IMG/VR virus record: IMGVR_UViG_3300036766_000416 | Span: 114,610-178,609 of that record | Strand: one strand, 5' to 3' | DNA length: 64,000 nucleotides | DNA from: a virus | Shown here: one piece after another, positions 1 to 64,000 of the stretch | Numbering within the stretch: position 1 is the stretch's first letter | Layout: every line of letters begins with the position of its first letter | Position numbers and translations under genes: made by a program | The notes under the pieces: model-generated | Seen by the model: the letters and a program-made list of their open reading frames with translations, nothing else | What the model was told of the DNA's origin: nothing | Databases searched by the model: none

Positions 1-20
1 ACAGAGTGACATAGGGTGGC

Positions 21-1178
21 ATGATGAAAAGTTGGCAATGTGGTTTCGAAATTGATGAACTGAAAACCTTGGAGGCCTTCTACGAGCCATACAATCGCTA
101 TGCCCTGTCACCGTTCGGAAAATTTAAGAAGAATGACATCGCCACCAAGCTGGACAACAAGGCCTTCAACCAGGTCAACGACCGAGACGGGCACGTCGAG
201 GCAGCTTGGGTGCGTGAAAGGTCAAAGGTACCCAGCAAGATCACGATGCACGGCAAAACCATCATTGGTGAGAAACTCAAGGGTGACGTGACCCTTTCAA
301 GACTCTGTGGTGACCCAGAGACCTTAGAGACCTCACTGATGCATGAGGGGTACACGATGGACAACTGCTGGCTCCTGTCCTACGGTGGGGACACCGCGAT
401 CTGCCGGCTCGCTGAACGCCTGGGGTTCAAGAAAATTGGCTACAAGGTCACCTCGTTTGCAGAGATCATGGCGGTCTATTTTCGGGACAGTGACCTCAGT
501 TTGGCACCCAGGAACCACCCAGTGGTGAACAAGGCTGACTTGGTGGGTATGGCAAAGATTGCGAGCATAGGGTCCACGTTGCCCTTGTTGATTCTGCAGA
601 AAATCCAACTCAAAGGTCTCCAATACACCAATCACTACAGCAACTACAACACCAAGAATGCCTGGTCTGCATTGGCCCTTCGAGGTTACTCAGCGGACGC
701 CGCGTTCATCACGAAGCCCGCTGAGATGAATGACAAGTGGCATGAGGCCCACACACACGAACACTTCGAACTTCAAGATACCCCACTCTACGCACAGTTC
801 CCCGAAGTCAGAAAACTACTTACGTTTTTAGACGGGGAGTGCCACCGAGTCAGATTTATGCGTCTCGCCCCTGGTGGGGGAGAACTTACTCGTCATACAG
901 ACCAGGTAGACCCCGACGCTGGCAACTCACTAGGCGCGCTGGCTCGCTTGCACTTCCCTCTCAAAACCAACAAGGACGTCCTATTCAGCACATGGAATGG
1001 TGACGACCAAGAGGAACGCTATCACTTTGGATTCGGTGAGTGTTGGGTCATTGATACTCGGAAACCTCATATGGCTGTCAATGGGGGCACAGAGGAACGG
1101 ATACACCTCGTGGTTGACGTGATTGTGACACCTAAAATCGAACGCATGATCACCGAAGGACTCTCTATTCGAGCCTAA
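21..1178 (+). CDS. Fusion of a putative GNAT-like N-terminal domain and a C-terminal Asp/Asn beta-hydroxylase-type 2OG-Fe(II) oxygenase
   Basis: C-terminus has RVRFMRL..RHTD (HxD) ...RLHFPL...ECWVIDTRKPH..VNGG.EERIHLVVD, typical of the AspH-like jelly-roll. N-terminal LAERLGFKKIG resembles a GNAT motif (weaker). Confidence 0.6.
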   Translation: MMKSWQCGFEIDELKTLEAFYEPYNRYALSPFGKFKKNDIATKLDNKAFNQVNDRDGHVEAAWVRERSKVPSKITMHGKTIIGEKLKGDVTLSRLCGDPETLETSLMHEGYTMDNCWLLSYGGDTAICRLAERLGFKKIGYKVTSFAEIMAVYFRDSDLSLAPRNHPVVNKADLVGMAKIASIGSTLPLLILQKIQLKGLQYTNHYSNYNTKNAWSALALRGYSADAAFITKPAEMNDKWHEAHTHEHFELQDTPLYAQFPEVRKLLTFLDGECHRVRFMRLAPGGGELTRHTDQVDPDAGNSLGALARLHFPLKTNKDVLFSTWNGDDQEERYHFGFGECWVIDTRKPHMAVNGGTEERIHLVVDVIVTPKIERMITEGLSIRA

Positions 1179-1196
1179 TCAACCACTTAGCACCCC

Positions 1197-1225
1197 TTGA
1201 CACCTGGACCTGGTTGTGATACCCT
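1197..1225 (+). promoter_or_regulatory. sigma70-type early promoter
   Basis: TTGACA (1197-1202), 17 nt spacer, extended TG, TACCCT (1220-1225). Confidence 0.6.
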
Positions 1226-1264
1226 TAGTATGACAGTTGAAGAAACACCAGGAGCCTTTATATT

Positions 1265-4200
1265 ATGAGTACCCTCAGCAAACTTACAAAGATTGTCAGA
1301 CACAATTACAAAAAGTCTCTGGCCAGGGAACCCAAGGTTCTTCTCTATGTCTATCAGATGATGGACCACAAACCCCTGAATTCTGCCGACGGGATATACA
1401 GTCTCAAGGTGGGGGACCATTGGTGTATCTTCAGGGACATTTATGCGGCCGCCAAAAGGCGAATTCGAGAGGGGTTGGGGTGCCACAAAGCTGCCCTGGA
1501 TGACGGTCGAATCAAGATTCTCGCAGTATTCGATGTGACTGTGTATGCCAAGCACCACAAGAAATATAAAAAACATGGCAAGATCGACCTCAATGTTCAC
1601 AAAGTTATTCCAGGTCACTATCGAGATGACAATTTCCATGTCAACGATATTGGTGAAGTTCTAGCTCTCATCACCAAAGAAATCAACCGCTATTCGACAG
1701 CACAACAGAAGGACACCCTCAAACTCAGCCCTCTCCAACACGATCTGCTCAGAGATTCCATTGTGGCCTACAAGGCAGGGAAACTCCGACAGTTGTTCGC
1801 CGCGGCAGCACGAATCGGAAAAACCTGTATGGCTCTGGCTCTCATGCGGGAACTGAACCTTCCGTTTATGGTGTTCGCCAGCTACGTCACGACTTCACTC
1901 AATTCGATGATTCAGGATGCCGCAAAGTTCGCGCAATTCCACAACATCCTTGTGGTCGATACGCGAAAAAATGACTACCAACAACTCATTAGTGAAGGTC
2001 TTGCGGCGGGTAAGCAAATCGTGGCGCTCCTGAGTATGTGCAATGGTGATGATCGACAGGAACGCATCGACTTTCTCTTCAAGCTGAACCTTCTTCAAAC
2101 GTTGGTGGTCGACGAGGCAGACTATGGGTCACATCAACCGACGCAAACCGAACCACTTCAAGCAGCGGTCTCTGTAAACGAATTGGTGATCCTGATGTCA
2201 GGGACCAATCCAGAACGGTCTATGAGTACCTGGAAAATCGACTTCCAGCGACACATCAGTAATCAAGACATGCAAGTGGCCAGAGGGCTGTACCTCAGAG
2301 GTGAGTACAAACAGTCACCGAGCAAGATGCTCTTCTTCAAGAAGGACTACAGCATTCTCGGCGCGGTTGTTCCGGCTCGCTACTACCAAATGACCCTCAA
2401 GAAACTTCAGGACCTCGCCAAACTCCAGCACCCAGAGGCCTTCACGGATGATGAACTGTGGGGTTCGTGGATCAAGTGGATGAAGAACCCAGCGAAGGCC
2501 AGTGGCCCACTGTCCATGTTCTTTGAGTCAGTCTTTGAGGGCAAGTGGAACCTCGAAGAAGTCAACACCAGGTATCAGTTTAGTATCACCCCAGGTGGAC
2601 AACAAGTGGTGATGGTCTGGCTGCCTTCCTGCACCGAGACCGAGAAGATGAACTTGTTCGCTGAGATTGCTCAAAAAAGTCTCAAAAACTGGGACGTGAT
2701 TCCGCTCTCTGGTGGAGTGACGACCCCCGATGGCACCAGGATGACAGGCGCGAAGGCTGAACGCCATGTGAATGAACGTATTGCCTCAGCCAAATTCAAT
2801 GGCAACCGCAACGTCATGATCATCTCAGCGATCATGGGTGCCCGCTCATTCGGGATCAAGGAAATCACTGAGGTCTATCTGTGCTACGATGAGGGAGCGG
2901 TGGGTTCGACGATTCAGAAAATGTCACGAGCCCTCACACCGTTCTTCGACGGGACTGAGAAACTTGCTCGCATTGTCTCGTGCAGCTTCGACCCTAACCG
3001 TGACGAGAAATTCGACCCACTGGTCCTTGAGTGTGCCAAGCACACCAAGGCTCTGTATGGGATACCCCTGGTCAAGGCCATCAAACTCGTGCTACGCACG
3101 TCAGACTTCTTTGTGATGACCCAGGATGGACCGAAACCCTATGAAATCTCCGCGTACCTTGAGGGTGTGTTGGCCCGCAAGAGTACCGCGCGGGTGTTCG
3201 GGAAAATTTTCAAGCTGGAAAACATTCCCACTGACCTGTTGGAGTCTATCGCCAGGGTCTCTGGAAAAATCGGCAAGACCACGAAACAAGAAGTTGCTCA
3301 ACGAGGCAAGACGCTCGCTGAGGTCCTCAAGAAATCACCAGGAACCAAGAATACTCCGGCTCAAGACAAAATCTGGAAAGACATCCACAACGGCCTGGTC
3401 TACATCGCGTCCAACATCGATTGGATCATGTGCTTCGGTCGCCGTGGGGCCTCATTGGTGGAGTGCCTGGACATTCTCGATAAGGAAACTCAGAGGACCC
3501 GGGATGGCCTCGCTGAGGATTATGGTATCCCCTATGCGGACCTCGCACGATTGCTTCGGTGCGACGTGAGTAGCCATGACCTCCTGGAGTTGGAGTCCTA
3601 CGCGGGCACTGGGACCGCTAGCAACCGCACAAAATTTTCTATCGACCCAGTGGTGATGGAGATGTTGGCGATCATTCCTGAGAAGGATTGGCAGTCGTCT
3701 ACCAAGACCTTTGCGGACCTGGCGATGGCAGGAGGTCAGTTTATTGTTGGGCTGGTGCGAATGCTGAGAACCTACGGACACTCAGACGAGAACATCAGGA
3801 GTCGTGTGTTCGGATTCGACACCTGCAAGCACAGAATTCTCGCTGCTAAATACCACTGTCCAGACCTCATCGGAACCTTTGAGGTCAAAACAATCGAGGA
3901 GTTGATGAAGATGACCCAGAAATTTGACGTGATCGTTGGGAACCCACCGTTTCAACAAAATAGCAAAATCGCAAAAGACAGCGGCACCAATAAACTCTGG
4001 AATAAATTTACAAAACTCGCTATCGATCTTTCACCGGGGGGATATGTGACATACATCACCCCCCAATCATGGTTGGTGGGAAACAGGACATTCGACCTGC
4101 TCACCAGTAAGAAATCAATAAGTGTTAATACCGAAATCTCTCATTATTTTCAGGGTGTTAATAGTTCTTTCTGCTCGTGGGTTCTGTCAAACAAAGACAA

Positions 4201-4795
4201 GGACGACGCAGAAACTGGGAAGATATTTGTGAACGGCAAACCACTTGACAGTTCCCTAGGTTTGATACCCAAAGACAGATCACACAACGGTCTTTCTTTA
4301 GTTGCTAAGTTTTTTTCAAAGAAAGATAAATTTTCATTCGACCGACTTTATAATCATGGATCAACAGCCATTAAAAACGACCCAACACTACTAGGCAAAA
4401 AAAGTCAACGATACCAACACCCAATTACATTCACCGCCTCAAAACAAGGCATTGCGTGGAGTCGCATACCAAGCCCAGTGCAGGGGAAAAAGAAAGTGAT
4501 TATATTTCGTAGCGCCCCTATAAAACCCACGTATTCAACTAATGGTGTTGGTGCTGACGCCTTCTTTAAGTTAGTGACCTCGAAAGAGGAAGGAAAGAAT
4601 ATGGTTGAAATTTTCAACTCAAAACTCTACTCATACATTTTCAAAACCACACTCTATAGTGGATTTTTCTCTATGTCAGTGTTTAACCACATTCCCTATC
4701 TCGATTACACCAGGTCCTGGAGTGACGCTGAAATCTATGAGCACTTCAACATCACCAAGAAAGAGCAAGCACACATTGAAGCCTACCTTGCGTGA
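1265..4795 (+). CDS. Single-polypeptide restriction-modification-like enzyme: putative T5orf172/GIY-YIG-like N-domain, SF2 helicase, N6-adenine MTase, target-recognition domain
   Basis: Walker A-like AARIGKT, LVVDEAD, MSGT; later AMAGGQF (SAM motif I) and FDVIVGNPPF (motif IV); AGGAG RBS upstream. Confidence 0.7.
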   Translation: MSTLSKLTKIVRHNYKKSLAREPKVLLYVYQMMDHKPLNSADGIYSLKVGDHWCIFRDIYAAAKRRIREGLGCHKAALDDGRIKILAVFDVTVYAKHHKKYKKHGKIDLNVHKVIPGHYRDDNFHVNDIGEVLALITKEINRYSTAQQKDTLKLSPLQHDLLRDSIVAYKAGKLRQLFAAAARIGKTCMALALMRELNLPFMVFASYVTTSLNSMIQDAAKFAQFHNILVVDTRKNDYQQLISEGLAAGKQIVALLSMCNGDDRQERIDFLFKLNLLQTLVVDEADYGSHQPTQTEPLQAAVSVNELVILMSGTNPERSMSTWKIDFQRHISNQDMQVARGLYLRGEYKQSPSKMLFFKKDYSILGAVVPARYYQMTLKKLQDLAKLQHPEAFTDDELWGSWIKWMKNPAKASGPLSMFFESVFEGKWNLEEVNTRYQFSITPGGQQVVMVWLPSCTETEKMNLFAEIAQKSLKNWDVIPLSGGVTTPDGTRMTGAKAERHVNERIASAKFNGNRNVMIISAIMGARSFGIKEITEVYLCYDEGAVGSTIQKMSRALTPFFDGTEKLARIVSCSFDPNRDEKFDPLVLECAKHTKALYGIPLVKAIKLVLRTSDFFVMTQDGPKPYEISAYLEGVLARKSTARVFGKIFKLENIPTDLLESIARVSGKIGKTTKQEVAQRGKTLAEVLKKSPGTKNTPAQDKIWKDIHNGLVYIASNIDWIMCFGRRGASLVECLDILDKETQRTRDGLAEDYGIPYADLARLLRCDVSSHDLLELESYAGTGTASNRTKFSIDPVVMEMLAIIPEKDWQSSTKTFADLAMAGGQFIVGLVRMLRTYGHSDENIRSRVFGFDTCKHRILAAKYHCPDLIGTFEVKTIEELMKMTQKFDVIVGNPPFQQNSKIAKDSGTNKLWNKFTKLAIDLSPGGYVTYITPQSWLVGNRTFDLLTSKKSISVNTEISHYFQGVNSSFCSWVLSNKDKDDAETGKIFVNGKPLDSSLGLIPKDRSHNGLSLVAKFFSKKDKFSFDRLYNHGSTAIKNDPTLLGKKSQRYQHPITFTASKQGIAWSRIPSPVQGKKKVIIFRSAPIKPTYSTNGVGADAFFKLVTSKEEGKNMVEIFNSKLYSYIFKTTLYSGFFSMSVFNHIPYLDYTRSWSDAEIYEHFNITKKEQAHIEAYLA

Positions 4796-4796
4796 A

Positions 4797-5216
4797 GTGA
4801 TTGAACACGTTCGCAACAGGTCCTACATGTCAGGGGTCCAACGGGATGCCCTGCGCGTCAAGGCCACTGGTGAAATCTTCACACCGACACCACTGGTCCA
4901 GGAACTTCTGGACCAACTCCCCACTGAGGTGTTCAGTGAGCCCTCCGAGACCTTCCTAGACCCTTCCTGTGGTGACGGACAGTTTCTCGGCGAGGTCCTG
5001 ATCCGCAAAATGGAGCATGGTAGCACGTTCGCTGAGGCCCTCAACACGATCTATGGTGTCGAACTGATGCCCGACAACAGGGCCCTCTGTGTTGAACGGC
5101 TCCTGTGTGGTCACGAAGAATACCGGGACCTCGTGGAGTCGCACATCGTCTGCGCTGATGCCTTGAGCTATGATTACTCGTTCGGTAAACCTGTGGGTCT
5201 GGAGAACCTGTGCTGA
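4797..5216 (+). CDS. N-6 DNA methylase-like protein containing only the SAM-binding half (probable GTG start 4797)
   Basis: GEIFTP and FLDPSCGDGQF motifs, IYGVELM, IVCADAL; no NPPY/F motif before the stop. Confidence 0.7.
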   Translation: MIEHVRNRSYMSGVQRDALRVKATGEIFTPTPLVQELLDQLPTEVFSEPSETFLDPSCGDGQFLGEVLIRKMEHGSTFAEALNTIYGVELMPDNRALCVERLLCGHEEYRDLVESHIVCADALSYDYSFGKPVGLENLC

Positions 5217-5785
5217 TCATTGGGAACCCTCCATTCGGCAAGAGGGCCTCTCTGGCGATAGAGTTTTTCAATCGAGCCACCCGGCTCTCCGATGTGATTG
5301 CGTTCGTGGTGCCAGTACAGTTCAGGAAGTGGTCGGTTCAGTCCAAACTCAACCCGGAAATGCGACTGGTCCTAGACAAGGATGTTCCTGAACACACCTT
5401 CGACGGGATACGCTGCTGTTTGCAAATCTGGAAACGGGGAGGGTCGGGTCCCGATCTACGACTGAAAGCGGCACCCACGATCACCCACAAAGACTTTTTC
5501 ATGTGGCAGTATAATAATACAGAAAAGGCCAAGCGAGTGTTCGGCATCACGTTCGATTTCGCGGTACCCCGTCAAGGGTACGCAGATTACACCAGGCGTG
5601 AGACAGACTACAGGGCCTGTGAACTGACAACCCAATGGATACTCTTTCGAGCACCCAATCCAGTGGTCTTGTCGAGACTCAAGCAATTAGATTTTGAGGC
5701 ACTTGCAAAGAAGAATACGACGATCCCTGGGTTCGGCAAAGCAGACGTGGTGAGATTGTATCATGAGGTGTATGGTGACAACTGA
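5210..5785 (+). CDS. Amino-methyltransferase catalytic half plus TRD-like region
   Basis: Begins directly with LIIGNPPF (motif IV), then IAFVVP; no SAM-binding motif I; its frame is closed by a stop at 5186. Confidence 0.65.
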   Translation: MLIIGNPPFGKRASLAIEFFNRATRLSDVIAFVVPVQFRKWSVQSKLNPEMRLVLDKDVPEHTFDGIRCCLQIWKRGGSGPDLRLKAAPTITHKDFFMWQYNNTEKAKRVFGITFDFAVPRQGYADYTRRETDYRACELTTQWILFRAPNPVVLSRLKQLDFEALAKKNTTIPGFGKADVVRLYHEVYGDN

Positions 5786-6692
5786 ACGAGACATCGATCA
5801 CGCGCTAGACCTGATTACCCCGGTCCAGTTCGACCAGGGTCTCTATTGGAAACGCGACGACCACTTCCAACCTTTCGGGCCCCTACATGTCAATGGCGGA
5901 AAAGTCCGACAGGCGATCATGGTCTTTCGGTCCAAGCTGGAAGAGCTTCGTGACCCTGAGTGCTACGACAATGGCGTGGTCACCGCCGCCTCAGTGTACT
6001 CCCCACAATCCGCCAACATCGCCAAGGTCGCGCAGCACTATGGGGTGAAGTGTATCTCGACAGTAGGGGGAACCACTGAAGCAGGACTCCGTAAGCACCA
6101 TATGATGCGGCTCACGCGGCACTACGGGTCCGAGATTCGTATTGTCGCAGGGCACGGCATGACCGCGGTGATCCACAGCCGGATGCACGACATTGCGAAG
6201 CAGCTTCGGTACCTCCCAATCGAAATGGGTGAACTGATGGAGGAGAACCCCACTGCAATCTTTGAGTCAACCGCTCGCCAAGTCCAGAACCTACCCGATG
6301 ACCTGGACAACCTCATCGTGCCCACTGGTGTTGCCATCCAGTTGACGGGTATCCTGCGGGGCCTCAGGGAGTTTGACAAAAAAGTTGGACGGGTCGTGTG
6401 TGTCTGTGTGGGACCGACCAGAGAGAAGCAACTGAGCCACTACCTCCGTGACATTTACAAGGAAGAGGTCTCGCGGTACCACAGTGTCGAGATGGTTGCC
6501 CACAAGGCTCCGTATTCGAAACCCTACGAGGTCAAGGTCAACGGTGAGCATATCGATGACCTCTATGAGGGCAAGGCCTTTGACTGGATGACCAAGAACG
6601 TGGATTACCGTAACCAGAAAACCTGCTTCTGGGTCGTCGGCAAGAGGCCTAGAGTGACCGATGTTGATACCATCATCCAGGACATGCTATGA
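5772..6692 (+). CDS. PLP-dependent fold-type II enzyme (ACC deaminase/D-cysteine desulfhydrase-like)
   Basis: LYWKRDD..NGGKVRQ (PLP lysine region), IVPTGVAIQLTG, DDLYEGKAF. The start could be 5763 or 5772. Confidence 0.75.
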   Translation: MVTTERDIDHALDLITPVQFDQGLYWKRDDHFQPFGPLHVNGGKVRQAIMVFRSKLEELRDPECYDNGVVTAASVYSPQSANIAKVAQHYGVKCISTVGGTTEAGLRKHHMMRLTRHYGSEIRIVAGHGMTAVIHSRMHDIAKQLRYLPIEMGELMEENPTAIFESTARQVQNLPDDLDNLIVPTGVAIQLTGILRGLREFDKKVGRVVCVCVGPTREKQLSHYLRDIYKEEVSRYHSVEMVAHKAPYSKPYEVKVNGEHIDDLYEGKAFDWMTKNVDYRNQKTCFWVVGKRPRVTDVDTIIQDML

Positions 6693-8269
6693 ACTACTTC
6701 TATGAACGGGGCACCGAACTACTCGAATCACCCGTCAACAAAACGTTCGACGAACTGTTGGTCATGAGCACCGAGGAATTTCGACAATGGGTCATCGACC
6801 TTCGCAAGACCGTCGTGTACCTCTGGGATACCAAGGGACAGCCGCCACGGGTGGGCTACGACGAAGCAGGGATCATCAAACAGTTTCGGGAACTAGAGCC
6901 CTTCATCACCGAGACCTTCGAGCAGCTTGACGAGTGCACCGGTGAACGGAACGTGATCCGCAACACCTCGAACCTTGGGAACGCGGTGAACCAGTGGTTT
7001 CCCACGATGATGAAGGTGCGTATCAACTACACGAAGGACGTCGACGCAGGGAAATCTATCTACGATTTTTTCGCTAAGGACTCTTTGCTCGATACGTTCG
7101 TGACCTATGCGTCAAGACATTTTCACAGAGACTCGTTCTACAACTTCTCGCTGACCTTGCAGGCCTCTGACACCACACGGTACGGTCAGGTCCCTGTGGC
7201 GACAACGGGTCTGGAGTGGGTCCGACAATTCGAGACTGATGGGTACCGCAACCGTGGACAGTGGGATTACTGGCTCGAAACGATAGCTGCCACGAAAACT
7301 TATACGGGCTACAACGAAGTTCTCAAAGACCGTCAGTACCTCCAGGTGTCTCAGCAAGAATTGGAGACCCTAGGTGACCTGGTACCCGCCCGATGCACAA
7401 CCAACATCAACAGGTCCAAAGGTGACCTCTGTGCCATCAGGGTCTATGAGACCGGGCAGAAGGTGTTTCCAGTAGGCCTCAAGGCATTCCGTATGAGCTT
7501 CTGCCAGTACGCGGTCCAATGGCCTCCATTGACAGCCAAGCATATCATTGAACGGTTTACAAACGAGTGGAAATCTGAACCCACAATATATTGTTGGGAC
7601 CCTAGTGCTGGGTGGGGCGGGCGATTGCTCGGTGCTTTGGCAGTCGAGGATAAGCGTCACATCACCTATCTGGCCAATGACCCCAACAGCGATCATACAA
7701 CAACTCTAGGGCGGACTAAGTATCACGAGGTATACGACTTCTATTGCCAGCACGTTCCTAAAGGTGGAATTTTTGGTGCGGAGCACACTGAATTCAAATT
7801 TTGGCAACTGGGGTCGGAGCTGATGCACCGTGACCCCGGCTTTTGTGAATATAAAGGAAAAATATCTCTGGTGTTTACCAGCCCACCATATTTTTGCAAA
7901 GAAGCCTACTCGGAGGACCCCTCACAGTCCTACAAGAAATTCTCGCAGTACGATCAGTGGCGCGATGGGTTTCTCAAGAGGACCTTGGAGACTGCTGTTG
8001 AGTGGTTGCGACCCGGTGGGTATCTGGCTTGGAATATAGCGAACGCCACATTTAGCGGAGATAGATTGCCCTTAGAAAATGATTCCAATGTTATCCTAAA
8101 ATCGCTTGGTATGGAGTACGTGCAGGTGCTGAAAATGTCCCTTGCTCAAACCCCGGGCGGCAATAGACTAGACAAAGTTACAGGACTTCCAAAAACAGAG
8201 CATTCCTGCAAAGTGGGAGGGTTGTGGTTGAAATGGGAACCTATTCTAATATGGCGCAAACCGAAATAA
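6689..8269 (+). CDS. DNA amino-methyltransferase-like protein (SPPY type) with a long N-terminal extension
   Basis: WDPSAGWGGRLLG (SAM motif), VFTSPPYF..E.YSED, WLRPGGYLAWNIA; ATGA overlap with the PLP gene. Confidence 0.7.
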   Translation: MNYFYERGTELLESPVNKTFDELLVMSTEEFRQWVIDLRKTVVYLWDTKGQPPRVGYDEAGIIKQFRELEPFITETFEQLDECTGERNVIRNTSNLGNAVNQWFPTMMKVRINYTKDVDAGKSIYDFFAKDSLLDTFVTYASRHFHRDSFYNFSLTLQASDTTRYGQVPVATTGLEWVRQFETDGYRNRGQWDYWLETIAATKTYTGYNEVLKDRQYLQVSQQELETLGDLVPARCTTNINRSKGDLCAIRVYETGQKVFPVGLKAFRMSFCQYAVQWPPLTAKHIIERFTNEWKSEPTIYCWDPSAGWGGRLLGALAVEDKRHITYLANDPNSDHTTTLGRTKYHEVYDFYCQHVPKGGIFGAEHTEFKFWQLGSELMHRDPGFCEYKGKISLVFTSPPYFCKEAYSEDPSQSYKKFSQYDQWRDGFLKRTLETAVEWLRPGGYLAWNIANATFSGDRLPLENDSNVILKSLGMEYVQVLKMSLAQTPGGNRLDKVTGLPKTEHSCKVGGLWLKWEPILIWRKPK

Positions 8270-8855
8270 CTTCAGTACATTTCCATCCTTTATGATGCCT
8301 CCTTTCCCCGCGAGATGTTGACCACATGTGGCTAACATTCAGCTTATTGGTTCTACAGAACCCCTTCAGGTTTGTTATTTGAAAAGTACTCCCGGCAGGT
8401 GATGTCACCTCCCAGTGTTTATCTCTCTTTCCGCGTATAACTTCAGCAACTTTCCTAACATGTTCTGGGGATTGTGGACCCGTTTTTATTCCTCTATTCC
8501 AGGGAATTCTTCTCTTGAACCTCGCAATAGTCTCTGGCGAGTGTCTGAAACCAAGTTGTCCCTCTCCGCCGTAGGGCATATTATAGCCCTTGCCAGTAGA
8601 GTAGTGTGAATCATAAAGACGAATAAAATAACCCTCCATAATGTTCAACACAAAATCTTTATCAGGTGACTCATACTCAATAGTCCAATCGAATCCAGAC
8701 GCACCATATTTCTTGATGGCTTGATGAAACACAACCCCCTGAGCTTTTGACTTTGCTTCCCATAGATGGATATACTTTCGTTTAGGCCAAGCAGAGTCGT
8801 ACCCGATATAGACTTTTCCGTTGGTCTTGTTTGTCGCTTTATAAATGACAGGCAT
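8241..8855 (-). CDS. Free-standing GIY-YIG homing endonuclease
   Basis: VIYKATNKTNGKVYIG, GYNM..GG, NUMOD3-like PWNRG, C-terminal NL..FCR..L...KGW.C. Confidence 0.85.
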   Translation of the reverse strand: MPVIYKATNKTNGKVYIGYDSAWPKRKYIHLWEAKSKAQGVVFHQAIKKYGASGFDWTIEYESPDKDFVLNIMEGYFIRLYDSHYSTGKGYNMPYGGEGQLGFRHSPETIARFKRRIPWNRGIKTGPQSPEHVRKVAEVIRGKRDKHWEVTSPAGSTFQITNLKGFCRTNKLNVSHMWSTSRGERRHHKGWKCTEVISVCAILE

Positions 8856-8860
8856 AACGT

Positions 8861-8868
8861 TACTTATA
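8861..8868 (-). promoter_or_regulatory. T4 late-promoter-like box
   Basis: TATAAGTA on the - strand, 5 nt before the ATG of the HEG (one mismatch to TATAAATA). Confidence 0.45.
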
Positions 8869-8947
8869 CGCGATCCACTGTGACAAAAATCCCACAGTTT
8901 TATAATGCTGGTCTAATCTAATTCTAATCTTCCCGCCCGTTTCCTGC

Positions 8948-8976
8948 TTGACACCCACCCCGGTACATGATACGCT
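8948..8976 (+). promoter_or_regulatory. sigma70-type early promoter
   Basis: TTGACA, 17 nt, TG-extended TACGCT; ATG follows 6 nt later. Confidence 0.65.
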
Positions 8977-8982
8977 TAGTGT

Positions 8983-9246
8983 ATGAACAAAGCACTCATC
9001 CCTGTCAATTCAGTTGTCACCCACCTCAGCAAGTATGGCATGAAGAAACAAGCCGGACTCGTTGTGGCTGATGCCGGGACCAAGTATGGTCGGCAGTATG
9101 TTTGGGTGTCGTGGGTCGCCCCTAAGACTCTCGTGGTCATGCAGACCGCCTTTTGGACCCAGGTTTTGAGGGTTTCCGACCAGACTGCCCAAGAATTTAT
9201 TAAACAGACAGCAAAATCAATGAGTTACGCCGAGAATAGGGCTTGA
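8983..9246 (+). CDS. Hypothetical protein, probably leaderless
   Basis: 87 aa ORF between two promoters; no SD. Confidence 0.6.
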   Translation: MNKALIPVNSVVTHLSKYGMKKQAGLVVADAGTKYGRQYVWVSWVAPKTLVVMQTAFWTQVLRVSDQTAQEFIKQTAKSMSYAENRA

Positions 9247-9270
9247 CATTCCGGTAGGATATGATAGAAT
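9243..9270 (+). promoter_or_regulatory. sigma70-type early promoter
   Basis: TTGACA, 16 nt, TG-extended TAGAAT. Confidence 0.65.
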
Positions 9271-9276
9271 TAAGAC

Positions 9277-11739
9277 GTGGATAAGAGAGAAAACCTAGAG
9301 ACCAAAAAAAGCATGTTTACCGTTGAAACCAAGAGTATGCTCGCCAAGCTGATGGCCGCTGAGAATATCAAAGTTGAGCACCGAGTCTGCAAGACCGCTA
9401 GCTTCAACCTCAAGACCCGCACGTTGACCTGCCCGATCTGGAACAATATGTCAGGCGACCTCTATGACCTACTGATGGGGCATGAGGTTTCTCACGCCAA
9501 GAACACTCCGATGAACGGATGGCACGATTCTGTAGTCTATGCCGGGGGTGACAAAAAAGCCTCTGCGATGGCACAGAAAGCCTTCAAGAACTTCCTCAAT
9601 GTCGTTGAGGATGCCCGTATCGAAAAGCTGATCAAGCGAACCTACCCCGGGCTCCGACAACCAATGATCCGGGCCTACAAGGAATTGGTCGCCAAAGACT
9701 TTTTTGGACTGTCTGCAATCTCGGACTTCAATGAACTGTATCTGATCGACCGCTTGAACCTCGCTGCGAAGTGCGGGTCATCGCTCAATATTCGATTCTC
9801 GAAAAAAGAACAACCCCTCTATGATGAAATGATGACCCTGGAGACCTGGGATCAAGTTGTGGCCCTTGCGAAAAAACTCTACAAGCATAGTGTCGATGAG
9901 CAAAAAGATGGCGAGCAAAAAAAGAAAGAGTTAGCCGATCACCTCAAGGATTCTTTACAGGATCAAGATGAGGGCGAGGATGGAGAAGAGGGAGAAGAAT
10001 CTGATTGGGATGAGGATTATGATTCTGAGGAAACTGAGGATGGGGACCGCAATGAAACGGGTTCCGATGACCTCGATTCTGATGAAGAAGATCCTGATTC
10101 TGAGAAAGCTGATGGTCAGGATAGTGACGCCGAGGGCGAAGATGCCGATGGCGACAAAGAAGAAAAGGCCGACGATAAGACCACCAAGAAGTCGAAGGAC
10201 GAGGGTGAGGGAAACCGAACCAAGGATTCTGACAAGAAACCTGCCGGAAACAAGAGCGACGGGGAGGGTGCTGGGCAGCAAGAAACGACTCAGGACCAGG
10301 AATTTATTCCCAAAGCGAAAACCGACGAGTCATTCCGTAACATGGAGCAAAATCTTGTCGCGGATAGCAATGTGGTCCCAATGGACGTCATTATCCCGAC
10401 CCCGAACCTCAAGGACCTTGTGGCCCCCGCTGCTGTAGTCAATAAGGGTCTCACGTCGTTCTATGCTGGATACCGAGCCAAGGGTATTCAACTGCTGAAC
10501 GAATTCAAGAAAAAGAACGAGGATTATATCTCATTGCTCGCCAAAGAGTTCGAGATGAAGAAAGCTGCGCGGTCCTACGCGAAAGCAAAAATTTCCGACA
10601 CTGGGGATATCAATGTCAACAAGCTTGCGAACTATAAGTTGGAAGACAATATGTTCAAAAAACTCATGGTGGTCCACAAAGGAAAGTCACATGGGCTTGT
10701 ATTGATCCTGGACAAGTCTGGGTCGATGTCCGAGCATATCAAAGGGGCCATGGAGCAGATTCTTGTGATGGCACTCTTCTGCAGAAAAGTCAATATCCCG
10801 TTCGTGGCGTATAGCTTCAGTGACAATGTAGGATCTGCTCGCAGCCACGATTTTCCTGGGCGAGAGGTATATTCACCGAACCCCCTGAAGCCGTTCAGCA
10901 CCAAAGAGGGTGAGATGTTCATGGGAAACCTCGACCTTCGGGAGATGTTCAATTCGAAGATGCCCGCGCACGAATTTACGCAAGCGATTGCCAATCACCT
11001 GTTATTGTTGAATGGATTCAAGGGACGAGACGGCATGGGTATCCCTGAGCACGAACGAATGGGTTCGACGCCGCTCAATGAGGCGTTGGTCGCCTTGAGA
11101 GACATGATCCGAAACTTCAAGAAAGCTCATCGCCTGGACATTGTGAATGCCATCGTGGTACATGACGGAGATTCTGACGGGAACAGGGAAGTGCATGGAC
11201 CTACTCAGAATTCTAGCTGGCAGAGAAAACGGTTTGACCCTCAGCATATGCGAGTAACCCTGATCGACCACAAAGAACACCTGCGCGTGGACGTGCCCAA
11301 GGATTATCGGGGCGTGACCATTGCCCTGATGAAGTGGGTTCAAATGACCGCCGATTGCGGGGTCTTTGGATTCTTCATCACCGGGAACACCGCCAAGAGT
11401 GCCAAGCGTGGAATCATGGGTCTCTATCAGAACAAACAAGGGATCAGAATGAAGTTCGGCGGTCGCCTGGATCAACCTGTGGCCGACCAAATGATCTTGC
11501 TGGACAAGCTCGCCAAGGAAGTGATCGAGCATAAATTTCTCGAATCCTACTCTGACGGCTATACGCGATTCTATTTCATCCCAGGCTCAACGGAATTGCA
11601 GACCAGCAATGACACCATGGTGATTCATGGGGGCAAGTGGACCCCTTTCCGCCTCCTGGCCGCCTTCAAAAAGGTACACCAGAAGCGCCGAGTGAGTAGG
11701 GTTTTAGTCAATCGCTTCATTGAACTGATGAGCGTCTAG
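9277..11739 (+). CDS. HExxH metallopeptidase-like plus vWA protein (CobT-like partner of a MoxR AAA)
   Basis: GHEVSH and NVVEDARIE in the N-domain; long D/E-rich linker; LILDKSGSMS MIDAS motif; STPLNEAL; HDGDSD. Confidence 0.8.
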   Translation: MDKRENLETKKSMFTVETKSMLAKLMAAENIKVEHRVCKTASFNLKTRTLTCPIWNNMSGDLYDLLMGHEVSHAKNTPMNGWHDSVVYAGGDKKASAMAQKAFKNFLNVVEDARIEKLIKRTYPGLRQPMIRAYKELVAKDFFGLSAISDFNELYLIDRLNLAAKCGSSLNIRFSKKEQPLYDEMMTLETWDQVVALAKKLYKHSVDEQKDGEQKKKELADHLKDSLQDQDEGEDGEEGEESDWDEDYDSEETEDGDRNETGSDDLDSDEEDPDSEKADGQDSDAEGEDADGDKEEKADDKTTKKSKDEGEGNRTKDSDKKPAGNKSDGEGAGQQETTQDQEFIPKAKTDESFRNMEQNLVADSNVVPMDVIIPTPNLKDLVAPAAVVNKGLTSFYAGYRAKGIQLLNEFKKKNEDYISLLAKEFEMKKAARSYAKAKISDTGDINVNKLANYKLEDNMFKKLMVVHKGKSHGLVLILDKSGSMSEHIKGAMEQILVMALFCRKVNIPFVAYSFSDNVGSARSHDFPGREVYSPNPLKPFSTKEGEMFMGNLDLREMFNSKMPAHEFTQAIANHLLLLNGFKGRDGMGIPEHERMGSTPLNEALVALRDMIRNFKKAHRLDIVNAIVVHDGDSDGNREVHGPTQNSSWQRKRFDPQHMRVTLIDHKEHLRVDVPKDYRGVTIALMKWVQMTADCGVFGFFITGNTAKSAKRGIMGLYQNKQGIRMKFGGRLDQPVADQMILLDKLAKEVIEHKFLESYSDGYTRFYFIPGSTELQTSNDTMVIHGGKWTPFRLLAAFKKVHQKRRVSRVLVNRFIELMSV

Positions 11740-11809
11740 AATGCCCTCCAAGGGGTCCAAAAAGAGTGGGTATGCTAGGACATTGGTGCCCACTCAATCG
11801 ACCCTCCTG

Positions 11810-11830
11810 GACCCTTTGCGGGGGTCGTTT
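11810..11830 (+). terminator. Possible intrinsic terminator
   Basis: GACCCTT-TGC-GGGGGTC hairpin followed by GTTT; short U tract. Confidence 0.35.
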
Positions 11831-11878
11831 GAGTGTTCAAAAGTGGACATTATAAACCTCTAATGTGGCTCATAGAAC

Positions 11879-11907
11879 TTGACAGGGACCTCGGTGTTTG
11901 ATAGAAT
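11879..11907 (+). promoter_or_regulatory. sigma70-type early promoter
   Basis: TTGACA, 17 nt, TG-extended TAGAAT. Confidence 0.7.
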
Positions 11908-11954
11908 TAGATCATGGATAGCAGAGAAAACCAACTAATTGGGAGTGACAGATA

Positions 11955-13178
11955 ATGAGCGCCAGAAGTGAAAGCCGTGAAAAGTTCCTAGCCCTGTTGA
12001 TTGCGACCGGAAAAGCGACCGTGACCACCAAGGAATTACTGGACCTGTGCGAAGCGAACGACCTCAAGGAACCTCAGTGGTTTACCAAGGACACCGCGAA
12101 CCGAGCGGGGCGTGGTCAGTTTCTCGTGCCGAATGGGGCTGTGCCAGTCTCATCGAAATTCAGTGCCCCTGCCCTCGAACCGAAAATTGTGGAAGAAGAA
12201 GTGGTGGCCTTTCAACCCCTCACGGGCAAACCGAAACCCCGGGTTATCTCCGTCGTGACCGACCTTGAGGACCAGGGTATTGTTCCCATCAAGTATAAAA
12301 ATTATGTACCCTTTGGCAACTTTGAGGACCTCAAGTCTATCATCGTTTCTCGCCAATTCTACCCTGTGTTCATCACGGGCCCTTCTGGTAATGGGAAGTC
12401 TATGTCCGTGGAGCAAGTTTGCGCCCTACTGGGGCGCGAGTATGTTTGCGTTTCCATGACCCCTGAGACCGATGAGGGTGACCTTCTCGGAAACTACATT
12501 CTTCTCGATAATCAGATGGTCTGGCGTGACGGTGCCGTGACAACGGCCGCTCGCCGTGGGGCTGTCTTGTGCATCGACGAGATTGACTACGGAGCCCAGA
12601 ACCTTTCGTGCCTCCAGAGAGTCTTGGAAGGGAAGCCATTCTTACTGAAAAAGAAGGGTGAGATTGTCACTCCGGCGCCTGGATTCCAGATTATTGCGAC
12701 CGCTAACACCAAAGGAAAAGGTTCTGAGGATGGTCGCTACATGTTCACCAACGTGCTCAACGAGGCCTTCCTTGAGCGATTTCCCATCACCTTCGAGCAA
12801 GAGTGGGCACCTCAGGTGGTTGAGCGGAAAATTATCAAGAAAGAACTGGAAGCCGCGGGTCGGGGCGATGATGAGTTTGCCAATCACCTCGTGATCTGGG
12901 CTTCTACAATTCGCAAAGCCTACGATGAGGAGGGTGCGTCAAGTGAAGTGATTTCCACTAGACGACTCGTTCACATTGCCAGAGCGTATCCGATCTTCGG
13001 TGGTGACAGACTCAAGGCAATTCGGTATTGTCTAAACCGCTTTGACGAAGAAACAAAAAAAAGTTTCATAGATTTATATTCAAAGGTCGATTCGAGCATA
13101 GTTATACAAAATACTATGGCAGGTGAAGGCACTCAAGACGGATCGGAGAATACAACACAAGAGCCTGTCACTGTCTAA
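11955..13178 (+). CDS. MoxR/CobS-like AAA+ ATPase of T4-like phages
   Basis: GPSGNGKS Walker A, LCIDEID Walker B, ATANTKG, LNEAFLERF, ISTRRL. Confidence 0.85.
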   Translation: MSARSESREKFLALLIATGKATVTTKELLDLCEANDLKEPQWFTKDTANRAGRGQFLVPNGAVPVSSKFSAPALEPKIVEEEVVAFQPLTGKPKPRVISVVTDLEDQGIVPIKYKNYVPFGNFEDLKSIIVSRQFYPVFITGPSGNGKSMSVEQVCALLGREYVCVSMTPETDEGDLLGNYILLDNQMVWRDGAVTTAARRGAVLCIDEIDYGAQNLSCLQRVLEGKPFLLKKKGEIVTPAPGFQIIATANTKGKGSEDGRYMFTNVLNEAFLERFPITFEQEWAPQVVERKIIKKELEAAGRGDDEFANHLVIWASTIRKAYDEEGASSEVISTRRLVHIARAYPIFGGDRLKAIRYCLNRFDEETKKSFIDLYSKVDSSIVIQNTMAGEGTQDGSENTTQEPVTV

Positions 13179-13249
13179 ACCGACAACGATCAAAATGCCA
13201 ACGGGTCATGGTATTACTACCACTGAGTATCTTGGTAGCGAAATAGTTC

Positions 13250-13278
13250 TTGACAATCCACCGAAATTATGTTATCAT
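13250..13278 (+). promoter_or_regulatory. sigma70-type promoter
   Basis: TTGACA, 17 nt, TG-extended TATCAT. Confidence 0.65.
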
Positions 13279-13364
13279 AGTCCTCAATCGTGCGAGGTTC
13301 TTTGTGAGCCAGCACAGGGAATGGGGCGACCTCTTTTTCGTCCCAATTATAGTGAGGTGTTCCT

Positions 13365-13661
13365 ATGAGTCATGTTTCAGCAAAGTCACGCATTCTCGCA
13401 TTCTTGTCCAAGACCACAGGGTACAACACCCTCAGCGTCAAGCAAGCTCGCGCCCGTTTTGGTATCCAGAACGTGTCTGCCCGCATCGCCCAGCTTCGGC
13501 AAGAAGGCTACTCAATCTACACCAATAAGTGCACCCACGGCGCCAAGGGTTATGAGTACCGCCTCGGCCGTCCTTCCAAATCATTCATCGCCAAGTGCGA
13601 AATGAATGGTGTGGTCGCCAAGGGTCCTGAAGCACTTCAGACAAACCAGAGCGCGTTCTAA
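13365..13661 (+). CDS. Small winged-HTH DNA-binding protein
   Basis: ILAFL..TLSVKQA...NVSARIAQLRQEGYSI..YRLG. Confidence 0.65.
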   Translation: MSHVSAKSRILAFLSKTTGYNTLSVKQARARFGIQNVSARIAQLRQEGYSIYTNKCTHGAKGYEYRLGRPSKSFIAKCEMNGVVAKGPEALQTNQSAF

Positions 13662-13687
13662 TTCCAGAACGTTTCGCTCTGCAATAC

Positions 13688-13720
13688 AGCGGAGGTCCTC
13701 TTTACGGGGTCCTCCGCTTT
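13688..13720 (+). terminator. Intrinsic terminator-like hairpin
   Basis: AGCGGAGG-T-CCTC/TTTAC/GGGG-T-CCTCCGCT followed by TT. Confidence 0.55.
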
Positions 13721-13740
13721 CGTCCGGTCTTGGAGGCACT

Positions 13741-14193
13741 GTGGATTATCGAAAATGGGACCTCAGGTTCATTGAACTCGCCAAACACGTTTCTCTGTGG
13801 AGCAAAGACCCAAGCACCCAAGTCGGTGCTGTCGTGGTCGATAGAAAGAACCGGGTACTCAGTCTAGGGTATAATGGGTTCCCTCGTGGGGTCAAGGATA
13901 CCGATGAACGACTCAACAACCGTGACGTCAAGTATTCCATAGTCGTCCATGCGGAAATCAATGCGCTGATCTTTGCCACACAACCCCTCGAAGATACCAC
14001 TCTCTACCTGTGGCCGTTTCTTTCGTGCTCTAGTTGCACCTCTATCATCATCAACGCAGGCGTCAAACGAGTCGTGGCCCCTGTAAGCCATAATCCCCGT
14101 TGGCTAGACTCCATCACCCTGAGCCAAACACTCTACCATGAAGCTGGTGTTCAGGTTGTGCTCATTCCCATGTTTGACAAGATGACTACATAA
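13741..14193 (+). CDS. cd: dCMP deaminase (GTG start 13741)
   Basis: SKDPSTQVGAV, GYNGFP, HAEINA, SCSSC zinc ligands; GGAGG RBS. Confidence 0.9.
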   Translation: MDYRKWDLRFIELAKHVSLWSKDPSTQVGAVVVDRKNRVLSLGYNGFPRGVKDTDERLNNRDVKYSIVVHAEINALIFATQPLEDTTLYLWPFLSCSSCTSIIINAGVKRVVAPVSHNPRWLDSITLSQTLYHEAGVQVVLIPMFDKMTT

Positions 14194-14224
14194 GAGTATG
14201 ACTTTATTATAGGGAGGGTTTGAA

Positions 14225-15019
14225 GTGGAAATAAAAATTGACATCGAAGTTCTACACAAGAACAAAATCTTCATCGCAACACCGATGTATGGTGGACAAT
14301 GCTGCGGTATGTATATGAAAAGTTGTCTGGACCTCCAGACCATTTTTCAGCAATACGGAATCCCCTCCAGGTTCTCCTTCATTTTCAACGAATCACTCAT
14401 CACCAGGGCCCGCAATTACCTCGTCGACGAATTTCTCAGAACCGACTTCACCCACCTCTTGTTTCTCGATGCTGACATTCACTTCAACCCTCAAGATATT
14501 ATTGCCATGCTCGCGCTGGACAAGGACGTGATCGGTGCCCCATACCCCAAAAAAGCCTTGAACTGGCACAACATCGCTAAGGCTGCTCGCAATCACCCAG
14601 AGCTTGACCCCAAGGAACTTGAGAACGTCGTGGGTGACTATGTGTTCAATGTGGTCAAGGGTACTGAAAAATTTCAGGTCTCGGAGCCTCTGGAGGTCAT
14701 GGAAATCGGTACAGGCTACATGCTCGTCAAGCGCGAGGTATTTGCGAAGTTTGCTGAGGCCTATCCGCAACTCAAATACCGGCCAGACCATGTTGGACAA
14801 AAAAACTTTGACGGCACTCGATACATACACGCATATTTTGATACAGTGATCGACCCACAGAGCGAACGGTACCTCTCAGAGGACTACATGTTCTGTCAGT
14901 GGTACCGCGCGATTGGTGGACACATCTGGTTGTGCCCATGGGTCCAGACGCAGCATGTAGGGACATACGCCTTCACCGGTAACATGGCGAAGATCGCCGA
15001 TCTCACAGGGAGTCTGTAA
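14225..15019 (+). CDS. GT-A fold glycosyltransferase-like protein common in T4-like phages
   Basis: IFIATPMYGG, ESLITRARN, LLFLDADI (DxD), YLSEDYMFC. Confidence 0.7.
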   Translation: MEIKIDIEVLHKNKIFIATPMYGGQCCGMYMKSCLDLQTIFQQYGIPSRFSFIFNESLITRARNYLVDEFLRTDFTHLLFLDADIHFNPQDIIAMLALDKDVIGAPYPKKALNWHNIAKAARNHPELDPKELENVVGDYVFNVVKGTEKFQVSEPLEVMEIGTGYMLVKREVFAKFAEAYPQLKYRPDHVGQKNFDGTRYIHAYFDTVIDPQSERYLSEDYMFCQWYRAIGGHIWLCPWVQTQHVGTYAFTGNMAKIADLTGSL

Positions 15020-15020
15020 C

Positions 15021-15425
15021 ATGAGATTCTTCACATACCTTCTCGGTGGTCTCTTACTGGGCCTCATTCTCGCACTCGTGGTCACCACATTTGCATCGGA
15101 AACTATCCAAGTGTGTACCGCAACAGACGGTAGCATAACATACACCAACAAGAACCAACGGGGTTGCTCCGCGGTGACACTACCAGAACTCTCGGTCATC
15201 CCCACACGAAACATTCCTGTGGTTCCTCTCTCCCCCCAAGTGTCGGTCACTGAGGAGAAGGCTCCGTCAGTCAACGATGGTATCTGTGCGCTCTATGAGG
15301 AATGGATGACCCTCGCGTCAAGAACACTAGGTGGCTTCGCACACAACACCATTCAAGATACCCAACGTCGTCTGGTACTCGTTCAATTATTTGGTGGTGG
15401 GTTTGCTCCAAATTCATGTCACTGA
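15021..15425 (+). CDS. Secreted or membrane-anchored small protein (DUF4124-like)
   Basis: Hydrophobic signal, then IQVCTATDGSITYTN..C. Confidence 0.45.
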   Translation: MRFFTYLLGGLLLGLILALVVTTFASETIQVCTATDGSITYTNKNQRGCSAVTLPELSVIPTRNIPVVPLSPQVSVTEEKAPSVNDGICALYEEWMTLASRTLGGFAHNTIQDTQRRLVLVQLFGGGFAPNSCH

Positions 15426-15434
15426 AAGGTTCTC

Positions 15435-15884
15435 GTGATCCATAAACACCACATAATTCCTGTTCATGCGGGAGGGTCAGATGATCTCTCGAATATCAAG
15501 GAAGTAACCATTGCGGAACATGCAGAAGAACATCGGTTGCTCTGGAAACAATACGGTCGATACCAGGATTGGTGTGCGTGGAAGGGATTATCTGCTAAAA
15601 TAGGGCGAGAAGAGATTTATAGTATCATAGCAAAAATAAATGGGAGACTTGGGGGTCTGTCGCTAAAAGGAAAACCAAAATCAGAGGAACACAAGAAAAA
15701 GATTTTATCCCTCAAACAAGCATTTAGAAAAGGTGATGCCCCTTGGAACAAAGGAAAAACTTCGAATCAAGAAACCAGAGATAAAATATCAAGGTCTTTA
15801 ACAGGCAAGAAACAATCACAGAAAACCATTCAAAAGAGAGCAACATCAAATAGTCATCCGAGAGGAAAATACAAAAAAGGATAA
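15435..15884 (+). CDS. Free-standing HNH homing endonuclease
   Basis: HKHHIIP..GGSDD.SN...EHAEEH; NUMOD3 repeats (KSEEHKKKI, PWNKGK). Confidence 0.8.
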   Translation: MIHKHHIIPVHAGGSDDLSNIKEVTIAEHAEEHRLLWKQYGRYQDWCAWKGLSAKIGREEIYSIIAKINGRLGGLSLKGKPKSEEHKKKILSLKQAFRKGDAPWNKGKTSNQETRDKISRSLTGKKQSQKTIQKRATSNSHPRGKYKKG

Positions 15885-15898
15885 AGGGAGATTATATC

Positions 15899-16519
15899 AT
15901 GTTCATTGGTTTGGTTGGGTTTATAGGGTCGGGCAAAGGAAGTGTCGGTGACATTCTCAGCAATGATTTTGGGTACACTCAGGATTCCTTTGCGAAGCCT
16001 CTCAAAGACGCAGTGACGGCCATCTTTGGATGGGACCGACAGAAGCTTGAAGGTAACACACACGAGTCTCGACAGTGGCGCGAACAACCCTGTGAGTTCT
16101 GGTCCAAACAATTCGGGTACCCCTTTACACCGAGACTGGCTCTACAACTCATGGGTACCGAAGCAGGGCGCAACGTGTTTCACCCAGACCTCTGGGTCAT
16201 CTCATTGCTCAATCGTAGCCAAGGCAAAAACGTTGTGGTCACCGACGTCCGATTCAAGAACGAGGTTGCTGCAGTCCACAACGCAGGTGGCTTGGTGATT
16301 CGAGTGCGCCGAGGCCTCGAACCATTGTGGTACAAGACTGCGCTGCTCGCAAACGGTGGCGACAAAGAAGCCATCAACACAATGGAGAAATCTGGTGTCC
16401 ACCAAAGCGAACATGATTGGATCGGCTCCCACGTTGACGTGACCATCGACAATGACGGTACTCTTGCAGACCTTCGAGAAAAAATAACCGGGGTGCTCTT
16501 GACAACCGGCACGAAGTAG
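15899..16519 (+). CDS. 1: Deoxynucleoside monophosphate kinase (gp1-like)
   Basis: GFIGSGKG, SFAKPLKD, RLALQLMGTE, VTDVRFKNE. Confidence 0.9.
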   Translation: MFIGLVGFIGSGKGSVGDILSNDFGYTQDSFAKPLKDAVTAIFGWDRQKLEGNTHESRQWREQPCEFWSKQFGYPFTPRLALQLMGTEAGRNVFHPDLWVISLLNRSQGKNVVVTDVRFKNEVAAVHNAGGLVIRVRRGLEPLWYKTALLANGGDKEAINTMEKSGVHQSEHDWIGSHVDVTIDNDGTLADLREKITGVLLTTGTK

Positions 16520-16527
16520 TGTATAAT
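16499..16527 (+). promoter_or_regulatory. sigma70 consensus promoter upstream of gp45
   Basis: Perfect TTGACA-17-TATAAT. Confidence 0.8.
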
Positions 16528-16571
16528 CAATTCAGTCGTCACCATGTTACATCATTCACCTGTGAGGCTTT

Positions 16572-17252
16572 ATGAAACTTAGCGAAAACACCGTCAACGT
16601 GCTCAGGAATTTCTCCACCATCAATACCGCTCTCTGGTTCAAAGGTGGTAATGTTTTGCGAACCATCAGCCCGTTCAAAACGGTACTTGCGGAAGCCGTG
16701 ATCGACGAAACGATATCCTCGGACTTTGGGGTGTACGACTTGCATCAACTTCTCAGTATCCTCTCACTGTACCAGGATACCCCAGAGGTCACGGTAGATG
16801 GCAACAACCTCGTGATCCAAGGTCACGGTGGTCGTAGCAAGATCACCTATCGCTGCTGCGATTCCACGATGATCAAGACACCACCCGACAAGGAAATCAA
16901 GCTTCCCTCAGAAGACCTGTCGTTCCTACTGACAGAAACAGACCTTGAGTGGGTCATGAAGTCTGCCAGTGTGCTCGCCAATCCCCATATCGCCGTCGTA
17001 GGTGACGGGAGCAAGCTGGTGCTGCGAACCTTGGATGCCTCCAACGACTCAGCACACACTGATACCCTGGACATTGGACCCCATACGGGAACCCCCGTCA
17101 AATTCGTGTTCAAGACCGAAAACTGGAAGTTCCTACGTGGGACCTATGCAGTGACCGCCTCGAACAAGAGTGCCACGACCGGGGTAGCCAAGTTCCAGAA
17201 TCAAGCTCGCAAGATCGTCTACTTCGTAGCAATTGAAGGACAGACCAAGTAA
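16572..17252 (+). CDS. 45: Sliding clamp gp45
   Basis: MKLSENTVNVLRNFSTIN, FGVYDL..LLS, YFVAIE; synteny 45-44-62-regA. Confidence 0.92.
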   Translation: MKLSENTVNVLRNFSTINTALWFKGGNVLRTISPFKTVLAEAVIDETISSDFGVYDLHQLLSILSLYQDTPEVTVDGNNLVIQGHGGRSKITYRCCDSTMIKTPPDKEIKLPSEDLSFLLTETDLEWVMKSASVLANPHIAVVGDGSKLVLRTLDASNDSAHTDTLDIGPHTGTPVKFVFKTENWKFLRGTYAVTASNKSATTGVAKFQNQARKIVYFVAIEGQTK

Positions 17253-17282
17253 CCCCGGCATAGTAGGAGTCCTATCACCGAT

Positions 17283-17327
17283 AAACCGCCCTCCTGAGCC
17301 CTTTCTGGCCCCTGTGGGGGTGGTTTT
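17283..17327 (+). terminator. Possible terminator hairpin after gp45
   Basis: AAACCGCCCTC pairs with GGGGGTGGTTT, then a T run. Confidence 0.4.
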
Positions 17328-17354
17328 GTCACATAGAAACAAGAGGATAGACAA

Positions 17355-18299
17355 TTGGAACCCAATCTTAGACATGCCCTGTGGACCGAACGCTATCGAC
17401 CCCTCACCGTTGAGGACTGTATTCTGCCGGACCGACTCAAGGTTCCGTTCAGGGAATACGTCAAGACCAAGACTATCCCGAACCTGTTGCTAGCGGGCAC
17501 CGCAGGTGTTGGCAAGACTACTATCGCCAAGGCGCTCTGCAACGAAATCGGGTGCGATTATCTAGTCATCAACGGTAGTGATGAATCGGGCATCGACACG
17601 TTTAGAACCAAAATAAAAAACTATGCGTCCTCACTGTCGATGACCGGAGGTCGCAAAGTCATCATCATCGATGAAAGTGATTACCTGAATCCCAACTCTA
17701 CTCAACCAGCGTTGCGTGGTGCCATGGAAGAATTTGCAGGTAACTGTTCGTTTATCTTCACAGCCAACCACAAAAACCGACTCATCGAACCACTGCACTC
17801 TCGGTGTGCCGTTGTGGAGTTTACCCTCAAGGGCACCGAGAAACAAAAGATGGCTGCGGCATTCTTCACCAGGGTCCAAGCGATTCTCAAAACTGAAACC
17901 ATTGAATATGACCAGAAAGTTCTTGCGGAACTGGTCACTAAGTATTTTCCAGATTTTCGACGGGTTTTGAATGAATTACAACGATACTCAAAGTTCGGCA
18001 AGATCGATGTTGGTATCCTGAGCCATATCGGTGACGTAGACATCACAGAGGTTGTTGGGTACCTCAAGGTCAAGGATTTTGGTTCACTGAGAAAATGGGT
18101 GGGGAGTCATACCATAGAACCGACGGTGTTATTCAGGAAAATTTATGATGGTATGTATGAAATCCTGAAGCCAGAATCTATACCTCAGGTGGTTTTGCTC
18201 CTAGCAGATTATGGGTATAAATCAGCCTTCGTGGTCGACCAGGAGATAAATACAATGGCATGTTTAGTCGAATTGATACTACAGTGTGAGTTCGTATAG
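17355..18299 (+). CDS. 44: Clamp loader large subunit gp44
   Basis: LWTERYRP, GTAGVGKTT, IIDESD, PLHSRC. Confidence 0.95.
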   Translation: MEPNLRHALWTERYRPLTVEDCILPDRLKVPFREYVKTKTIPNLLLAGTAGVGKTTIAKALCNEIGCDYLVINGSDESGIDTFRTKIKNYASSLSMTGGRKVIIIDESDYLNPNSTQPALRGAMEEFAGNCSFIFTANHKNRLIEPLHSRCAVVEFTLKGTEKQKMAAAFFTRVQAILKTETIEYDQKVLAELVTKYFPDFRRVLNELQRYSKFGKIDVGILSHIGDVDITEVVGYLKVKDFGSLRKWVGSHTIEPTVLFRKIYDGMYEILKPESIPQVVLLLADYGYKSAFVVDQEINTMACLVELILQCEFV

Positions 18300-18823
18300 T
18301 GAAACATCATATTATCCCCCTTCATGAATGGAAGAAAAGGTTCAATCCAAAGGCTACAAGGGCTGATAAAGAATTGAACGCTCCCGACAATGTTGTTGTT
18401 CTCACAATAGAGCAACATGCTCAGGTTCACCAATTCCTGTATGAGCAATATGGTAGGTGGGAAGATAGGCTGGCTTGGAAGGGGCTGACTGGTGGAATTG
18501 GTACAGAAAGTATTCTCGCTGAGAAGCAGCGTTTGAACGGTAGCAGATCGGGACTACTCATAAAAGGAATTCCGAAATCACAAGATCATAAAAATGCCCT
18601 AAAAAGTGCTTCCAGAAAAAGATGGGATTCGGAACAAGGTAAAAAAGAAATAGATAAAATGGCTCGCAATTATAAAGTGATTTGTCCATCTGGTTTGGTT
18701 ATGGTAATACGAAATCTCACACAATTCTGCAGAGAGCACAATCTTCCAATTCAAAACATGACTCATGTAGCCAAAGGTAAGAGAAAACATTGTAAGCACT
18801 ATTGGTGTGAGGAAATCGGATGA
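18299..18823 (+). CDS. Free-standing HNH endonuclease inserted between genes 44 and 62
   Basis: KHHIIPLH..DN...QHAQVH; C-terminal NL..FCREHNL..M..V..G; overlaps both neighbours. Confidence 0.8.
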   Translation: MKHHIIPLHEWKKRFNPKATRADKELNAPDNVVVLTIEQHAQVHQFLYEQYGRWEDRLAWKGLTGGIGTESILAEKQRLNGSRSGLLIKGIPKSQDHKNALKSASRKRWDSEQGKKEIDKMARNYKVICPSGLVMVIRNLTQFCREHNLPIQNMTHVAKGKRKHCKHYWCEEIG

Positions 18824-19221
18824 CACCCTTTGACTTTGTTCGTCAAATCAATACCGGTAAACAAGACCTGATGACCGATGACTTGTCGGAGAAGGAATAT
18901 GTCCCGTTCGTCGTGAATCGTACCTTGTCCTATGAAATGGACAGTCTGATGCAGGCCAACGAAATGAACACGCGGGCCCATTGTGACAAGAAACTCCAAT
19001 ATCACTACCTCCTGGGCACCGTCCGGTCCCGCAAGCGACCGTTTCACAAGTGGTTCAAAGCGGCCAGCGACGACGTGATCGATGATATCAAGCTATTCTA
19101 TGGGTATTCGGACAAGAGAGCCTATGAGGCACTTGAGTTGCTTACACCCGAACAACTCCAAGAAATCAGCGAAAAAACTGATCCCGGCGGCCGCGCTGGA
19201 CACAGGAAGCAGAAAGTATAA
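18820..19221 (+). CDS. 62: Clamp loader small subunit gp62
   Basis: TPFDF..IN, YVPFVVNRTLSY, QYHYLL, RKRPFHKW, YGYS..RA. Confidence 0.9.
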   Translation: MTPFDFVRQINTGKQDLMTDDLSEKEYVPFVVNRTLSYEMDSLMQANEMNTRAHCDKKLQYHYLLGTVRSRKRPFHKWFKAASDDVIDDIKLFYGYSDKRAYEALELLTPEQLQEISEKTDPGGRAGHRKQKV

Positions 19222-19224
19222 ATA
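19217..19224 (+). promoter_or_regulatory. T4 late promoter box
   Basis: Exact TATAAATA upstream of regA. Confidence 0.55.
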
Positions 19225-19268
19225 GCCATGCGATATGTCACCACTATGAGAGAAAGCGAGTTGAACGC

Positions 19269-19688
19269 ATGGAAGACATTTTCAATGGCGTCGGGGTCGA
19301 GATTGCCCTCACGACACCAGAGGATTTTCTCAAAATCCGTGAAACCCTATCCAGGATCGGCGTCTCGTCACGCAAAGAGAAGATTCTCTACCAGTCATGC
19401 CACATCCTCCACAAACGCGGTCGCTACGTTGTGCTCCATTTCAAAGAACTATTCCTTCTTGACGGCAAACCCACAGACATTACCGAAAACGACCTTGCAC
19501 GGCGCAATGCGATTGCAGGACTCCTGGCTGAATGGAAACTCTGCAGTATCCTCCACCCAGGGACCTTGGGCGCGTCAGCACCGTTGGCACAGATCAAGAT
19601 CATCGCACATAAAGAGAAAGCAGATTGGACGCTCGTGACCAAGTATACCATGGGTAGGAAAACGCTACCAACCACACAAAGCATATAA
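19269..19688 (+). CDS. regA: Translational repressor RegA
   Basis: DFLKIRETLSRIG, LYQSCHILHKRGRY..HFKELF.LDGK. Confidence 0.95.
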   Translation: MEDIFNGVGVEIALTTPEDFLKIRETLSRIGVSSRKEKILYQSCHILHKRGRYVVLHFKELFLLDGKPTDITENDLARRNAIAGLLAEWKLCSILHPGTLGASAPLAQIKIIAHKEKADWTLVTKYTMGRKTLPTTQSI

Positions 19689-19733
19689 GTTCATTTAATA
19701 CAAGTTCGCTCTATATCACATAAACAGTTTCGG

Positions 19734-20133
19734 GTGACGGATAGACCTCACTAAGTTTTCTAAAGGTCCTATAGAGGATCAAGAGTGGCATTAACAAGCC
19801 ACATGGTGCTGATGGACTGGTCGAACGGTCCCAGTGCTTGCGACCTTCAGTTCGCTCGTCAAAGGGAGTCAAGCGGTTCCTCCCCTTTCTTCTTCGGAAG
19901 TTGAGTCGTTCGACATGCCCACGGCATTCCTCGCTGCCTCAGCATAGTTTTGCCCGAAAACCTTAACTTCAAACCCACCGATGAAGCGTAGCACGAGCCG
20001 TAGGCGAGTGGATGAAGAACTTCCGAAGATGACCTTATGAAACCTCAAGTTCGGAAATGCTTTTGGGCGCTTGGAATAGTCTTGTTCATTTCGGATTAGA
20101 CGTCGAGGTCGCAAGGTCACGTTAGGAAACGTG
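19734..20133. ncRNA. Candidate structured non-coding RNA (family unknown)
   Basis: About 470 nt gap with at least six consecutive hairpins, a C(UUCG)G loop and a 10 bp long-range inverted repeat. Confidence 0.3.
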
Positions 20134-20167
20134 TAGGGATAACTCAATTTTTATTATAAAGGTTATT

Positions 20168-20464
20168 ATGTCAATGCACTACTCAATAAAACCTGGTTGC
20201 CATTACTCCAAATACTCATCAGAATCCGCTTGGTACGCATTCTACCATGATGACACCTACTCAAGTGGCTCAGGTCCATCCAAGACTTCTCAAAAATTGG
20301 CGCTGTGGCACAACAACCTCTGCACGGATTGGCCCTACCTCGGTCTCAAAGGTATGAGGCCTGAGGATATTCAGAACCACTATAAGTGTTCTGATATAGA
20401 ACTCGCTTCTGCCCTATGTTTCATTGAACGATTTTATCGAGATGTTGAAAAGAGATTTGTATGA
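20168..20464 (+). CDS. Hypothetical protein (C-terminus vaguely DUF433-like)
   Basis: ORF with RBS; GMRPEDIQNHY..SDIELASAL. Confidence 0.5.
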   Translation: MSMHYSIKPGCHYSKYSSESAWYAFYHDDTYSSGSGPSKTSQKLALWHNNLCTDWPYLGLKGMRPEDIQNHYKCSDIELASALCFIERFYRDVEKRFV

Positions 20465-21111
20465 CCATCAAGGATTTTAAGTTTCGGTTTGGTTCAGAAC
20501 TGACACGGGCTCGACGTGTTCTCAATGCTCCCTTGATCTACCTTCACAATCGTTGGGTCTGCCCCAGTGACCGAGTGATCATCAAGCACCCCGACTGTCC
20601 TCGTGGTCGGTACCGCGATGCAGATACCGTGTTGTTGTATGCCATGTTTCAAGTGTTGGTGGACTTTGTGGAAACTGAGTGCGGGAATCATTATTTCAAT
20701 CAACCACATTCACATTTCGAGACCTTTAGTCAAAAAGTTTATCGAGTAATTCAAGACCTTCCAGTGTTTCACTACCTTCTTCCACCACTTCGCAACGCTC
20801 GCCGTGGTCTCCATTATCTGAGATGGTGTATGAAGCTGACCGATCACCCGGGGCAAGCTCAGTTCGGTTGTGATGTATTCGAACTCTATCGTTTCTGGAA
20901 ACACGAGAGACCGGCGCGAGTCGAACCATTCGATGGTGGTGAACAGTTCACAGAAGAACGAAGGAATATGGAACCAGGTCACTACCTCGATTTTTCGCCA
21001 GAATATTCGGCATTTTTGAAACAAGCTGGAGAAATTGAGGATAAATATATTGAGGAAGATACAAGAATGTTGACGCAACTGGTTAAGATTAGGGGAGGTC
21101 TTTGGACATGA
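20461..21111 (+). CDS. Hypothetical protein
   Basis: 216 aa ORF with overlapping start/stop on both sides. Confidence 0.6.
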   Translation: MTIKDFKFRFGSELTRARRVLNAPLIYLHNRWVCPSDRVIIKHPDCPRGRYRDADTVLLYAMFQVLVDFVETECGNHYFNQPHSHFETFSQKVYRVIQDLPVFHYLLPPLRNARRGLHYLRWCMKLTDHPGQAQFGCDVFELYRFWKHERPARVEPFDGGEQFTEERRNMEPGHYLDFSPEYSAFLKQAGEIEDKYIEEDTRMLTQLVKIRGGLWT

Positions 21112-21590
21112 GCCAACTAAGCCCGCATTTTTCATTGAGGGAACTGACACGATCTGATACCGCACTGAGACTGGGTATAGACAATCTTCCAACAGAAGAG
21201 CACTTGAAGAATCTTGTGCTGGTCTGTCACCATATACTAGAGCCAGTTCGCGCAAAGTTCGGAGTGGTCCGAATCAATTCTGGGTACCGGTCACTCGCAC
21301 TGAACATGTCCATAAACCCTATGACGACCACACTCACTAGGTTATCTAGGCACTGCACGGGGCAAGCAGCAGACTTTGAGGTGGATGGGGTTTCGAACGT
21401 AGTAGTCGCCGAATGGTGTCGAGACAATCTCCCTGAGTATCAACAAATTATTTTGGAATTTTATACTCCAGGTCAACCAAACTCTGGATGGGTGCACGGA
21501 GCATATGTGGTCGGACAGCAGAAAAAAGAGTGTCTGACAGCGGTGAAGGTGAATGGAAAAACAACATATCTATTAGGATTACAACCATGA
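21108..21590 (+). CDS. Peptidase M15-family endolysin (start 21108)
   Basis: LSPHFSLREL..S, SGYRS, SRHCTGQAADF, WVH. Confidence 0.85.
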   Translation: MSQLSPHFSLRELTRSDTALRLGIDNLPTEEHLKNLVLVCHHILEPVRAKFGVVRINSGYRSLALNMSINPMTTTLTRLSRHCTGQAADFEVDGVSNVVVAEWCRDNLPEYQQIILEFYTPGQPNSGWVHGAYVVGQQKKECLTAVKVNGKTTYLLGLQP

Positions 21591-21605
21591 ATAAGAAAAG
21601 GAATA

Positions 21606-21959
21606 GTGATGCATCCGTATCATGATGTAAAAAACTTTGTTGAGATCAGTGGTGCCCGAGACCCTGTATTGTATGAGAAATTGATTGGAGAGGAATATAA
21701 AGAATTTCTCGCTGCCAAGACCGATGACAATAAATTGCAAGAGGCCTCCGATCTTATCTGGGTATTATATGGTTACTGTATCACTCGTGGATGGGACGTT
21801 GATGGTGCCTGGCAAGAATTGACGAAAGCGAACATGGCGAAGATACAAGTTGATCCTACCACTGGGCAATTGAAACGCCGTGCTGATGGAAAAATTTTGA
21901 AACCCGCCGGCTGGGTGAAGCCGGATATGATACCGTTTCTTAACATTACGAAGGAGTGA
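21606..21959 (+). CDS. MazG-like/PRA-PH nucleotide pyrophosphohydrolase
   Basis: LIGEEYKEF, QEASDLIWV, NMAK, DGKILKPAGW. Confidence 0.8.
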   Translation: MMHPYHDVKNFVEISGARDPVLYEKLIGEEYKEFLAAKTDDNKLQEASDLIWVLYGYCITRGWDVDGAWQELTKANMAKIQVDPTTGQLKRRADGKILKPAGWVKPDMIPFLNITKE

Positions 21960-22297
21960 ACATCATGGGGGATATCAAGTTAATTGTGCTCAACAATGGG
22001 CTTCAAATTATGGGTGAGATCGTGAGTACCGACGCAGGTGACGCATCGATCCATAGCCAAGGTAAAGTTCTGGTTGTCAATCCGGTCAGTGTGGTAATGG
22101 TACCTAACAAGACCCCTGGTCAACATCAGGCGCAGATTGGTTTCGGATCGTTTCTGGAGTATGTCGAAGAATACAAAACTGGTATCCCACTGCATGTGAC
22201 CGACATCCTGACAGTGGTCACACCGGTACAGGATTTGCTCAATCACTACAAGACCCTGTTCTCTGGTCTCGTGCTACCTCCTGGGATTAACGGTTGA
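21956..22297 (+). CDS. Conserved T4-like hypothetical protein upstream of gp43
   Basis: IKLIVLNNGLQIMGEI..NPV..LLNHYK.LFSGLVLP pattern and position. Confidence 0.6.
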   Translation: MNIMGDIKLIVLNNGLQIMGEIVSTDAGDASIHSQGKVLVVNPVSVVMVPNKTPGQHQAQIGFGSFLEYVEEYKTGIPLHVTDILTVVTPVQDLLNHYKTLFSGLVLPPGING

Positions 22298-22322
22298 CAA
22301 TTCTCAGTGAATGTGTTATCAT
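22294..22322 (+). promoter_or_regulatory. sigma70-type promoter of gene 43A
   Basis: TTGACA, 17 nt, TG-extended TATCAT; ATG 5 nt downstream. Confidence 0.7.
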
Positions 22323-22327
22323 AGTCC

Positions 22328-23851
22328 ATGTCCAAGCCTTTCTACACCAATGTCTCGGTGAGCGGAAACCACGTCTACTATCGTGGTATCGAAAACGGTC
22401 GTCGGGTGCAGCGGAAACTCTCCTATGCCCCGACGCTCTTTGTGCCTTCAAAGACCCCCAACACCACAGTCACCTGGAAAGACCTGCAAGGTAACCCTGT
22501 TGAACCAATGAAGTTCACGTCGATCTACGACGCCAAAGATTTCATCAAACGGTACAAGGACGTTAAAGGGTTCACGATCTACGGACAGCAAAACTTTGCG
22601 ACGGCTTTCATTGCAGAACAGCACCCCGAAGAAATTATGGAATGGGACCTTGCCCATGTGGTGACCGCGTACATCGATATCGAAGTCGATACTGAGTACC
22701 GAATGCCAGACGTCGATACCTGCCTGAATCCCATCACTGCTGTCACTATCAAATTTTCCAACGACCCCCAGTATCATGTGTTTGGCTGCAATCAGTATAC
22801 CCCTCACCGTCCCGATATCACCTGGTATCAGTGTGTCGATGAGTGTAACCTTGTAACCCGCTTTATGTCACTGTGGCGCGACAGAGCCCCTGATATCATT
22901 ACTGGGTGGAGTGTCAAGACCTTCGATATTCCCTACCTCGTCGGACGTATCATCATGTTGTTAGGTGAGGATCAAGCTCAGTGGTTGTCACCATGGGGGA
23001 AGGTGAACCGTCGTGAAGAAAAATCAAAGTTCGGGAAACCAATTACTACGTACCAACTTTTGGGTATTTCCACTCTTGACTATTTTCAACTCTACAACAA
23101 GTATGCCCCCAAGTCGAACCAAGAATCCTACAAGTTAGACTACATCGCTCATGTGGAATTGGGTGAACGCAAAGTCAACTATGAAGAACATGAAACACTT
23201 CACAACCTTTATCGAGACAATTTTCAAAAATTTATTGAGTATAACATTCATGACGTCGAGTTAGTGGAAATGCTCAATGCCAAGGGACGCCTTGTTGATA
23301 TGGCTGTCTTGCTTGCCTACGACAACAAGACGAACTATGAAGATGCGTTTTTTCAGGTACGTATGTGGGATGCGATCACCTACAATCACCTGAACCGAAA
23401 GTATATTGTGATACCTCCCAAAAAGGGAGAGGAAAAAGACGAAGCGTATGAGGGTGCGTATGTCAAGGACCCACAGACAGGTCTCTTTGAGTGGTTGATG
23501 AGTCTGGACTTGGATAGCTTGTACCCCCATTTGATTATGCAATATAACTTGTCACCCGAAACATTGATCGACCCCAAGAACTATACACCTGCTATGAAAG
23601 CGGTGTTGGAACAGGGGGTATCCGTAAACGCTTTGCTCCAGCAAAAGATCACCCTTGATGGTCTTGAAGGGTGTACGCTGACCCCCAATGGACAATTTTT
23701 TGATACCACTCGGGTTGGATTTCTTTCTGAGATTATGGATACCATGTATGCCGCTAGGGTACACTACAAAAATAAGCAACTCGAATTAGAACTAGAACTT
23801 GAGGAGATTAAGGGGGAAATGATGCGGCGAGGAACTAACTTTCCTAAATAG
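22328..23851 (+). CDS. 43A: Family B DNA polymerase, N-terminal subunit (gp43A: exonuclease, motif A, first fingers helix)
   Basis: YIDIEV (ExoI), GWSVKTFDIPY (ExoII), YNIHDV (ExoIII), YEGAYV, SLDLDSLYP (motif A); stops in the fingers region. Confidence 0.93.
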   Translation: MSKPFYTNVSVSGNHVYYRGIENGRRVQRKLSYAPTLFVPSKTPNTTVTWKDLQGNPVEPMKFTSIYDAKDFIKRYKDVKGFTIYGQQNFATAFIAEQHPEEIMEWDLAHVVTAYIDIEVDTEYRMPDVDTCLNPITAVTIKFSNDPQYHVFGCNQYTPHRPDITWYQCVDECNLVTRFMSLWRDRAPDIITGWSVKTFDIPYLVGRIIMLLGEDQAQWLSPWGKVNRREEKSKFGKPITTYQLLGISTLDYFQLYNKYAPKSNQESYKLDYIAHVELGERKVNYEEHETLHNLYRDNFQKFIEYNIHDVELVEMLNAKGRLVDMAVLLAYDNKTNYEDAFFQVRMWDAITYNHLNRKYIVIPPKKGEEKDEAYEGAYVKDPQTGLFEWLMSLDLDSLYPHLIMQYNLSPETLIDPKNYTPAMKAVLEQGVSVNALLQQKITLDGLEGCTLTPNGQFFDTTRVGFLSEIMDTMYAARVHYKNKQLELELELEEIKGEMMRRGTNFPK

Positions 23852-23867
23852 TGCGTTGGGAAGGGAG
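23839..23867 (+). promoter_or_regulatory. Late-promoter core plus RBS-sequestering hairpin of the HEG
   Basis: TAAATA at 23845-23850; CTTTCCTAA (23839-47) can pair with TTGGGAAGG (23856-64), overlapping the AAGGGAG RBS. Confidence 0.45.
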
Positions 23868-23875
23868 AATTTCAT

Positions 23876-24580
23876 ATGTATTATTTGATTTATAAGACGG
23901 TTAACCGTCATAATGGAAAGTATTATATTGGTTCCCACGAGACCTGTAACCCATACGATTCTTATTTGGGGTCGGGTACAATACTTAGGCGTGCAATAAA
24001 GAAATATGGTAAGAGAAATTTTACAAAATTCATTATAGAGTTCTGCGACACTAGAGATATAATGTATGAGCGGGAAAGGGAATTGGTAGAAGTTGCCAGG
24101 AAAGATGAAAGAAGTTATAATGTAAATGTGGGAGGTTCTGGTGGATGGAATTTTGTGAATGAAAGTGGAACGAATCTAGGTTTGGGCAACCCCATGCATC
24201 AACAAAATGCAAAGAAAGCGGTGTCCGTTGCGATAAAATCTAATTGGGCAAAAAATCGCCCAAAGTATTTGAAAATTTCTTTGGATAATCTTTCTAAAGC
24301 CAACAATGTTGGCGTCATAAGAAGCGCATACACTCGTAAACTTATATCAGAAAACAATAGAAAAATGTGGAATAATCCTGTAATTCGAGAGAAAATTTTG
24401 TATGCTAATCGCACAAAATTTGAAATATTATCTCCTGGTGGAGAGATTTTTCATACTGACCAATTGGAAAAATTTTGCATCGACCGAGGCCTAACTTACG
24501 TATCAATATGGGACACTATTCGTCGTAAAAGGCCAGTGAAGAAAGGTCGATCAAAGGGGTGGATGTGCAAAAAGATTTAA
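23876..24580 (+). CDS. GIY-YIG (Seg-like) homing endonuclease between 43A and 43B
   Basis: LIYKTVNRHNGKYYIGSH, YLGSG, YERE, YNVNVGGSGG, C-terminal FC..GL....KGW.C. Confidence 0.88.
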   Translation: MYYLIYKTVNRHNGKYYIGSHETCNPYDSYLGSGTILRRAIKKYGKRNFTKFIIEFCDTRDIMYERERELVEVARKDERSYNVNVGGSGGWNFVNESGTNLGLGNPMHQQNAKKAVSVAIKSNWAKNRPKYLKISLDNLSKANNVGVIRSAYTRKLISENNRKMWNNPVIREKILYANRTKFEILSPGGEIFHTDQLEKFCIDRGLTYVSIWDTIRRKRPVKKGRSKGWMCKKI

Positions 24581-24705
24581 CTTCTATATCAGATAAGGAA
24601 CTCCAGCGCCTTCGTAAGGAGAAAGAGTTTGAAATTTCACGCTATAGGAATCTCCAATTAGCGAAGAAAGTAGGACTCAACTCTGCTTACGGGGCGCTGG
24701 GTTAG
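24565..24705 (+). CDS. 43B: DNA polymerase gp43B, first 46 codons (second fingers helix and motif B); missed by the ORF track
   Basis: AAGGGG RBS, then GTG: MQKDLTSISDKELQRLRKEKEFEISRYRNLQLAKKVGLNSAYGALG, then TAG. Confidence 0.85.
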   Translation: MQKDLTSISDKELQRLRKEKEFEISRYRNLQLAKKVGLNSAYGALG

Positions 24706-25730
24706 GTTCTGAATACTTCAGGTTCTTTGATATCCGTATTGCCGAGGGTGTCACACTAGCAGGTCAGTTGGGTATCCGCTGGATTGGAAACAGACTGAAT
24801 GGGTTCCTCAATACCCTTTTGAAAACTACCGAGGTGGACTATGTGATTGCCAGTGATACGGACTCGGTATACCTACATCTCGCACCGCTAGTGTGTCGTG
24901 TGTTTAAGGACACCACAGATACCCAAAAAGTCATTGACTTTCTTGATAAAGTGTTCAAGGAAAAAATCAAAGGTTTCATCGAAATGAACTATACGGAGCT
25001 TGCTAAATACACCCATGCGTATGCCCAGAAGATGCGTATGAAGCGTGAATCTCTGGCGAACAAAGGCATCTGGACAGCCAAGAAACGCTATATCCTGAAC
25101 GTGTGGGATTCAGAGGGTGTTCGGTATAAAAAACCCAAGATGGTCATTCACGGTCTGGAGGCGATCAAATCTTCGACACCTGGCGCCTGCCGAGAGAAGA
25201 TCAAAGAGGCATTGACGATCATCATGAATGGTACCGAAAATGAACTCATCGAACATATTGAAAAATTTCGTGTGTCATTCAAGACCCTCCCCATTGCTGA
25301 CATCGCATTCCCTCGTGGTATGAATGACCTAGAAAAATGTGACAGTGATGAATGCAATGATTCAACCAGTGCGTTGTCGTTCGATGATTCGTCAACAGCC
25401 GACCGACAAATTTATGAAAACCGTACACCCATCCACGTCAAGGGTGCGCTCGTGTATAATAGGTTTTTGAAACAAATGAAACTTGATACGCAATATGAAA
25501 CCCTGCGTTCGGGTGAAAAACTGAAATTTGTGTACCTCAAGGAACCCAATATTTTTCGAGAATCAGTTATGTCGTTCCTGGTGCGCGTACCCAAAGAATT
25601 CCACCTGGAAACCTGTGTGGACTATGACCTCATGTTCACCAAGGCCTTCCTTGATCCCCTCAATATTGTCTTGAAATGTATTGGGTGGTCAGCCGAGAAG
25701 AAATCTACACTAGATGATTTTTTTGGATAG
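24705..25730 (+). CDS. 43B: DNA polymerase gp43B, remainder (palm motif C and thumb), in a different frame
   Basis: GSEYFRFFDIRIAEGVTLAGQ continues motif B; ASDTDSVY (motif C); KKRYILNV; C-terminal clamp-binding STLDDFFG. Confidence 0.9.
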   Translation, partial: GSEYFRFFDIRIAEGVTLAGQLGIRWIGNRLNGFLNTLLKTTEVDYVIASDTDSVYLHLAPLVCRVFKDTTDTQKVIDFLDKVFKEKIKGFIEMNYTELAKYTHAYAQKMRMKRESLANKGIWTAKKRYILNVWDSEGVRYKKPKMVIHGLEAIKSSTPGACREKIKEALTIIMNGTENELIEHIEKFRVSFKTLPIADIAFPRGMNDLEKCDSDECNDSTSALSFDDSSTADRQIYENRTPIHVKGALVYNRFLKQMKLDTQYETLRSGEKLKFVYLKEPNIFRESVMSFLVRVPKEFHLETCVDYDLMFTKAFLDPLNIVLKCIGWSAEKKSTLDDFFG

Positions 25731-25781
25731 CAGCTTCTTTAGTTTGTCATAATGATCTATTTAGCAACGGAGGTTCTTCTC

Positions 25782-26018
25782 ATGACTCCTGTAAAGGATG
25801 GTTTCAAAATTGTCGATATGCCCAAACTGGACTATAAGGGTAGGGTACTCTGTAACCGCTGTGGTATCGAGTGTGACAGTGACCAGTTACTCTACGCGAG
25901 ACCTCTCGAAGGTTTCAAGAGCAAGTACCTATCCTGGTACTGCCCGACCTGGAATTGCCATGGTCACCTGAGTAGTGGAGTTTATTTTCTGTCAACTTCG
26001 ACTCTCACCGAGGGTTGA
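25782..26018 (+). CDS. Small Cys-containing hypothetical protein (possible zinc ribbon)
   Basis: GGAGG RBS; CNRC and C..WNC. Confidence 0.5.
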   Translation: MTPVKDGFKIVDMPKLDYKGRVLCNRCGIECDSDQLLYARPLEGFKSKYLSWYCPTWNCHGHLSSGVYFLSTSTLTEG

Positions 26019-26043
26019 CTTTACTCATCAACTGTGCTATAAT
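26015..26043 (+). promoter_or_regulatory. sigma70-type promoter
   Basis: TTGACT, 17 nt, TG-extended TATAAT. Confidence 0.7.
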
Positions 26044-26054
26044 CGAAAGGATCA

Positions 26055-26408
26055 ATGATGAAATTCACATACGAAGAAATTGCGGAAATCTGTCACGAGA
26101 ATAACCGAGCGTATTGCCATGCGTTTGGCGACTACTCGCAACCAGCATGGAAGTATGTGCCCCAAGAAATCAAGGATTCGATTGTCAACGGTGTCGAATT
26201 TCACCTGGCGAATCCTGATGCCAGCCCCGAAGCATCGCACAAGCAATGGGTCAAAATCAAGCTAGAAAATAAGTGGAAGGTGGGTCCTGTTAAGGACGTG
26301 AAGAAAAAAGAGCATCCAAACTTGAGACCCTACAGCGAATTGTCAGACGTAGAGCGCGGAAAGGACATTATTTTCTCCGCGTTGGTTAATACTCTCAAAG
26401 GAATCTAG
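26055..26408 (+). CDS. RyR-domain protein
   Basis: IAEICHE, SHKQW...KW..GPVKD..KKEHPNLRPYSEL...KD. Confidence 0.75.
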   Translation: MMKFTYEEIAEICHENNRAYCHAFGDYSQPAWKYVPQEIKDSIVNGVEFHLANPDASPEASHKQWVKIKLENKWKVGPVKDVKKKEHPNLRPYSELSDVERGKDIIFSALVNTLKGI

Positions 26409-26411
26409 AAT

Positions 26412-27431
26412 ATGAGCTTGATGGATCGAATCAAAAAAACCAGCAGCATAGAAATCGCTAGTGTCCTTGACGAATCAGAGGTATTCGGTGAGCGCCAACT
26501 CATTCTCACCGAGGTTCCAGTCATCAACATCGCCCTCTCCGGTACCCTAAAGGGTGGTTTGACTTCGGGTGTCACAGAGATTGCTGGACCCTCCAAACAT
26601 TTCAAAACGGGTATTGCGTTGCTCTTGATGCGAGCATTCCTCAAGCAGTACCAAGATGGCGCAATTTTATTTTATGATGCCGAGTTTGGTACCCCAGGTT
26701 CCTACTTCCAGACCTTCGGGATCGACATGAAGAAGGTCTTCCACACCCCCATCACCGACGTCGAACAACTCAAGCAAGACATCATGAAACAGTTGGTTGA
26801 GATGAAACGCGGAGACCACCTGATGATCGTCATTGACTCTATCGGACAATTGGCCTCACTCAAAGAAGTGGAAGATACCCTTGAAGGTAAGTCGGTGGCC
26901 GACATGACAAGGGCAAAGGCGATCAAGTCGTTGTTTCGTATGATCACCCCACACCTGAGAATCAAGGATATCCCATTGGTTGTGGTGAATCACACCTACA
27001 TGGAAATTGGTATGTTCCCTAAGGCTATCGCAAGTGGTGGTACGGGTATGACGTATGCTGCCGATACCATCTGGATTGTGGGTCGCCAACAGGAAAAGGT
27101 AGACAACGCGGTCGCTGGATTCAACTTCATTATCAATGTGGAGAAATCACGATTCGTGAAAGAGAAATCAAAGTTGCCCATCTCCGTGTCATTCGAGAAG
27201 GGTATCGAACAGTATTCTGGTCTCCTAGAGATTGCTCTAGAGGGTGGGTTCGTGCTCAAGCCATTGCCTGGATGGTACGCGAAGCCGGGTGCCAAGACCA
27301 AGGTGCGCGAGGTAGACACCAAGACCGAAGAGTTTTGGAAGGACATTCTAGCCAATGAGGAATTTGATGCGTATATTCGAAAGCGTTTTGAAATGGCTTA
27401 CGGCCAAATTTTGGGGAGTGACAACACCTAA
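26412..27431 (+). CDS. uvsX: UvsX RecA-like recombinase
   Basis: AGPSKHFKT, FYDAEFG, IDSIGQLAS, VNHTY, EKSRFV. Confidence 0.95.
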   Translation: MSLMDRIKKTSSIEIASVLDESEVFGERQLILTEVPVINIALSGTLKGGLTSGVTEIAGPSKHFKTGIALLLMRAFLKQYQDGAILFYDAEFGTPGSYFQTFGIDMKKVFHTPITDVEQLKQDIMKQLVEMKRGDHLMIVIDSIGQLASLKEVEDTLEGKSVADMTRAKAIKSLFRMITPHLRIKDIPLVVVNHTYMEIGMFPKAIASGGTGMTYAADTIWIVGRQQEKVDNAVAGFNFIINVEKSRFVKEKSKLPISVSFEKGIEQYSGLLEIALEGGFVLKPLPGWYAKPGAKTKVREVDTKTEEFWKDILANEEFDAYIRKRFEMAYGQILGSDNT

Positions 27432-27744
27432 GGTTCTCCCACAAGAGGGTATTGACTATGTGTTTGTCGATATCACCCTCGACGAACCTATCAGTGCGGT
27501 GAAGCTACTCCTAGAACCCTATCAGGGTATCATTTATTATTATGGCTGGGTGAAACCTCAACCACTCGACGACGGTGTGATGGGCCTTGCGTTTCAATAC
27601 ACGCTCTATGAAACCGCAGGTCGACCATATAAAGACCTTGTGAATTCGAAAGAGTTCACAAATTACCTGGGTGACGTGCTTACCACAATCATTATGAATG
27701 AGCAGCATAAATTAGAGTCAGTGACCATGAAGGACAGCGAATGA
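27355..27744 (+). CDS. Hypothetical protein at the gp40 position
   Basis: Synteny uvsX-x-41 only; homology not verified. Confidence 0.5.
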   Translation: MRNLMRIFESVLKWLTAKFWGVTTPKVLPQEGIDYVFVDITLDEPISAVKLLLEPYQGIIYYYGWVKPQPLDDGVMGLAFQYTLYETAGRPYKDLVNSKEFTNYLGDVLTTIIMNEQHKLESVTMKDSE

Positions 27745-29141
27745 TCCGTTTGGAGTCGGCAATCCTCAAGAACCTGATCTACCACGAGGAATACGCTCGC
27801 AAAGTCTTGCCCTTTCTCAAGACGGAGTATTTCAAAGAGCACACCGAGCAACTGATCTACGAGCAGATCGCCAAGTTCATTGATACCTACCACAACCTGC
27901 CTACCCATGAAGCGTTGGTTATCACGATCACCGAGCTTCACAACCTCAAAGAGGAACAGGTCCAGCAAGCCGTCTCATTATTGCAGCAGCTACACGCCGA
28001 CAAACAAGAACCCACTGATATTCCCTGGCTCATTGCTCAGACCGAACGGTTCTGTCAGGACTCCGCGCTCTACAATTCGGTACTTGAAGCGGTGTCGATC
28101 ATGGACGACAAGACGGGCAAGAAATCAAAGGGATCGATACCCGACCTCCTCACCAAAGCGTTATCCGTGACATTTGATAATCATGTGGGTCATGATTACA
28201 TGACGCAGTCAGATTCTCGGTACGAGTTTTACCACCATACCGAGAAGAAGATTCCGTTTGATCTAGATTATTTCAACAGGATTACTCGTGGTGGATTCTC
28301 TCTCAAGACTCTCAACATTTTCCTGGCTGGAGTTGGAGTTGGTAAAACTTTGGTCATGGGGCACATGGCAGCCTCAGCACTTAGTCGAGGTTACAATGTT
28401 TTGTATATCACCATGGAAATGGCTGAGGAGAAAATTGCTGAACGCATTGATGCGAACCTGCTCAATGTGGATATCAACACCCTGGAGAAGATTGCGAAAG
28501 AGGATTATGAGAAGCGATTTGCGATTCTCAAGTCCAAGACCTGTGGCAAACTAATCATTAAGGAATATCCGACCGCTTCTGCATCGACACTTCATTTTGC
28601 CGCGCTGCTGAATGAATTGCAACTCAAGAAATCGTTTCGTCCCGATTTGATTTTCATTGATTACTTGAATATCTGTGCTTCCTCTAGGATTCGTCCAGGT
28701 GGCAATGTGAATTCTTATACCTACATCAAAGCCATTGCGGAAGAACTGAGAGGTCTCGCAGTCGAATACAAGGTTCCTGTGATTTCAGCGACCCAAACGA
28801 CTCGCCAGGGATTCGATTCGAGTGACCTGGAACTGACGGACACCTCAGAGTCCTTTGGGTTACCGGCAACAGCCGATTTTATGGCTGCTATTATTAGTAA
28901 TGATGAATTGGAAGCCCTGAATCAGTTTATGGTCAAGCAGTTAAAAAATCGTTACATGGATAAGGCTACAAATAAGAGATTTGTAGTGGGTGTGGACAAA
29001 TCAAAAATGAGATTATACGATATCGCTGCGAGTGCTCAGACGAATTTGACTGATGCCGGCCAGGTTAAGAATGAGGAAGATGAAGAAGTGAGAAAACCAT
29101 TCGAGCACAAGAAACGAGACTTTAGGGGGTTCAAAATTTAA
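27741..29141 (+). CDS. 41: Replicative helicase gp41
   Basis: AGVGVGKT, YITMEMAEE, IKEYPT, IDYLNIC, SATQTTR, SESFGLPATADF, LKNRY. Confidence 0.95.
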   Translation: MIRLESAILKNLIYHEEYARKVLPFLKTEYFKEHTEQLIYEQIAKFIDTYHNLPTHEALVITITELHNLKEEQVQQAVSLLQQLHADKQEPTDIPWLIAQTERFCQDSALYNSVLEAVSIMDDKTGKKSKGSIPDLLTKALSVTFDNHVGHDYMTQSDSRYEFYHHTEKKIPFDLDYFNRITRGGFSLKTLNIFLAGVGVGKTLVMGHMAASALSRGYNVLYITMEMAEEKIAERIDANLLNVDINTLEKIAKEDYEKRFAILKSKTCGKLIIKEYPTASASTLHFAALLNELQLKKSFRPDLIFIDYLNICASSRIRPGGNVNSYTYIKAIAEELRGLAVEYKVPVISATQTTRQGFDSSDLELTDTSESFGLPATADFMAAIISNDELEALNQFMVKQLKNRYMDKATNKRFVVGVDKSKMRLYDIAASAQTNLTDAGQVKNEEDEEVRKPFEHKKRDFRGFKI

Positions 29142-29142
29142 T

Positions 29143-29742
29143 ATGAAAGATGAATTCAACCTCGGTGTCACTGCGTATCATGCTGGGTACCCTTATGTCG
29201 CGGTATTTGATGAGGTGCTTCCAAGAAACTTTTGTCATACCCTTATTGAGAAATTTGAGCGCAATGAGCCTAACGAACAGGTCGAAACTTTCTATGCTGG
29301 TATCAGGCACTTCATCGAGGTCAACATTTCACAGAATTGGCCTGATGAGCACCTAAGACTCCTCGCATACCTGCAAGAAGCCTGGAAGGTCTACCAGACC
29401 GTTCAAGGTCTCCGTGAGACTCAGTACCCCAAACAGTTCGGCTACGAGGCCTTCCGCATGAAACGCTACCTACCCAATGGGCGCGACGAATTTGCGCTGC
29501 ACACCGATGTTGGAAGCTACGCATCTGCTCGTCGTTTCGTGTCGTTTTTGTTTTACCTGAATACGGTGGAGAAGGGTGGTGAAACTGAATTCGGCAAGAC
29601 ACAAGGTAACGCATCGGTTACAATTCCTGCTGTTACCGGCAGGCTCCTGATATTCCCTCCATTGTGGACGCACCCTCACTGGGGTTGCAAGGTTGTCAGT
29701 GGTCCAAAGTATATCGTATCGGGATACCTGCATTACATATGA
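29143..29742 (+). CDS. 2OG-Fe(II) oxygenase (prolyl-4-hydroxylase-like)
   Basis: HTD, FLFYLN, GGET.F, FPP.WTHPH, KYIVS. Confidence 0.85.
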   Translation: MKDEFNLGVTAYHAGYPYVAVFDEVLPRNFCHTLIEKFERNEPNEQVETFYAGIRHFIEVNISQNWPDEHLRLLAYLQEAWKVYQTVQGLRETQYPKQFGYEAFRMKRYLPNGRDEFALHTDVGSYASARRFVSFLFYLNTVEKGGETEFGKTQGNASVTIPAVTGRLLIFPPLWTHPHWGCKVVSGPKYIVSGYLHYI

Positions 29743-30371
29743 AACTCACAAAAATTTACAACCTCGTCTATCAGACACCTGAGCGAACGTTGTCTCTCAA
29801 ACAAATCCTGAGGCCACTGAGAGCATCATTCAGACCATACCCCTGGATACGGTTCCTCGGTAACATTTTGCCCATCCAATACACCGAATCTCGGTACTCA
29901 ACGGTGCCCGCTGATAATCTGTTGTGTGTCACGGGTCACTTCGATCCTGACTACCAGGGTCGCTCAGTGTGTTTCGTGACACTCAGTAATTACTCACAGG
30001 ACCCCCAGAAAAAAATTCGATTTATGGGTACCCTCAGGCACCGCATCCTGTTCGATGTGTTTGCGACCATTGCTCACGAGCGCATCCACATGCTCCAGAA
30101 TTATAAAGCTACTGGGTGCCCACGACCTCTCCATGACCGCTATGCGGACCCTGTCACTGAGAGAAACCGAAGGTACTATGGGGCCACCAACGAGATCGAC
30201 GCCTATGGGTTCACTGCGGCCCTTGAGGAGCACTATGGGGAGCAACCAGATATCCTCACCAGGTACCGAACGGTCTTTGCGCCTGATGACCTATGTTACA
30301 AGAGGTTCCTCAAAAAGAAGGTGAAATACAGCTTGACATTGCCCCAGGTCCGTGTTATAACGGGAATATAA
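29739..30371 (+). CDS. HExxH zinc-metallopeptidase-like protein (start 29739)
   Basis: IAHERIHMLQ ... YYGATNEIDAYG. Confidence 0.55.
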   Translation: MKLTKIYNLVYQTPERTLSLKQILRPLRASFRPYPWIRFLGNILPIQYTESRYSTVPADNLLCVTGHFDPDYQGRSVCFVTLSNYSQDPQKKIRFMGTLRHRILFDVFATIAHERIHMLQNYKATGCPRPLHDRYADPVTERNRRYYGATNEIDAYGFTAALEEHYGEQPDILTRYRTVFAPDDLCYKRFLKKKVKYSLTLPQVRVITGI

Positions 30372-30374
30372 ATA
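30333..30374 (+). promoter_or_regulatory. Tandem sigma70-type and T4 late promoter
   Basis: TTGACA-17-TATAAC (30333-30361) followed by exact TATAAATA (30367-30374). Confidence 0.65.
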
Positions 30375-30395
30375 CATTATCACCTGGAGGGAAAA

Positions 30396-31631
30396 ATGTC
30401 CAAGCAAGCCGATCTACAGGAAACAGCACAAGCATTGTTCTGCGCGATGGCAGATTACTTGGGTGTCGCCAAGGTTGAAACGATATTTGACTTGAAAGTG
30501 AACGACACATATACCAAGTTCAAAGAAGCCTGGGATTCAAAACATCCCTCACTCACGGTCAGCACAGTGCTCAAGACGCGAGTGGATGCGCCCGGTGACT
30601 CGCTGAAAGAAATTGAAGCATTGTTTCACCGCGACAACGACTGGTATAAATCTTCTGTCCAGATTGCTAAAAAAGTCATAGAAGAAGTGGACGCGATCAG
30701 TACAAAATTTGCGCGAATCAAATCACCGAATTGGTCTGATTTGTTCTACTCTCGTGGTGATAAAGAGGTGATGGGTAATATCTCTGCGTTGTTCTCGATT
30801 GCCAATGGCACACAGAAGAAACTTAATGCCTTACCCAACGCTGCTCACAAAACTATTTTTACGAATTTGAATAAGTGGTGTCCTGCTGATATTTACTTTG
30901 CCTCGGAAAAAGCCAAGCGAGACATCAAAGAGTTATTGCGGGTGAATCAGAATAAATCCATGACATTCACCGTGTTGAATGGTCTTGTGAGTTCGTTAAT
31001 TGATTCGGGCGACCTGTTGCCCCTCTCGTTGAAACAACAGCCCGGCACCGTCACCATTAAAAAGGTGAATTTCGACAGAAAGAAAGAACTGGAGGATATG
31101 GAGAAGTTCCAATTTCTCAGTGTTGAGAAGTGGGAGCCTTATGTAAAAAATGGAAAACAGGCTCGTTACCTGAGTATTCGTTACGATCCCGCAAGTCCCA
31201 GGAGTTTTATTTATATTCGGCACGACCCCGCCACCCCGGCATTCAAGGCTGAAGTGGTACATGCCTCAGGAGGTGCGACTGTCTCGCGTGAAGGCTCCGC
31301 TCCTCCAGGAGTGATGGAAAAAGCCATAGCTCTTGCTGATGGCAATACCAACTATTCCAGGAAATTCTTCAAGACATTCAAGGACGGAGAAGCGGAATTT
31401 GCCAAGGAAATGAAAACGAAAAGAATGACCGAGATGAAGTCAAAAGACAGGACGAAGTTCGATGTGGAACGGACCTGGCTTAGTTCTTCTCTTATCACGA
31501 ATGCTGTCTTTCCAGAACTCATTAAGTGGTTGAAGCGAGATAAAAAGAATTCCACCAGATTCGTGCAGTTGGTGTTCGCTTACACGACGTCCCGTTCTGA
31601 TGAATCCGGTAAGTTTGTGATCGCCAAATAG
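30396..31631 (+). CDS. Hypothetical protein, putative PD-(D/E)xK nuclease fold
   Basis: QE near the N-terminus, NKWCPADIY, LPLSLK spaced like E..D..xK nuclease motifs. Confidence 0.45.
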   Translation: MSKQADLQETAQALFCAMADYLGVAKVETIFDLKVNDTYTKFKEAWDSKHPSLTVSTVLKTRVDAPGDSLKEIEALFHRDNDWYKSSVQIAKKVIEEVDAISTKFARIKSPNWSDLFYSRGDKEVMGNISALFSIANGTQKKLNALPNAAHKTIFTNLNKWCPADIYFASEKAKRDIKELLRVNQNKSMTFTVLNGLVSSLIDSGDLLPLSLKQQPGTVTIKKVNFDRKKELEDMEKFQFLSVEKWEPYVKNGKQARYLSIRYDPASPRSFIYIRHDPATPAFKAEVVHASGGATVSREGSAPPGVMEKAIALADGNTNYSRKFFKTFKDGEAEFAKEMKTKRMTEMKSKDRTKFDVERTWLSSSLITNAVFPELIKWLKRDKKNSTRFVQLVFAYTTSRSDESGKFVIAK

Positions 31632-31647
31632 CATGGAAGCTGTTCAT

Positions 31648-32871
31648 ATGTCTCTCAAAACGTTTATCACAGAATCCTCTGAGGGTAAGAATGTGCACCT
31701 AGAGCACCTCGAAGACCAGGTGTTGAATCGTGGGGTTGATGGTGCTCGTGAGGCGATCAATTTTCTCCGTAGTCTACGTGACATGCTCTCAGGGCACACT
31801 GAGAAACCCATCAACGTCACTACCAAGTTCGATGGAGCCCCTGCGGTGATCTGTGGGCTCAATCCAGAAAACGGTAAGTTCTTCGTAGGCACCAAGGGGG
31901 TGTTCAACAAGACCGCCAAGCTGAACTATACGGAACACGATATCGACCTGAACCATCCATCTGAAGGTCTCAACAATAAGCTCAAGGTCTGCCTTCGCTA
32001 TCTTCCAAAATTAGGAATAAAAGGGATTCTCCAAGGCGACCTCATGTTTACAAAAGGTGACATAAAATCCGAAACCATTGAAGGAGAAAAATATGTTACC
32101 TTTACTCCGAATACTCTTACCTATGCTATTCCTGCCGGTACTACTCTTGCTAGCCGTATTCTTTCTGCTGCTCTGGGCATAGTGTTTCACACGGAGTACC
32201 ATGGCACCACAATGGCGGGTCTCAAGGCGTCCTACAAGGTCGACCTAGGGTACCTGCATCACTCGAAAGAGGTCTGGTTCAGGAACGCGGATTTGGTAGA
32301 CGAGAGCGGCACAGTGAGTTTCACGGTAGCTGAAACGGCGCACTGTACCTCCTTGCTCGCAGTGGCAGGCACGATGTTCCAAGCGATCAACGGTAAAGTT
32401 CTGAACCAGATTGCGCTGAACACGGTCTACCGTGACTACCTCAAGACCTTCAACAACTCCAAGGTCCACGAAGGTGCAGCGATTACCAATACTGTTCAGC
32501 ACACCAACGAGTTTATCCGATGGCTCGATGCCAAGATGACGGCTGCAATCGGTGAAGCGAAGCAACCCGATACGAAGCGCAAGCGCACCCAGGAGAAAAC
32601 CCTGGTGCTTGGATTTTTTAGGGCTCATGCAGCCGACTTACGTGATATTTTCAACTTGACAAACCAGTTGGTATATGCTAAACTATTGATCGTCCAAAAG
32701 CTTCAACAGGTCCAGGGCACCCGAAAGTTTTTCAAGACCGCTGACGGCTACCAAGTCACAGGTGACGAAGGCTATGTGGCTGTGGATCACGTTGGGAACG
32801 CGGTGAAGCTGGTTGACCGCTTGCAGTTCTCACACCAGAATTTTACCGCTTCTAAAATATGGGATAAATGA
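31648..32871 (+). CDS. Conserved T4-like protein (DUF6267-like) with ligase-type nucleotidyltransferase motifs
   Basis: KNVHLEHLED; TKFDG (motif I), LQGD, EGYV, VKLV. Confidence 0.6.
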   Translation: MSLKTFITESSEGKNVHLEHLEDQVLNRGVDGAREAINFLRSLRDMLSGHTEKPINVTTKFDGAPAVICGLNPENGKFFVGTKGVFNKTAKLNYTEHDIDLNHPSEGLNNKLKVCLRYLPKLGIKGILQGDLMFTKGDIKSETIEGEKYVTFTPNTLTYAIPAGTTLASRILSAALGIVFHTEYHGTTMAGLKASYKVDLGYLHHSKEVWFRNADLVDESGTVSFTVAETAHCTSLLAVAGTMFQAINGKVLNQIALNTVYRDYLKTFNNSKVHEGAAITNTVQHTNEFIRWLDAKMTAAIGEAKQPDTKRKRTQEKTLVLGFFRAHAADLRDIFNLTNQLVYAKLLIVQKLQQVQGTRKFFKTADGYQVTGDEGYVAVDHVGNAVKLVDRLQFSHQNFTASKIWDK

Positions 32872-33462
32872 ATGAGATTCAAACATCATATAATTCCTCT
32901 TCATGAATGGCGCCGTAGGATCAACCCCAAAGCCAACAGGCACAATAAAGAATACAATGCCCCAGACAATGTGGTTTGGCTGACGCTTGAGCAGCATATT
33001 CAGGTGCACCAATTACTTTATGAATTGAATGGAAGTGAGTGTGATAGGATTGCGTATTCTCGAATGTCAGGACAGATGGGATGTTGGGAGGCAACCATAG
33101 CAGCGGCACGCCTAGCCAATACAGGGAAAAAACACACCGAGGAGACAAAGCATAAGTGGTCTGTTATGAGGATGGGTAGCAAACACACAGAAGAGTGGAA
33201 ACGGGATACCTCTTCTCGGATGAAAGGAAATACGTTTTGTGTCGGATATAAGTACACACTAGAACAACGAGAAGCCCGATCAAGAGGTATGATCGGAAAA
33301 CAAAATGCTTTGGGTACCATACAAACCGCAGAGAATAAGCGGCGAAAGAGTGAAGCCGCGAAGAAAAGGTGGAAATTATGGAGAGAGAAAAAAGAGACCT
33401 TGTTATTGGGGCCATCGACAAATATAATTTTGAACAAATTGCCCCCTGGGTTAATAGTTTAG
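32872..33462 (+). CDS. Free-standing HNH endonuclease (paralog of 18299)
   Basis: KHHIIPLHEW..NAPDNVV.LT.EQH.QVH; NUMOD3 repeats. Confidence 0.8.
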   Translation: MRFKHHIIPLHEWRRRINPKANRHNKEYNAPDNVVWLTLEQHIQVHQLLYELNGSECDRIAYSRMSGQMGCWEATIAAARLANTGKKHTEETKHKWSVMRMGSKHTEEWKRDTSSRMKGNTFCVGYKYTLEQREARSRGMIGKQNALGTIQTAENKRRKSEAAKKRWKLWREKKETLLLGPSTNIILNKLPPGLIV

Positions 33463-34256
33463 ATAGATCGGGATTTAGTGGAATCAAGGCAGTTGTTGCC
33501 TACAATATCAACCATGCGACCTGTGAAGAACTCACCAAGCGCGGTTATTCCATTCTTGCTTTTCAGAGGGACCCTGTCAGTGGTGACCTTAGTTATCCAA
33601 GTCGGGATTATGCTGTTGTTACGGACCGATTTTTACACTACTACCTTATGCTCAATAACCCACAGAACGCCGAGGGCATTAGGTACGTCATTGCGACCGA
33701 CGCAAAGGACGTGATCTTTCAGCGCAACCCTTCAGATTTTCTTAACGGTTGCAACCCAGGTATCGTCGCTTCCTCTGAGGGTATCGCATACGAGCATGAG
33801 CCTTGGGGTCGAAACAATCTCACCCAATCCTTCGGTCCCCTCGTGTATGAACAGCACAAAACAAACACCATTATCAATTGTGGAGTTCTCGCTGGTACCT
33901 TCAGTCACTTCATGGGTCTCTGTAAATCCATCTACCTGATGTCTCATGGTACTGTTCAACATGTTCCTGGAGGTGGTGGTCCCGACCAAGCGGCACTGAA
34001 CCTCCTGCTGTCCACTGAGGCTTACAAAGAGTGTACCATGGTGACGACTCATGCTGATGCCTGGGCCTGTCAGGCCGGCACTACTATGGACCCCAATAAA
34101 ATTGATTCGTATAGACCCCATATCACAGAATCATTGCCTCGATTTTATCCTGGAACTGGTGAGGTGATGAATGCGTCAGGTGAACCATACACACTGGTAC
34201 ACCAATGGGACCGTGTACCCGAAATTCGTGCAGCCGTCGAAAAGAGATACCGATGA
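33378..34256 (+). CDS. GT-A fold glycosyltransferase-like protein (start 33378)
   Basis: ATDAKDVIFQ.NP, INCGVLAG, PDQAALN, VHQWDR. Confidence 0.6.
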   Translation: MEREKRDLVIGAIDKYNFEQIAPWVNSLDRSGFSGIKAVVAYNINHATCEELTKRGYSILAFQRDPVSGDLSYPSRDYAVVTDRFLHYYLMLNNPQNAEGIRYVIATDAKDVIFQRNPSDFLNGCNPGIVASSEGIAYEHEPWGRNNLTQSFGPLVYEQHKTNTIINCGVLAGTFSHFMGLCKSIYLMSHGTVQHVPGGGGPDQAALNLLLSTEAYKECTMVTTHADAWACQAGTTMDPNKIDSYRPHITESLPRFYPGTGEVMNASGEPYTLVHQWDRVPEIRAAVEKRYR

Positions 34257-35491
34257 CCGAGCCATTTCTCGAATGTGAGTTCGGCACCCTGTATCTTGGT
34301 GACTCGCTAGACATCCTGAAAACTCTCGACGACAACTCAGTGGACTCAGTGGTGACCGACCCTCCATATGGGCTCACGAACGCAAGACCTCAGGTGTTCA
34401 AGTCTGTCAGAGACCCCAGTGTGAACAAGGGTGCCAAAGGGTTTATGGGTATGGAATGGGACCATGGGGTACCTGGACCTGACTACTGGGCCGAGGCGTT
34501 CCGCGTAGCGAAGCCAGGAGCCCACATGCTCGCGTTCGGCGGAACGAGAACCTATCACCGTCTTGCGTGTGCGATTGAGGACGCGGGTTGGGAGATCCGA
34601 GACTGCATCATGTGGGTCTATGGGTCCGGGTTCCCAAAGTCCCTCGATATTGGTAAGGCTCTCGACAAGTCAGCAGGAGCCACACGTCAAGTCACTGGGT
34701 CTCGCCAAGGTAACGTGGGCATCCAAGGTGGAAACTTTGGTCGTTCGCCTCTCACGGGTACGATTCTGCAGTATGATGACCCTGTTACTGAGAACGCCAA
34801 GCAATGGGATGGGTGGGGTACCGCTTTGAAGCCAGCCTGGGAGCCGATCATCGTGGCCCGCAAACCCGTCGAGGGTTCTGTATCATCGAACGTCCTGAAG
34901 TATGGCACCGGTGCGATCAACGTTGATGAGAGCCGTGTAGGTACTCAAGGTGGCACTGAGAGTGTGGGTGATCCCAATTTCAAAAATCAGGTGTATGGTA
35001 AAGGTATGGGTGGACTGGGGATCGTCGATGGTGACAAAGGTCGCTGGCCCGCCAATCTGATCCATGACGGTAGCGAGGAGGTGCTAGAGGTATTTCCTGA
35101 TGCACCTGGGCAGCAATTTGCTGTAGGTCCTGAGCATGGTGACAAAAAATCGATCAATACATTTGGTGATTATGGACCACGACAACAATTTGAACCTCGT
35201 AACGATTCTGGTTCTGCTGCCCGGTTCTTCTATTGCGCGAAGGCCTCCCCGTCAGAACGCGGTGAGACCAACAACCATCCAACGGTCAAGCCACAAGCCC
35301 TCATGCAGTATTTGTGTCGCCTGGTGACCCCTCCAGGGGGCACGGTGCTTGATCCATTCATGGGTTCGGGGAGTACCTGCTTGGCCGCAAAAGAGACTCG
35401 TTTCAAATTCGTGGGTATCGACATGACCCCTAAGTATTGTGAGATTGCGAAGCAACGATTGATAACCTCTGAAGGGATATTCGGTCTATGA
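34253..35491 (+). CDS. Beta-class N4C/N6A DNA methyltransferase (start 34253)
   Basis: VVTDPPYG (motif IV) precedes HPTVKP and VLDPFMGSGST (motif I). Confidence 0.9.
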   Translation: MTEPFLECEFGTLYLGDSLDILKTLDDNSVDSVVTDPPYGLTNARPQVFKSVRDPSVNKGAKGFMGMEWDHGVPGPDYWAEAFRVAKPGAHMLAFGGTRTYHRLACAIEDAGWEIRDCIMWVYGSGFPKSLDIGKALDKSAGATRQVTGSRQGNVGIQGGNFGRSPLTGTILQYDDPVTENAKQWDGWGTALKPAWEPIIVARKPVEGSVSSNVLKYGTGAINVDESRVGTQGGTESVGDPNFKNQVYGKGMGGLGIVDGDKGRWPANLIHDGSEEVLEVFPDAPGQQFAVGPEHGDKKSINTFGDYGPRQQFEPRNDSGSAARFFYCAKASPSERGETNNHPTVKPQALMQYLCRLVTPPGGTVLDPFMGSGSTCLAAKETRFKFVGIDMTPKYCEIAKQRLITSEGIFGL

Positions 35492-36510
35492 CAACCGCCG
35501 AAGCACCGGAACCTCAAGGGTACAAAGTAGAGATAACTGTTCAGAAGAAACCACGACGGTTCTTGTTCGTGGTCCATCGGTACGCACCGTTTCCTGGTGG
35601 CTCAGAGAACTACGTAAAGGACATGGCCGAAGAGACTATGCTACGTGGTCACTCTGTCGCGGTGTTCGCCGGTGAGCATATGGGTGACTACCACGGTATC
35701 AGAGTATCCTCAGAACCTAGCATCCTCACCGAACCCTGGGACCTCATCATCGTCCATGGTGGTGACGTAGGCATCCAGAATTTTGTGCTGAAGCACGCCG
35801 ACAAGCTCGGTGGACCTGTGCTCTATCTCCTGATACTCCCATCGAATTCTGTTGAGTGTGTGAGTGCGCTGCACCGTGTCTCATTCATCGGCTGCAGTAC
35901 CATCGCTGACTGGCGCCACGTCGATGCCTACAAGGCACAGAGCCGCGCCGTCAGAGTGCGCCACGGAATCAACCTTGAGGGTTCAATCGGACATCCTGGA
36001 TTCAAGTCCAAGCATAATATCAAAACAAAAAATATGTTCCTGTCGTCTGGTGGATTTTGGCCCAACAAGGCATTCGGTGAATTGGTTGACGTGTTCAAGA
36101 GCAATCACCGCACGGATACCACGTTGGTTTTGACTGGTTATGATAACCGTCATGGAATCATGCCACCTGACGAAGAATTTGTGCGTTCGTTTTTGCTTGA
36201 TGACCGTCGTGAAATGCTCTCGGCTCTCATGGACGCGGACCTCTACGTCCTCAACAGTACCTCAGAGGGATTTGGATTGGTCTTACTGGAGTCGATGGTC
36301 AACATGACACCCTGGGCAGCCAGGAGCATCGCTGGTGCTGAACTGATGCGCGAGTATGGGTTTACCTACAACACACCACAAGAATTGGGTACGTTTCTTC
36401 ATTCGTTTATGGGCGCCCCCGGGCCTCACTTGCTGGAAGCTCAGAAATACGCGATCACCACGCACCTGATCAAGCACACGGTTGATGATATTCTACATGT
36501 GGGACTATGA
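35488..36510 (+). CDS. GT4 (GT-B) glycosyltransferase
   Basis: PFPGGSENY, ADLYVLNSTSEGFGLVLLESM. Confidence 0.85.
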   Translation: MTTAEAPEPQGYKVEITVQKKPRRFLFVVHRYAPFPGGSENYVKDMAEETMLRGHSVAVFAGEHMGDYHGIRVSSEPSILTEPWDLIIVHGGDVGIQNFVLKHADKLGGPVLYLLILPSNSVECVSALHRVSFIGCSTIADWRHVDAYKAQSRAVRVRHGINLEGSIGHPGFKSKHNIKTKNMFLSSGGFWPNKAFGELVDVFKSNHRTDTTLVLTGYDNRHGIMPPDEEFVRSFLLDDRREMLSALMDADLYVLNSTSEGFGLVLLESMVNMTPWAARSIAGAELMREYGFTYNTPQELGTFLHSFMGAPGPHLLEAQKYAITTHLIKHTVDDILHVGL

Positions 36511-37130
36511 ATTTTACTTTTGGCATCTGCACAACCTATGAGAATATTCCACAACTACGAGAGGTGGTGACGTCCATTCAGGCCCTCAATGTTCCCCAAG
36601 CAGAAATACTTATCGTAGGTTCCTATAGTGGCTTCGATAGTGACAAGGTACACGATTTGGATTGCCAGCATATACTCGTTGATGGATGGCTACCAAAGAA
36701 GAAAAATATGGTAGCGAAATTTGCTTACTATGAAAACCTTGTGATGCTCCATGACTACTATGTGTTCGACCCCGATTGGTACAGGGCCTATCAAAAGTTT
36801 GAAGAAGAGTGGGATGTGTGTTCGAACCCACAGTTTCTCCAAAACGGAAACCGACACTTCACCGACTGGGTTGTGTGGGATTCACCAATCCACCCACGGT
36901 ATCACTCATTGTGTCATGACGACTGGACACAGACGAAGTATCAGTATGTGAGCGGAGGGTACTTTCTTGTCAAGCGAAGTTTTTTGAGAGAGAATCCTCT
37001 CAACGAAGAACTGAAACCCGGGTCACCAGAGGACGTTGAGTGGTCACTCAGAATCCGTGACAAAGCAGTAATCAAGTGTAACCCATGGGCCATTGTGCGC
37101 CACAACAAGAAGCATAGGGACTGCAAATGA
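36507..37130 (+). CDS. GT2-like glycosyltransferase
   Basis: FTFGICT, EILIVG, KKN, MLHDY, EDVEWS. Confidence 0.65.
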   Translation: MNFTFGICTTYENIPQLREVVTSIQALNVPQAEILIVGSYSGFDSDKVHDLDCQHILVDGWLPKKKNMVAKFAYYENLVMLHDYYVFDPDWYRAYQKFEEEWDVCSNPQFLQNGNRHFTDWVVWDSPIHPRYHSLCHDDWTQTKYQYVSGGYFLVKRSFLRENPLNEELKPGSPEDVEWSLRIRDKAVIKCNPWAIVRHNKKHRDCK

Positions 37131-38497
37131 ATAAATTAGTGATCTTTGATCTGGACGGTGTGTTGATAGATAGCCGCAGGATTCACTTCCTGGCTCTCAA
37201 TAGGGCCCTTGATCCTATTCACCCCAAGTTTTGTATCATGTGGGATGAACACTTGGCCAAGTATGACGGTCTCCCCACAACCAAAAAACTCAAATTACTT
37301 ACCACTGAAAAGGGGTTGCCCGAACGGTTTTATGATGAAATTTGGAAAGAAAAACAAAAGCATACCGTAGAACTTTACAAAGAAATTCCAGAAAATCCCA
37401 GGCTCCAATCGATCTGTGATATTATCAAGTCACGGGGTATCAAGATTGCCGTGGCCTCCAATAGCATCTATGTCACCATGGCGATGGCGCTCAGTCGCAT
37501 TGGTATCATTGAATATGTGGATTATATGGTGTCCAATGAAGAGGTCAAGCACCCGAAGCCCTACCCTGAAATGTATTGGAAATGTATGATACAACTCAAG
37601 GCACTTCCAGAGAACACGGTGATCATCGAAGATAGCCATATTGGCCGTGAAGCAGCTCTGGCATCCAAAGCCCATTTGATACCTGTGAGGGATAGTGAGG
37701 ATACAACGCTGGCTCTTGCTGGAGAAATTATTTCATACTTCGCGGGTGTCAATAAACCACGGATACCTTGGCACAATAAGAAGATGAACATTGTCATTCC
37801 TATGGCTGGCCATGGGTCTCGATTTGTGCAAGCGGGGTATACGTTCCCGAAGCCCTTGATTGAGGTCAATGGAAAACCGATGATCCAGGTGGTTGTGGAG
37901 AACCTGAACATCGAAGCACACTACATATTCATAGTTCAAAAAGAACATTATGAGAAATACCAACTCAAGTATATGCTCAATATGATTGCCCCAGGTTGCC
38001 ATGTCATTCAAGTTGCCGGGGTCACTGAGGGGGCCGCATGTACCACGCTGTTGGCGAGAGAGTATATTGATAATGATGACCCATTGCTCATTGCGAACTC
38101 GGATCAGTATGTGGAATGGAACTCCAACGAATGCTTGTATGCATTCACTGCTGACGGGATTGACGCTGGAATCCTTACTTTCAAATCAGTCCACCCCAAG
38201 TGGTCCTATGCGAGACTTGATGACCAGGGATTTGTTGCTGAGGTAGCCGAGAAGCGTCCTATCTCTGATCTGGCAACCGTGGGCATCTACTATTGGAAGC
38301 GCGGGGCCGACTATGTGAAGTATGCGGAGCAGATGATACAGAAAAATATTCGCACCAACAATGAGTTTTACGCGTGCCCTGTGTTCAACGAAGCGATAGC
38401 CGACGGCAAGAAAGTGCGCGTCAAGAATATTGAAAAAATGTGGGGTATCGGGACACCCGAGGACCTGAAAACATACCTAGAGCGCCATTCATCCTAA
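37127..38497 (+). CDS. HAD phosphatase plus sugar-phosphate nucleotidyltransferase fusion
   Basis: FDLDGVL, KP.PEMY, IIEDS; then IPMAGHGSRF..PKPLI, NSDQY, EK.PIS, GIGTPEDL. Confidence 0.85.
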   Translation: MNKLVIFDLDGVLIDSRRIHFLALNRALDPIHPKFCIMWDEHLAKYDGLPTTKKLKLLTTEKGLPERFYDEIWKEKQKHTVELYKEIPENPRLQSICDIIKSRGIKIAVASNSIYVTMAMALSRIGIIEYVDYMVSNEEVKHPKPYPEMYWKCMIQLKALPENTVIIEDSHIGREAALASKAHLIPVRDSEDTTLALAGEIISYFAGVNKPRIPWHNKKMNIVIPMAGHGSRFVQAGYTFPKPLIEVNGKPMIQVVVENLNIEAHYIFIVQKEHYEKYQLKYMLNMIAPGCHVIQVAGVTEGAACTTLLAREYIDNDDPLLIANSDQYVEWNSNECLYAFTADGIDAGILTFKSVHPKWSYARLDDQGFVAEVAEKRPISDLATVGIYYWKRGADYVKYAEQMIQKNIRTNNEFYACPVFNEAIADGKKVRVKNIEKMWGIGTPEDLKTYLERHSS

Positions 38498-38510
38498 GAA
38501 AGGTGATTTA

Positions 38511-39191
38511 ATGACAGACATGATTAAGAAATTTTGGGCAGACCAGGCATCTGGTTGGTCATTGAGCAACAAGAATCCTCTTGTGGGTTGGTACCATGAG
38601 CACAATGCCGACACACGAGAGGGAGAATTGTTGTTTCGCGGAGTCCCTATCAAAGTTGGTTCACTAGCTCTAGAGTATGGCTGTGGTCCTGGAAGGAATA
38701 TGATCAAATTCAAAGAGTTTTTTCATCGAATTGATGGGGCTGACATTTCTCAGGAAATATTGAATAAATTGCCCCTCAATCTTGAAGAAGCAAATGTCGC
38801 GGTACCCAACCTCTTTCATACAGATGGACATTCACTCCCACTTGTCAGTGACTCTGGATACGATGTGGTTTTTTCTATTATCTGTATGCAGCATATTGCT
38901 TGTCGTTCCTGGAGATTGGAGTTGTATCGTGAATTTTTGAGGGTGCTTGTTCCTGGAGGGTTCTTTTGTTTTCAGATGGGGTTTGGAAAAAATGATAGTG
39001 CCGCCGATTATTTTCACGACTATGACGACACCGACAATCACCATCGAGATGTGAGGGTTGAGGATGTCTCGGTGCTCCAAAAGGACCTGGAGGATCAAGG
39101 TTTCGTTGGGTTTGATCATGTATTGACTGACCCGTGCCACGATATTCATGCTCAGTGGATATGGGTGCGCGTCCAGAGGCCAGTGAGGTAG
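38511..39191 (+). CDS. Class I SAM-dependent methyltransferase
   Basis: ALEYGCGPGRN, GADIS, YDVVFS, RVLVPGG. Confidence 0.85.
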   Translation: MTDMIKKFWADQASGWSLSNKNPLVGWYHEHNADTREGELLFRGVPIKVGSLALEYGCGPGRNMIKFKEFFHRIDGADISQEILNKLPLNLEEANVAVPNLFHTDGHSLPLVSDSGYDVVFSIICMQHIACRSWRLELYREFLRVLVPGGFFCFQMGFGKNDSAADYFHDYDDTDNHHRDVRVEDVSVLQKDLEDQGFVGFDHVLTDPCHDIHAQWIWVRVQRPVR

Positions 39192-39194
39192 GGA

Positions 39195-39743
39195 ATGCAC
39201 AAGCACCACATAATTCCTAGACACATGGGCGGGACTGATGAAGCATCTAATATCAAAGAAATAACCATTAAGGAACATGCAGAAGAACATTATAAATTAT
39301 GGAAACATTATGGGTATTGGCAAGATGAAGTTGCTTGGAGAGCATTATCTGGACAAATTTCTTGCGAAGAGGCTACCAAGGAGGCAACCTCAAGGGCTCG
39401 CAAGGGAATTGCTCTATCGCAGGAATGGAAAGACAAGATCAGTAGTTCTCTCAGTGGGAAGAAACATTCCGCTATCCATGTCGAAAAACAACGTCTATCA
39501 CACAAAGGACACAAACGGACACTGGAAACAAGAAAGAAAATTTCTATCGCTAGAGCAGGGAAGTTGTTGTCGGAGGAACATAAAAATAATATTCGTTTGT
39601 CAGTAAATCTCAAGGACTGTAAAGAAAAACAAAGCAGTGCTAAAAGAAAGATCATAACATGTCCCCATTGTAATAAAAGTGGTTGTGGACCCATGTATCG
39701 TTGGCATTTTGATAATTGTAAGGAGAAAAGGAATGTCTCTTAG
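39195..39743 (+). CDS. Free-standing HNH endonuclease (paralog of 15435)
   Basis: HKHHIIP.HMGG.D..SN..EHAEEH; NUMOD3; C-terminal CPHC..HFDNC. Confidence 0.8.
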   Translation: MHKHHIIPRHMGGTDEASNIKEITIKEHAEEHYKLWKHYGYWQDEVAWRALSGQISCEEATKEATSRARKGIALSQEWKDKISSSLSGKKHSAIHVEKQRLSHKGHKRTLETRKKISIARAGKLLSEEHKNNIRLSVNLKDCKEKQSSAKRKIITCPHCNKSGCGPMYRWHFDNCKEKRNVS

Positions 39744-40536
39744 TTGTTGGATACTTACCTTCAATCGTCCTGCTGCCCTCAATAGACAGATTGATGCATT
39801 CAGTCGATGGACCGACGTGAAAATTTTCACCAATCACCCAGAGATCCAATTGACCGCAGAACACTCAGACCTTCATAAACGCGGGTTGCTACCTATTCTC
39901 TATAATTCATTGTCAGACCCAGAGGCCACCTCATACTGTGCGCGAAGCTGGAATAATATTTTCCTGAAGGGTTTCAAAGACCAAGACGAAATGATTTGTG
40001 TGCAGGACGACACCCAAATCAATGATTGGGAGCGATTTCGTGATTTGATTCTGGCAAACAAAGACCGCTATGACCTGATATGGGGACCTGGTGGTGATCA
40101 ATTCTTTTACATGAAGAAGAAAATCTTGCAGACCGTTGGATGGTTCGACGAGCGGTACCTCGGGTGCTATTGTGGTGACGCGGATTGGCTCCAACGCATC
40201 TGGCAGCAGTATGACCACAATAAACTCTCGGTCTATGAGACTCATGATTGGGGATTCGTTCACAATGATATCGGTCTCGGACAATTCATCCCCACACACA
40301 TTCAATCGAAATCCATCGACCCTAACTACGTCAATCAGCACCACGAGATTGAAAAGGTTGTTGGTGTGAGGACCAATCGTATTCTGGAGCATTCACAGGC
40401 GTTCTATGTATCCAAGTGGGGCCACATGCTCAACGGCACGGGTCCTATTAGTCGTACCGATTTACCAAATGGTTCAATGATTACAGAGATTGATTGGTAC
40501 CCATGGTTCACAGAAAAATATCTCAAAGGTAAATAA
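39733..40536 (+). CDS. GT-A fold glycosyltransferase-like protein (start 39733)
   Basis: ILTFNRP, SWN, CVQDD, GWFDERY..GDADW. Confidence 0.6.
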   Translation: MSLSCWILTFNRPAALNRQIDAFSRWTDVKIFTNHPEIQLTAEHSDLHKRGLLPILYNSLSDPEATSYCARSWNNIFLKGFKDQDEMICVQDDTQINDWERFRDLILANKDRYDLIWGPGGDQFFYMKKKILQTVGWFDERYLGCYCGDADWLQRIWQQYDHNKLSVYETHDWGFVHNDIGLGQFIPTHIQSKSIDPNYVNQHHEIEKVVGVRTNRILEHSQAFYVSKWGHMLNGTGPISRTDLPNGSMITEIDWYPWFTEKYLKGK

Positions 40537-41069
40537 TGAAAACGATCATCGAAGTGGGTGCCCATCAGGGTGTCGAAACCTTCAATTTTCTCACTGACTA
40601 CGAAGCGGAGGTCTGGGCATTCGAACCTGATCAGTCAGAGTTCATCATACTGTATAAAATGTCACGAGAATTTCCTCGTCTCCATGTGCTCCCATTCGCG
40701 GTTGACATTGGGGATAACCAGGAACCCCTATTTCGCCGAGAGAATGGACAGAGTACCTTAGAGCCCCCTGCGTTTGGTACCAGTGTCGCCACGAATTTCA
40801 CGATGACCTGGACAATCAGACTCGATACATTCATGACGCTCTACTCTATTGGTCACGTAGACTACCTGCGAATTGACGCACCACTTCGTGAGGAGATGAT
40901 CCTTGAGAGCCTGGGTGACCGAATCAAGGATATTGAGCGTGGTCGTGTCAGTCGCTATGAACACCGATCGGCGGTACCTGCGTTCCTCTGTGACCATGGG
41001 TTCAACATCATGAGTGACACGGTTTCAAACAATACACTGTGCCCTGACATAAAATTTTGGAGGTTGTGA
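40536..41069 (+). CDS. FkbM-like methyltransferase
   Basis: IIEVGAHQG, WAFEP, IRLDTF, DYLRID. Confidence 0.7.
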   Translation: MKTIIEVGAHQGVETFNFLTDYEAEVWAFEPDQSEFIILYKMSREFPRLHVLPFAVDIGDNQEPLFRRENGQSTLEPPAFGTSVATNFTMTWTIRLDTFMTLYSIGHVDYLRIDAPLREEMILESLGDRIKDIERGRVSRYEHRSAVPAFLCDHGFNIMSDTVSNNTLCPDIKFWRL

Positions 41070-41779
41070 TGGCTATTGAAGAAAATGATTTTTTGAAACG
41101 TCAGCAAACATTCTGGGGTGACATAGCCAAGAACTGGTCTCTCGAAAATAAAAATCCAATCGTAGGTTGGTGGAACGAGCACCAAGCTTTCGAAGAATAC
41201 GACACCGTGTTATTCAGGAATATTCCTCTCACTGGGCACGAAGTGGCCTTAGAGTATGGTTGTGGCCCCGCGAGAAACCTTGTGCGGTTCAAAGATCGTT
41301 TTGCGCGAATCGACGGGGTTGACATTGCTCCAGACTGTATCGAGAAAGCGAAAGTGTATCTGTCGTCCCTGGGGTTACCAGAACCCAATCTCTGGGCGAA
41401 CGACGGTCGCTCACTGCCGATGATTGCAGATGCACAGTATGACATCGTGTTCATGGTCATCAGTCACCAGCATATCACCAGTCGTTCGGTCAGACTCCAA
41501 CTCTATAAAGAATTCCTGCGGGTCCTGAAGCCCGGCGGCTACCTGTGCTTCCAAACCGGGTATGGTCCAGGTCACCCAAGGTCGGTTGACTACTTCACAG
41601 AGCACTACGACAACGAAGTAGACTTTGTGGACAAGGATGTTCGCGTTGAATCTATTGTTGTTATAAAAAAAGATTTGGAGGATTGTGGGTTCAAATGGTT
41701 GGACCATGTATTCACAAGAACCGTTCACGATGAACACCCATGTTGGACATGGATTCGTTGCCAAAAACCAAATGTATAG
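41069..41779 (+). CDS. Class I SAM-dependent methyltransferase (paralog of 38511)
   Basis: ALEYGCGPARN, GVDIA, YDIVF, RVLKPGG. Confidence 0.85.
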   Translation: MAIEENDFLKRQQTFWGDIAKNWSLENKNPIVGWWNEHQAFEEYDTVLFRNIPLTGHEVALEYGCGPARNLVRFKDRFARIDGVDIAPDCIEKAKVYLSSLGLPEPNLWANDGRSLPMIADAQYDIVFMVISHQHITSRSVRLQLYKEFLRVLKPGGYLCFQTGYGPGHPRSVDYFTEHYDNEVDFVDKDVRVESIVVIKKDLEDCGFKWLDHVFTRTVHDEHPCWTWIRCQKPNV

Positions 41780-42368
41780 TATTTACCAAATAGTAAATAA
41801 TATCAATAATAAGAGGTATGTTGGGTTCACGTCACTAAGAAATCCGAGAACTAGATTTATCCAACATTCATCTAAATCCAAAAGAGGTTCCAAGTCTCCC
41901 ATACATTGTGCGATCAGGAAATATGGGAAAAATAATTTTCATTTTGAAATTCTAGAGCAAGGTGAAGATGGGGAGTATGGTAAAAATATTGTTGAACCTA
42001 TGTATATTGAATGGATGGTGCCTGAATATAATTTGACTAGGGGTGGTGAGGGTGCTTTTGGTTATAAGCACACAGAACAATCAAAGAGCAAGTTATCCCA
42101 AAAACTAAAAGGAAGGACGTTTAGTGACGACCATATAAGAAATTTAGTAATAGCTAGGTCTTTTAGAAAAGTCACTGAGAGTTGGAAAATCAACAACGGT
42201 GAGGGACACGCAAAAATATTTATTATAACTTCACCTACCGGGCAATCCTACACCATAAAAAACCTAAGAAAATTTTGTAGACAGAATAATCTCCATCAAG
42301 GTTATATGGTTTCTATCGCAAAGGGTAAAAACAAATCCTATAAGGGGTGGAGGTGTAAATATCCATGA
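41772..42368 (+). CDS. GIY-YIG homing endonuclease (start 41772)
   Basis: SIYQIVNNINNKRYVG, YNLTRGGEG, NUMOD3, NL.KFCR..KGW.C. Confidence 0.85.
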   Translation: MYSIYQIVNNINNKRYVGFTSLRNPRTRFIQHSSKSKRGSKSPIHCAIRKYGKNNFHFEILEQGEDGEYGKNIVEPMYIEWMVPEYNLTRGGEGAFGYKHTEQSKSKLSQKLKGRTFSDDHIRNLVIARSFRKVTESWKINNGEGHAKIFIITSPTGQSYTIKNLRKFCRQNNLHQGYMVSIAKGKNKSYKGWRCKYP

Positions 42369-42835
42369 TCCTTATTTCTCATAGAGGCAACCTCAACGGG
42401 GCGGCTCCTGACCTCGAAAACACCCTAGGGTACATCGACACCGCTATCAAGAGTGGTTTTGATGTCGAGATCGACGTCTGGGGCATCGAAGGTCGCCTGT
42501 GGCTCGGTCATGATGCAGGTGTCAAGTCCATCTCCACGGGGTACCTTCATGACAACTTTGATCGACTGTGGGTTCACTGCAAGAATATCGAGGCGATCAA
42601 CATGCTCCATGCCCATGCCCCATTGGTTCGACACTTTTGGCACCAAAAGGACGACTATACGATGGTCAGCAATGGGTTGGTGTGGTGCTTCCCAGGCAAG
42701 CAGCCACCAGCAAAGGGTGGCATTGTGGTCATGCCAGAACTCCTGATGACACTGGACGCGATTCGTTCGTATTGGAACCAGGGTGTCTATGGGATTTGCA
42801 GCGACTTTGTGGGGGTGCTCAAAGATCATAAATAG
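42365..42835 (+). CDS. GDPD-like (PLC-like phosphodiesterase fold) protein
   Basis: ISHRGN..ENT...GFDVEIDVW..LGHD, GICSDF. Confidence 0.75.
   Translation: MILISHRGNLNGAAPDLENTLGYIDTAIKSGFDVEIDVWGIEGRLWLGHDAGVKSISTGYLHDNFDRLWVHCKNIEAINMLHAHAPLVRHFWHQKDDYTMVSNGLVWCFPGKQPPAKGGIVVMPELLMTLDAIRSYWNQGVYGICSDFVGVLKDHK
42827..42834 (+). promoter_or_regulatory. Late-promoter-like box
   Basis: CATAAATA upstream of a HEG. Confidence 0.4.
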
Positions 42836-42870
42836 CTCATCGACCCATAATCCACCTGCAGAGGGTGTTC

Positions 42871-43494
42871 ATGCTTGCCACAATCTACAAGGCTACCAAT
42901 ATACTTAACGGCAGACCCTACATAGGGTTCGATTCTTCTTGGCCAAACCGTCAAAAAGAACACCTTAGACAAGCCTTTCAACCAAAATCCTCCTCCTACT
43001 CCACTGCTTTCCACAAAGCTATCCGCGAATCGAAACCAGAATCATTTGTGTGGGAAGTTCTCTATACCTCTGACGATTTAGAGCACACTCTCAATGTCAT
43101 GGAGTCTCGATTTATCCAAGAACACAACTCCCATCACCTTTATGGACATGGATACAACATGACCTTGGGTGGCAATGGGTCTGTGATACATTCGTTGATT
43201 GAAATAGAGAAAATGTGCGAAGCACAGAAAAGAAGGTATACTGACCCAGAACAGAGGCGTCTGACAGGAGAGGCAATAAAGAAGTCCTATACCCCCGAAC
43301 TCATAAAAAAGAGGTCTCAGGGAACCAAAAAATCATATACTCCTGAGTTGAGGGAGATACGTCGCCAGCAAATGCTGTGTAAAAATCCAGCAAAAACTAT
43401 GTCTAGGATTGAGTGTCCTCATTGCCACCTGGTTGGTTCCAGCAATAATATGAAACGATACCACTTTGATAATTGTGAGGTGTCGCGTGGATAA
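42871..43494 (+). CDS. GIY-YIG homing endonuclease (related to 8241)
   Basis: TIYKATNILNGRPYIG, GYNMTLGG, C-terminal CPHC..HFDNC. Confidence 0.85.
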   Translation: MLATIYKATNILNGRPYIGFDSSWPNRQKEHLRQAFQPKSSSYSTAFHKAIRESKPESFVWEVLYTSDDLEHTLNVMESRFIQEHNSHHLYGHGYNMTLGGNGSVIHSLIEIEKMCEAQKRRYTDPEQRRLTGEAIKKSYTPELIKKRSQGTKKSYTPELREIRRQQMLCKNPAKTMSRIECPHCHLVGSSNNMKRYHFDNCEVSRG

Positions 43495-46063
43495 ACTCAT
43501 CATACCCCACGGACTGAATTTGGATAGGGCGTCTCTACCTCAGGTGAAATCCACCGATGTTCCTGATTATCTTCGTTGGCTCTCACAGCACAAGCACTAC
43601 TCTTCTTTCCGAACTGAGTTGCCTGTTGCCTCATTGTTCTTCACGCAAGGCAACCTGAACAAATCAAAAATAAAACATTTCATGACGGATAAAAGAGACA
43701 ATCTCAGAAAACCTGTTATTGTTTCGGGAGATCATTATGTAATTGATGGACACCATAGAGTTACTGCTCTCCTGAACATGGACCCCACAGATACCATACC
43801 AGTTATCATGGTCCATGCAAAGGTCCTGGACCTCATTACTGCTACTAGAGAATATCCGCGCTCATTCACCAAGAACGTGGTCGAGTCATTCGCGTTGGTC
43901 ACTGAGGCCGCTGAGAAGCATACAGTTCTCACCTTTGGTCGCTTCAACCCACCCACAGCGGGGCACAAAAAGCTTGTCGATAAGGTCCACGAGGTGGCCA
44001 AGGAACACACGGCAGACCACCATGTGGTTCTCAGTCACACCCATGATGCTGAGAAGAACCCTCTCAGTCCAGCAGACAAACTCAAGCACGCCAAGCGGGC
44101 CTTTCCGGGCACCCATGTTTATGCGTCATCCACCAAGTACCCCACGATTTTCCACCATGCGGCCCATTTCCATAAAGCAGGTACCAAGCACCTCCATGTG
44201 GTCGTTGGGTCCGATAGGGTCAAGGAGTTCCATGACTCCCTTCATAAATATAATGGACACTTCGACAAGGAAGGCCACGGATACAAATTCAAGAGTATTA
44301 CAGTTCACTCGGCGGGTCACCGAGACCCTGATGCCAAAGGAGTAGAAGGTATGAGTGCGAGCAAGATGCGTGAACATGCCCATTCCGGCAACTTCAAGGA
44401 ATTTAGCAGAGGGGTCTCCAGTCATATGACACCTGAACATGCGAAAGAGTTATATCATGATGTTCGTAAAGGGCAGGGGCACCTGAAGGAATCATGGTAC
44501 AACACCAAAGTTGGACATGTTGAATTCAAAAAGGCAGATCCAAAGTGTAAACACTGCGGCGGCACAGGTTACACAGACAACTATAATGCCCATGGAAGTC
44601 CAGCGGCTCCTGGTTTTGGAACGCACAATTCTTCAGCGTGCTCATGTACCAGTAAATGGGTAGAAGCTAAGTTGAAAGAGGAAGTTGTAGAAATCCTCGC
44701 CGAGGGTGTTCACGACGCCGGTATCTTCAAGGCTGTGTTCATCACTGGTGGCACAGGGTCCGGCAAAGACTTCGTGATGAAGAAGTCTCTGCATGGTCAC
44801 GGTCTCACCGAGATCAACTCAGACACAGCCTTAGAGCACCTGATGCACAAAGGTGGACTGGACAAGAAGATGCCAGCCCACGAAAAAGAAAAACGTGACG
44901 TCACCAGAGAGCGCGCCAAGTCGATCACTGACCTCAGACAGCAGCTAGCGATTCATGGTCGCAATGGTCTCATCATCAACAGCACAGGTGCAAAGGCTGA
45001 CCAGATCAAGAAACTCAAGGGTGCCCTGGAGGACCTTGGGTACGACGCCAAGATGGTGTTTGTTGATGCTTCCGACAACGTGAGCAGAAACCGCAATGTC
45101 GAACGTGGCCAACGTGGCGGTCGCATGATTCCAGAGGATCTGCGAGCCAAGAAGTGGCGCGAGGCACAGGACAGTCGCGTGGTGTTCTCCAAGATGTTTG
45201 GACAGGAGCACTACCACGAATTTCAAAATGACGAGGACCTGCGGCACAACACTGATCCTGAGATTCATTCTCAAAAAACAGCGGAACTGGATGACCTGTT
45301 CAAGACCGTCAGAAAGTTCACACAGCAACCACCCAAGCACCCCGTGGCTCAGGAGTGGGTCCACAGGAACCTGGGTAAACTGGCCAAGCAGCCTATTGGC
45401 AATCGCGCTCAACAAAAGGCTATGACACCTCCATCCTCAGATTCGCAGGCGTCAGAGGAAGCGAGAAAACTTGGTTTAACCTACTACGGTTATGGAAAAT
45501 TCGGGAAGAATTCTCGTGTATCACATTTCAGTCTGCATGGCAAGCTCGTCGAGAAACAGAAAGCACTAAAACCCCCGGCATCACTAAAAGCAAATACCGC
45601 AAAGACACAGACAACCAAGAAGCCGCTGAACGAGGCATTCGAAGAACTTATCACGGAGGTCACTCATGGGAATGTACCTGATCTACAAACACCCAACGCT
45701 CTGGAAGATTTGGTGCTGGTACCAGGGAGTGAAGTTCTGGATGGAGAATTTGAACACCTCATCGAATCAAGTGATACCGACGGAATCCGTGACCTTAGAG
45801 ATTGTTACACCGAAACACAAGAAATTCCGCAAGAAAAAGTCACCTTTGATACTCTCAGGCGACGATTGGTCGTTTCAAGTGGCCAAGGGGCAGAAGAAAG
45901 AACGAAAACGCTCAGTGAAGGAGAAGCTACGCTAGAGCCGGGAACTGAGTCGGGAGCCATCTTGGGTACAGGAACCAATGAGGTCATCGACAAAACTAAT
46001 GGGGGCTTGGCGACCAGTGGTCCCAAGAAAACATTAAGGAAATTTAGGACAGATATAAAATAA
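43487..46063 (+). CDS. Multidomain protein: ParB/Srx-like, cytidylyltransferase-like, small Cys domain, P-loop kinase, acidic tail (probable GTG start 43487)
   Basis: YVIDGHHR; TFGRFNPPTAGH and VVGSDR, SASKMR; CKHC..CSC; ITGGTGSGKD and RNVERG. Confidence 0.75.
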   Translation: MDKLIIPHGLNLDRASLPQVKSTDVPDYLRWLSQHKHYSSFRTELPVASLFFTQGNLNKSKIKHFMTDKRDNLRKPVIVSGDHYVIDGHHRVTALLNMDPTDTIPVIMVHAKVLDLITATREYPRSFTKNVVESFALVTEAAEKHTVLTFGRFNPPTAGHKKLVDKVHEVAKEHTADHHVVLSHTHDAEKNPLSPADKLKHAKRAFPGTHVYASSTKYPTIFHHAAHFHKAGTKHLHVVVGSDRVKEFHDSLHKYNGHFDKEGHGYKFKSITVHSAGHRDPDAKGVEGMSASKMREHAHSGNFKEFSRGVSSHMTPEHAKELYHDVRKGQGHLKESWYNTKVGHVEFKKADPKCKHCGGTGYTDNYNAHGSPAAPGFGTHNSSACSCTSKWVEAKLKEEVVEILAEGVHDAGIFKAVFITGGTGSGKDFVMKKSLHGHGLTEINSDTALEHLMHKGGLDKKMPAHEKEKRDVTRERAKSITDLRQQLAIHGRNGLIINSTGAKADQIKKLKGALEDLGYDAKMVFVDASDNVSRNRNVERGQRGGRMIPEDLRAKKWREAQDSRVVFSKMFGQEHYHEFQNDEDLRHNTDPEIHSQKTAELDDLFKTVRKFTQQPPKHPVAQEWVHRNLGKLAKQPIGNRAQQKAMTPPSSDSQASEEARKLGLTYYGYGKFGKNSRVSHFSLHGKLVEKQKALKPPASLKANTAKTQTTKKPLNEAFEELITEVTHGNVPDLQTPNALEDLVLVPGSEVLDGEFEHLIESSDTDGIRDLRDCYTETQEIPQEKVTFDTLRRRLVVSSGQGAEERTKTLSEGEATLEPGTESGAILGTGTNEVIDKTNGGLATSGPKKTLRKFRTDIK

Positions 46064-46527
46064 TGTCGAATTATCGTAAGATTTATGAGCAATACTATGG
46101 GGTCAAGATTCCCAAAGGTCACCATATCCACCACAAGGATATGGATCATGGGAATGACGATCCTTTGAATTTGGAAGCTTTGCATCCAGACGAGCACGCA
46201 AAAAAGCATGGGTTTAGTTCTAATTTCATTATGGCGCAATCGACCGCTGTTGAGCGGGCTGCCATAGGACGAAAGAGATTGGAATGGAGAACTAAGAAAT
46301 CCAAGGATATGATGGGCAACGTGAACGGAAAGGGAAACAAGGGTAAGAAACTTACCGACGAAACAAAAGCTAAAATAACAATAGCAATGATAGGTCGAAT
46401 TATGACATCTGAACATAAAGCAAGACTTTCGGCTTCGAAGATGGGAAATACAAATACTCTAGGATTTAAGCACACGGCTCAGTCTATAGCTAACATGACA
46501 CTTGCGGCAAGGAATAGGAAAAAGTAA
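46063..46527 (+). CDS. Free-standing HNH endonuclease
   Basis: HIHHKDMDHGNDDPLNLEAL..DEHAKKH; NUMOD3. Confidence 0.8.
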   Translation: MSNYRKIYEQYYGVKIPKGHHIHHKDMDHGNDDPLNLEALHPDEHAKKHGFSSNFIMAQSTAVERAAIGRKRLEWRTKKSKDMMGNVNGKGNKGKKLTDETKAKITIAMIGRIMTSEHKARLSASKMGNTNTLGFKHTAQSIANMTLAARNRKK

Positions 46528-46528
46528 C

Positions 46529-48484
46529 ATGCGCTCACTTAAAACCCATATAACCGAACTAGCAGACCCAAAATTTGTGAAACCTATCAAGACCGAGTAT
46601 CACTATACCGGGAAAATAAACGGTAAAACCTTTGTGGTTCCTCACTCCTACAACTATGAAATGAACATTGGTGGCAAAATCAATCCGATGCATCATCATA
46701 TCGTGACGTCGTTGAACCATACGATCCACAACAATCCAACACTCACACCAGAAGAGCATGCAAGGGTCCACGCGCATATCGCCTTACATCACGGTGAACG
46801 AGAGTCGGCAAAGTTGGAGGAGGGTATGGGGTCTCATAAGGTACCCGTGTATCACTCAGACCGCAAGACACTCCTGGGGCACGTAAAATCCTCAGCAACC
46901 TCTGTGGGTGCCGCCAAGGTCGCTAAGTCGAAGTCCACTTCGTTTGAGCGAGTGAACGGAAAGTATGCGTGGGTGTCTAGTGACCCTGCAGTAAAGAAGT
47001 TGGAAGAGCATCGGTACCTGGGTTTCGACCACAAAGGTGGACAGCACGATATTCAAGCGACCTCAACCTGTGACGCGCACCTCAAGGTGGCTGCGAAAGC
47101 CAACACACCCAAGAGTCAAGACCACAAGATCCATGTGCATTTGCATACACTCGATACACCAGAAGGACCAAAAGAGGTCCGACATGACACCATGTTTGAG
47201 GAAACAGAGGAATCCATGATACAAGAAGGTCGACCAATCCGCGGTGACGTATTCCATCACCACCAGACATTGATTGCTAAGAAAACACTCAAGATGAGCG
47301 ATGCCGGCGCACGTATCATGGGTGGACAAACGAAAGAAGAAGCCCGAGCGCACCTCAAGAAAATGGGCTGGACACAGAAACAAATCCACCAGCACGAACA
47401 CGAACTGAACGAACGTACCCTCACAGGTGCCGAGGACACCAAAAAGGAAGAAATTGTCCATAGCATGAAAAAGAAACTCCAAGGTTTCAAAGCACGCTAT
47501 GGTGACAAAGCCAAGAGTGTGATGTATGCAACTGCAACCAAACAGGCCAAGAGATTGGCAGAAGAGGAAGTTATGAACAATGAAGAAACACTGACCGAAG
47601 GTCTCCATGCCTACAAGGTCATCCACAAGGGCAGAGAGATTGACAAAAGAAAACATGCCGGTAAATTATTTCGAGAGGCGATCAAGTACGGAGATGAAGT
47701 AACCATCTCCCACAACTACGGAATAGACAGCGGCAAACAAGGCACCGTGCTTCATCCGAATAAAGTTCGCACCAATGAGCGCGGGGTACCAACGGATGTT
47801 CCAGGCGCCTATAAGCCTGTCGACCATAAGAAAGAGCATGTTGTGAAACTTCACAGTGGATCATATGCTGTTGTACCAAAAGGATCACTTACAAAACTAA
47901 AAGAGGACTCTATGTTGAAAGAATCCGAACAACTCGACGAACTCAGCAAGGGTACGCTCAAGAGCTATATCAAGAAGGCAAGTCCATCGTTGGGATACCA
48001 TTCTTATGTGGCTGGTTCAGATACTCGCAGATCAGAAACAGCGAAGAAGGCGGCCCGTAGCTTCTTTGCCAAGCAAGGAGAAGAATCCGACAAAATCTCT
48101 AAGCGCCGCGAAAAGGGTATCCAACAGGCCGCGAGCAAGCTGGAGGAATCCTCAAGCGCACTAAACGAATTTTCAAATACACCCAAGAAACCCGGTTCCT
48201 TGGAATTGTGGCATAATGAGAAGGTGAAACAAGAGAAGGAAATGTCTGAGAGAATGAAGAGGGAAAAGTCCAAAACACTCAACACCATCCGAGAGGTACT
48301 CTCAGAATCCTTTACCCGCAAGCACTTCAAGGCGATTGCTGAGGTCATCAAGTCTCATACAGACGCCAACACACGACAGAAACTTGCTGACGCCCACGCG
48401 AACGCTTTTACAAAGGATAATCCGAGATTTTCACACGAAAAATTTCATGCGGCCGCCGGAACAACATATACTAAGGCAAAATAA
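46529..48484 (+). CDS. Modular His/Lys-rich protein with many L/I-X-E motifs; candidate internal head polyprotein (start 46529)
   Basis: N-terminal MRSLKTHITE; LEE/LNE/LKE/LDE delimited short modules, including LDELSKGTLKSY. Confidence 0.55.
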   Translation: MRSLKTHITELADPKFVKPIKTEYHYTGKINGKTFVVPHSYNYEMNIGGKINPMHHHIVTSLNHTIHNNPTLTPEEHARVHAHIALHHGERESAKLEEGMGSHKVPVYHSDRKTLLGHVKSSATSVGAAKVAKSKSTSFERVNGKYAWVSSDPAVKKLEEHRYLGFDHKGGQHDIQATSTCDAHLKVAAKANTPKSQDHKIHVHLHTLDTPEGPKEVRHDTMFEETEESMIQEGRPIRGDVFHHHQTLIAKKTLKMSDAGARIMGGQTKEEARAHLKKMGWTQKQIHQHEHELNERTLTGAEDTKKEEIVHSMKKKLQGFKARYGDKAKSVMYATATKQAKRLAEEEVMNNEETLTEGLHAYKVIHKGREIDKRKHAGKLFREAIKYGDEVTISHNYGIDSGKQGTVLHPNKVRTNERGVPTDVPGAYKPVDHKKEHVVKLHSGSYAVVPKGSLTKLKEDSMLKESEQLDELSKGTLKSYIKKASPSLGYHSYVAGSDTRRSETAKKAARSFFAKQGEESDKISKRREKGIQQAASKLEESSSALNEFSNTPKKPGSLELWHNEKVKQEKEMSERMKREKSKTLNTIREVLSESFTRKHFKAIAEVIKSHTDANTRQKLADAHANAFTKDNPRFSHEKFHAAAGTTYTKAK

Positions 48485-49050
48485 TGGAAGCGTTTGTTTA
48501 TTGCTGGACAGACTTCTTGACCAATAAACTCTATGTCGGAGTTCATAAAGGAACTCCAGAGGATGGGTACATCTGTTCAAGTAAGATAATGTTGGAAGAA
48601 TACAATAAGAGACCGCAAGATTTTTCTAGGCAAATTATTGCTTCTGGTTTATACAAAGAAATGTATGTTCTGGAGACAGCAATATTGAAGGCAGCTAAAG
48701 CAGACAGGGACCCGGGGTACTATAACCTACACCTAAATAATGGCAAATTCAGCAATGAAGGTTTCAAACACTCGGAACAAACTAAAAGTGAATTGAGCAA
48801 AATAGCTTTAGGAAGGATTCCTTGGAATAAAGGAAAAACGGGGCTTCAAGTGGCTTGGAATAAGGGAAAAAAGAGGGATACGCCATGGAATGTGGGAGTT
48901 CCAAAGAATGAATTTATTAAATTAAAAATCAGTATGAAATTGAAGGGGAGAATTCCTTGGAACAAGGGAAAGACTGGACTGCAAGTGGCCTGGAATAAGG
49001 GAAAGATCGGATTACAAGTAGCTTGGAATAAGGGAAAAAGGAAAACATAA
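48484..49050 (+). CDS. GIY-YIG-like homing endonuclease with WNKGK repeats
   Basis: FVYCWTD..NKLYVGVHKG..GYICSS, YYNLH. Confidence 0.8.
   Translation: MEAFVYCWTDFLTNKLYVGVHKGTPEDGYICSSKIMLEEYNKRPQDFSRQIIASGLYKEMYVLETAILKAAKADRDPGYYNLHLNNGKFSNEGFKHSEQTKSELSKIALGRIPWNKGKTGLQVAWNKGKKRDTPWNVGVPKNEFIKLKISMKLKGRIPWNKGKTGLQVAWNKGKIGLQVAWNKGKRKT
48811..49040 (+). repeat. Degenerate coding tandem repeats (P/A)WNKGK (NUMOD3-like)
   Basis: GRIPWNKGKTGLQVAWNKGK occurs twice, plus GLQVAWNKGK and PWNVG. Confidence 0.8.
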
Positions 49051-49051
49051 C

Positions 49052-50395
49052 ATGCCAAAGAAATTCAAGGAACTCACAGCTAAACTCAGCGAATCGAAGT
49101 ATGGGGATGCAATGTCATCGCGGTTACCTAGTCACCTGGATGATCCTCGTGACAAAGGAACTGTGAAACCATCGGCTGCTTACCTCAAAGCAAAAAAGAA
49201 ACGTGCATTGCATTTTGCTAATAAGGGTGACATTCAGGTGAAAAAATCTGTCTATGAGTCCTATCGTGACCAAGCACTGGAAGAATCTGTGGGCTCAGTG
49301 CCCAATGCAGCATTCAATGAGAGTGGTCCAGAAACCTACAAAGTCGGAGATAAGGTTCATGTTGGTGTGGGCACTAAGGGTGGAGCAGGCCATGTGGGAA
49401 TAATCCATAAGATGAATTCAGATGAGGTGCATGTTAAGATTGGTGTTGATAAGTATGGGGATCGAATCATTCGTGCTCCCCATCGTCTTGTAAGTCTCCA
49501 TGAGGACACTTCGGGTGGGGGCTACAAAGTCGGAGACCGTGTGGTACCTAAAATCGGACCACACAAAGGTGAGATGCATCGGGTAATCCATGTTCACGAT
49601 ACGGGTCACTTGAATATCACTCCAGAAAATAAGCAACACAAGAATCGCTATCACCTTGGAGCAGCCAAGGCGCACCCAAATGATGTGACACGCGCTGAGA
49701 AGTTGGAAGAATCCTTCAAAACTTGGGTTCATACAGGTCATCCATTTCACAAAGCGGTTGAGCACGCCAAGGATAGAGGACATAGAATCACCTATGGCAC
49801 TCAGTCAAAAAAGTGGCACGTCATTGGACCCAATGACCGAGACTATCACACCTCGTTTGCCCTGGACCCTGATGAAGCGCATCGACAGGGAGAAGCTACG
49901 TCATTGTTGAGTTCGACGAGTGCGCGAAGATTGGAAGAATCCAAGCACCCAGAAGGTATGACCAACTTTGGTAAAAAAATAAAACTAAAAGATTATTTTG
50001 ATCCTTTCAAGCATAAAAAAGGTGTTTCAGATAAGCAGGAGCCGCGCACAGGTCTCGAAAGCAAGAAATACCGAAACCTTGCTGAGAATCCTATCGTTCG
50101 TGAAGCCTTTGAGGCTGCGAAAGCAAAAAAAAAGGATAGCAACCTGAAGCCTAATGACTTCCAGGAACCCAAGGATATGAAGTCGCCTGGGCAGCAGGAC
50201 CCACAGCAAGCGGACCTCCAAGCGAAGCCCGCACCGTTTGGTGGACAGCAACCACAAGGTGCCCCAGAGAAACAGAGCAACGCACCGAAGCCAGAAAAGA
50301 AAACTGACAAGCTGACCGTCAAGGGACCTGGGGTTGAGGATGCCTTTCAAAAGGAACCAACTGTTGCAGGTTTGACAACACTTGTTAAGGCCTAA
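49052..50395 (+). CDS. Modular protein with L-X-E-delimited SH3/KOW-like repeats; candidate internal head polyprotein
   Basis: YKVGDKV and YKVGDRV modules (DNA repeat CTACAAAGTCGGAGA); LSE, LEE x3, LHE, LAE. Confidence 0.55.
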   Translation: MPKKFKELTAKLSESKYGDAMSSRLPSHLDDPRDKGTVKPSAAYLKAKKKRALHFANKGDIQVKKSVYESYRDQALEESVGSVPNAAFNESGPETYKVGDKVHVGVGTKGGAGHVGIIHKMNSDEVHVKIGVDKYGDRIIRAPHRLVSLHEDTSGGGYKVGDRVVPKIGPHKGEMHRVIHVHDTGHLNITPENKQHKNRYHLGAAKAHPNDVTRAEKLEESFKTWVHTGHPFHKAVEHAKDRGHRITYGTQSKKWHVIGPNDRDYHTSFALDPDEAHRQGEATSLLSSTSARRLEESKHPEGMTNFGKKIKLKDYFDPFKHKKGVSDKQEPRTGLESKKYRNLAENPIVREAFEAAKAKKKDSNLKPNDFQEPKDMKSPGQQDPQQADLQAKPAPFGGQQPQGAPEKQSNAPKPEKKTDKLTVKGPGVEDAFQKEPTVAGLTTLVKA

Positions 50396-50400
50396 GGAAA

Positions 50401-50408
50401 CATAAATA
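50401..50408 (+). promoter_or_regulatory. Late-promoter-like box
   Basis: CATAAATA, 5 nt before a HEG ATG that lacks an SD. Confidence 0.45.
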
Positions 50409-50413
50409 GCATT

Positions 50414-51025
50414 ATGGTGTATGGAATAATTTATCGTTATACAAATAAGGTCAATGGCAAGGTCTACATAGGGCAGACCAAGAACCCTAGTAGGAGAAAG
50501 GCTGACCATAAGAGTTGTTGTTTGAATGGAAGGGGTAGTTACCTCCATACCTCTATGAGGAAGCATGGATTTGATAATTTTCTTTATGAAGAGATTGATA
50601 CGGCAATTGATAAACAGTCTCTCGATCTTCTTGAGAAACATTATATTCAAATACACGACTCAAATACACCTGAACGAGGATATAATTTGACCGTGGGTGG
50701 CCCGGGCATCATGGAGGGTCGCAAGCACACAATGCTTTCTAAGCAAAGGATGAGCGTCACTAAAAAAGGTATACCTAACTTTAGATTGAGGAATCACACC
50801 AGAACCTCATCGCATTGCTCTAACATATCATTATCAAAGAAGGGGTCCATTCCTACTGCTACAATCAAACGTTGGGAAGTGACAACACCAACGGGGGAAG
50901 TGTTGCGACCGTTTAATTTGGCACAATACGCTAGAGATAATAAATTGAATCGCGGGCATTTAGCGAATAGTGGCCGAATACATCGAACGCATAAGGGGTA
51001 TCGTGCGATAGAGTTAACATCATGA
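50414..51025 (+). CDS. GIY-YIG homing endonuclease
   Basis: GIIYRYTNKVNGKVYIGQT, GYNLTVGG. Confidence 0.88.
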   Translation: MVYGIIYRYTNKVNGKVYIGQTKNPSRRKADHKSCCLNGRGSYLHTSMRKHGFDNFLYEEIDTAIDKQSLDLLEKHYIQIHDSNTPERGYNLTVGGPGIMEGRKHTMLSKQRMSVTKKGIPNFRLRNHTRTSSHCSNISLSKKGSIPTATIKRWEVTTPTGEVLRPFNLAQYARDNKLNRGHLANSGRIHRTHKGYRAIELTS

Positions 51026-51528
51026 TACGTGACCCAGGGTCGATTATTTATTCGGATTCCGATGGAGTTCTTTGTGACTTTATGAAGGGAGCAGAAAAGG
51101 TATTAGGACACCCATTTGACAATGCTCATCGTAAAGAAAATGGTGACCTTTTGAATGCTCATGTGGGGTTTTGGGAAACCCTACCTCCAATGCCTGACTG
51201 GAAAGTTTTGTGGGGGTTTATTGAAAAGTTTCACCCTCATATTTTGACTGCTGTACCCTCGGGACCGTGGGGTTTTGATTTCCATAAGGTTGAACGAGGT
51301 AAGCGCGAATGGTACCGCAGACACATACCTTCGTTACCCCAGAATCGAATTCATGTGGTGTATCGAGAGCAAAAATCAGATTATGCAGTAAATAATAAAA
51401 TGCTGGGCATATTGATTGACGATAACGCAAAAAATGTGCAGGAATTCACTAACGCCGGGGGTATTGGTGTTCTGCATCACAATGCGAAATCAACCATTAT
51501 ATTACTGAAAAATTTGGGATATCACTAA
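51022..51528 (+). CDS. HAD-family 5'(3')-nucleotidase-like protein
   Basis: IYSDSDGVLCDF, ILTA, K..W, LIDDN. Confidence 0.8.
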   Translation: MIRDPGSIIYSDSDGVLCDFMKGAEKVLGHPFDNAHRKENGDLLNAHVGFWETLPPMPDWKVLWGFIEKFHPHILTAVPSGPWGFDFHKVERGKREWYRRHIPSLPQNRIHVVYREQKSDYAVNNKMLGILIDDNAKNVQEFTNAGGIGVLHHNAKSTIILLKNLGYH

Positions 51529-51545
51529 CATAAAGGAGAAGTCAC

Positions 51546-52088
51546 ATGAGTCTATGGGGATCAAGAGATTTAGCAAACAACGCACCTAAATTCACGGTGT
51601 TCAGTGGCATCGGGGCTGTAGCGAATGGTGTCTCTGGCAACGGACAGGATTTGTTCGCCAACACCACAGTTGGTGTCTGGCACGCCAACCTGACATTAGG
51701 TGTCGATGGTCTCACAGCCGCCGAGAAAGCGAATACCGCAGGTCCAGCACACGCGGGTTGGGTCAATCGCAAAGAGGGCACTGGTGGTGTTGTATCCATC
51801 GTGCTCACGAACGCGGGTTCAGGGTACACAGGTGGTAACGGATTCATCACCTTCGCGGGTGGTGGAAATGGTAGCGGAGCGAACGCTTCCTACACCGTCA
51901 ATGCTGCGAACAGCAACAGCGTCTCATCGGTGACCTTGGTCAACGGTGGGTTCAACTACAACGCCGCAGCGATCACCGCAAACACCGTTGCAACCTATAC
52001 GGTTCGAGCGACCTTTACGGTCACCGTAGGTGGACGAGCCGGACGCAATCAGTATGAGACCCTGGTGGCTGGTGGAAGCATCGTCTAA
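51546..52088 (+). CDS. Gly/Asn/Thr-rich probable virion structural protein
   Basis: MSLWG start; repeats SIVLTNAGSGY and SVTLVNGGFNY. Confidence 0.55.
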   Translation: MSLWGSRDLANNAPKFTVFSGIGAVANGVSGNGQDLFANTTVGVWHANLTLGVDGLTAAEKANTAGPAHAGWVNRKEGTGGVVSIVLTNAGSGYTGGNGFITFAGGGNGSGANASYTVNAANSNSVSSVTLVNGGFNYNAAAITANTVATYTVRATFTVTVGGRAGRNQYETLVAGGSIV

Positions 52089-52089
52089 G

Positions 52090-52491
52090 ATGCACTCGTT
52101 TGAGGAGTACCTAAGTGAATGCCTGGATGTCGAGGTCGTCGGAGAACCCGGCGCCCTTGAGCTGCATGATCCCGAACATCGGGATGCGCTGAACTTTGCC
52201 TTGCTCGATATCACCGATGCATCACACGATACGCGATTGGTCTATATCGAGATTGCATCAACATTGAGTGGTGCTGGGTACCAGATACCCTCAGTGTCGG
52301 AGTTCCCTGAGTTGTTAGAGTCCGATGGAGAAATCATCATAGGTCTCATTGGACCTGATGGAGACCCAGACCCCTGTGCGCTGTATTTTGCGTTTTCAGA
52401 TCAAGAGATTTTTGCTGAAATAGTCACCGATGAAGAATTGGATGACATAGTGAGTGATACTGATGTACACGATTTACCAAATAAAGAATAA
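52090..52491 (+). CDS. Acidic hypothetical protein with a CTS-like N-terminus (start 52090)
   Basis: MHSFEEYLSE. Confidence 0.55.
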   Translation: MHSFEEYLSECLDVEVVGEPGALELHDPEHRDALNFALLDITDASHDTRLVYIEIASTLSGAGYQIPSVSEFPELLESDGEIIIGLIGPDGDPDPCALYFAFSDQEIFAEIVTDEELDDIVSDTDVHDLPNKE

Positions 52492-52990
52492 ATTGAATGG
52501 TAAAATATACCGAGGATTTACTACTCAGAGACCTCAAAAACGTTGGATAGCACACAAATCACAGGCTAGGACAGGTAAATATAAACATATCCATCTTTAT
52601 TGCGCTCTGAGAAAATATGGTCCTGAGAATTTTTTGTTTGAAATTTTAGAACAAGGTCATGATCATAATTATGGATTAGAAGTACGAGAACCCTTTCTTA
52701 TTGCTGAAATAGATCCACATGTCAGTTATAACATGACCCCGGGCGGAGAAGGTAATCGTAGCTATGTTTGTAGGGCTGAAACTGGTCGAAAAATTAGTGA
52801 AGCTTTGAGAGGGAAGAAGAAACCACCTCGGTCTTTTGAACATGCTTTCAGAATTAGTAAAGCCTTAACGGGGAAAGAATCTCCCCATAAAGGCAAGACT
52901 CAGAGAATCGTTCGATGCCCGCATTGTGGTGTAGAAGGCGGATATTGTGTCATGGGTCGACACCATTTTTATAATTGTAAAATGATTTAA
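52463..52990 (+). CDS. GIY-YIG homing endonuclease (start 52463)
   Basis: TIYQIKNKLNGKIYRG, YNMTPGGEG, CPHC..HHFYNC. Confidence 0.85.
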   Translation: MYTIYQIKNKLNGKIYRGFTTQRPQKRWIAHKSQARTGKYKHIHLYCALRKYGPENFLFEILEQGHDHNYGLEVREPFLIAEIDPHVSYNMTPGGEGNRSYVCRAETGRKISEALRGKKKPPRSFEHAFRISKALTGKESPHKGKTQRIVRCPHCGVEGGYCVMGRHHFYNCKMI

Positions 52991-53003
52991 GAAGAGTCAT
53001 AAT

Positions 53004-53402
53004 ATGCTAGGTTTTGAGAATCTTACAGCAGAAAATGTTTTCGTATATGCTGTAAAAGCTTATGAAAAAAGCAATTATCTTCAAAGCGAACTAAAACAAG
53101 ACCTCAAGTATTTCATCTATGTCAGGCGCCTCCTGCGTCGGTATCATCAGACGGGTGAATTGAAAGAACGACTGACACTCAATCACCTGGTCATTCTGTA
53201 TAATCTCTTTGGGGTACCAGCGGCAACAAGGCTTTTGTATTATTATGTGCGACCAGAAGATTACTCGGTGCTCAAAACATTTCTCTTGTTCCTGGGGTAC
53301 CAACCAGACCGCATTGAAGGTATCCATGGTCTCACAATCCACTCATCGGACCTGTCCGTTGAACAACCTGTAGCAGATGCGCTGAGAAAGATACGCCCAT
53401 GA
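53004..53402 (+). CDS. Conserved T4-like hypothetical protein
   Basis: LTAEN...YAVKAY, LKERLTLNHLVILYNLFG, LKTFLLFL pattern. Confidence 0.65.
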   Translation: MLGFENLTAENVFVYAVKAYEKSNYLQSELKQDLKYFIYVRRLLRRYHQTGELKERLTLNHLVILYNLFGVPAATRLLYYYVRPEDYSVLKTFLLFLGYQPDRIEGIHGLTIHSSDLSVEQPVADALRKIRP

Positions 53403-53776
53403 TCGTCACCTCTATCGCCAAGCAAGCGTACCATGGTGCTGTAGAGAAAAAAGGTGCCCTTGCGACCATCGCCACCATCGTGGCCATTGTCGCCGCTCTT
53501 ATAGGAACCTATGTGACTCTCTCGAATAACTTGACGACCGCTAAGGCTGCTCGTGATGAGCAGATGAAGGGGTACGCAGTCCAGATTGGTGTGCTACACA
53601 CAGAGGTCAATGGACTCAAAGAGGACATCGAGAATATGCGTAAGTGGAATAAATCGATGTCAGAGCGCCTCAATGCCCAAGAGAAATCGGAGCTAGCCCG
53701 ACAATCGGATTCCCTAGAAAACCGAATCAATCGGCTGGAAGATGCAGCCATGAGCGCACAGAGAAAGAAAAAGTAA
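53399..53776 (+). CDS. Membrane-anchored coiled-coil protein
   Basis: N-terminal hydrophobic helix, heptad-rich C-terminus. Confidence 0.55.
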   Translation: MIVTSIAKQAYHGAVEKKGALATIATIVAIVAALIGTYVTLSNNLTTAKAARDEQMKGYAVQIGVLHTEVNGLKEDIENMRKWNKSMSERLNAQEKSELARQSDSLENRINRLEDAAMSAQRKKK

Positions 53777-53777
53777 C

Positions 53778-54464
53778 ATGTATCATATCTACCGTATAAC
53801 TAATAATCTGAATCATAAAGCATACATAGGTTACACGATAGAGAATCCACCGAAAAAACGCTATCGAGCACATATTTACTTAGCACGAAAAGGTTCAACA
53901 AGTCATATTCACAGAGCTATAAGGAAGGATGGAATTACGAATTTTTCTTTTGAAGTTCTCTGTTGGGGAGAGGATCATAAAGCAGGACTGGAGATTGCTG
54001 AACCGTTGATGATTGAGTTGTTTCCGCATGAATATAATATGACGAAAGGTGGAGAGGGAATACTAGGATATAAGCATACTCCAGAACAGAATTTAGCAAA
54101 ATCAGCTAGATCGAAAATTTCTTCTTTGGGGAACAAAAACTGCCTAGGTAAGAAAAATGCCTTAGGAACTAAGCGAACCCCAGAACAATGTCTTGAAATG
54201 TCAATACTTCGAATGGGTCACAAAGGATGCCAGCACACCGAGGAAAGCCTTATGAAAATCCGTGCGGCTAGAGCAAAACAAATAGTTTGGAATAAGGGAA
54301 TAAAGACGGGCCCCCAGTCACCAGAACATATAGCAAAAAGGAGAGGGAGAATTCCCTGGAATAAAGGTCTTTCTGGTGATGTTAGAGTAAAACATAGTGA
54401 ATCAACAAAAAAGAAAATGCTCGGTAGAATCCCTTGGAATAAAGGCGCTGGTGTGGTATGTTAG
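53778..54464 (+). CDS. GIY-YIG homing endonuclease
   Basis: HIYRITNNLNHKAYIG, YNMTKGGEG, PWNKG repeats. Confidence 0.88.
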   Translation: MYHIYRITNNLNHKAYIGYTIENPPKKRYRAHIYLARKGSTSHIHRAIRKDGITNFSFEVLCWGEDHKAGLEIAEPLMIELFPHEYNMTKGGEGILGYKHTPEQNLAKSARSKISSLGNKNCLGKKNALGTKRTPEQCLEMSILRMGHKGCQHTEESLMKIRAARAKQIVWNKGIKTGPQSPEHIAKRRGRIPWNKGLSGDVRVKHSESTKKKMLGRIPWNKGAGVVC

Positions 54465-55552
54465 AATTGGTGATAGAATCTATTGAACCCAGACTAGAAG
54501 ATTATATTGAGGGGTTCTGTCAATTTGTTTACGAAAAATTGGGTGTGATATCCCCACCTACCCTCATCTTTGTTGATCGCACCGGTGCCGCTTCATTTGG
54601 CCACTATAGCCCATCACAGAAATCTGTGACAGTGGCTACCAAAGGTCGCCATATGGCTGATACATTGCGAACAGTTTGTCACGAGATCATTCATCACAAG
54701 CAAATGGAATTAGGACTTATAGAAACACTGTCGTTGTTTGAACTTGAGGCAGAAGCAAATGCTGTAGCGGGTCTCCTGCTTAGAGATGCCAACAAAGAAC
54801 ACCCCGAATGGTATGGTGTCATGGATTCGGTGGGTATCAATAATGACACTGACGAACACGAATCATTTGGTGCCAGAGCAGCCGATCCAACAAGACCTTC
54901 TGGACCTATTGAGTTAGCTGAACTCACTGCCATTCACGAGCGCGTCCGGTCCGGCCGACCTCCTGGTAAACCCATCTCGGTTAAAAAGTTGCCTCCTAGG
55001 GCTTTTAAGATTCAAACGACAAAAGAAGTTGACATTGATCCATCCTATTCTGGTGACGATGTAAAAATTCATGTGCCGAAAAGGATAAAGTATAAACCAA
55101 CAGAATATGGTATGACGACGAGTGAGAAGGCAAAAAAGGAAGCCGAGGAAAAAGAGACGAGAGCGTATGATGAATATACTCTGGACCATAGATTCAGCCA
55201 CTTAAAATATCATCATGCGAAAAACCCTGGAATGGTTAATGAGGATGCTCCTGTCAATGCCGCTGGGTCTGGAGAAATAGCAGGAATTGGTGTCGGACCA
55301 CAGGGAGAACCTGGTATCAAGAAGTCCAAAATGATACACCGCAAACCCAAAAGTGGTCTCGCAACAATTTTTGCTGGTTTTCCACGCAAGACGCTGAAAG
55401 AATATAAGGCCACTATCATCAAGAAATTAAACTGGAATGACATTGAGAAAGATACCGCAGCGTTTGTCAAACCATTGGTCAAGCCAAAAAAGAATCTGAG
55501 ATTCTTGGGGATGCCACACAAATCACTGAAACAATTTATGAAGGGTAAATAG
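54458..55552 (+). CDS. HExxH metallopeptidase-like domain followed by short modules
   Basis: TVCHEIIHHKQ..EAEANAVAG; later VNEDAPVNAAGSGEIAGIG. Confidence 0.6.
   Translation: MLELVIESIEPRLEDYIEGFCQFVYEKLGVISPPTLIFVDRTGAASFGHYSPSQKSVTVATKGRHMADTLRTVCHEIIHHKQMELGLIETLSLFELEAEANAVAGLLLRDANKEHPEWYGVMDSVGINNDTDEHESFGARAADPTRPSGPIELAELTAIHERVRSGRPPGKPISVKKLPPRAFKIQTTKEVDIDPSYSGDDVKIHVPKRIKYKPTEYGMTTSEKAKKEAEEKETRAYDEYTLDHRFSHLKYHHAKNPGMVNEDAPVNAAGSGEIAGIGVGPQGEPGIKKSKMIHRKPKSGLATIFAGFPRKTLKEYKATIIKKLNWNDIEKDTAAFVKPLVKPKKNLRFLGMPHKSLKQFMKGK
55546..55551 (+). promoter_or_regulatory. Late-promoter core
   Basis: TAAATA 6 nt before a HEG ATG. Confidence 0.35.
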
Positions 55553-55557
55553 TCATA

Positions 55558-56187
55558 ATGGAAGCCTTTGTGTATTGCTGGACAGATTTTGGTACTAACA
55601 AACTTTATGTTGGAGTCCACAAAGGAACTCCAGACGATGGCTATGTGTGTTCAAGTAAAATTATGAAAGAAGAATATTTCAAGAGGCCTGAAGATTTTTC
55701 TAGGGAAATTCTAGCAACTGGTGATTGGCCAATGATGTATCAATTGGAAACGTCATTGCTTTCTGCACTTCAAGCCGATAAGGACCCCGGATTTTATAAC
55801 CAACATTTGAACTCTGGGACGTTTTATCAAAAGGGACCAATCGATTCTGAAACCAAAAAGAAGATAAGTTTGGCTCTAAAAGGAAGGCCCCTATCCCCCG
55901 AAACAATCACCAAGCTCTCCGCAGCCCATATGGGTCGCCCACCGTGGAATAAAGGCAAAAAAGGTCTTCAGTCGGGTAAAGATAATCCTTTTTATGGGAA
56001 AACACACTCGCCTATATCGATTGTTGCTATGTCGGTTGCTCACATGGGAAACACACCATGGAATAAAGGCAAACAGGGTCTTCAGGTAGGTTGGAATAAA
56101 GGCATCAAGACTGGTCCACAATCACCAGAACATATAGTAAAAAGAAGTGGCAGAATCCCGTGGAATAAAGGATTGAAAGGAAAATAA
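55558..56187 (+). CDS. GIY-YIG-like homing endonuclease (paralog of 48484)
   Basis: MEAFVYCWTDF.TNKLYVGVHKGTP.DGY.CSSK shared with 48484; PWNKG repeats. Confidence 0.82.
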   Translation: MEAFVYCWTDFGTNKLYVGVHKGTPDDGYVCSSKIMKEEYFKRPEDFSREILATGDWPMMYQLETSLLSALQADKDPGFYNQHLNSGTFYQKGPIDSETKKKISLALKGRPLSPETITKLSAAHMGRPPWNKGKKGLQSGKDNPFYGKTHSPISIVAMSVAHMGNTPWNKGKQGLQVGWNKGIKTGPQSPEHIVKRSGRIPWNKGLKGK

Positions 56188-56188
56188 A

Positions 56189-56731
56189 ATGAGTGACTTT
56201 CTTAAATCAGCGGGAGGAATCCTAGCCACTCTGGCTCCAACCGCAGCTTCACTATTGGGGGGTCCTCTTGCTGGCCTTGCAACCTCTGCTCTCATAGGCG
56301 CTTTAGGTCTAGCACCAGACACCGCACACGATGATCTTATGAAAGCCGTCAGTCTTGCCACTCCCGACCAGTTGATTAAGCTAAAGGAAGTTGAGTCGAA
56401 ATTGATCCTCGACCTCAAGGCGCTCGATGTTGACGTATTAAAAATTGACGCCGGTGACCGAGACTCGGCTCGTAAGCGAGAGGTCGCCACACAGGATTAT
56501 ACACCGCGAATCCTCGCGGGCCTGATCGTGACCCTGTTTATTGGTGTTCAGTATTTTGTGTTTGCTGGGCACAGCGTTGAACCAACAATGCGAGATTTTG
56601 CGATGCGTTCATTGGGTACCTTGGACGCCTCATTGGCTATGATTTTGGCCTATTACTTTGGTTCATCTGCTGGCTCACGAAGCAAGGATGCACAAATTGC
56701 TACCCTTGTCAATGGGAAGAATGGAAAATGA
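56189..56731 (+). CDS. Holin-like membrane protein (3TM holin family-like)
   Basis: Hydrophobic helices; DRDSARKRE; AYYFGSSAGS..KD. Confidence 0.6.
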   Translation: MSDFLKSAGGILATLAPTAASLLGGPLAGLATSALIGALGLAPDTAHDDLMKAVSLATPDQLIKLKEVESKLILDLKALDVDVLKIDAGDRDSARKREVATQDYTPRILAGLIVTLFIGVQYFVFAGHSVEPTMRDFAMRSLGTLDASLAMILAYYFGSSAGSRSKDAQIATLVNGKNGK

Positions 56732-57140
56732 CATGTCCGAGATAAAAGTTGCTGAGGTGCTACCCGAGTGTCAATCTGGGTTTGCTGACATCCGATTGGC
56801 TGTGGGTCTCATCGAACGCGATCTATCCACACAGACCAAGATCACTGATAAACTCTCAGAGGCCATTGAGCGAATCGAAGCGATGAATGCTAACCTTGTC
56901 AAGATGCTCGCAGTCCATGAACTGAAACACGAACTGACCTGCAGTGACCTCAAGGTTGTTGAAGATAAGGTCGATGAATTACGTATTCATAAACCCACTC
57001 AACAAGATGCCCAGGTATCAAAAACTCTTGCACAACTTGAAAGGTGGAAATACATACTGATGGGTATGATCCTTGCGTTGGGGTGGCTTCTAGGTCATAT
57101 CAATTGGGACGTGGTGCTCAGTGCGCTTCGCGTTAAATAG
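56721..57140 (+). CDS. Coiled-coil protein with a C-terminal TM helix (start 56721 or 56733)
   Basis: LERWKYILMGMILALGWLLG. Confidence 0.55.
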   Translation: MENDMSEIKVAEVLPECQSGFADIRLAVGLIERDLSTQTKITDKLSEAIERIEAMNANLVKMLAVHELKHELTCSDLKVVEDKVDELRIHKPTQQDAQVSKTLAQLERWKYILMGMILALGWLLGHINWDVVLSALRVK

Positions 57141-57143
57141 TCC

Positions 57144-57172
57144 TTGCTTTTTGCGGTGGTTTGCTGTATAAT
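57144..57172 (+). promoter_or_regulatory. sigma70-type promoter
   Basis: TTGCTT-17-TATAAT. Confidence 0.6.
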
Positions 57173-57181
57173 AGTTACATT

Positions 57182-57844
57182 ATGGATAGCTTTGTATACC
57201 GGTGGAAAGACGACCCTTATCAAAAATTCTATATTGGTGTTCATAAAGGATGCCAATATGACGGATACCTTTGCTCTAGTAAGTTGGTAAGAGAAGAGTA
57301 CCGCAAACGACCCGGTGATTTTATAAGAGAAATCATAGCAACGGGCACCTATGAAGATATGTACCTGTTGGAAACACAACTGCTTAAAGAGGTAGACGCC
57401 AGAAACAACCCATCATACTACAATCAACACAACAACGAATCTCCATTTTATCACCAGGGTCCCAAAAGTAGAGAACATCTACAAAAAATTTCATTAGCTA
57501 ACAAGAATTCTCAGAAGGTCCGCGACCAAATAAAAAGAATTACCACCGATCCAATAATAAAATCAAAACTCGCTCTTACCAGAAAAACCTCAAGTAAATT
57601 CCAATCACATGTAAGAAGGCTCAATTCTGATCCTGCCATCCACAAGAAGAGTGCTCGGTCTCAGTCGGGAACCTGGGTTATAACTTTTCCTGATGGGCAA
57701 CAAGAAACCATAGTAAACTTGCGCGAATTTTGTAGAACAAACAACCTAAACCAATCGTCCATGTGGAGAGTTTCGCGCGGCCAGTCCTCTAAACATAAAG
57801 GTTTTGCCTGTCTCAAAGTTCAACACAAGAAAACTATATCATGA
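57182..57844 (+). CDS. GIY-YIG-like homing endonuclease (related to 48484/55558; start 57182)
   Basis: FVYRW..FYIGVHKG..GYLCSS, YYNQH, NLREFCR..KGF.C. Confidence 0.82.
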   Translation: MDSFVYRWKDDPYQKFYIGVHKGCQYDGYLCSSKLVREEYRKRPGDFIREIIATGTYEDMYLLETQLLKEVDARNNPSYYNQHNNESPFYHQGPKSREHLQKISLANKNSQKVRDQIKRITTDPIIKSKLALTRKTSSKFQSHVRRLNSDPAIHKKSARSQSGTWVITFPDGQQETIVNLREFCRTNNLNQSSMWRVSRGQSSKHKGFACLKVQHKKTIS

Positions 57845-58902
57845 TTCATACCGATTTGAAATATGTGGGGTTACTTTCTTGCCACTTTGAAAGGGTTGTT
57901 CGTAAGAACGGCTACCTCTGGAACGTTCGATGCCCCATTTGCCTTGATTCTCAAATAAAGAAAAACAAGATGCGCGGGTACATCTACCAATCTGAACAAC
58001 GCCTGGCATACAAGTGTCATAATTGCAACGCTTCAATGTGGTTTGGTGCGCTTATCAAACACCTCAATCCAAGACTCTATAAAGAATACCTCATGGAGAC
58101 ATTCAAAGAAAGCGATCCAGGGGCTCGGCATCGTCGGCAGGTTAAGCTATTGACAACTCCTGGATTTTTTGATCAACCATTGGAGAGTGGTACGTCGTCA
58201 CCAAAAACCTTCAAAACCGCTGAATTTATTTCAAAATTACCACAAACACATTTTGCGGTGCAGTATGTCAATGCTCGCAAGATACCCACAAAGACCTGGT
58301 CACGACTTCTATTCACCGAACGCTACAGAGACTTCTGTGATGAAGTGTACCCCAAACACGGTAAGAAACTGTCCAATGATGGTAGACTGGTCATTCCGTT
58401 CTATGACGCGCACGGGTCGCTGATAGCGGTCAGTGGTCGCGCATTCAATGACACTGGGGTACGGTACATCACTATTCGTACCAATGCAGACGATAGCAAG
58501 TTGATCTATGGTCTCGATAGAGTGGATCAATCCAAGACTGTTTTGGTGGTTGAGGGACCTCTAGATTCCCTATTCCTAGAGAACACAATTGCCTCAGGAG
58601 ATGCGAACCTTATCTCGGTGACCAAGCACCTGTCTGCGGCTAAGGTGACATTGGTGTTCGACAATGAGAGCCGTAATAAAGAAATCGTGAAACAGATGGA
58701 AGAGGCGATTCAGTTAAGATGTGAGGTGGTCGTTTGGCCAGAGTGGTTGTTACCCAAGGACATCAATGAAATGGTGCTCGCTGGGTACCCAGCGGCCGCT
58801 ATCGCAGACATCATACATAAGAACACATACAATGGCCTGACAGCGTTGACGCACCTGAATTTCTGGAAGCGGTGTTCACAATTCAAGGGAGTAACATCAT
58901 GA
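57841..58902 (+). CDS. 61: DNA primase gp61
   Basis: CPICLDS..CHNC zinc finger, RLVIPFY, RY, VVEGPLDSLF, FDNE, KDINEM. Confidence 0.95.
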   Translation: MIHTDLKYVGLLSCHFERVVRKNGYLWNVRCPICLDSQIKKNKMRGYIYQSEQRLAYKCHNCNASMWFGALIKHLNPRLYKEYLMETFKESDPGARHRRQVKLLTTPGFFDQPLESGTSSPKTFKTAEFISKLPQTHFAVQYVNARKIPTKTWSRLLFTERYRDFCDEVYPKHGKKLSNDGRLVIPFYDAHGSLIAVSGRAFNDTGVRYITIRTNADDSKLIYGLDRVDQSKTVLVVEGPLDSLFLENTIASGDANLISVTKHLSAAKVTLVFDNESRNKEIVKQMEEAIQLRCEVVVWPEWLLPKDINEMVLAGYPAAAIADIIHKNTYNGLTALTHLNFWKRCSQFKGVTS

Positions 58903-59585
58903 GTGTGAGTGAGTTAAAGGTGCTTGATTATGGTCATGTGAGACTCGTGGACTCTATGGGTTCCGATTTGTCCATCGTGCGATCTGCACGAGTGAGTTAT
59001 AATGCGGTGTGGCGCACAGGTGAGGACGAAGGCAAAGATGCCAAGCTCATTCAGTACCTTATCAAGAATCGTCACACCACACCATTTGAATCTGTGACAT
59101 TTACGTTCGATGTGAAAGCACCGATATTTGTATTTCGTCAGTGGCACAGACACAGAACATGGTCCTATAACGAGATGTCTGCAAGGTACACAGAACTCCC
59201 CGAAGAGTTCTACATTCCAGAGGCTAAGGAAATCACTACGCAATCAGCGAGCAATAAACAAATGCGAACGGATGAGTTGCATCCCGATGGTGAAGTGATG
59301 CGCGAGGTGATGCGACTCAATAATGAGGCGGCCTTTGTATCTTATCGTCAACTCCTACACATGGGATGCCCGCGAGAACTTGCGCGATCAGTGTTACCTG
59401 TTGCGACCTATAGTCAGATGTTCGGCACCGTCAATTTGTGGAACCTGTTTCATTTCCTGAATCTCAGAACACACGCACACGCGCAGTTTGAAATACGTGT
59501 ATATGCGCTCGCAATGCTTGAACTCATTCGACCGATTTGTCCCGTCGCGGTTACTGCATGGGAAGAACTCAACATAAAAAAGTAA
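58899..59585 (+). CDS. thyX: Flavin-dependent thymidylate synthase (start 58899)
   Basis: ARVSY, HTTPFE, RQWHRHRTWSYNEMSARY, ARSVLP, HAQFEIR. Confidence 0.95.
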   Translation: MSVSELKVLDYGHVRLVDSMGSDLSIVRSARVSYNAVWRTGEDEGKDAKLIQYLIKNRHTTPFESVTFTFDVKAPIFVFRQWHRHRTWSYNEMSARYTELPEEFYIPEAKEITTQSASNKQMRTDELHPDGEVMREVMRLNNEAAFVSYRQLLHMGCPRELARSVLPVATYSQMFGTVNLWNLFHFLNLRTHAHAQFEIRVYALAMLELIRPICPVAVTAWEELNIKK

Positions 59586-59607
59586 TAGAACTAGAGAGGT
59601 TGATAGC

Positions 59608-59745
59608 ATGAATAAGAGAACCGACTCCCCAATATTCTGCGCTCACGCAAACGAATGTCCGAATATCTGCCCATGCCCTAAGGGTTGCTGGTGTAATAGA
59701 AACTCAAAGCGCATGTGCTACAAAAAATCTCTAAAAAAGAAATAG
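59608..59745 (+). CDS. 45 aa Cys-rich peptide (metallothionein-like); below the ORF-track cut-off
   Basis: GAGGT RBS; MNKRTDSPIFCAHANECPNICPCPKGCWCNRNSKRMCYKKSLKKK. Confidence 0.5.
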   Translation: MNKRTDSPIFCAHANECPNICPCPKGCWCNRNSKRMCYKKSLKKK

Positions 59746-59754
59746 GAAACCATC

Positions 59755-61536
59755 ATGGAGACTCCCGAATATTCCCCTACTGGATTTTCTCTCAAAATTT
59801 TCAAGGACCGTTACGCATTTCATGAATCTGAAACATGGCCAGAAGCCTGTCAGCGTTTGGCTACACAAATGTCTATTGCTGAGGTTCCCGATAAGCAATC
59901 GATCTATCGTGGAAAATTTTATCACGCGCTCATCGCCAATCTCTTTGTTCCTGGTGGACGGATATGGGCGAACGCTGGGCGAGCAAATCCCGCATTGCTC
60001 AATTGCTTTGTGCTTGACGAGAACAAGGACAGCAAGGAAGGTTGGGGTAGCTCCGCGTATAACATGATCGTCACATCGATGTCAGGTGGTGGCTGTGGTG
60101 ACGATTTCTCTGATGTGCGTCCTCGTGGTGCCTCAATTGGCGACCAGCGTGGTGTGGCTCCTGGTGCTGTGGAACTCATGCGTCTGGTTGATGCGGCAGC
60201 GCAACCTGTTCGCAATGGTGGACAGCGACGAGTGGCGTTGATGTTCAGCTTGGACCTCTCCCATCCTGATATTGAAGAATTCTTGAATGCCAAATTGATC
60301 AAAGGTGAACTCACACACGCGAATGTCTCAGTGCGCTCTAAGCATACTAAAGCCTTTATCAAAGCGGTGAAAGATGATGGTGACTGGGAACTCTCATGGA
60401 AAGGGAAATACCGAAAGACAATCAAGGCTCGTGCGCTGTGGGATATTATTGTCCGAAACGCCTATAATTCCGCTGAGCCAGGGTTCTTGAATTGGGAATT
60501 GGTGGCGTCAGAGAATCCGACATACTATTGTACCGAACTCACGACAACCAATCCGTGTGGTGAACAGCCCTTGAATCGCTTTTCATCATGCTGCCTCGGT
60601 CATATTGTGCTCTCACGATTCGTGAAAGAAGGGTCGGTCGACTATCCATCATTAGGTGACACGATTCGTCTGGCTGTCCGATTCCTCGATAACGTGCTGA
60701 GTGTCAATCATTTTCCACTTCCTGAGATGAAGATCGTTTCAGATAACATTCGCCGCATTGGACTAGGTACCACAGCACTTGCCGATACCTTGGCGATGCT
60801 TGGGTATCGCTATGGGTCCGAGGAAGGCAACAAGTTTACAGATCACTTATATAGGTTCATATCCAAGATTGCGTATGAAGCTTCGATCATTCTTGCTGTT
60901 GAGAAAGGTGCGTTCCCACTATGCCACTCAGAGAAACATGTGGAGTCTGGATTCGTGAAACGGATGCCAGCCAAGATCAAGAGCTTGATTCGTGAGCATG
61001 GCATACGAAACTGCTGCATCCTCACACAGGCACCCACAGGAACGGTAAGCATACTCAGTGAGAATTGCAGTTCAGGAATTGAACCTATATTCGCACCGGC
61101 TTATACCAGAAGATATTGGGAAAATGAAGTTCGCAAAGAGGAAGTCGTCATACACCCCCTGTTTGAAAAGTTTATGAGTGAGGGAAAGAGTGTGGAGCAC
61201 TTTGTGGGTTCCCATGACCTCACGGTACGCGATCACCTCGAAGTTCAATCCATTATCCAAAAGCATGTAGACTCAGCGGTCTCCAAGACCATAAATATCC
61301 CTGTGGACTATGACATGGCTGACATGGAGAAACTGTGGCTTGAATACCTCCCACACCTCAAGGGTACCACATTCTACCGAGAGACCACACGAGGGTACGT
61401 CAACAAGTCTGGTGATATCGAGCCACCACCATTGACCGCTATACCGTTGAAAGAGGCCAAGAAACGATTCAAAGAGGTCCACAAAGTTGAAGCTGCTCAG
61501 GCCACCGATTGCCCAAGCGGAGTCTGTCAATTATGA
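59755..61536 (+). CDS. nrdJ: Class II (B12-dependent) ribonucleotide reductase
   Basis: PGGR, LLNCFV, GGGCG, EPG, TNPCGEQPL, IGLG, APTGT, SAVSKT, C-terminal CPSGVC; no beta subunit nearby. Confidence 0.85.
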   Translation: METPEYSPTGFSLKIFKDRYAFHESETWPEACQRLATQMSIAEVPDKQSIYRGKFYHALIANLFVPGGRIWANAGRANPALLNCFVLDENKDSKEGWGSSAYNMIVTSMSGGGCGDDFSDVRPRGASIGDQRGVAPGAVELMRLVDAAAQPVRNGGQRRVALMFSLDLSHPDIEEFLNAKLIKGELTHANVSVRSKHTKAFIKAVKDDGDWELSWKGKYRKTIKARALWDIIVRNAYNSAEPGFLNWELVASENPTYYCTELTTTNPCGEQPLNRFSSCCLGHIVLSRFVKEGSVDYPSLGDTIRLAVRFLDNVLSVNHFPLPEMKIVSDNIRRIGLGTTALADTLAMLGYRYGSEEGNKFTDHLYRFISKIAYEASIILAVEKGAFPLCHSEKHVESGFVKRMPAKIKSLIREHGIRNCCILTQAPTGTVSILSENCSSGIEPIFAPAYTRRYWENEVRKEEVVIHPLFEKFMSEGKSVEHFVGSHDLTVRDHLEVQSIIQKHVDSAVSKTINIPVDYDMADMEKLWLEYLPHLKGTTFYRETTRGYVNKSGDIEPPPLTAIPLKEAKKRFKEVHKVEAAQATDCPSGVCQL

Positions 61537-61895
61537 AACCATTTCTTTTCTGTGCTGCATTGCTACTTACTGGGTGCTCAGTGGTCTTTGTGCCCACATA
61601 CCACGAGACTGAATTCAACGACCTCGTCACCATCGCCGCTCAAAGTGCGAGAGGCACCTGTGACGTGGAACAGACCACGAAGCTCCTGGACCTCTCAACG
61701 CACCTGCTCTATTACACTGAATTGTTGCCTAACAATACGAAGCTACATAGTGGTGTTGTGGCGATGAATGAGAGTGTGAAAGAGTTATTCGATCATACTC
61801 AGCCTATCTCACCGATATTCTGTTCGCTCAAGTTACGATTGATTAACAAGATGGCTCTGACACTAGGGGCCGCGAGTGGAGGGAAACCGCAATGA
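61533..61895 (+). CDS. Predicted lipoprotein (start 61533)
   Basis: MKPFLFCAALLLTGC lipobox. Confidence 0.6.
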   Translation: MKPFLFCAALLLTGCSVVFVPTYHETEFNDLVTIAAQSARGTCDVEQTTKLLDLSTHLLYYTELLPNNTKLHSGVVAMNESVKELFDHTQPISPIFCSLKLRLINKMALTLGAASGGKPQ

Positions 61896-62140
61896 GCACC
61901 GGACTAATCAACATGCTCCTATTGGAGAAAGACAAAGACGTTCAAGAACTCGCTATGCTACTCGCTGATATCGAGAAGGCATTGGTGTCCAAGGAAATCA
62001 CTGAGCAGGAGTATGTGCAACTGCAAATAGATGTGGAACGATTACGCGCAGTGACAATGCTTGCGAATGATGCTCGTATAGATATTATGGTACACGAAGC
62101 GATTCGTGGACTCATACAATTAGCTAAGACTGTGTGGTGA
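61892..62140 (+). CDS. Hypothetical protein
   Basis: ATGA-coupled ORF. Confidence 0.55.
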   Translation: MSTGLINMLLLEKDKDVQELAMLLADIEKALVSKEITEQEYVQLQIDVERLRAVTMLANDARIDIMVHEAIRGLIQLAKTVW

Positions 62141-62143
62141 TTT

Positions 62144-62560
62144 ATGAAGATTTTCTATCGTGATGGATATAAATACCAACTGTTTGCAGATTACATTTAT
62201 AATTTGCCTGATTACTTTGTGCCCACATGGCACGAGATAGAAACAGATTTCTTGTGGTATGATGGTGTCAAGCAGTTGATCGTGAAGCAGGGGTACGCAT
62301 GGGATGGTCCTAGTGGTCCCACATGGGACACCAAGAATTTTCTGCGTGGGTCCCTGGTACACGATTCTGTCTATCAGTTGTGCCGTGAAGGGTTCCTCGA
62401 GAAGAATATACATCGCCCCATTGCGGATAGGCTTCTCTATGACCTGGTGCGCGAAGATGGCATGAATTGGTTCCGTGCGAAGTATGTCTATTACGCCGTG
62501 CGTGTGGCAGCGAACCCTATGGCTCGCAAACAACCGAAAGTGATATTAACAGCACCATGA
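62144..62560 (+). CDS. DUF1353-like protein
   Basis: GYAWDG.S, SLVHDSVY, ADRLL..L..DG, YYAVR. Confidence 0.7.
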   Translation: MKIFYRDGYKYQLFADYIYNLPDYFVPTWHEIETDFLWYDGVKQLIVKQGYAWDGPSGPTWDTKNFLRGSLVHDSVYQLCREGFLEKNIHRPIADRLLYDLVREDGMNWFRAKYVYYAVRVAANPMARKQPKVILTAP

Positions 62561-62829
62561 GTGAACCAAAGGTTGTGAGTCTCAAGGGCATTGCACCTGG
62601 GCATTATGTGCGCGTGGATCGTGGCACGGACTGGGGTAATCCATTTGTGATGCGTAGTCAAACCGAGCTAGAACGCCATAGAGTGTGTGGGCTCTATGAG
62701 CAATACGCACAGTGGAGAATGACCGTAGACCCTGAATGGCTAGACTCATTGAGAGGAAAAAATTTAGCCTGTTGGTGTGCTCCAAAGCGTTGTCACGCAG
62801 ACACTCTATTGAGGTTAGCGAATGAGTGA
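62557..62829 (+). CDS. DUF4326-like protein (start 62557)
   Basis: DRGTDWGNPF, LRGKNLACWCAPKRCHAD. Confidence 0.8.
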   Translation: MSEPKVVSLKGIAPGHYVRVDRGTDWGNPFVMRSQTELERHRVCGLYEQYAQWRMTVDPEWLDSLRGKNLACWCAPKRCHADTLLRLANE

Positions 62830-63031
62830 CAGAGAGAAATCATTGATTAAAGCAGGTAACGAGTTAGTCAAAACATTCGGTCATCGAGTGGGATGCCCAG
62901 TCCTCAATCGTCCTGAATGGGCGTGTGGCTGTGGGCAAGCAGACGAATATGGATATGCGATGAGCACATGGAGAACAGCAGTTGAAACGATCACGGACGA
63001 AGGGTATCCACCTCAATGGTTGAAAAAATAG
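62822..63031 (+). CDS. Hypothetical protein
   Basis: Coupled 69 aa ORF with H..C....C.C. Confidence 0.5.
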   Translation: MSDREKSLIKAGNELVKTFGHRVGCPVLNRPEWACGCGQADEYGYAMSTWRTAVETITDEGYPPQWLKK

Positions 63032-63450
63032 TCCTCATGCTCGCCCTCATTGTGCTTGGCTTTGCTAGCATGGTGTCTGCTCATTTACCCATCGAGGTGC
63101 TCTATTGTCCTGCCTTTCAATATGTCGGCGCAACCCATATTCCTAAAATGCTGACCACAAAGGTGACCGAGAATGGATTGTATGCGGAACTCTATGATGT
63201 GACAGGTGACAATAAAGTGGATATCGTGACCTATTCGGCTCTGGATGGTGGGATCTTTGATAAAGATAAAGGTGAACCTCTTCACAAAGACATGCCGATT
63301 TTCTATGAGGTTGACGATGATGGCGACCAAGAAGCCGATGCGCTCTATATTGATGCGCGTGGTGAACAGCGTTGCGAGGATATTATTCTCTATGCAGAAG
63401 ATTCGGCCCGCGGTGGTAGCCTCGTGTCCTGGGGAACGTTGGCATTTTAA
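63016..63450 (+). CDS. Secreted acidic protein
   Basis: Signal peptide; DVTGDNKVD and DDDGDQEAD Ca-binding-like loops. Confidence 0.55.
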   Translation: MVEKIVLMLALIVLGFASMVSAHLPIEVLYCPAFQYVGATHIPKMLTTKVTENGLYAELYDVTGDNKVDIVTYSALDGGIFDKDKGEPLHKDMPIFYEVDDDGDQEADALYIDARGEQRCEDIILYAEDSARGGSLVSWGTLAF

Positions 63451-63479
63451 CAAGTGTAAACAGAGAGGATAGGGATAAT

Positions 63480-63917
63480 ATGTCACAGACAACTGTTGCT
63501 TTACGAGTAGTATTGGCAGACGTTTTTTCTTTATATTACAAATTACACTCGGCACATTGGAATACCACTGGTTTACTATTTCATAGTTTACATGGATTTT
63601 TTGACGTTCTTTATACTGAAGTTTGGAAATCTGTAGATGAAATTGCCGAGCACATTCGAACACTTGACGAACTGGCACCAGCCTCCTTAACAGAATTATT
63701 AAGTCACGCATCTCTCCAAGAAAATTCTCTTATTCCAGGAACACCTTCAGAAATGATACAAGAAATCATCATTCTTAACCATATAGTGCTTCACTCCCTC
63801 TATAGTGCTCACACCGCGTCAGAATATGAGAAGCACACGGGTATAACAAATTTTATTGAATCAAGAATTGATATCCACGCCAAACATCAATGGCAACTCA
63901 AGGCCCATTTGAATTGA
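63480..63917 (+). CDS. dps: Dps ferritin-like DNA-protection protein
   Basis: HSAHWN.TG..F..LH.FF, VDEIAEHIR, H.K..WQL. Confidence 0.9.
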   Translation: MSQTTVALRVVLADVFSLYYKLHSAHWNTTGLLFHSLHGFFDVLYTEVWKSVDEIAEHIRTLDELAPASLTELLSHASLQENSLIPGTPSEMIQEIIILNHIVLHSLYSAHTASEYEKHTGITNFIESRIDIHAKHQWQLKAHLN

Positions 63918-63925
63918 GGAGTCCG

Positions 63926-64000
63926 ATGCAACACAAAAGCATTTGCTCAGAGTGTAATCGACCATGTACCATTGAGTATGAAGAAAATGATGGTACTATT
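63926..64000 (+). CDS. Partial ORF, possible zinc ribbon (runs off the window)
   Basis: GAGGAG RBS; MQHKSICSECNRPC. Confidence 0.45.
   Translation, partial: MQHKSICSECNRPCTIEYEENDGTI

Follow-up and report, generated by a model that had tools for sequence, protein, structure and literature searches.

Phages ViI, M6 and PaMx11 hypermodify thymidine by pathways in which 5-hmdU, 5-HMUDK and an amino-acid:DNA transferase are followed by a PLP decarboxylase, a radical SAM enzyme, an FAD lyase or an acetyltransferase (PMC8989533, PMC5889632). ViI gp226 and M6 gp52 are the PLP-dependent decarboxylases of the amino-acid adducts formed in the DNA of these phages (PMC8989533). In the maturation of microcin C, MccD is a SAM-dependent transferase of acp (3-amino-3-carboxypropyl) and MccE combines a PLP decarboxylase with a GNAT acetyltransferase (PMC11350588).

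The window analyzed here, a stretch of 64,000 nucleotides from a phage genome, carries six genes that form two groups: the linked genes g1, g5 and g6, and the inserted genes g2, g3 and g4. We consider it probable (roughly 0.6) that g1, g5 and g6 constitute a multi-step nucleic-acid hypermodification module of a new type, most likely acting on DNA, and that g2 and g3/g4 are conventional inserts.

Organization of the locus

The genes are tightly packed, with overlaps of 4 nt (g5/g6), 23 nt (g4/g5) and 7 nt (g3/g4) and a gap of 86 nt between g1 and g2:

g1: 21 to 1178, + strand, GNAT-fold domain fused to an AspH/proline-hydroxylase-type Fe(II)/2OG oxygenase
g2: 1265 to 4795, + strand, fusion of an SF2/DEAD-type ATPase with a DNA MTase of the gamma class (NPPF)
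g3: 4827 to 5216, + strand, gamma-class MTase, N-terminal half
g4: 5210 to 5785, + strand, Type II N6A MTase, C-terminal two thirds
g5: 5763 to 6692, + strand, fold-type-II PLP enzyme
g6: 6689 to 8269, + strand, 526-aa SPPY MTase-like protein

All six open reading frames that the initial annotation had described as adjacent and co-oriented were found on the + strand at these positions. Its assignments also agree with the motifs, profiles and models obtained here: a GNAT-like/2OG-hydroxylase fusion for g1 (a Pfam match and two modelled folds), a helicase-MTase for g2 (ATPase and MTase motifs and an Eco57I-type match), half-MTases for g3 and g4 (motif I in the former, NPPF in the latter), a fold-II PLP enzyme for g5 (a PALP match) and an SPPY MTase-like protein for g6 (motif I and TSPPY).

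Conservation of the neighborhood is confined to part of the locus. Genes g1, g5 and g6 recur adjacent to one another in divergent T4-like relatives, but g2 and g3/g4 are missing from nearly all of them: g2 and g3 occur in 0 of about 90 related loci, and a g4-type MTase in one (L003 only), these loci not being phylogenetically independent. The slot before g6 is readable in 64 relatives, of which 55 have a GNAT domain, 42 the cupin and 13 a PLP-like gene; among g6-bearing relatives the slot is empty in six and g5 is missing from most. Gene content between g1 and g6 is hypervariable; this slot is part of a hyperplastic region adjoining gp46/47 and peptide deformylase, and given this setting adjacency by itself is weak evidence.

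Probable conventional methyltransferases in the variable slot

The g2 protein carries both ATPase motifs (Walker A ARIGKT at aa 182, nt 1808-1825; DEAD at aa 283, nt 2105-2122) and MTase motifs (motif I at aa 818, nt 3716-3742; NPPF at aa 893, nt 3938-3952), and it matches Pfam Eco57I (E 2.4e-13), phrog_3689 (E 8e-26) and the PADLOC Type II MTase model (E 6e-11). The same parts are found in Synechococcus phage S-CAM7, split over three adjacent genes. Gene g2 is probably a conventional N6-adenine MTase and a lineage-specific insert.

The g3 product, which may start at ATG 4827 or ATG 4737, contains a TPxxL motif, the SAM-binding motif I DPSCGDGQF (nt 4959-4985) and motif III (nt 5151-5165), with matches to Pfam N6_Mtase (E 3e-5) and phrog_4376 (E 4e-25). 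The g4 product begins VLIIGNPPF from a GTG start with GGAG just before it, and extends from motif IV NPPF (nt 5222-5236) onward through the target-recognition part; it covers positions 96-291 of the 298-position PADLOC MTase_II profile (E 2e-28) and matches phrog_5172 (E 4e-32). It is 71% identical to residues 86-276 of an unsplit 276-aa MTase in L003, the nearest relative, while g3 shows no similarity to the N-terminus of that protein. The DNA match to L003 starts at nt 5212, exactly at the g3/g4 junction, which marks a recombination breakpoint, the block having been brought in by recombination. Judged by their sequences, g3 and g4 are the two halves of a single gamma-class MTase, and g4 belongs to a family of common orphan N6A MTases in rV5-like and other phages. 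Both g2 and the split g3/g4 look like conventional gamma-class N6-adenine DNA MTases. Recombination would have placed them into the hypervariable slot, where they may add ordinary anti-restriction methylation that would be non-obligatory for the pathway.

The linked genes g1, g5 and g6

The g1 protein matches Pfam Asp_Arg_Hydrox (PF05118, E 1.4e-12), and comparison of its AF2 model (pLDDT 94.3) reveals a GNAT fold at aa 10-160 (Z 13.2 to GNAT 2pc1) followed by an AspH/proline-hydroxylase fold at residues 170-371 (Z 15.7 to 4p7x), the nearest structures to the oxygenase being free-proline hydroxylases. Among g1 homologues H292-x-D294 (HTD, nt 894-902) and R360 are invariant, as are H350 and H362, the two candidates for the distal His. 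Inspection of the g1 sequence revealed no clear Q/RxxGxG/A acetyl-CoA motif in the GNAT domain. A homologue, gp4 of the mycobacteriophage LilMcDreamy, lies within a thymidine-hypermodification cluster, where the genes before it encode ParB, a Tet_JBP-like protein and an AADT (Pfam model ADDT). We propose that g1 is a tailoring enzyme that hydroxylates and N-acylates an amino-acid-like adduct.

The g5 protein matches PALP (E 1.4e-12) and phrog_3650 (E 2e-38), with the catalytic Lys47 in NGGKVRQ (nt 5892-5912). It is 28% identical to ViI gp226 (E 7e-24), and Lys47 aligns to gp226 Lys92; by this alignment it is a homologue of proven DNA amino-acid-adduct decarboxylases. Distant PLP relatives (25-32% identity), about 45 of them in IMG/VR, adjoin an AADT, often together with ParB and 5mYOX or with ThyA-like and kinase genes, and a few lie beside radical-SAM genes. 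AADT was never found alongside the g5 clade itself (40-91% identity) in the IMG/VR loci; its members lie, in several arrangements, with g6, g1 and a free GNAT. In the L103/L104 lineage the g5-clade gene is accompanied by a g6 of only 42% identity and then by a glutamine-synthetase-like gene, and in one lineage g5 adjoins cobS, far from g6.

In the g6 protein, aa 1-290 form an N-terminal domain that gave no match in fold comparison, and a class-I SAM-dependent transferase domain follows. Two motifs of the latter, motif I (WDPSAGWGG, aa 303, nt 7595-7621) and TSPPY (aa 397; TSPPYF, nt 7877-7894), are invariant in 35 homologues; the others are motif II (D331) and EAYSEDP (nt 7901-7921). With 1289 homologues at 52-84% full-length identity, g6 is a core gene of this T4-like lineage. 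The best folds for its AF2 model (pLDDT 85.7) are the m2G amino-MTases TrmN, Trm11 and Trm14 (Z 16.0-14.8), nearly tied with generic MTases, and its sequence matches the DNA MTase models PF01555 and PADLOC Type II MTase (MTase_II, E 3.6e-9).

These three kinds of protein also occur as fusions. Of the best 150 cluster representatives, at least 70 are, like P0246, ParB_N-MTase-like proteins in which an inserted PLP domain separates MTase motifs I-II from the CPPY motif. The nested PLP domain aligns with g5 (hhalign E 4.4e-44) and the MTase part with g6 (hhalign probability 96%, E 2e-9), and (S/C)PPYxxxExYSxDP is an extended motif common to the latter two; unlike the fused family, g6 has no ParB domain. 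A GNAT-cupin of the g1 type, complete in length (hmmsearch E 1e-74 to 1e-96), accompanies the MTase-like and PLP domains in eight composite proteins and in five of the eight is nested in the MTase domain beside the PLP domain; one such triple fusion, P0275, is a verified ORF that adjoins terminase genes. Mycobacterium phage Vincenzo, a relative of LilMcDreamy, has a ParB-MTase and a PLP enzyme (gp1+gp2) at the equivalent place and no AADT. Because the three domain types are joined in single phage proteins, g1, g5 and g6 most likely build an undescribed amino-acid-like DNA side chain. Thus the suggestion of the initial annotation that the locus builds an adduct beyond a methyl group appears likely for g1, g5 and g6, given their recurrence, their relatives in hypermodification clusters and the single-polypeptide fusions, but it does not extend to a six-gene unit, as g2-g4 belong to ordinary MTase families missing from nearly all the relatives.

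Proposed pathway and alternative explanations

The reported lack of a dU-hydroxymethylase, DpdA or TET holds across the complete 178.6-kb genome, in which no ThyA family member, Tet_JBP, AADT (Pfam model ADDT), 5-hmdU kinase (HMUD2 model) or TGT/DpdA was found; ThyX is present. The absence of known entry enzymes, together with the xPPY MTase-fold partner, suggests an exocyclic amine, rather than C5 of thymine, as the probable target. We propose g6 as the installer of the adduct, replacing the usual entry route through 5-hmdU, its kinase and the amino-acid:DNA transferase. It would bind SAM and move the acp group onto a base amine, leaving a base that bears a free alpha-amino acid; g5 would then remove CO2 to give an aminopropyl side chain, which the oxygenase half of g1 would hydroxylate while the GNAT half acylated the amine. 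Whereas the domain identities, the linkage of the genes, the fusions and the missing entry enzymes are observed, we infer the product, the acp group, the sequence of the steps and that DNA is the target. The g6 sequence appears to fit acp transfer and methyl transfer equally and, with its normal motifs I and IV, g6 could be a plain m4C/m6A methyltransferase.

The same module might act on the same target by other chemistry, the PLP enzyme performing the alkyl transfer or the adduct being something other than acp, which we regard as unlikely. The PLP enzyme could form an aldimine with SAM bound in the MTase-like domain, and gamma-replacement onto the base would follow. Fold-II PLP enzymes typically perform beta- or gamma-replacement, PLP-dependent acp transfer from SAM is known from nucleoside-antibiotic biosynthesis (Mur24), and the placement of the PLP domain within the SAM-binding Rossmann fold of the composites (motifs II-IV) suggests two active sites on one SAM. 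However, the sole characterized members of the family, ViI gp226 and M6 gp52, are decarboxylases (PMC8989533), and the PLP gene is missing in most phages with g6, which must therefore manage alone. It is rather improbable that the locus only methylates, with g2, g3/g4 and g6 as orphan anti-restriction MTases in a hyperplastic slot and the PLP enzyme, GNAT and 2OG oxygenase as unrelated auxiliary metabolic genes acting on free amino acids or polyamines. The high variability of the slot that separates g6 from peptide deformylase, the recent insertion of g2-g4, the match of g2 and g4 to ordinary Type II MTases and the structural proximity of the g1 oxygenase to free-proline hydroxylases are consistent with such a view, and aquatic T4-like phages commonly encode 2OG oxygenases. 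It fits poorly with the many independent sequences that fuse or even nest MTase-like, PLP and GNAT-cupin domains in a single polypeptide, with the ties of the PLP family to AADT clusters elsewhere, and with the g1 homologue in a thymidine hypermodification cluster.

Modification of phage or host tRNA or rRNA, in place of DNA, is an equally improbable role for the module. Wybutosine synthesis offers an analogy, with acp transfer by TYW2 and hydroxylation by TYW5, and the tRNA m2G methyltransferases are nearest to the g6 catalytic domain; however, generic MTases score almost as high, the sequence matches of g6 are to DNA MTase models, the fused relatives have ParB_N and adjoin terminase genes, and DNA is the substrate of the characterized g5 relatives (PMC8989533). 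Very improbable is a Mom-like route in which g1 itself makes an acyl-derived adduct on an adenine pre-marked by an MTase, the PLP enzyme having a side role. Mom of phage Mu, which makes N6-carbamoylmethyl-adenine, is a GNAT-fold enzyme, and in g1 a GNAT fold is joined to an iron oxygenase. Yet g1 is linked to an amino-acid transferase in LilMcDreamy and fused to a PLP amino-acid enzyme in the composites, and both point to an amino-acid-type substrate.

Comparison with known systems

The hypermodification module proposed here shares with the ViI, M6 and PaMx11 pathways a PLP family (g5 and ViI gp226) and the apparent logic of an appended amino-acid moiety tailored by decarboxylation and acetylation, and a cluster of that type in LilMcDreamy contains a g1 homologue. 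In contrast to those pathways, the genome has no 5-hmdU source, 5-hmdU kinase or amino-acid:DNA transferase, the linked partner is an xPPY methyltransferase-fold protein, and a 2OG amino-acid-type hydroxylase would provide an extra tailoring step. MccD and MccE represent the same trio of enzyme types, plausibly used in the identical order of acp transfer, decarboxylation to aminopropyl and N-acetylation. The analogy is mechanistic only, as their substrate is a peptidyl-adenylate phosphoramidate; the MccE decarboxylase is from a different PLP fold group, and the match of MccD (5fcd) to g6 is a generic one (Z 13.2).

By motifs and profiles, g2 and g3/g4 fit the orphan phage N6-adenine/N4-cytosine DNA MTases (Type II gamma/beta; phrog_5172 and Eco57I families), although g3/g4 are two ORFs divided at a recombination junction. 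Gene g6 likewise has motif I and an SPPY motif IV, but its partners, by linkage or fusion, are PLP and GNAT-oxygenase enzymes that would be useless to a plain methyltransferase. The ParB_N-MTase-like[PLP](GNAT-cupin) composites (P0246, P0275, P0300), together with Vincenzo gp1+gp2, contain all the domain types of g6, g5 and g1 and, like these genes, occur in phage contexts without AADT. Their function is likewise unassigned, the sources naming them 'DNA modification methylase' or 'ACC deaminase-like'; in the window, by contrast, the genes are separate and g6 has a 290-aa N-terminal domain in place of ParB_N.

Genomic setting of the locus

The six plus-strand open reading frames that the initial annotation had proposed as a multi-step DNA hypermodification locus are real and tightly packed. 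These genes, a neighboring homing-endonuclease gene and a distant thymidylate synthase gene are as follows.

21-1178, + strand: g1, GNAT-fold domain fused to a 2OG oxygenase
1265-4795, + strand: g2, SF2 ATPase joined to a methyltransferase (MTase)
4827-5216, + strand: g3, N-terminal MTase half
5210-5785, + strand: g4, C-terminal MTase half
5763-6692, + strand: g5, PLP enzyme
6689-8269, + strand: g6, SPPY MTase-like protein
8241-8855, - strand: GIY-YIG homing endonuclease (phrog_314, E 8e-22), sharing 29 nt with the 3' end of g6
58941-59546 (genome 173550-174155): ThyX, flavin-dependent thymidylate synthase (E 8.5e-55)

The complete virus record comprises 178,609 bp with terminal repeats, of which the window is the final 64 kb. 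Its gene content is T4-like, including a split gp43 DNA polymerase, gp46/47-like genes, peptide deformylase and cobS. The polymerase shares only about 43% identity with cyanophage enzymes, the locus had no megablast match among cultured phages, none of which is close, and neither g6 nor g1 has a close homologue in any cultured phage. No T4-type late promoter was found within the locus, where sigma-70-like and terminator-like sites occur at chance frequency. The best sigma-70-like match of the region (9243-9270, 11/12, extended TG) ends 7 nt ahead of the listed GTG of an 820-aa peptidase gene, and the true start of that gene may therefore lie further downstream. No family was found for an 87-aa ORF 3' of g6 or for c53 and c69 from related loci.

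The PLP enzyme and the fused oxygenase

The product of g5 is a fold-type-II PLP enzyme with specific homology to ViI gp226 (BLASTP, 28% identity over 233 aa, E 7e-24) and a match to phrog_3650 (E 2e-38); tblastn recovered 348 phage records, mostly from ViI-like Ackermannviridae. Lys47 (NGGKVRQ) aligns with the Schiff-base lysine of gp226, Lys92 (INGSKLRQ), and is invariant in both alignments of g5 homologues (A3 and A5). Purified gp226 and M6 gp52 decarboxylate O-seryl- and C-glycinyl-thymidine within DNA in a PLP-dependent manner (PMC8989533), and the homology ties the locus to DNA hypermodification, with decarboxylation as the predicted role of g5.

A PLP profile scan of IMG/VR yielded 80 loci. 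Distant relatives (25-32% identity) almost always have an amino-acid:DNA transferase (AADT) as neighbor. Other frequent neighbors are ParB plus a thymine dioxygenase of the TET/JBP type, or a ThyA-like gene plus a kinase, and in some loci a radical SAM enzyme is adjacent, as it is in M6. Within the g5 clade (40-91% identity), an AADT neighbor was never found in the scanned loci.

Table. Gene arrangements in the g5 clade
g1-g5-GNAT-g6, compact block: L092-L094
g1-SLOG-vWA-g5-x-g6: L090, L109
g1-vWA-g5-GNAT-(SLOG)-g6: L004, L005
small MTase-g5-g6-glutamine-synthetase-like: L103/L104 (distant lineage, g6 42% identical)

In one further lineage g5 lies near cobS and g6 at another place in the genome. 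A conserved gene neighborhood among T4-like relatives was found for g1, g5 and g6, which recur together in several arrangements, but not for g2 and g3/g4. The distant locus L104 also carries a glutamine-synthetase-like (amidoligase-type) gene 3' of g6 (L104:10500-11597) and a 221-aa PF01555 DNA methylase directly before the PLP gene (L104:7277-7942), which may represent further tailoring steps. Either a gene-calling error or an unrelated fusion may explain a 565-aa protein from an ENA contig (P0245) in which a g5-like PLP domain (43% identity) is annotated together with the polysaccharide-export domains SLBB and Poly_export.

The product of g1 matches the Asp/Asn-hydroxylase-type cupin family (PF05118, E 1.4e-12). 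In its AF2 model (pLDDT 94), residues 10-160 adopt a GNAT fold (Z 13.2, rmsd 3.2, 144 residues aligned to 2pc1, with many other GNATs matching) and residues 170-371 an AspH/proline-hydroxylase fold (Z 15.7 to 4p7x and 14.8 to AspH). H292 and D294 of the HxD motif and both candidates for the distal histidine, H350 and H362, are invariant across 34 homologues; the protein combines the double-stranded beta-helix and the HxD...H iron triad of AspH-type 2OG oxygenases. The acetyl-CoA pyrophosphate-binding motif Q/RxxGxG/A was not found in full; the beta4-alpha3 loop has a single nearly invariant glycine (G97). A Pfam GNAT match is absent from g1 itself, and PF00583 is present in 71% of the members of a related Atlas cluster.

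The only notable homologue of g1 in a cultured phage is gp4 of Mycobacterium phage LilMcDreamy, which follows gp1 (ParB), gp2 and gp3, an AADT (ADDT model PF18724, E 2.7e-12). Gp2 (L086, NC_051582.1, 855-1787) is annotated as a queuine tRNA-ribosyltransferase, has a weak Tet_JBP hit as its sole Pfam match and shares 38-45% identity with genes located between ParB and AADT in IMG/VR contigs; the protein probably is a ParB-dependent thymine dioxygenase with a mistaken annotation. Judged by gene content, gp1-gp4 is a ParB-dependent thymine-dioxygenase hypermodification cluster, a type described previously (PMC13229309), and the homology gives g1 the same tie to DNA hypermodification as g5. At the same place in the related phage Vincenzo, gp1 is a ParB homologous to that of LilMcDreamy (59% identity) fused to an MTase-like domain (SCPPYGDLECYNDD), gp2 is a g5-type PLP enzyme, and no AADT was found in the genome.

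The methyltransferase-like proteins and the mosaic slot

Amino-MTase features (motifs I and IV, supported by profile matches) are present in g2, in g3 and g4 taken together, and in g6. The motif I DPSAGWGG, the motif II Asp331 and the TSPPY of g6 are all invariant in 35 homologues, and its family comprises over 1200 cluster representatives. The fold is closest to N2-guanine MTases, SPPY is typical of N4-cytosine enzymes, and g6 matches DNA-MTase profiles. The g6 model matched only generic class-I MTases of the PDB by Foldseek, and against PDB sequences the g6 profile gave a single weak match (2zie, E 0.007) and the g2 profile none. The 290-aa N-terminal domain ahead of the motifs had no fold match in whole-model searches, which are dominated by the MTase domain.

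Comparison of 83 IMG/VR loci, fetched via g6 and g5, by clustering of their ORFs revealed a backbone of gp47-like gene, gp46-like gene, peptide deformylase, a variable slot and g6, followed in some by a large peptidase and cobS. The slot is hyperplastic, as its content in the 64 loci with both deformylase and g6 visible illustrates; these loci are related by descent.

Table. Content of the slot between peptide deformylase and g6 (64 loci)
g1 alone: 19
free 143-aa GNAT alone: 13
short cupin-only g1 and GNAT: 12
g1 and c27: 7
c27 and c53: 3
rarer mixtures: 4
nothing: 6

The c27 family consists of 245-275-aa proteins encoded before g6 (L012, L029, L031, L036, L046, L052, L057, L069, L071, L074 and L075; e.g. 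L029:9152-9973) and has no Pfam match. Hmmsearch with the PLP profile gave no match to it, and hhalign against the g5 family gave E 4.9e-5 with the catalytic GSKxR lysine aligned; c27 is thus a probable, though not proven, divergent fold-II PLP enzyme. Next to the PLP gene, the slot repeatedly contains proteins of the SLOG (YAcAr) and DUF4326 nucleotide-binding types as well as a vWA protein (phrog_7371) (e.g. L004:6387-6767, L071:9345-9992, L090:6433-6798).

The remaining genes have a different distribution. The SF2 ATPase of g2 (GKT, DEAD) is joined to an Eco57I-type NPPF methyltransferase (DLAMAGGQF/NPPF), and no copy of g2 was found among the related loci. In Synechococcus phage S-CAM7 its parts are spread over three neighboring genes that carry the annotation hypothetical (L089, 4593-8008), and distant T4-like phages share the ATPase-plus-MTase module. 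With motif I DPSCGDGQF in g3 and NPPF opening g4, these two genes make up one gamma-class MTase across two frames. Of the relatives, L003 alone has a g4-type MTase, encoded there by one unsplit gene of 276 aa. The g4 family is made up of ordinary orphan N6A MTases from rV5-like phages and others, and g4 matches the PADLOC model for Type II MTases at E 2e-28. The window, L003 and L104 all have a small MTase immediately ahead of the PLP gene.

A one-base sequencing error may exist at the g3|g4 junction, but a sequencing frameshift as the origin of the split is countered by the finding that DNA homology between the window and L003 begins exactly at nt 5212, the junction itself, and that the N-terminal halves are unrelated, which favors recombination. 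Together with the GIY-YIG gene at the 3' end of g6, this junction suggests that mobile-element traffic has shaped the slot. Because g2 has no copy in the relatives, the g4 type occurs only in L003, the homology breaks at nt 5212 and the families are ordinary ones, g2 and g3/g4 were concluded from their sequences to be conventional DNA methyltransferases brought in by recombination and probably not fixed members of a pathway.

Natural fusions of the three core domain types

A search for longer relatives of g5 revealed P0246, a 779-aa protein with ParB_N, MTase-like and PALP domains, in which the PLP domain sits within the MTase domain, between motifs I-II and CPPY; the protein is collinear with Vincenzo gp1 plus gp2. 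An exhaustive phmmer search placed 2420 representatives in this composite family (E<=1e-30), which carry generic database names and occur in phage-like contexts. Among the best 150 of the 2420, most are 720-880 aa long, and in more than 70 the alignment runs unbroken from ahead of motif I, across the PLP domain, to past CPPY.

Both g5 and g6 are related to this family. By hhalign, the g5 clade aligns with it at a probability of 100% (E 4.4e-44, 252 columns) and the g6 family at 96.3% (E 2e-9, 206 columns), the latter alignment spanning motif IV and the next 100 residues with the common signature (S/C)PPYxxxExYSxDP. The g6 profile matches motif IV of over 100 composite members; BLASTP of g6 against Vincenzo gp1 covers the motif IV region only, and significance is reached only with profiles. 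By the g1 profile, 8 of 156 composite proteins contain a complete GNAT-cupin (E 1e-74 to 1e-96). Five have it nested in the MTase domain along with the PLP domain, two have it after the MTase and PLP domains, and one, which lacks a PLP domain, has it after the MTase. One of these relatives, P0275, is a verified 1175-aa ORF immediately upstream of terminase and portal genes. No fused copy of the free GNAT (c19) was detected among the composite proteins by its profile.

That all three domain types have been fused independently argues strongly for g1, g5 and g6 working in a single pathway. Whereas the composite proteins unite all parts in one polypeptide with an N-terminal ParB_N, the parts in the window are separate genes and none of g1-g6 has a ParB_N Pfam match; the window thus holds a split relative of the family rather than a member.

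Absence of the 5-hmdU route and a proposed pathway

To our knowledge, every characterized amino-acid-type DNA hypermodification starts from 5-hydroxymethyl-pyrimidines. In the complete genome, no match at E<=1 was obtained for a ThyA-family dUMP hydroxymethylase (PF00303), a TET/JBP dioxygenase (PF12851), a 5-hmdU DNA kinase (HMUD2, PF18747) or an AADT (ADDT, PF18724), the kinase and transferase search consisting of the latter two models; TGT/DpdA was likewise not found. These whole-genome searches bear out the earlier observation that no aGPT-Pplase, dU-hydroxymethylase, DpdA or TET was recognised, and the presence of ThyX indicates that the phage makes ordinary dTMP. In contrast to phages with thymidine hypermodification, the window phage has no match to a 5-hmdU source, kinase or AADT. 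The amino-acid-like substrate presumably needed by g5 and g1 must therefore come from another transferase; the only candidate that is constant as well as linked and fused is g6.

In the proposed mechanism, g6 would attach SAM's 3-amino-3-carboxypropyl (acp) moiety, rather than methyl, to an exocyclic base amine, such amines being positioned by xPPY. The PLP enzyme g5 would then decarboxylate the adduct to aminopropyl, the g1 oxygenase would hydroxylate the side chain, and the GNAT domain of g1 could acylate the amine, as PaMx11 gp48 does with aminomethyl-dU (PMC8989533). In relatives that have no PLP gene the carboxylate would be retained.

Two other readings bear on this proposal. With its normal motifs I and IV, g6 may be a plain methyltransferase, its sequence being equally compatible with methyl and acp transfer; set against this are its linkage and fusion to g5- and g1-type domains. 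The target may be RNA instead of DNA, although DNA is favored by the proven substrates of the PLP family, by the fused relatives with ParB_N and beside terminase, and by the DNA-MTase profile matches of g6. On linkage, gp226 homology and the fusions, g1, g5 and g6 most likely constitute a phage DNA hypermodification system with a methyltransferase-fold entry enzyme. The original proposal of a multi-step hypermodification locus therefore survives for this three-gene core, but not as a six-gene pathway, since g2 and g3/g4 appear to be recombinant additions.

The fuller reading is more tentative, and we give it a probability of about 0.35: a widespread class of DNA hypermodification in which acp transfer from SAM onto an exocyclic amine is followed by remodelling by PLP decarboxylase, 2OG hydroxylase and GNAT acylase, yielding new bases such as N-(acyl-amino-hydroxypropyl)-cytosine, -adenine or -guanine in a large aquatic T4-like clade, with single-protein versions in many other phages. 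The literature searched held nothing relevant on aminocarboxypropyl or aminopropyl DNA modification in phages, and a route entered through an MTase fold was absent from what was searchable. If true, such a route would extend the known entry chemistry and, probably, the set of known modified bases, and it is apparently widespread, with more than 1200 representatives in the g6 family and more than 2400 (E<=1e-30) in the composite family. Such bases would affect how environmental phage DNA behaves toward restriction, CRISPR and sequencing. With all activities combined in about 1200 aa, the natural single-chain fusions would serve as compact reagents for the site-directed derivatisation of DNA and offer a cheap and immediate experimental handle.

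Comparison with known systems

The proposed order of g6, g5 and g1 draws on two precedents. On tRNA, TYW2 and TYW5 form a comparable pair of acp transfer and 2OG hydroxylation. In microcin C maturation, the class-I SAM enzyme MccD passes on SAM's 3-amino-3-carboxypropyl group, thereby attaching an alpha-amino-acid moiety, and the PLP domain of MccE decarboxylates the product, the second MccE domain being an acetyltransferase (PMC11350588). This order of reactions was taken as the model for a sequence leading from g6 through g5 to the GNAT step.

Follow-up and report, generated by a model that had tools for sequence, protein, structure and literature searches.

The window studied here, i.e., the whole stretch of DNA under analysis, comprises the final 64 kb of the complete 178.6-kb record of an uncultured T4-like phage, and a sediment metagenome is the sole run that we found to contain its DNA. 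The complete genome has only one gp43, and this gene is split (Table 1). It starts with gp43A, whose last ~18 residues (from about 23795) form an element-derived C-terminal extension, the identity to the unsplit gene of a relative (L001) ending near 23798. Then come a free-standing GIY-YIG homing endonuclease gene and gp43B, which is itself divided into two reading frames: ORF1 joins an element-derived N-terminal extension to the fingers helix with motif B, starting at a GTG that overlaps the end of the endonuclease gene (most relatives have ATG at that position), and ORF2 is 84–89% identical to the unsplit L001 and L002.

Table 1. Features of the split gp43 locus (positions in the window) and the evidence for each.
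Feature	Position	Strand	Evidence
gp43A, N-terminal part of T4-like family B DNA polymerase, 507 aa	22328..23851	+	PF03104/PF00136, phrog_262/2062
Degenerate copy of the uninterrupted gp43 site, putative operator	23851..23876	+	profile match
Free-standing GIY-YIG homing endonuclease, 234 aa	23876..24580	+	phrog_314 and others
gp43B ORF1, 46 codons then TAG	24565..24705	+	phrog_1918 positions 10-54
Internal Shine-Dalgarno-like motif TAAGGA	24594..24599	+	anti-SD pairing
~100-nt RNA stem-loop, basal stem 24603-24618 with 24686-24701	24601..24701	+	folding z, covariation
Proposed take-off codon GGT (Gly46)	24700..24702	+	sequence
5-nt coding gap, TAG (24703-05) overlapping proposed landing codon GGT (24705-24707)	24703..24707	+	sequence, insert family
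gp43B ORF2: palm, thumb, clamp-binding tail; resumes at Ser	24708..25730	+	phrog_262 positions 528-852

An earlier note, made from the letters of this stretch, had drawn attention to the junction between the two frames of gp43B, and its reading of the site proved correct: a GGT is followed by TAG and by a second GGT, and the expected continuation, GSEYF, sits in another frame. When 5 nt are deleted, the spacing becomes that of the solved T4 and RB69 enzymes and of all 80 uninterrupted relatives that a search with the C-terminal part of the polymerase yielded. The first in-frame start codon of ORF2 is a TTG at 24768, with none earlier, and a restart there would indeed cost about 20 conserved residues when compared with T4/RB69 gp43, as the note had argued.

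The rest of the genome provides some context. No second frame break was found in a comparison with 1,027 proteins, mostly of the replication region. Free-standing HNH-like and GIY-YIG-like ORFs are unusually numerous between core genes genome-wide (for example at 18299–18823 of the window). A large tRNA cluster, in which many members have low ARAGORN scores, occupies positions 12285–20201 of G000; it includes a tRNA-Gly(GCC) at 18488–18562 and, directly after it, a probable tRNA-Gly(UCC), which could provide the tRNA for the hop discussed below.

Short stop-first inserts in gp43B

The earlier note had proposed looking for the insert in relatives and for its co-occurrence with the endonuclease, and both are found well beyond the window: 61 loci, making up 32 lineages (<90% identity) of T4-like gp43B, carry an insert of 4–11 nt at this site, most of them with the same GIY-YIG family. 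Counted by lineage, the gap measures 4 (2 lineages), 5 (9), 6 (4), 8 (4), 9 (6), 10 (5), or 11 nt (2), which covers all three frames. Every insert opens with a stop codon, be it TAG (19 lineages), TGA (7), or TAA (6). A search with TRR placed directly after the codons of motif B, a pattern that permits TGG, returned 44 viral loci, all of them gp43B with a short insert, and TGG occupied the first insert position in none of the 44. With patterns that did not require a stop, or that left both the stop and the Gly landing codon free, the true gp43 matches were again all stop-first (in metagenomes, 21 of 21). Chance matches outside gp43 made up about half of what the gap patterns gave and were discarded; a nuclease-anchored search added further insert loci.

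The two ends of the gap are matched as well. In 30 of the 32 lineages, the take-off codon and the last codon of the insert agree in their amino acid (Gly in 28, Ala in 1, Leu in 1), and the landing codon is, also in 30 of 32, the first downstream triplet that shares the first two bases of the take-off codon. One lineage (L247) has Ala at both positions; another (L233) has Leu at both, with the take-off one codon earlier. Half of the pairs differ in the third base, several being GGU/GGA, so relaxed re-pairing would be needed. One has to keep in mind that the landing codon is usually the host gene's own and that its match with the take-off codon is thus partly inherited. Two lineages with the 4-nt gap TAGC have no Gly landing codon; L086, L090, and L115 are of this class, which may rely on a mismatched landing on a Ser codon or on a +1 shift.

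All inserts sit within split 43B genes, 44–48 codons from the likely start. The earlier note had remarked that take-off at codon 46 recalls T4 gene 60; ORF1 counted from its GTG does end at Gly46, but codons 44–48 are common to the whole family because the split point is common, and the match is therefore not evidence of homology.

Could the insert be an assembly error or a dead allele? A single run contains this DNA, possibly the source sample, and our view of it is at contig level: a Logan contig with a length of 162,948 nt and a word depth of 15.3, belonging to the run that may be the source sample of the window, shows no difference over 22000–27000 and no alternative allele, and the exact 26-nt junction, searched in viral contigs, has no match beyond its own genome. 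The same type of insert nevertheless occurs in 32 non-redundant lineages and hence is not an assembly error; its 61 loci come from many samples and present 24 distinct take-off/gap versions, with intact flanking frames and a covarying RNA structure. We thus regard an artefact, which the earlier note had asked to be excluded first, as ruled out at family level and as extremely improbable in the window itself, where this contig agrees base for base.

None of the matches inspected was a cultured phage with the hop; S-N03 has a split gp43, with no homing endonuclease, insert, or long hairpin. GTDB genomes gave one true match, a 2.5-kb contig binned with Melainabacteria, which is too weak to assign a host. 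The literature searched, a coverage that leaves out most subscription journals, gave no description of the gp43 element.

RNA signals and the decoding of gp43B

In the window, the 140 nt 5′ of the stop fold with a z of −4.8 relative to shuffles, and the stem-loop within them reaches −4.8 to −6.8. A stem-loop of ~100 nt that closes on the take-off codon is present in 28 of 28 distinct insert loci (z from −3.4 to −10.4) and is formed by five further ones; 50 uninterrupted genes used as a control average +0.14 and do not have it, and the long stem is also absent from split genes without an insert. In the basal 16 pairs, 93.8% of the cells of the alignment are paired, with 57 double changes, a count inflated by relatedness among the loci; none of 500 shuffles and no slid register is comparable. 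Where motif B changes synonymously, the 5′ arm follows, with changes in the amino acids that it encodes; in L233, the lineage with an earlier take-off codon, the stem moves one codon along with it.

The second signal is a Shine-Dalgarno-like (SD) motif lying 4–5 nt 5′ of the stem; a start codon at the usual distance from it is missing. Its pairing with the anti-SD averages −8.3 kcal/mol in 27 insert lineages versus −0.5 in 35 controls. The Glu codon at this position is GAG in 20 of 27 lineages and never GAA, while the GAA:GAG ratio downstream is 337:173; where Lys or Gly replaces Glu, the purine run is preserved. Hairpin and SD were found together in every insert locus tested, and the SD is missing from the unsplit and insert-less split genes tested, with the exception of L242. 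Once the hairpin has formed, about 9 unpaired bases separate the SD and the landing codon where the gap is of the common 5-nt class. We tried to see in this distance a strict ruler and rejected the idea, as the spacing varies across the family and L125 has both the longest gap and a more distant SD. In the window, the internal SD (24594–24601) can also pair with 24722–24729, enclosing the gap in a larger structure.

Downstream of the gap, a hairpin at 24708–22, which the earlier note had compared with that of gene 60, can form as described; its z of about −1.2 is no better than shuffles, and it is not conserved in relatives, so we discarded it as a family signal. No conserved structure was found within or 3′ of the gap across the insert family. 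What is conserved is the long 5′ stem-loop and the internal SD; the downstream hairpin is incidental.

Stop-first inserts in 32 lineages, a conserved hairpin, and the usual presence of a nuclease gene make it most likely that ribosomes hop over the gap. We consider it very probable that full-length 43B is made by a programmed ribosomal stop-hop that came with a mobile cassette linked to a homing endonuclease: the stop always directly follows the take-off codon, gap lengths fall in all frames, take-off and landing codons covary (Gly, Ala, Leu), the cassette is mobile, and its endonuclease gene is preceded by an operator-like copy of the target. The earlier note's proposal of an endonuclease-linked insert skipped by a matched-codon hop is thus strongly supported by the comparison, from which we infer the hop itself. 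The ribosome would read 46 codons and stall when its A site reaches UAG, with Gly-tRNA sitting on GGU; the peptidyl-tRNA would then release the take-off codon, and the ~100-nt stem-loop, zipping behind the ribosome, would absorb this codon and pull the mRNA forward. Since the stem absorbs the take-off codon, forward movement should be favoured over backward movement, as proposed for the 5′ stem-loop of gene 60. The tRNA would re-pair at the next GGN, 5 nt on in the window, and decoding would restart at UCU. The internal SD, carried close to the landing site as the hairpin folds, probably aids landing and could act as the mini-SD of gene 60 does.

Three other ways of producing the polymerase have to be weighed against the hop. 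The 4–11 nt could be cut from the mRNA and the ends religated, by a micro-intron, a trans-acting ribozyme, or a nuclease plus ligase, with the hairpin as a guide. The hairpin does stop exactly at the 5′ edge of the gap, the 4-nt class would be explained cleanly too, and a true group I intron is present near this site in Aeromonas phage 25; an ORF of 393 aa at 22881–24062 of G000, whose N-terminus may be RtcB-like, would also fit. RNA-level removal gives no reason, however, for any of the three stops, and never TGG, to stand at the first position, it leaves the amino-acid covariation of take-off and landing unexplained, and it finds no conserved structure at the 3′ boundary. The genome has no group I intron (no RF00028 match in it or in the window), and 5 nt is too short for a catalytic core. 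We know of no precedent for the removal of such short gaps from RNA and hold this explanation to be very unlikely.

Ordinary frameshifting or readthrough would add 1–3 residues after motif B, by a −1 shift for the 5- and 8-nt gaps, a +1 shift for the 4-nt gaps, and readthrough for the 6- and 9-nt gaps. The window permits a −1 slip from GGU to GGG, which would add two residues, and the 4-nt class fits a +1 shift adding one Ser. Yet three mechanisms would need one common set of signals, and several gaps include a second stop; the base 5′ of the take-off codon varies, and −1 re-pairing is therefore not conserved; finally, the spacing after motif B is invariant in the 80 relatives and in T4/RB69. 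We give this reading as little credit as RNA-level removal.

The polymerase could also be made in three pieces, with ORF1 terminating and ORF2 initiated separately through the SD delivered by the hairpin. This SD is stronger than that of the 43B start, and gp43 already tolerates one split. Against it, the aligned lineages lack an in-frame ATG, GTG, or TTG close to the junction, the TTG start of the window would drop the conserved residues mentioned above, and covarying take-off and landing codons would remain without explanation; a three-piece polymerase is, to us, less credible still than shifting frames. Excision, a mixture of frameshifts, and separate initiation are each insufficient because gaps that open with any of the stops, three frames, and amino-acid-matched ends occur in combination.

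Returning to the hop, we somewhat favour the broader proposal of a widespread natural family of efficient, minimal (4–11 nt) programmed stop-hops with signals wholly 5′ of the gap. If this is true, a long hairpin swallows the take-off codon and moves a remote Shine-Dalgarno up to the landing site, phage homing endonucleases use a hop, rather than introns or inteins, to occupy a catalytic motif, and bacteria have a second, mechanistically distinct bypass design, in the form of a compact, portable recoding module.

The cassette and its nuclease

A mobile cassette of about 0.9 kb that splits gp43 at the fingers tip around the GIY-YIG gene is the best explanation of the locus. Its parts are the C-terminal extension of 43A, the operator-like site, the GIY-YIG gene, the new N-terminus of 43B, and the short stop-containing gap; compared with L001, the DNA between about 23799 and 24647 is foreign, and homology then resumes for a stretch before the gap is reached. 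The cassette, which would have homed into gp43, has a patchy distribution on the tree of the host gene and is absent from the relatives that are 84–89% identical. In a quick tree of the C-terminal part of 43B, used for placement and for counts of changes, the 43B of the window nests among unsplit genes (support 99, 97, and 96), and the insert label changes 8 times, 6 of them forced by well-supported branches, gains and losses not being told apart.

In most insert loci, the same GIY-YIG family ends about 125 nt before the take-off codon; the other loci have another nuclease, a remnant, or none. Its members at the equivalent position are 32–44% identical, with conserved motif residues, and the N-terminal part of the window enzyme is 35% identical to seg43 of Aeromonas phage 25. 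Several arrangements depart from that of the window. The cassette also occurs in genes whose 43A lies several kb away or past a small gene (L082, L102, L107, and L110), and L060 has the layout of L110 without nuclease, gap, or hairpin. In L097, an unrelated nuclease-like ORF (Vsr-like by eye), from about 914 to 134 nt before take-off, replaces the GIY-YIG gene, and gap and hairpin are kept. L269 and L280 are divergent polymerases with a GIY-YIG gene downstream of motif B.

Directly before the endonuclease start lies a degenerate copy of the uninterrupted site (Ala-Leu-Gly-x-x-Tyr/Phe-Phe codons). A profile of this target matches (p<0.01) 17 of 27 leaders of cassette endonucleases, including that of the window, versus 0 of 39 leaders of unrelated GIY-YIG genes, and in relatives the copy often overlaps, or is built around, a TATAAATA late promoter. 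Leaders with the copy include those of L083, L098, L136, L236, L228, and L231. We regard it as a putative autorepression operator of the I-TevI type, which suggests a nuclease that spans the insertion point when bound; alternatively, the copy is a relic of the insertion.

The gap itself likely protects the gene from the nuclease by altering its target, and probably persists for this reason. Of the nuclease-bearing lineages collected in an unbiased way, 13 carry the gap and 7 lack it; of these 7, 4 have changed the Ala codon of motif B to Ser, 1 is otherwise divergent, and 2 (L241 and L246) keep the site unaltered. Since four of the seven gap-less lineages have the Ser codon but two keep the site unaltered, we call protection likely and go no further; the survival of the right half of the target after the insert also counts against it. 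The Ala-to-Ser change, seen in 0 of the 80 relatives selected by polymerase similarity, is a possible second route to self-immunity. Five loci (L228, L231, L232, L242, and L243) have the cassette nuclease, neither gap nor hairpin, and a changed site at the Ala codon.

Comparison with known systems

In bacteria, T4 gene 60 and its topoisomerase homologues are the only established examples of programmed bypassing, to which one supported case, in a Streptomyces phage, can be added. Short natural stop-hops have long been expected, yet a 2016 review knew of no natural hop over an in-frame stop (PMC5009743). The gp43 family offers 32 natural variants, which differ in gap length, stop codon, tRNA, and hairpin, and in which the proposed 5′ stem-loop “motor” and a landing assisted by an SD could be probed with no take-off hairpin as a complication. 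It also implies that many broken-looking gp43 genes in metagenomes are probably functional.

Like the synthetic stop-hops and the byps of Magnusiomyces mitochondria (PMC5009743), the proposed hop has matched codons around a stop or unused codon, and relaxed third-position pairing is seen in byps too; unlike it, synthetic stop-hops are unprogrammed and byps are mitochondrial and 27–55 nt long. The 10-nt bypass that Streptomyces phage Hau3 has in its terminase gene (PMC10732093) resembles it in its short gap, proposed 5′ stem-loop, and flanking SD, and differs in being triggered by a hungry UUA codon, in its supposed regulatory role, in the lack of a homing endonuclease, and in its few cases.

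For the cassette, the closest likeness is gene 43 of Aeromonas phage 25 (DQ529280; PMC2988022, PMC2993671), which is split at the same point with a related GIY-YIG gene between 43A and 43B; seg43 of this phage is 38% identical over its full length to the endonuclease of L088. The insert of phage 25 is a self-splicing group IA2 intron of about 330 nt, unlike the 5 nt without ribozyme of the window, and this intron (25.g43B) interrupts a Leu codon at 5 nt from the hop site, on its upstream side. We considered that the gaps might descend from the intron; the 5 nt between the two sites and the resemblance of the 9-nt gaps to a stop plus the host's own two codons speak against it. Bypass inserts and a group I intron would be alternatives at one nuclease target, which bears on the origin of such inserts. 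The putative operator resembles that of I-TevI (PMC2988022), i.e., a degenerate copy of the homing site overlapping a late promoter before a GIY-YIG gene; such operators are known from intron-encoded enzymes, unlike the free-standing one of the gp43 cassette.

In T4, the insert of gene 60 is thought to block self-cleavage by MobA, and the nuclease of this element can be exchanged or disappear with the bypass retained (Manning and Atkins, bioRxiv 10.1101/2022.08.31.505936); the gene 60-type cases described there are all in the topoisomerase gene, and the word “polymerase” is not mentioned. As in gene 60/MobA, a mobile endonuclease cassette divides an essential gene and supplies it with C- and N-terminal extensions, take-off is at about codon 46 with matched codons and an adjacent stop, and a 5′ stem-loop, longer and far better conserved in gp43, stands behind the take-off codon. 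The nuclease is GIY-YIG and the host gene gp43, unlike the HNH enzyme MobA and the large subunit of the topoisomerase. Gene 60 has a gap of 20–50 nt, a take-off hairpin, which is absent from the gp43 element, and, within the gap, a mini-SD 5–7 nt before landing; in gp43, the gap is 4–11 nt and unstructured, and the SD lies outside it, about 105 nt upstream. As a guide to a nascent-peptide stimulator of the gene 60 kind, the conservation of ORF1 is confounded by the RNA structure and by the function of the polymerase. From these features, the gp43 element appears to work like the MobA/gene 60 design, yet it is not a member of it, because of its other host gene, the lack of a take-off hairpin, a far shorter gap, and conserved signals on the 5′ side only; its stop-hop is most likely a miniature counterpart of the rare T4 gene 60 bypass.
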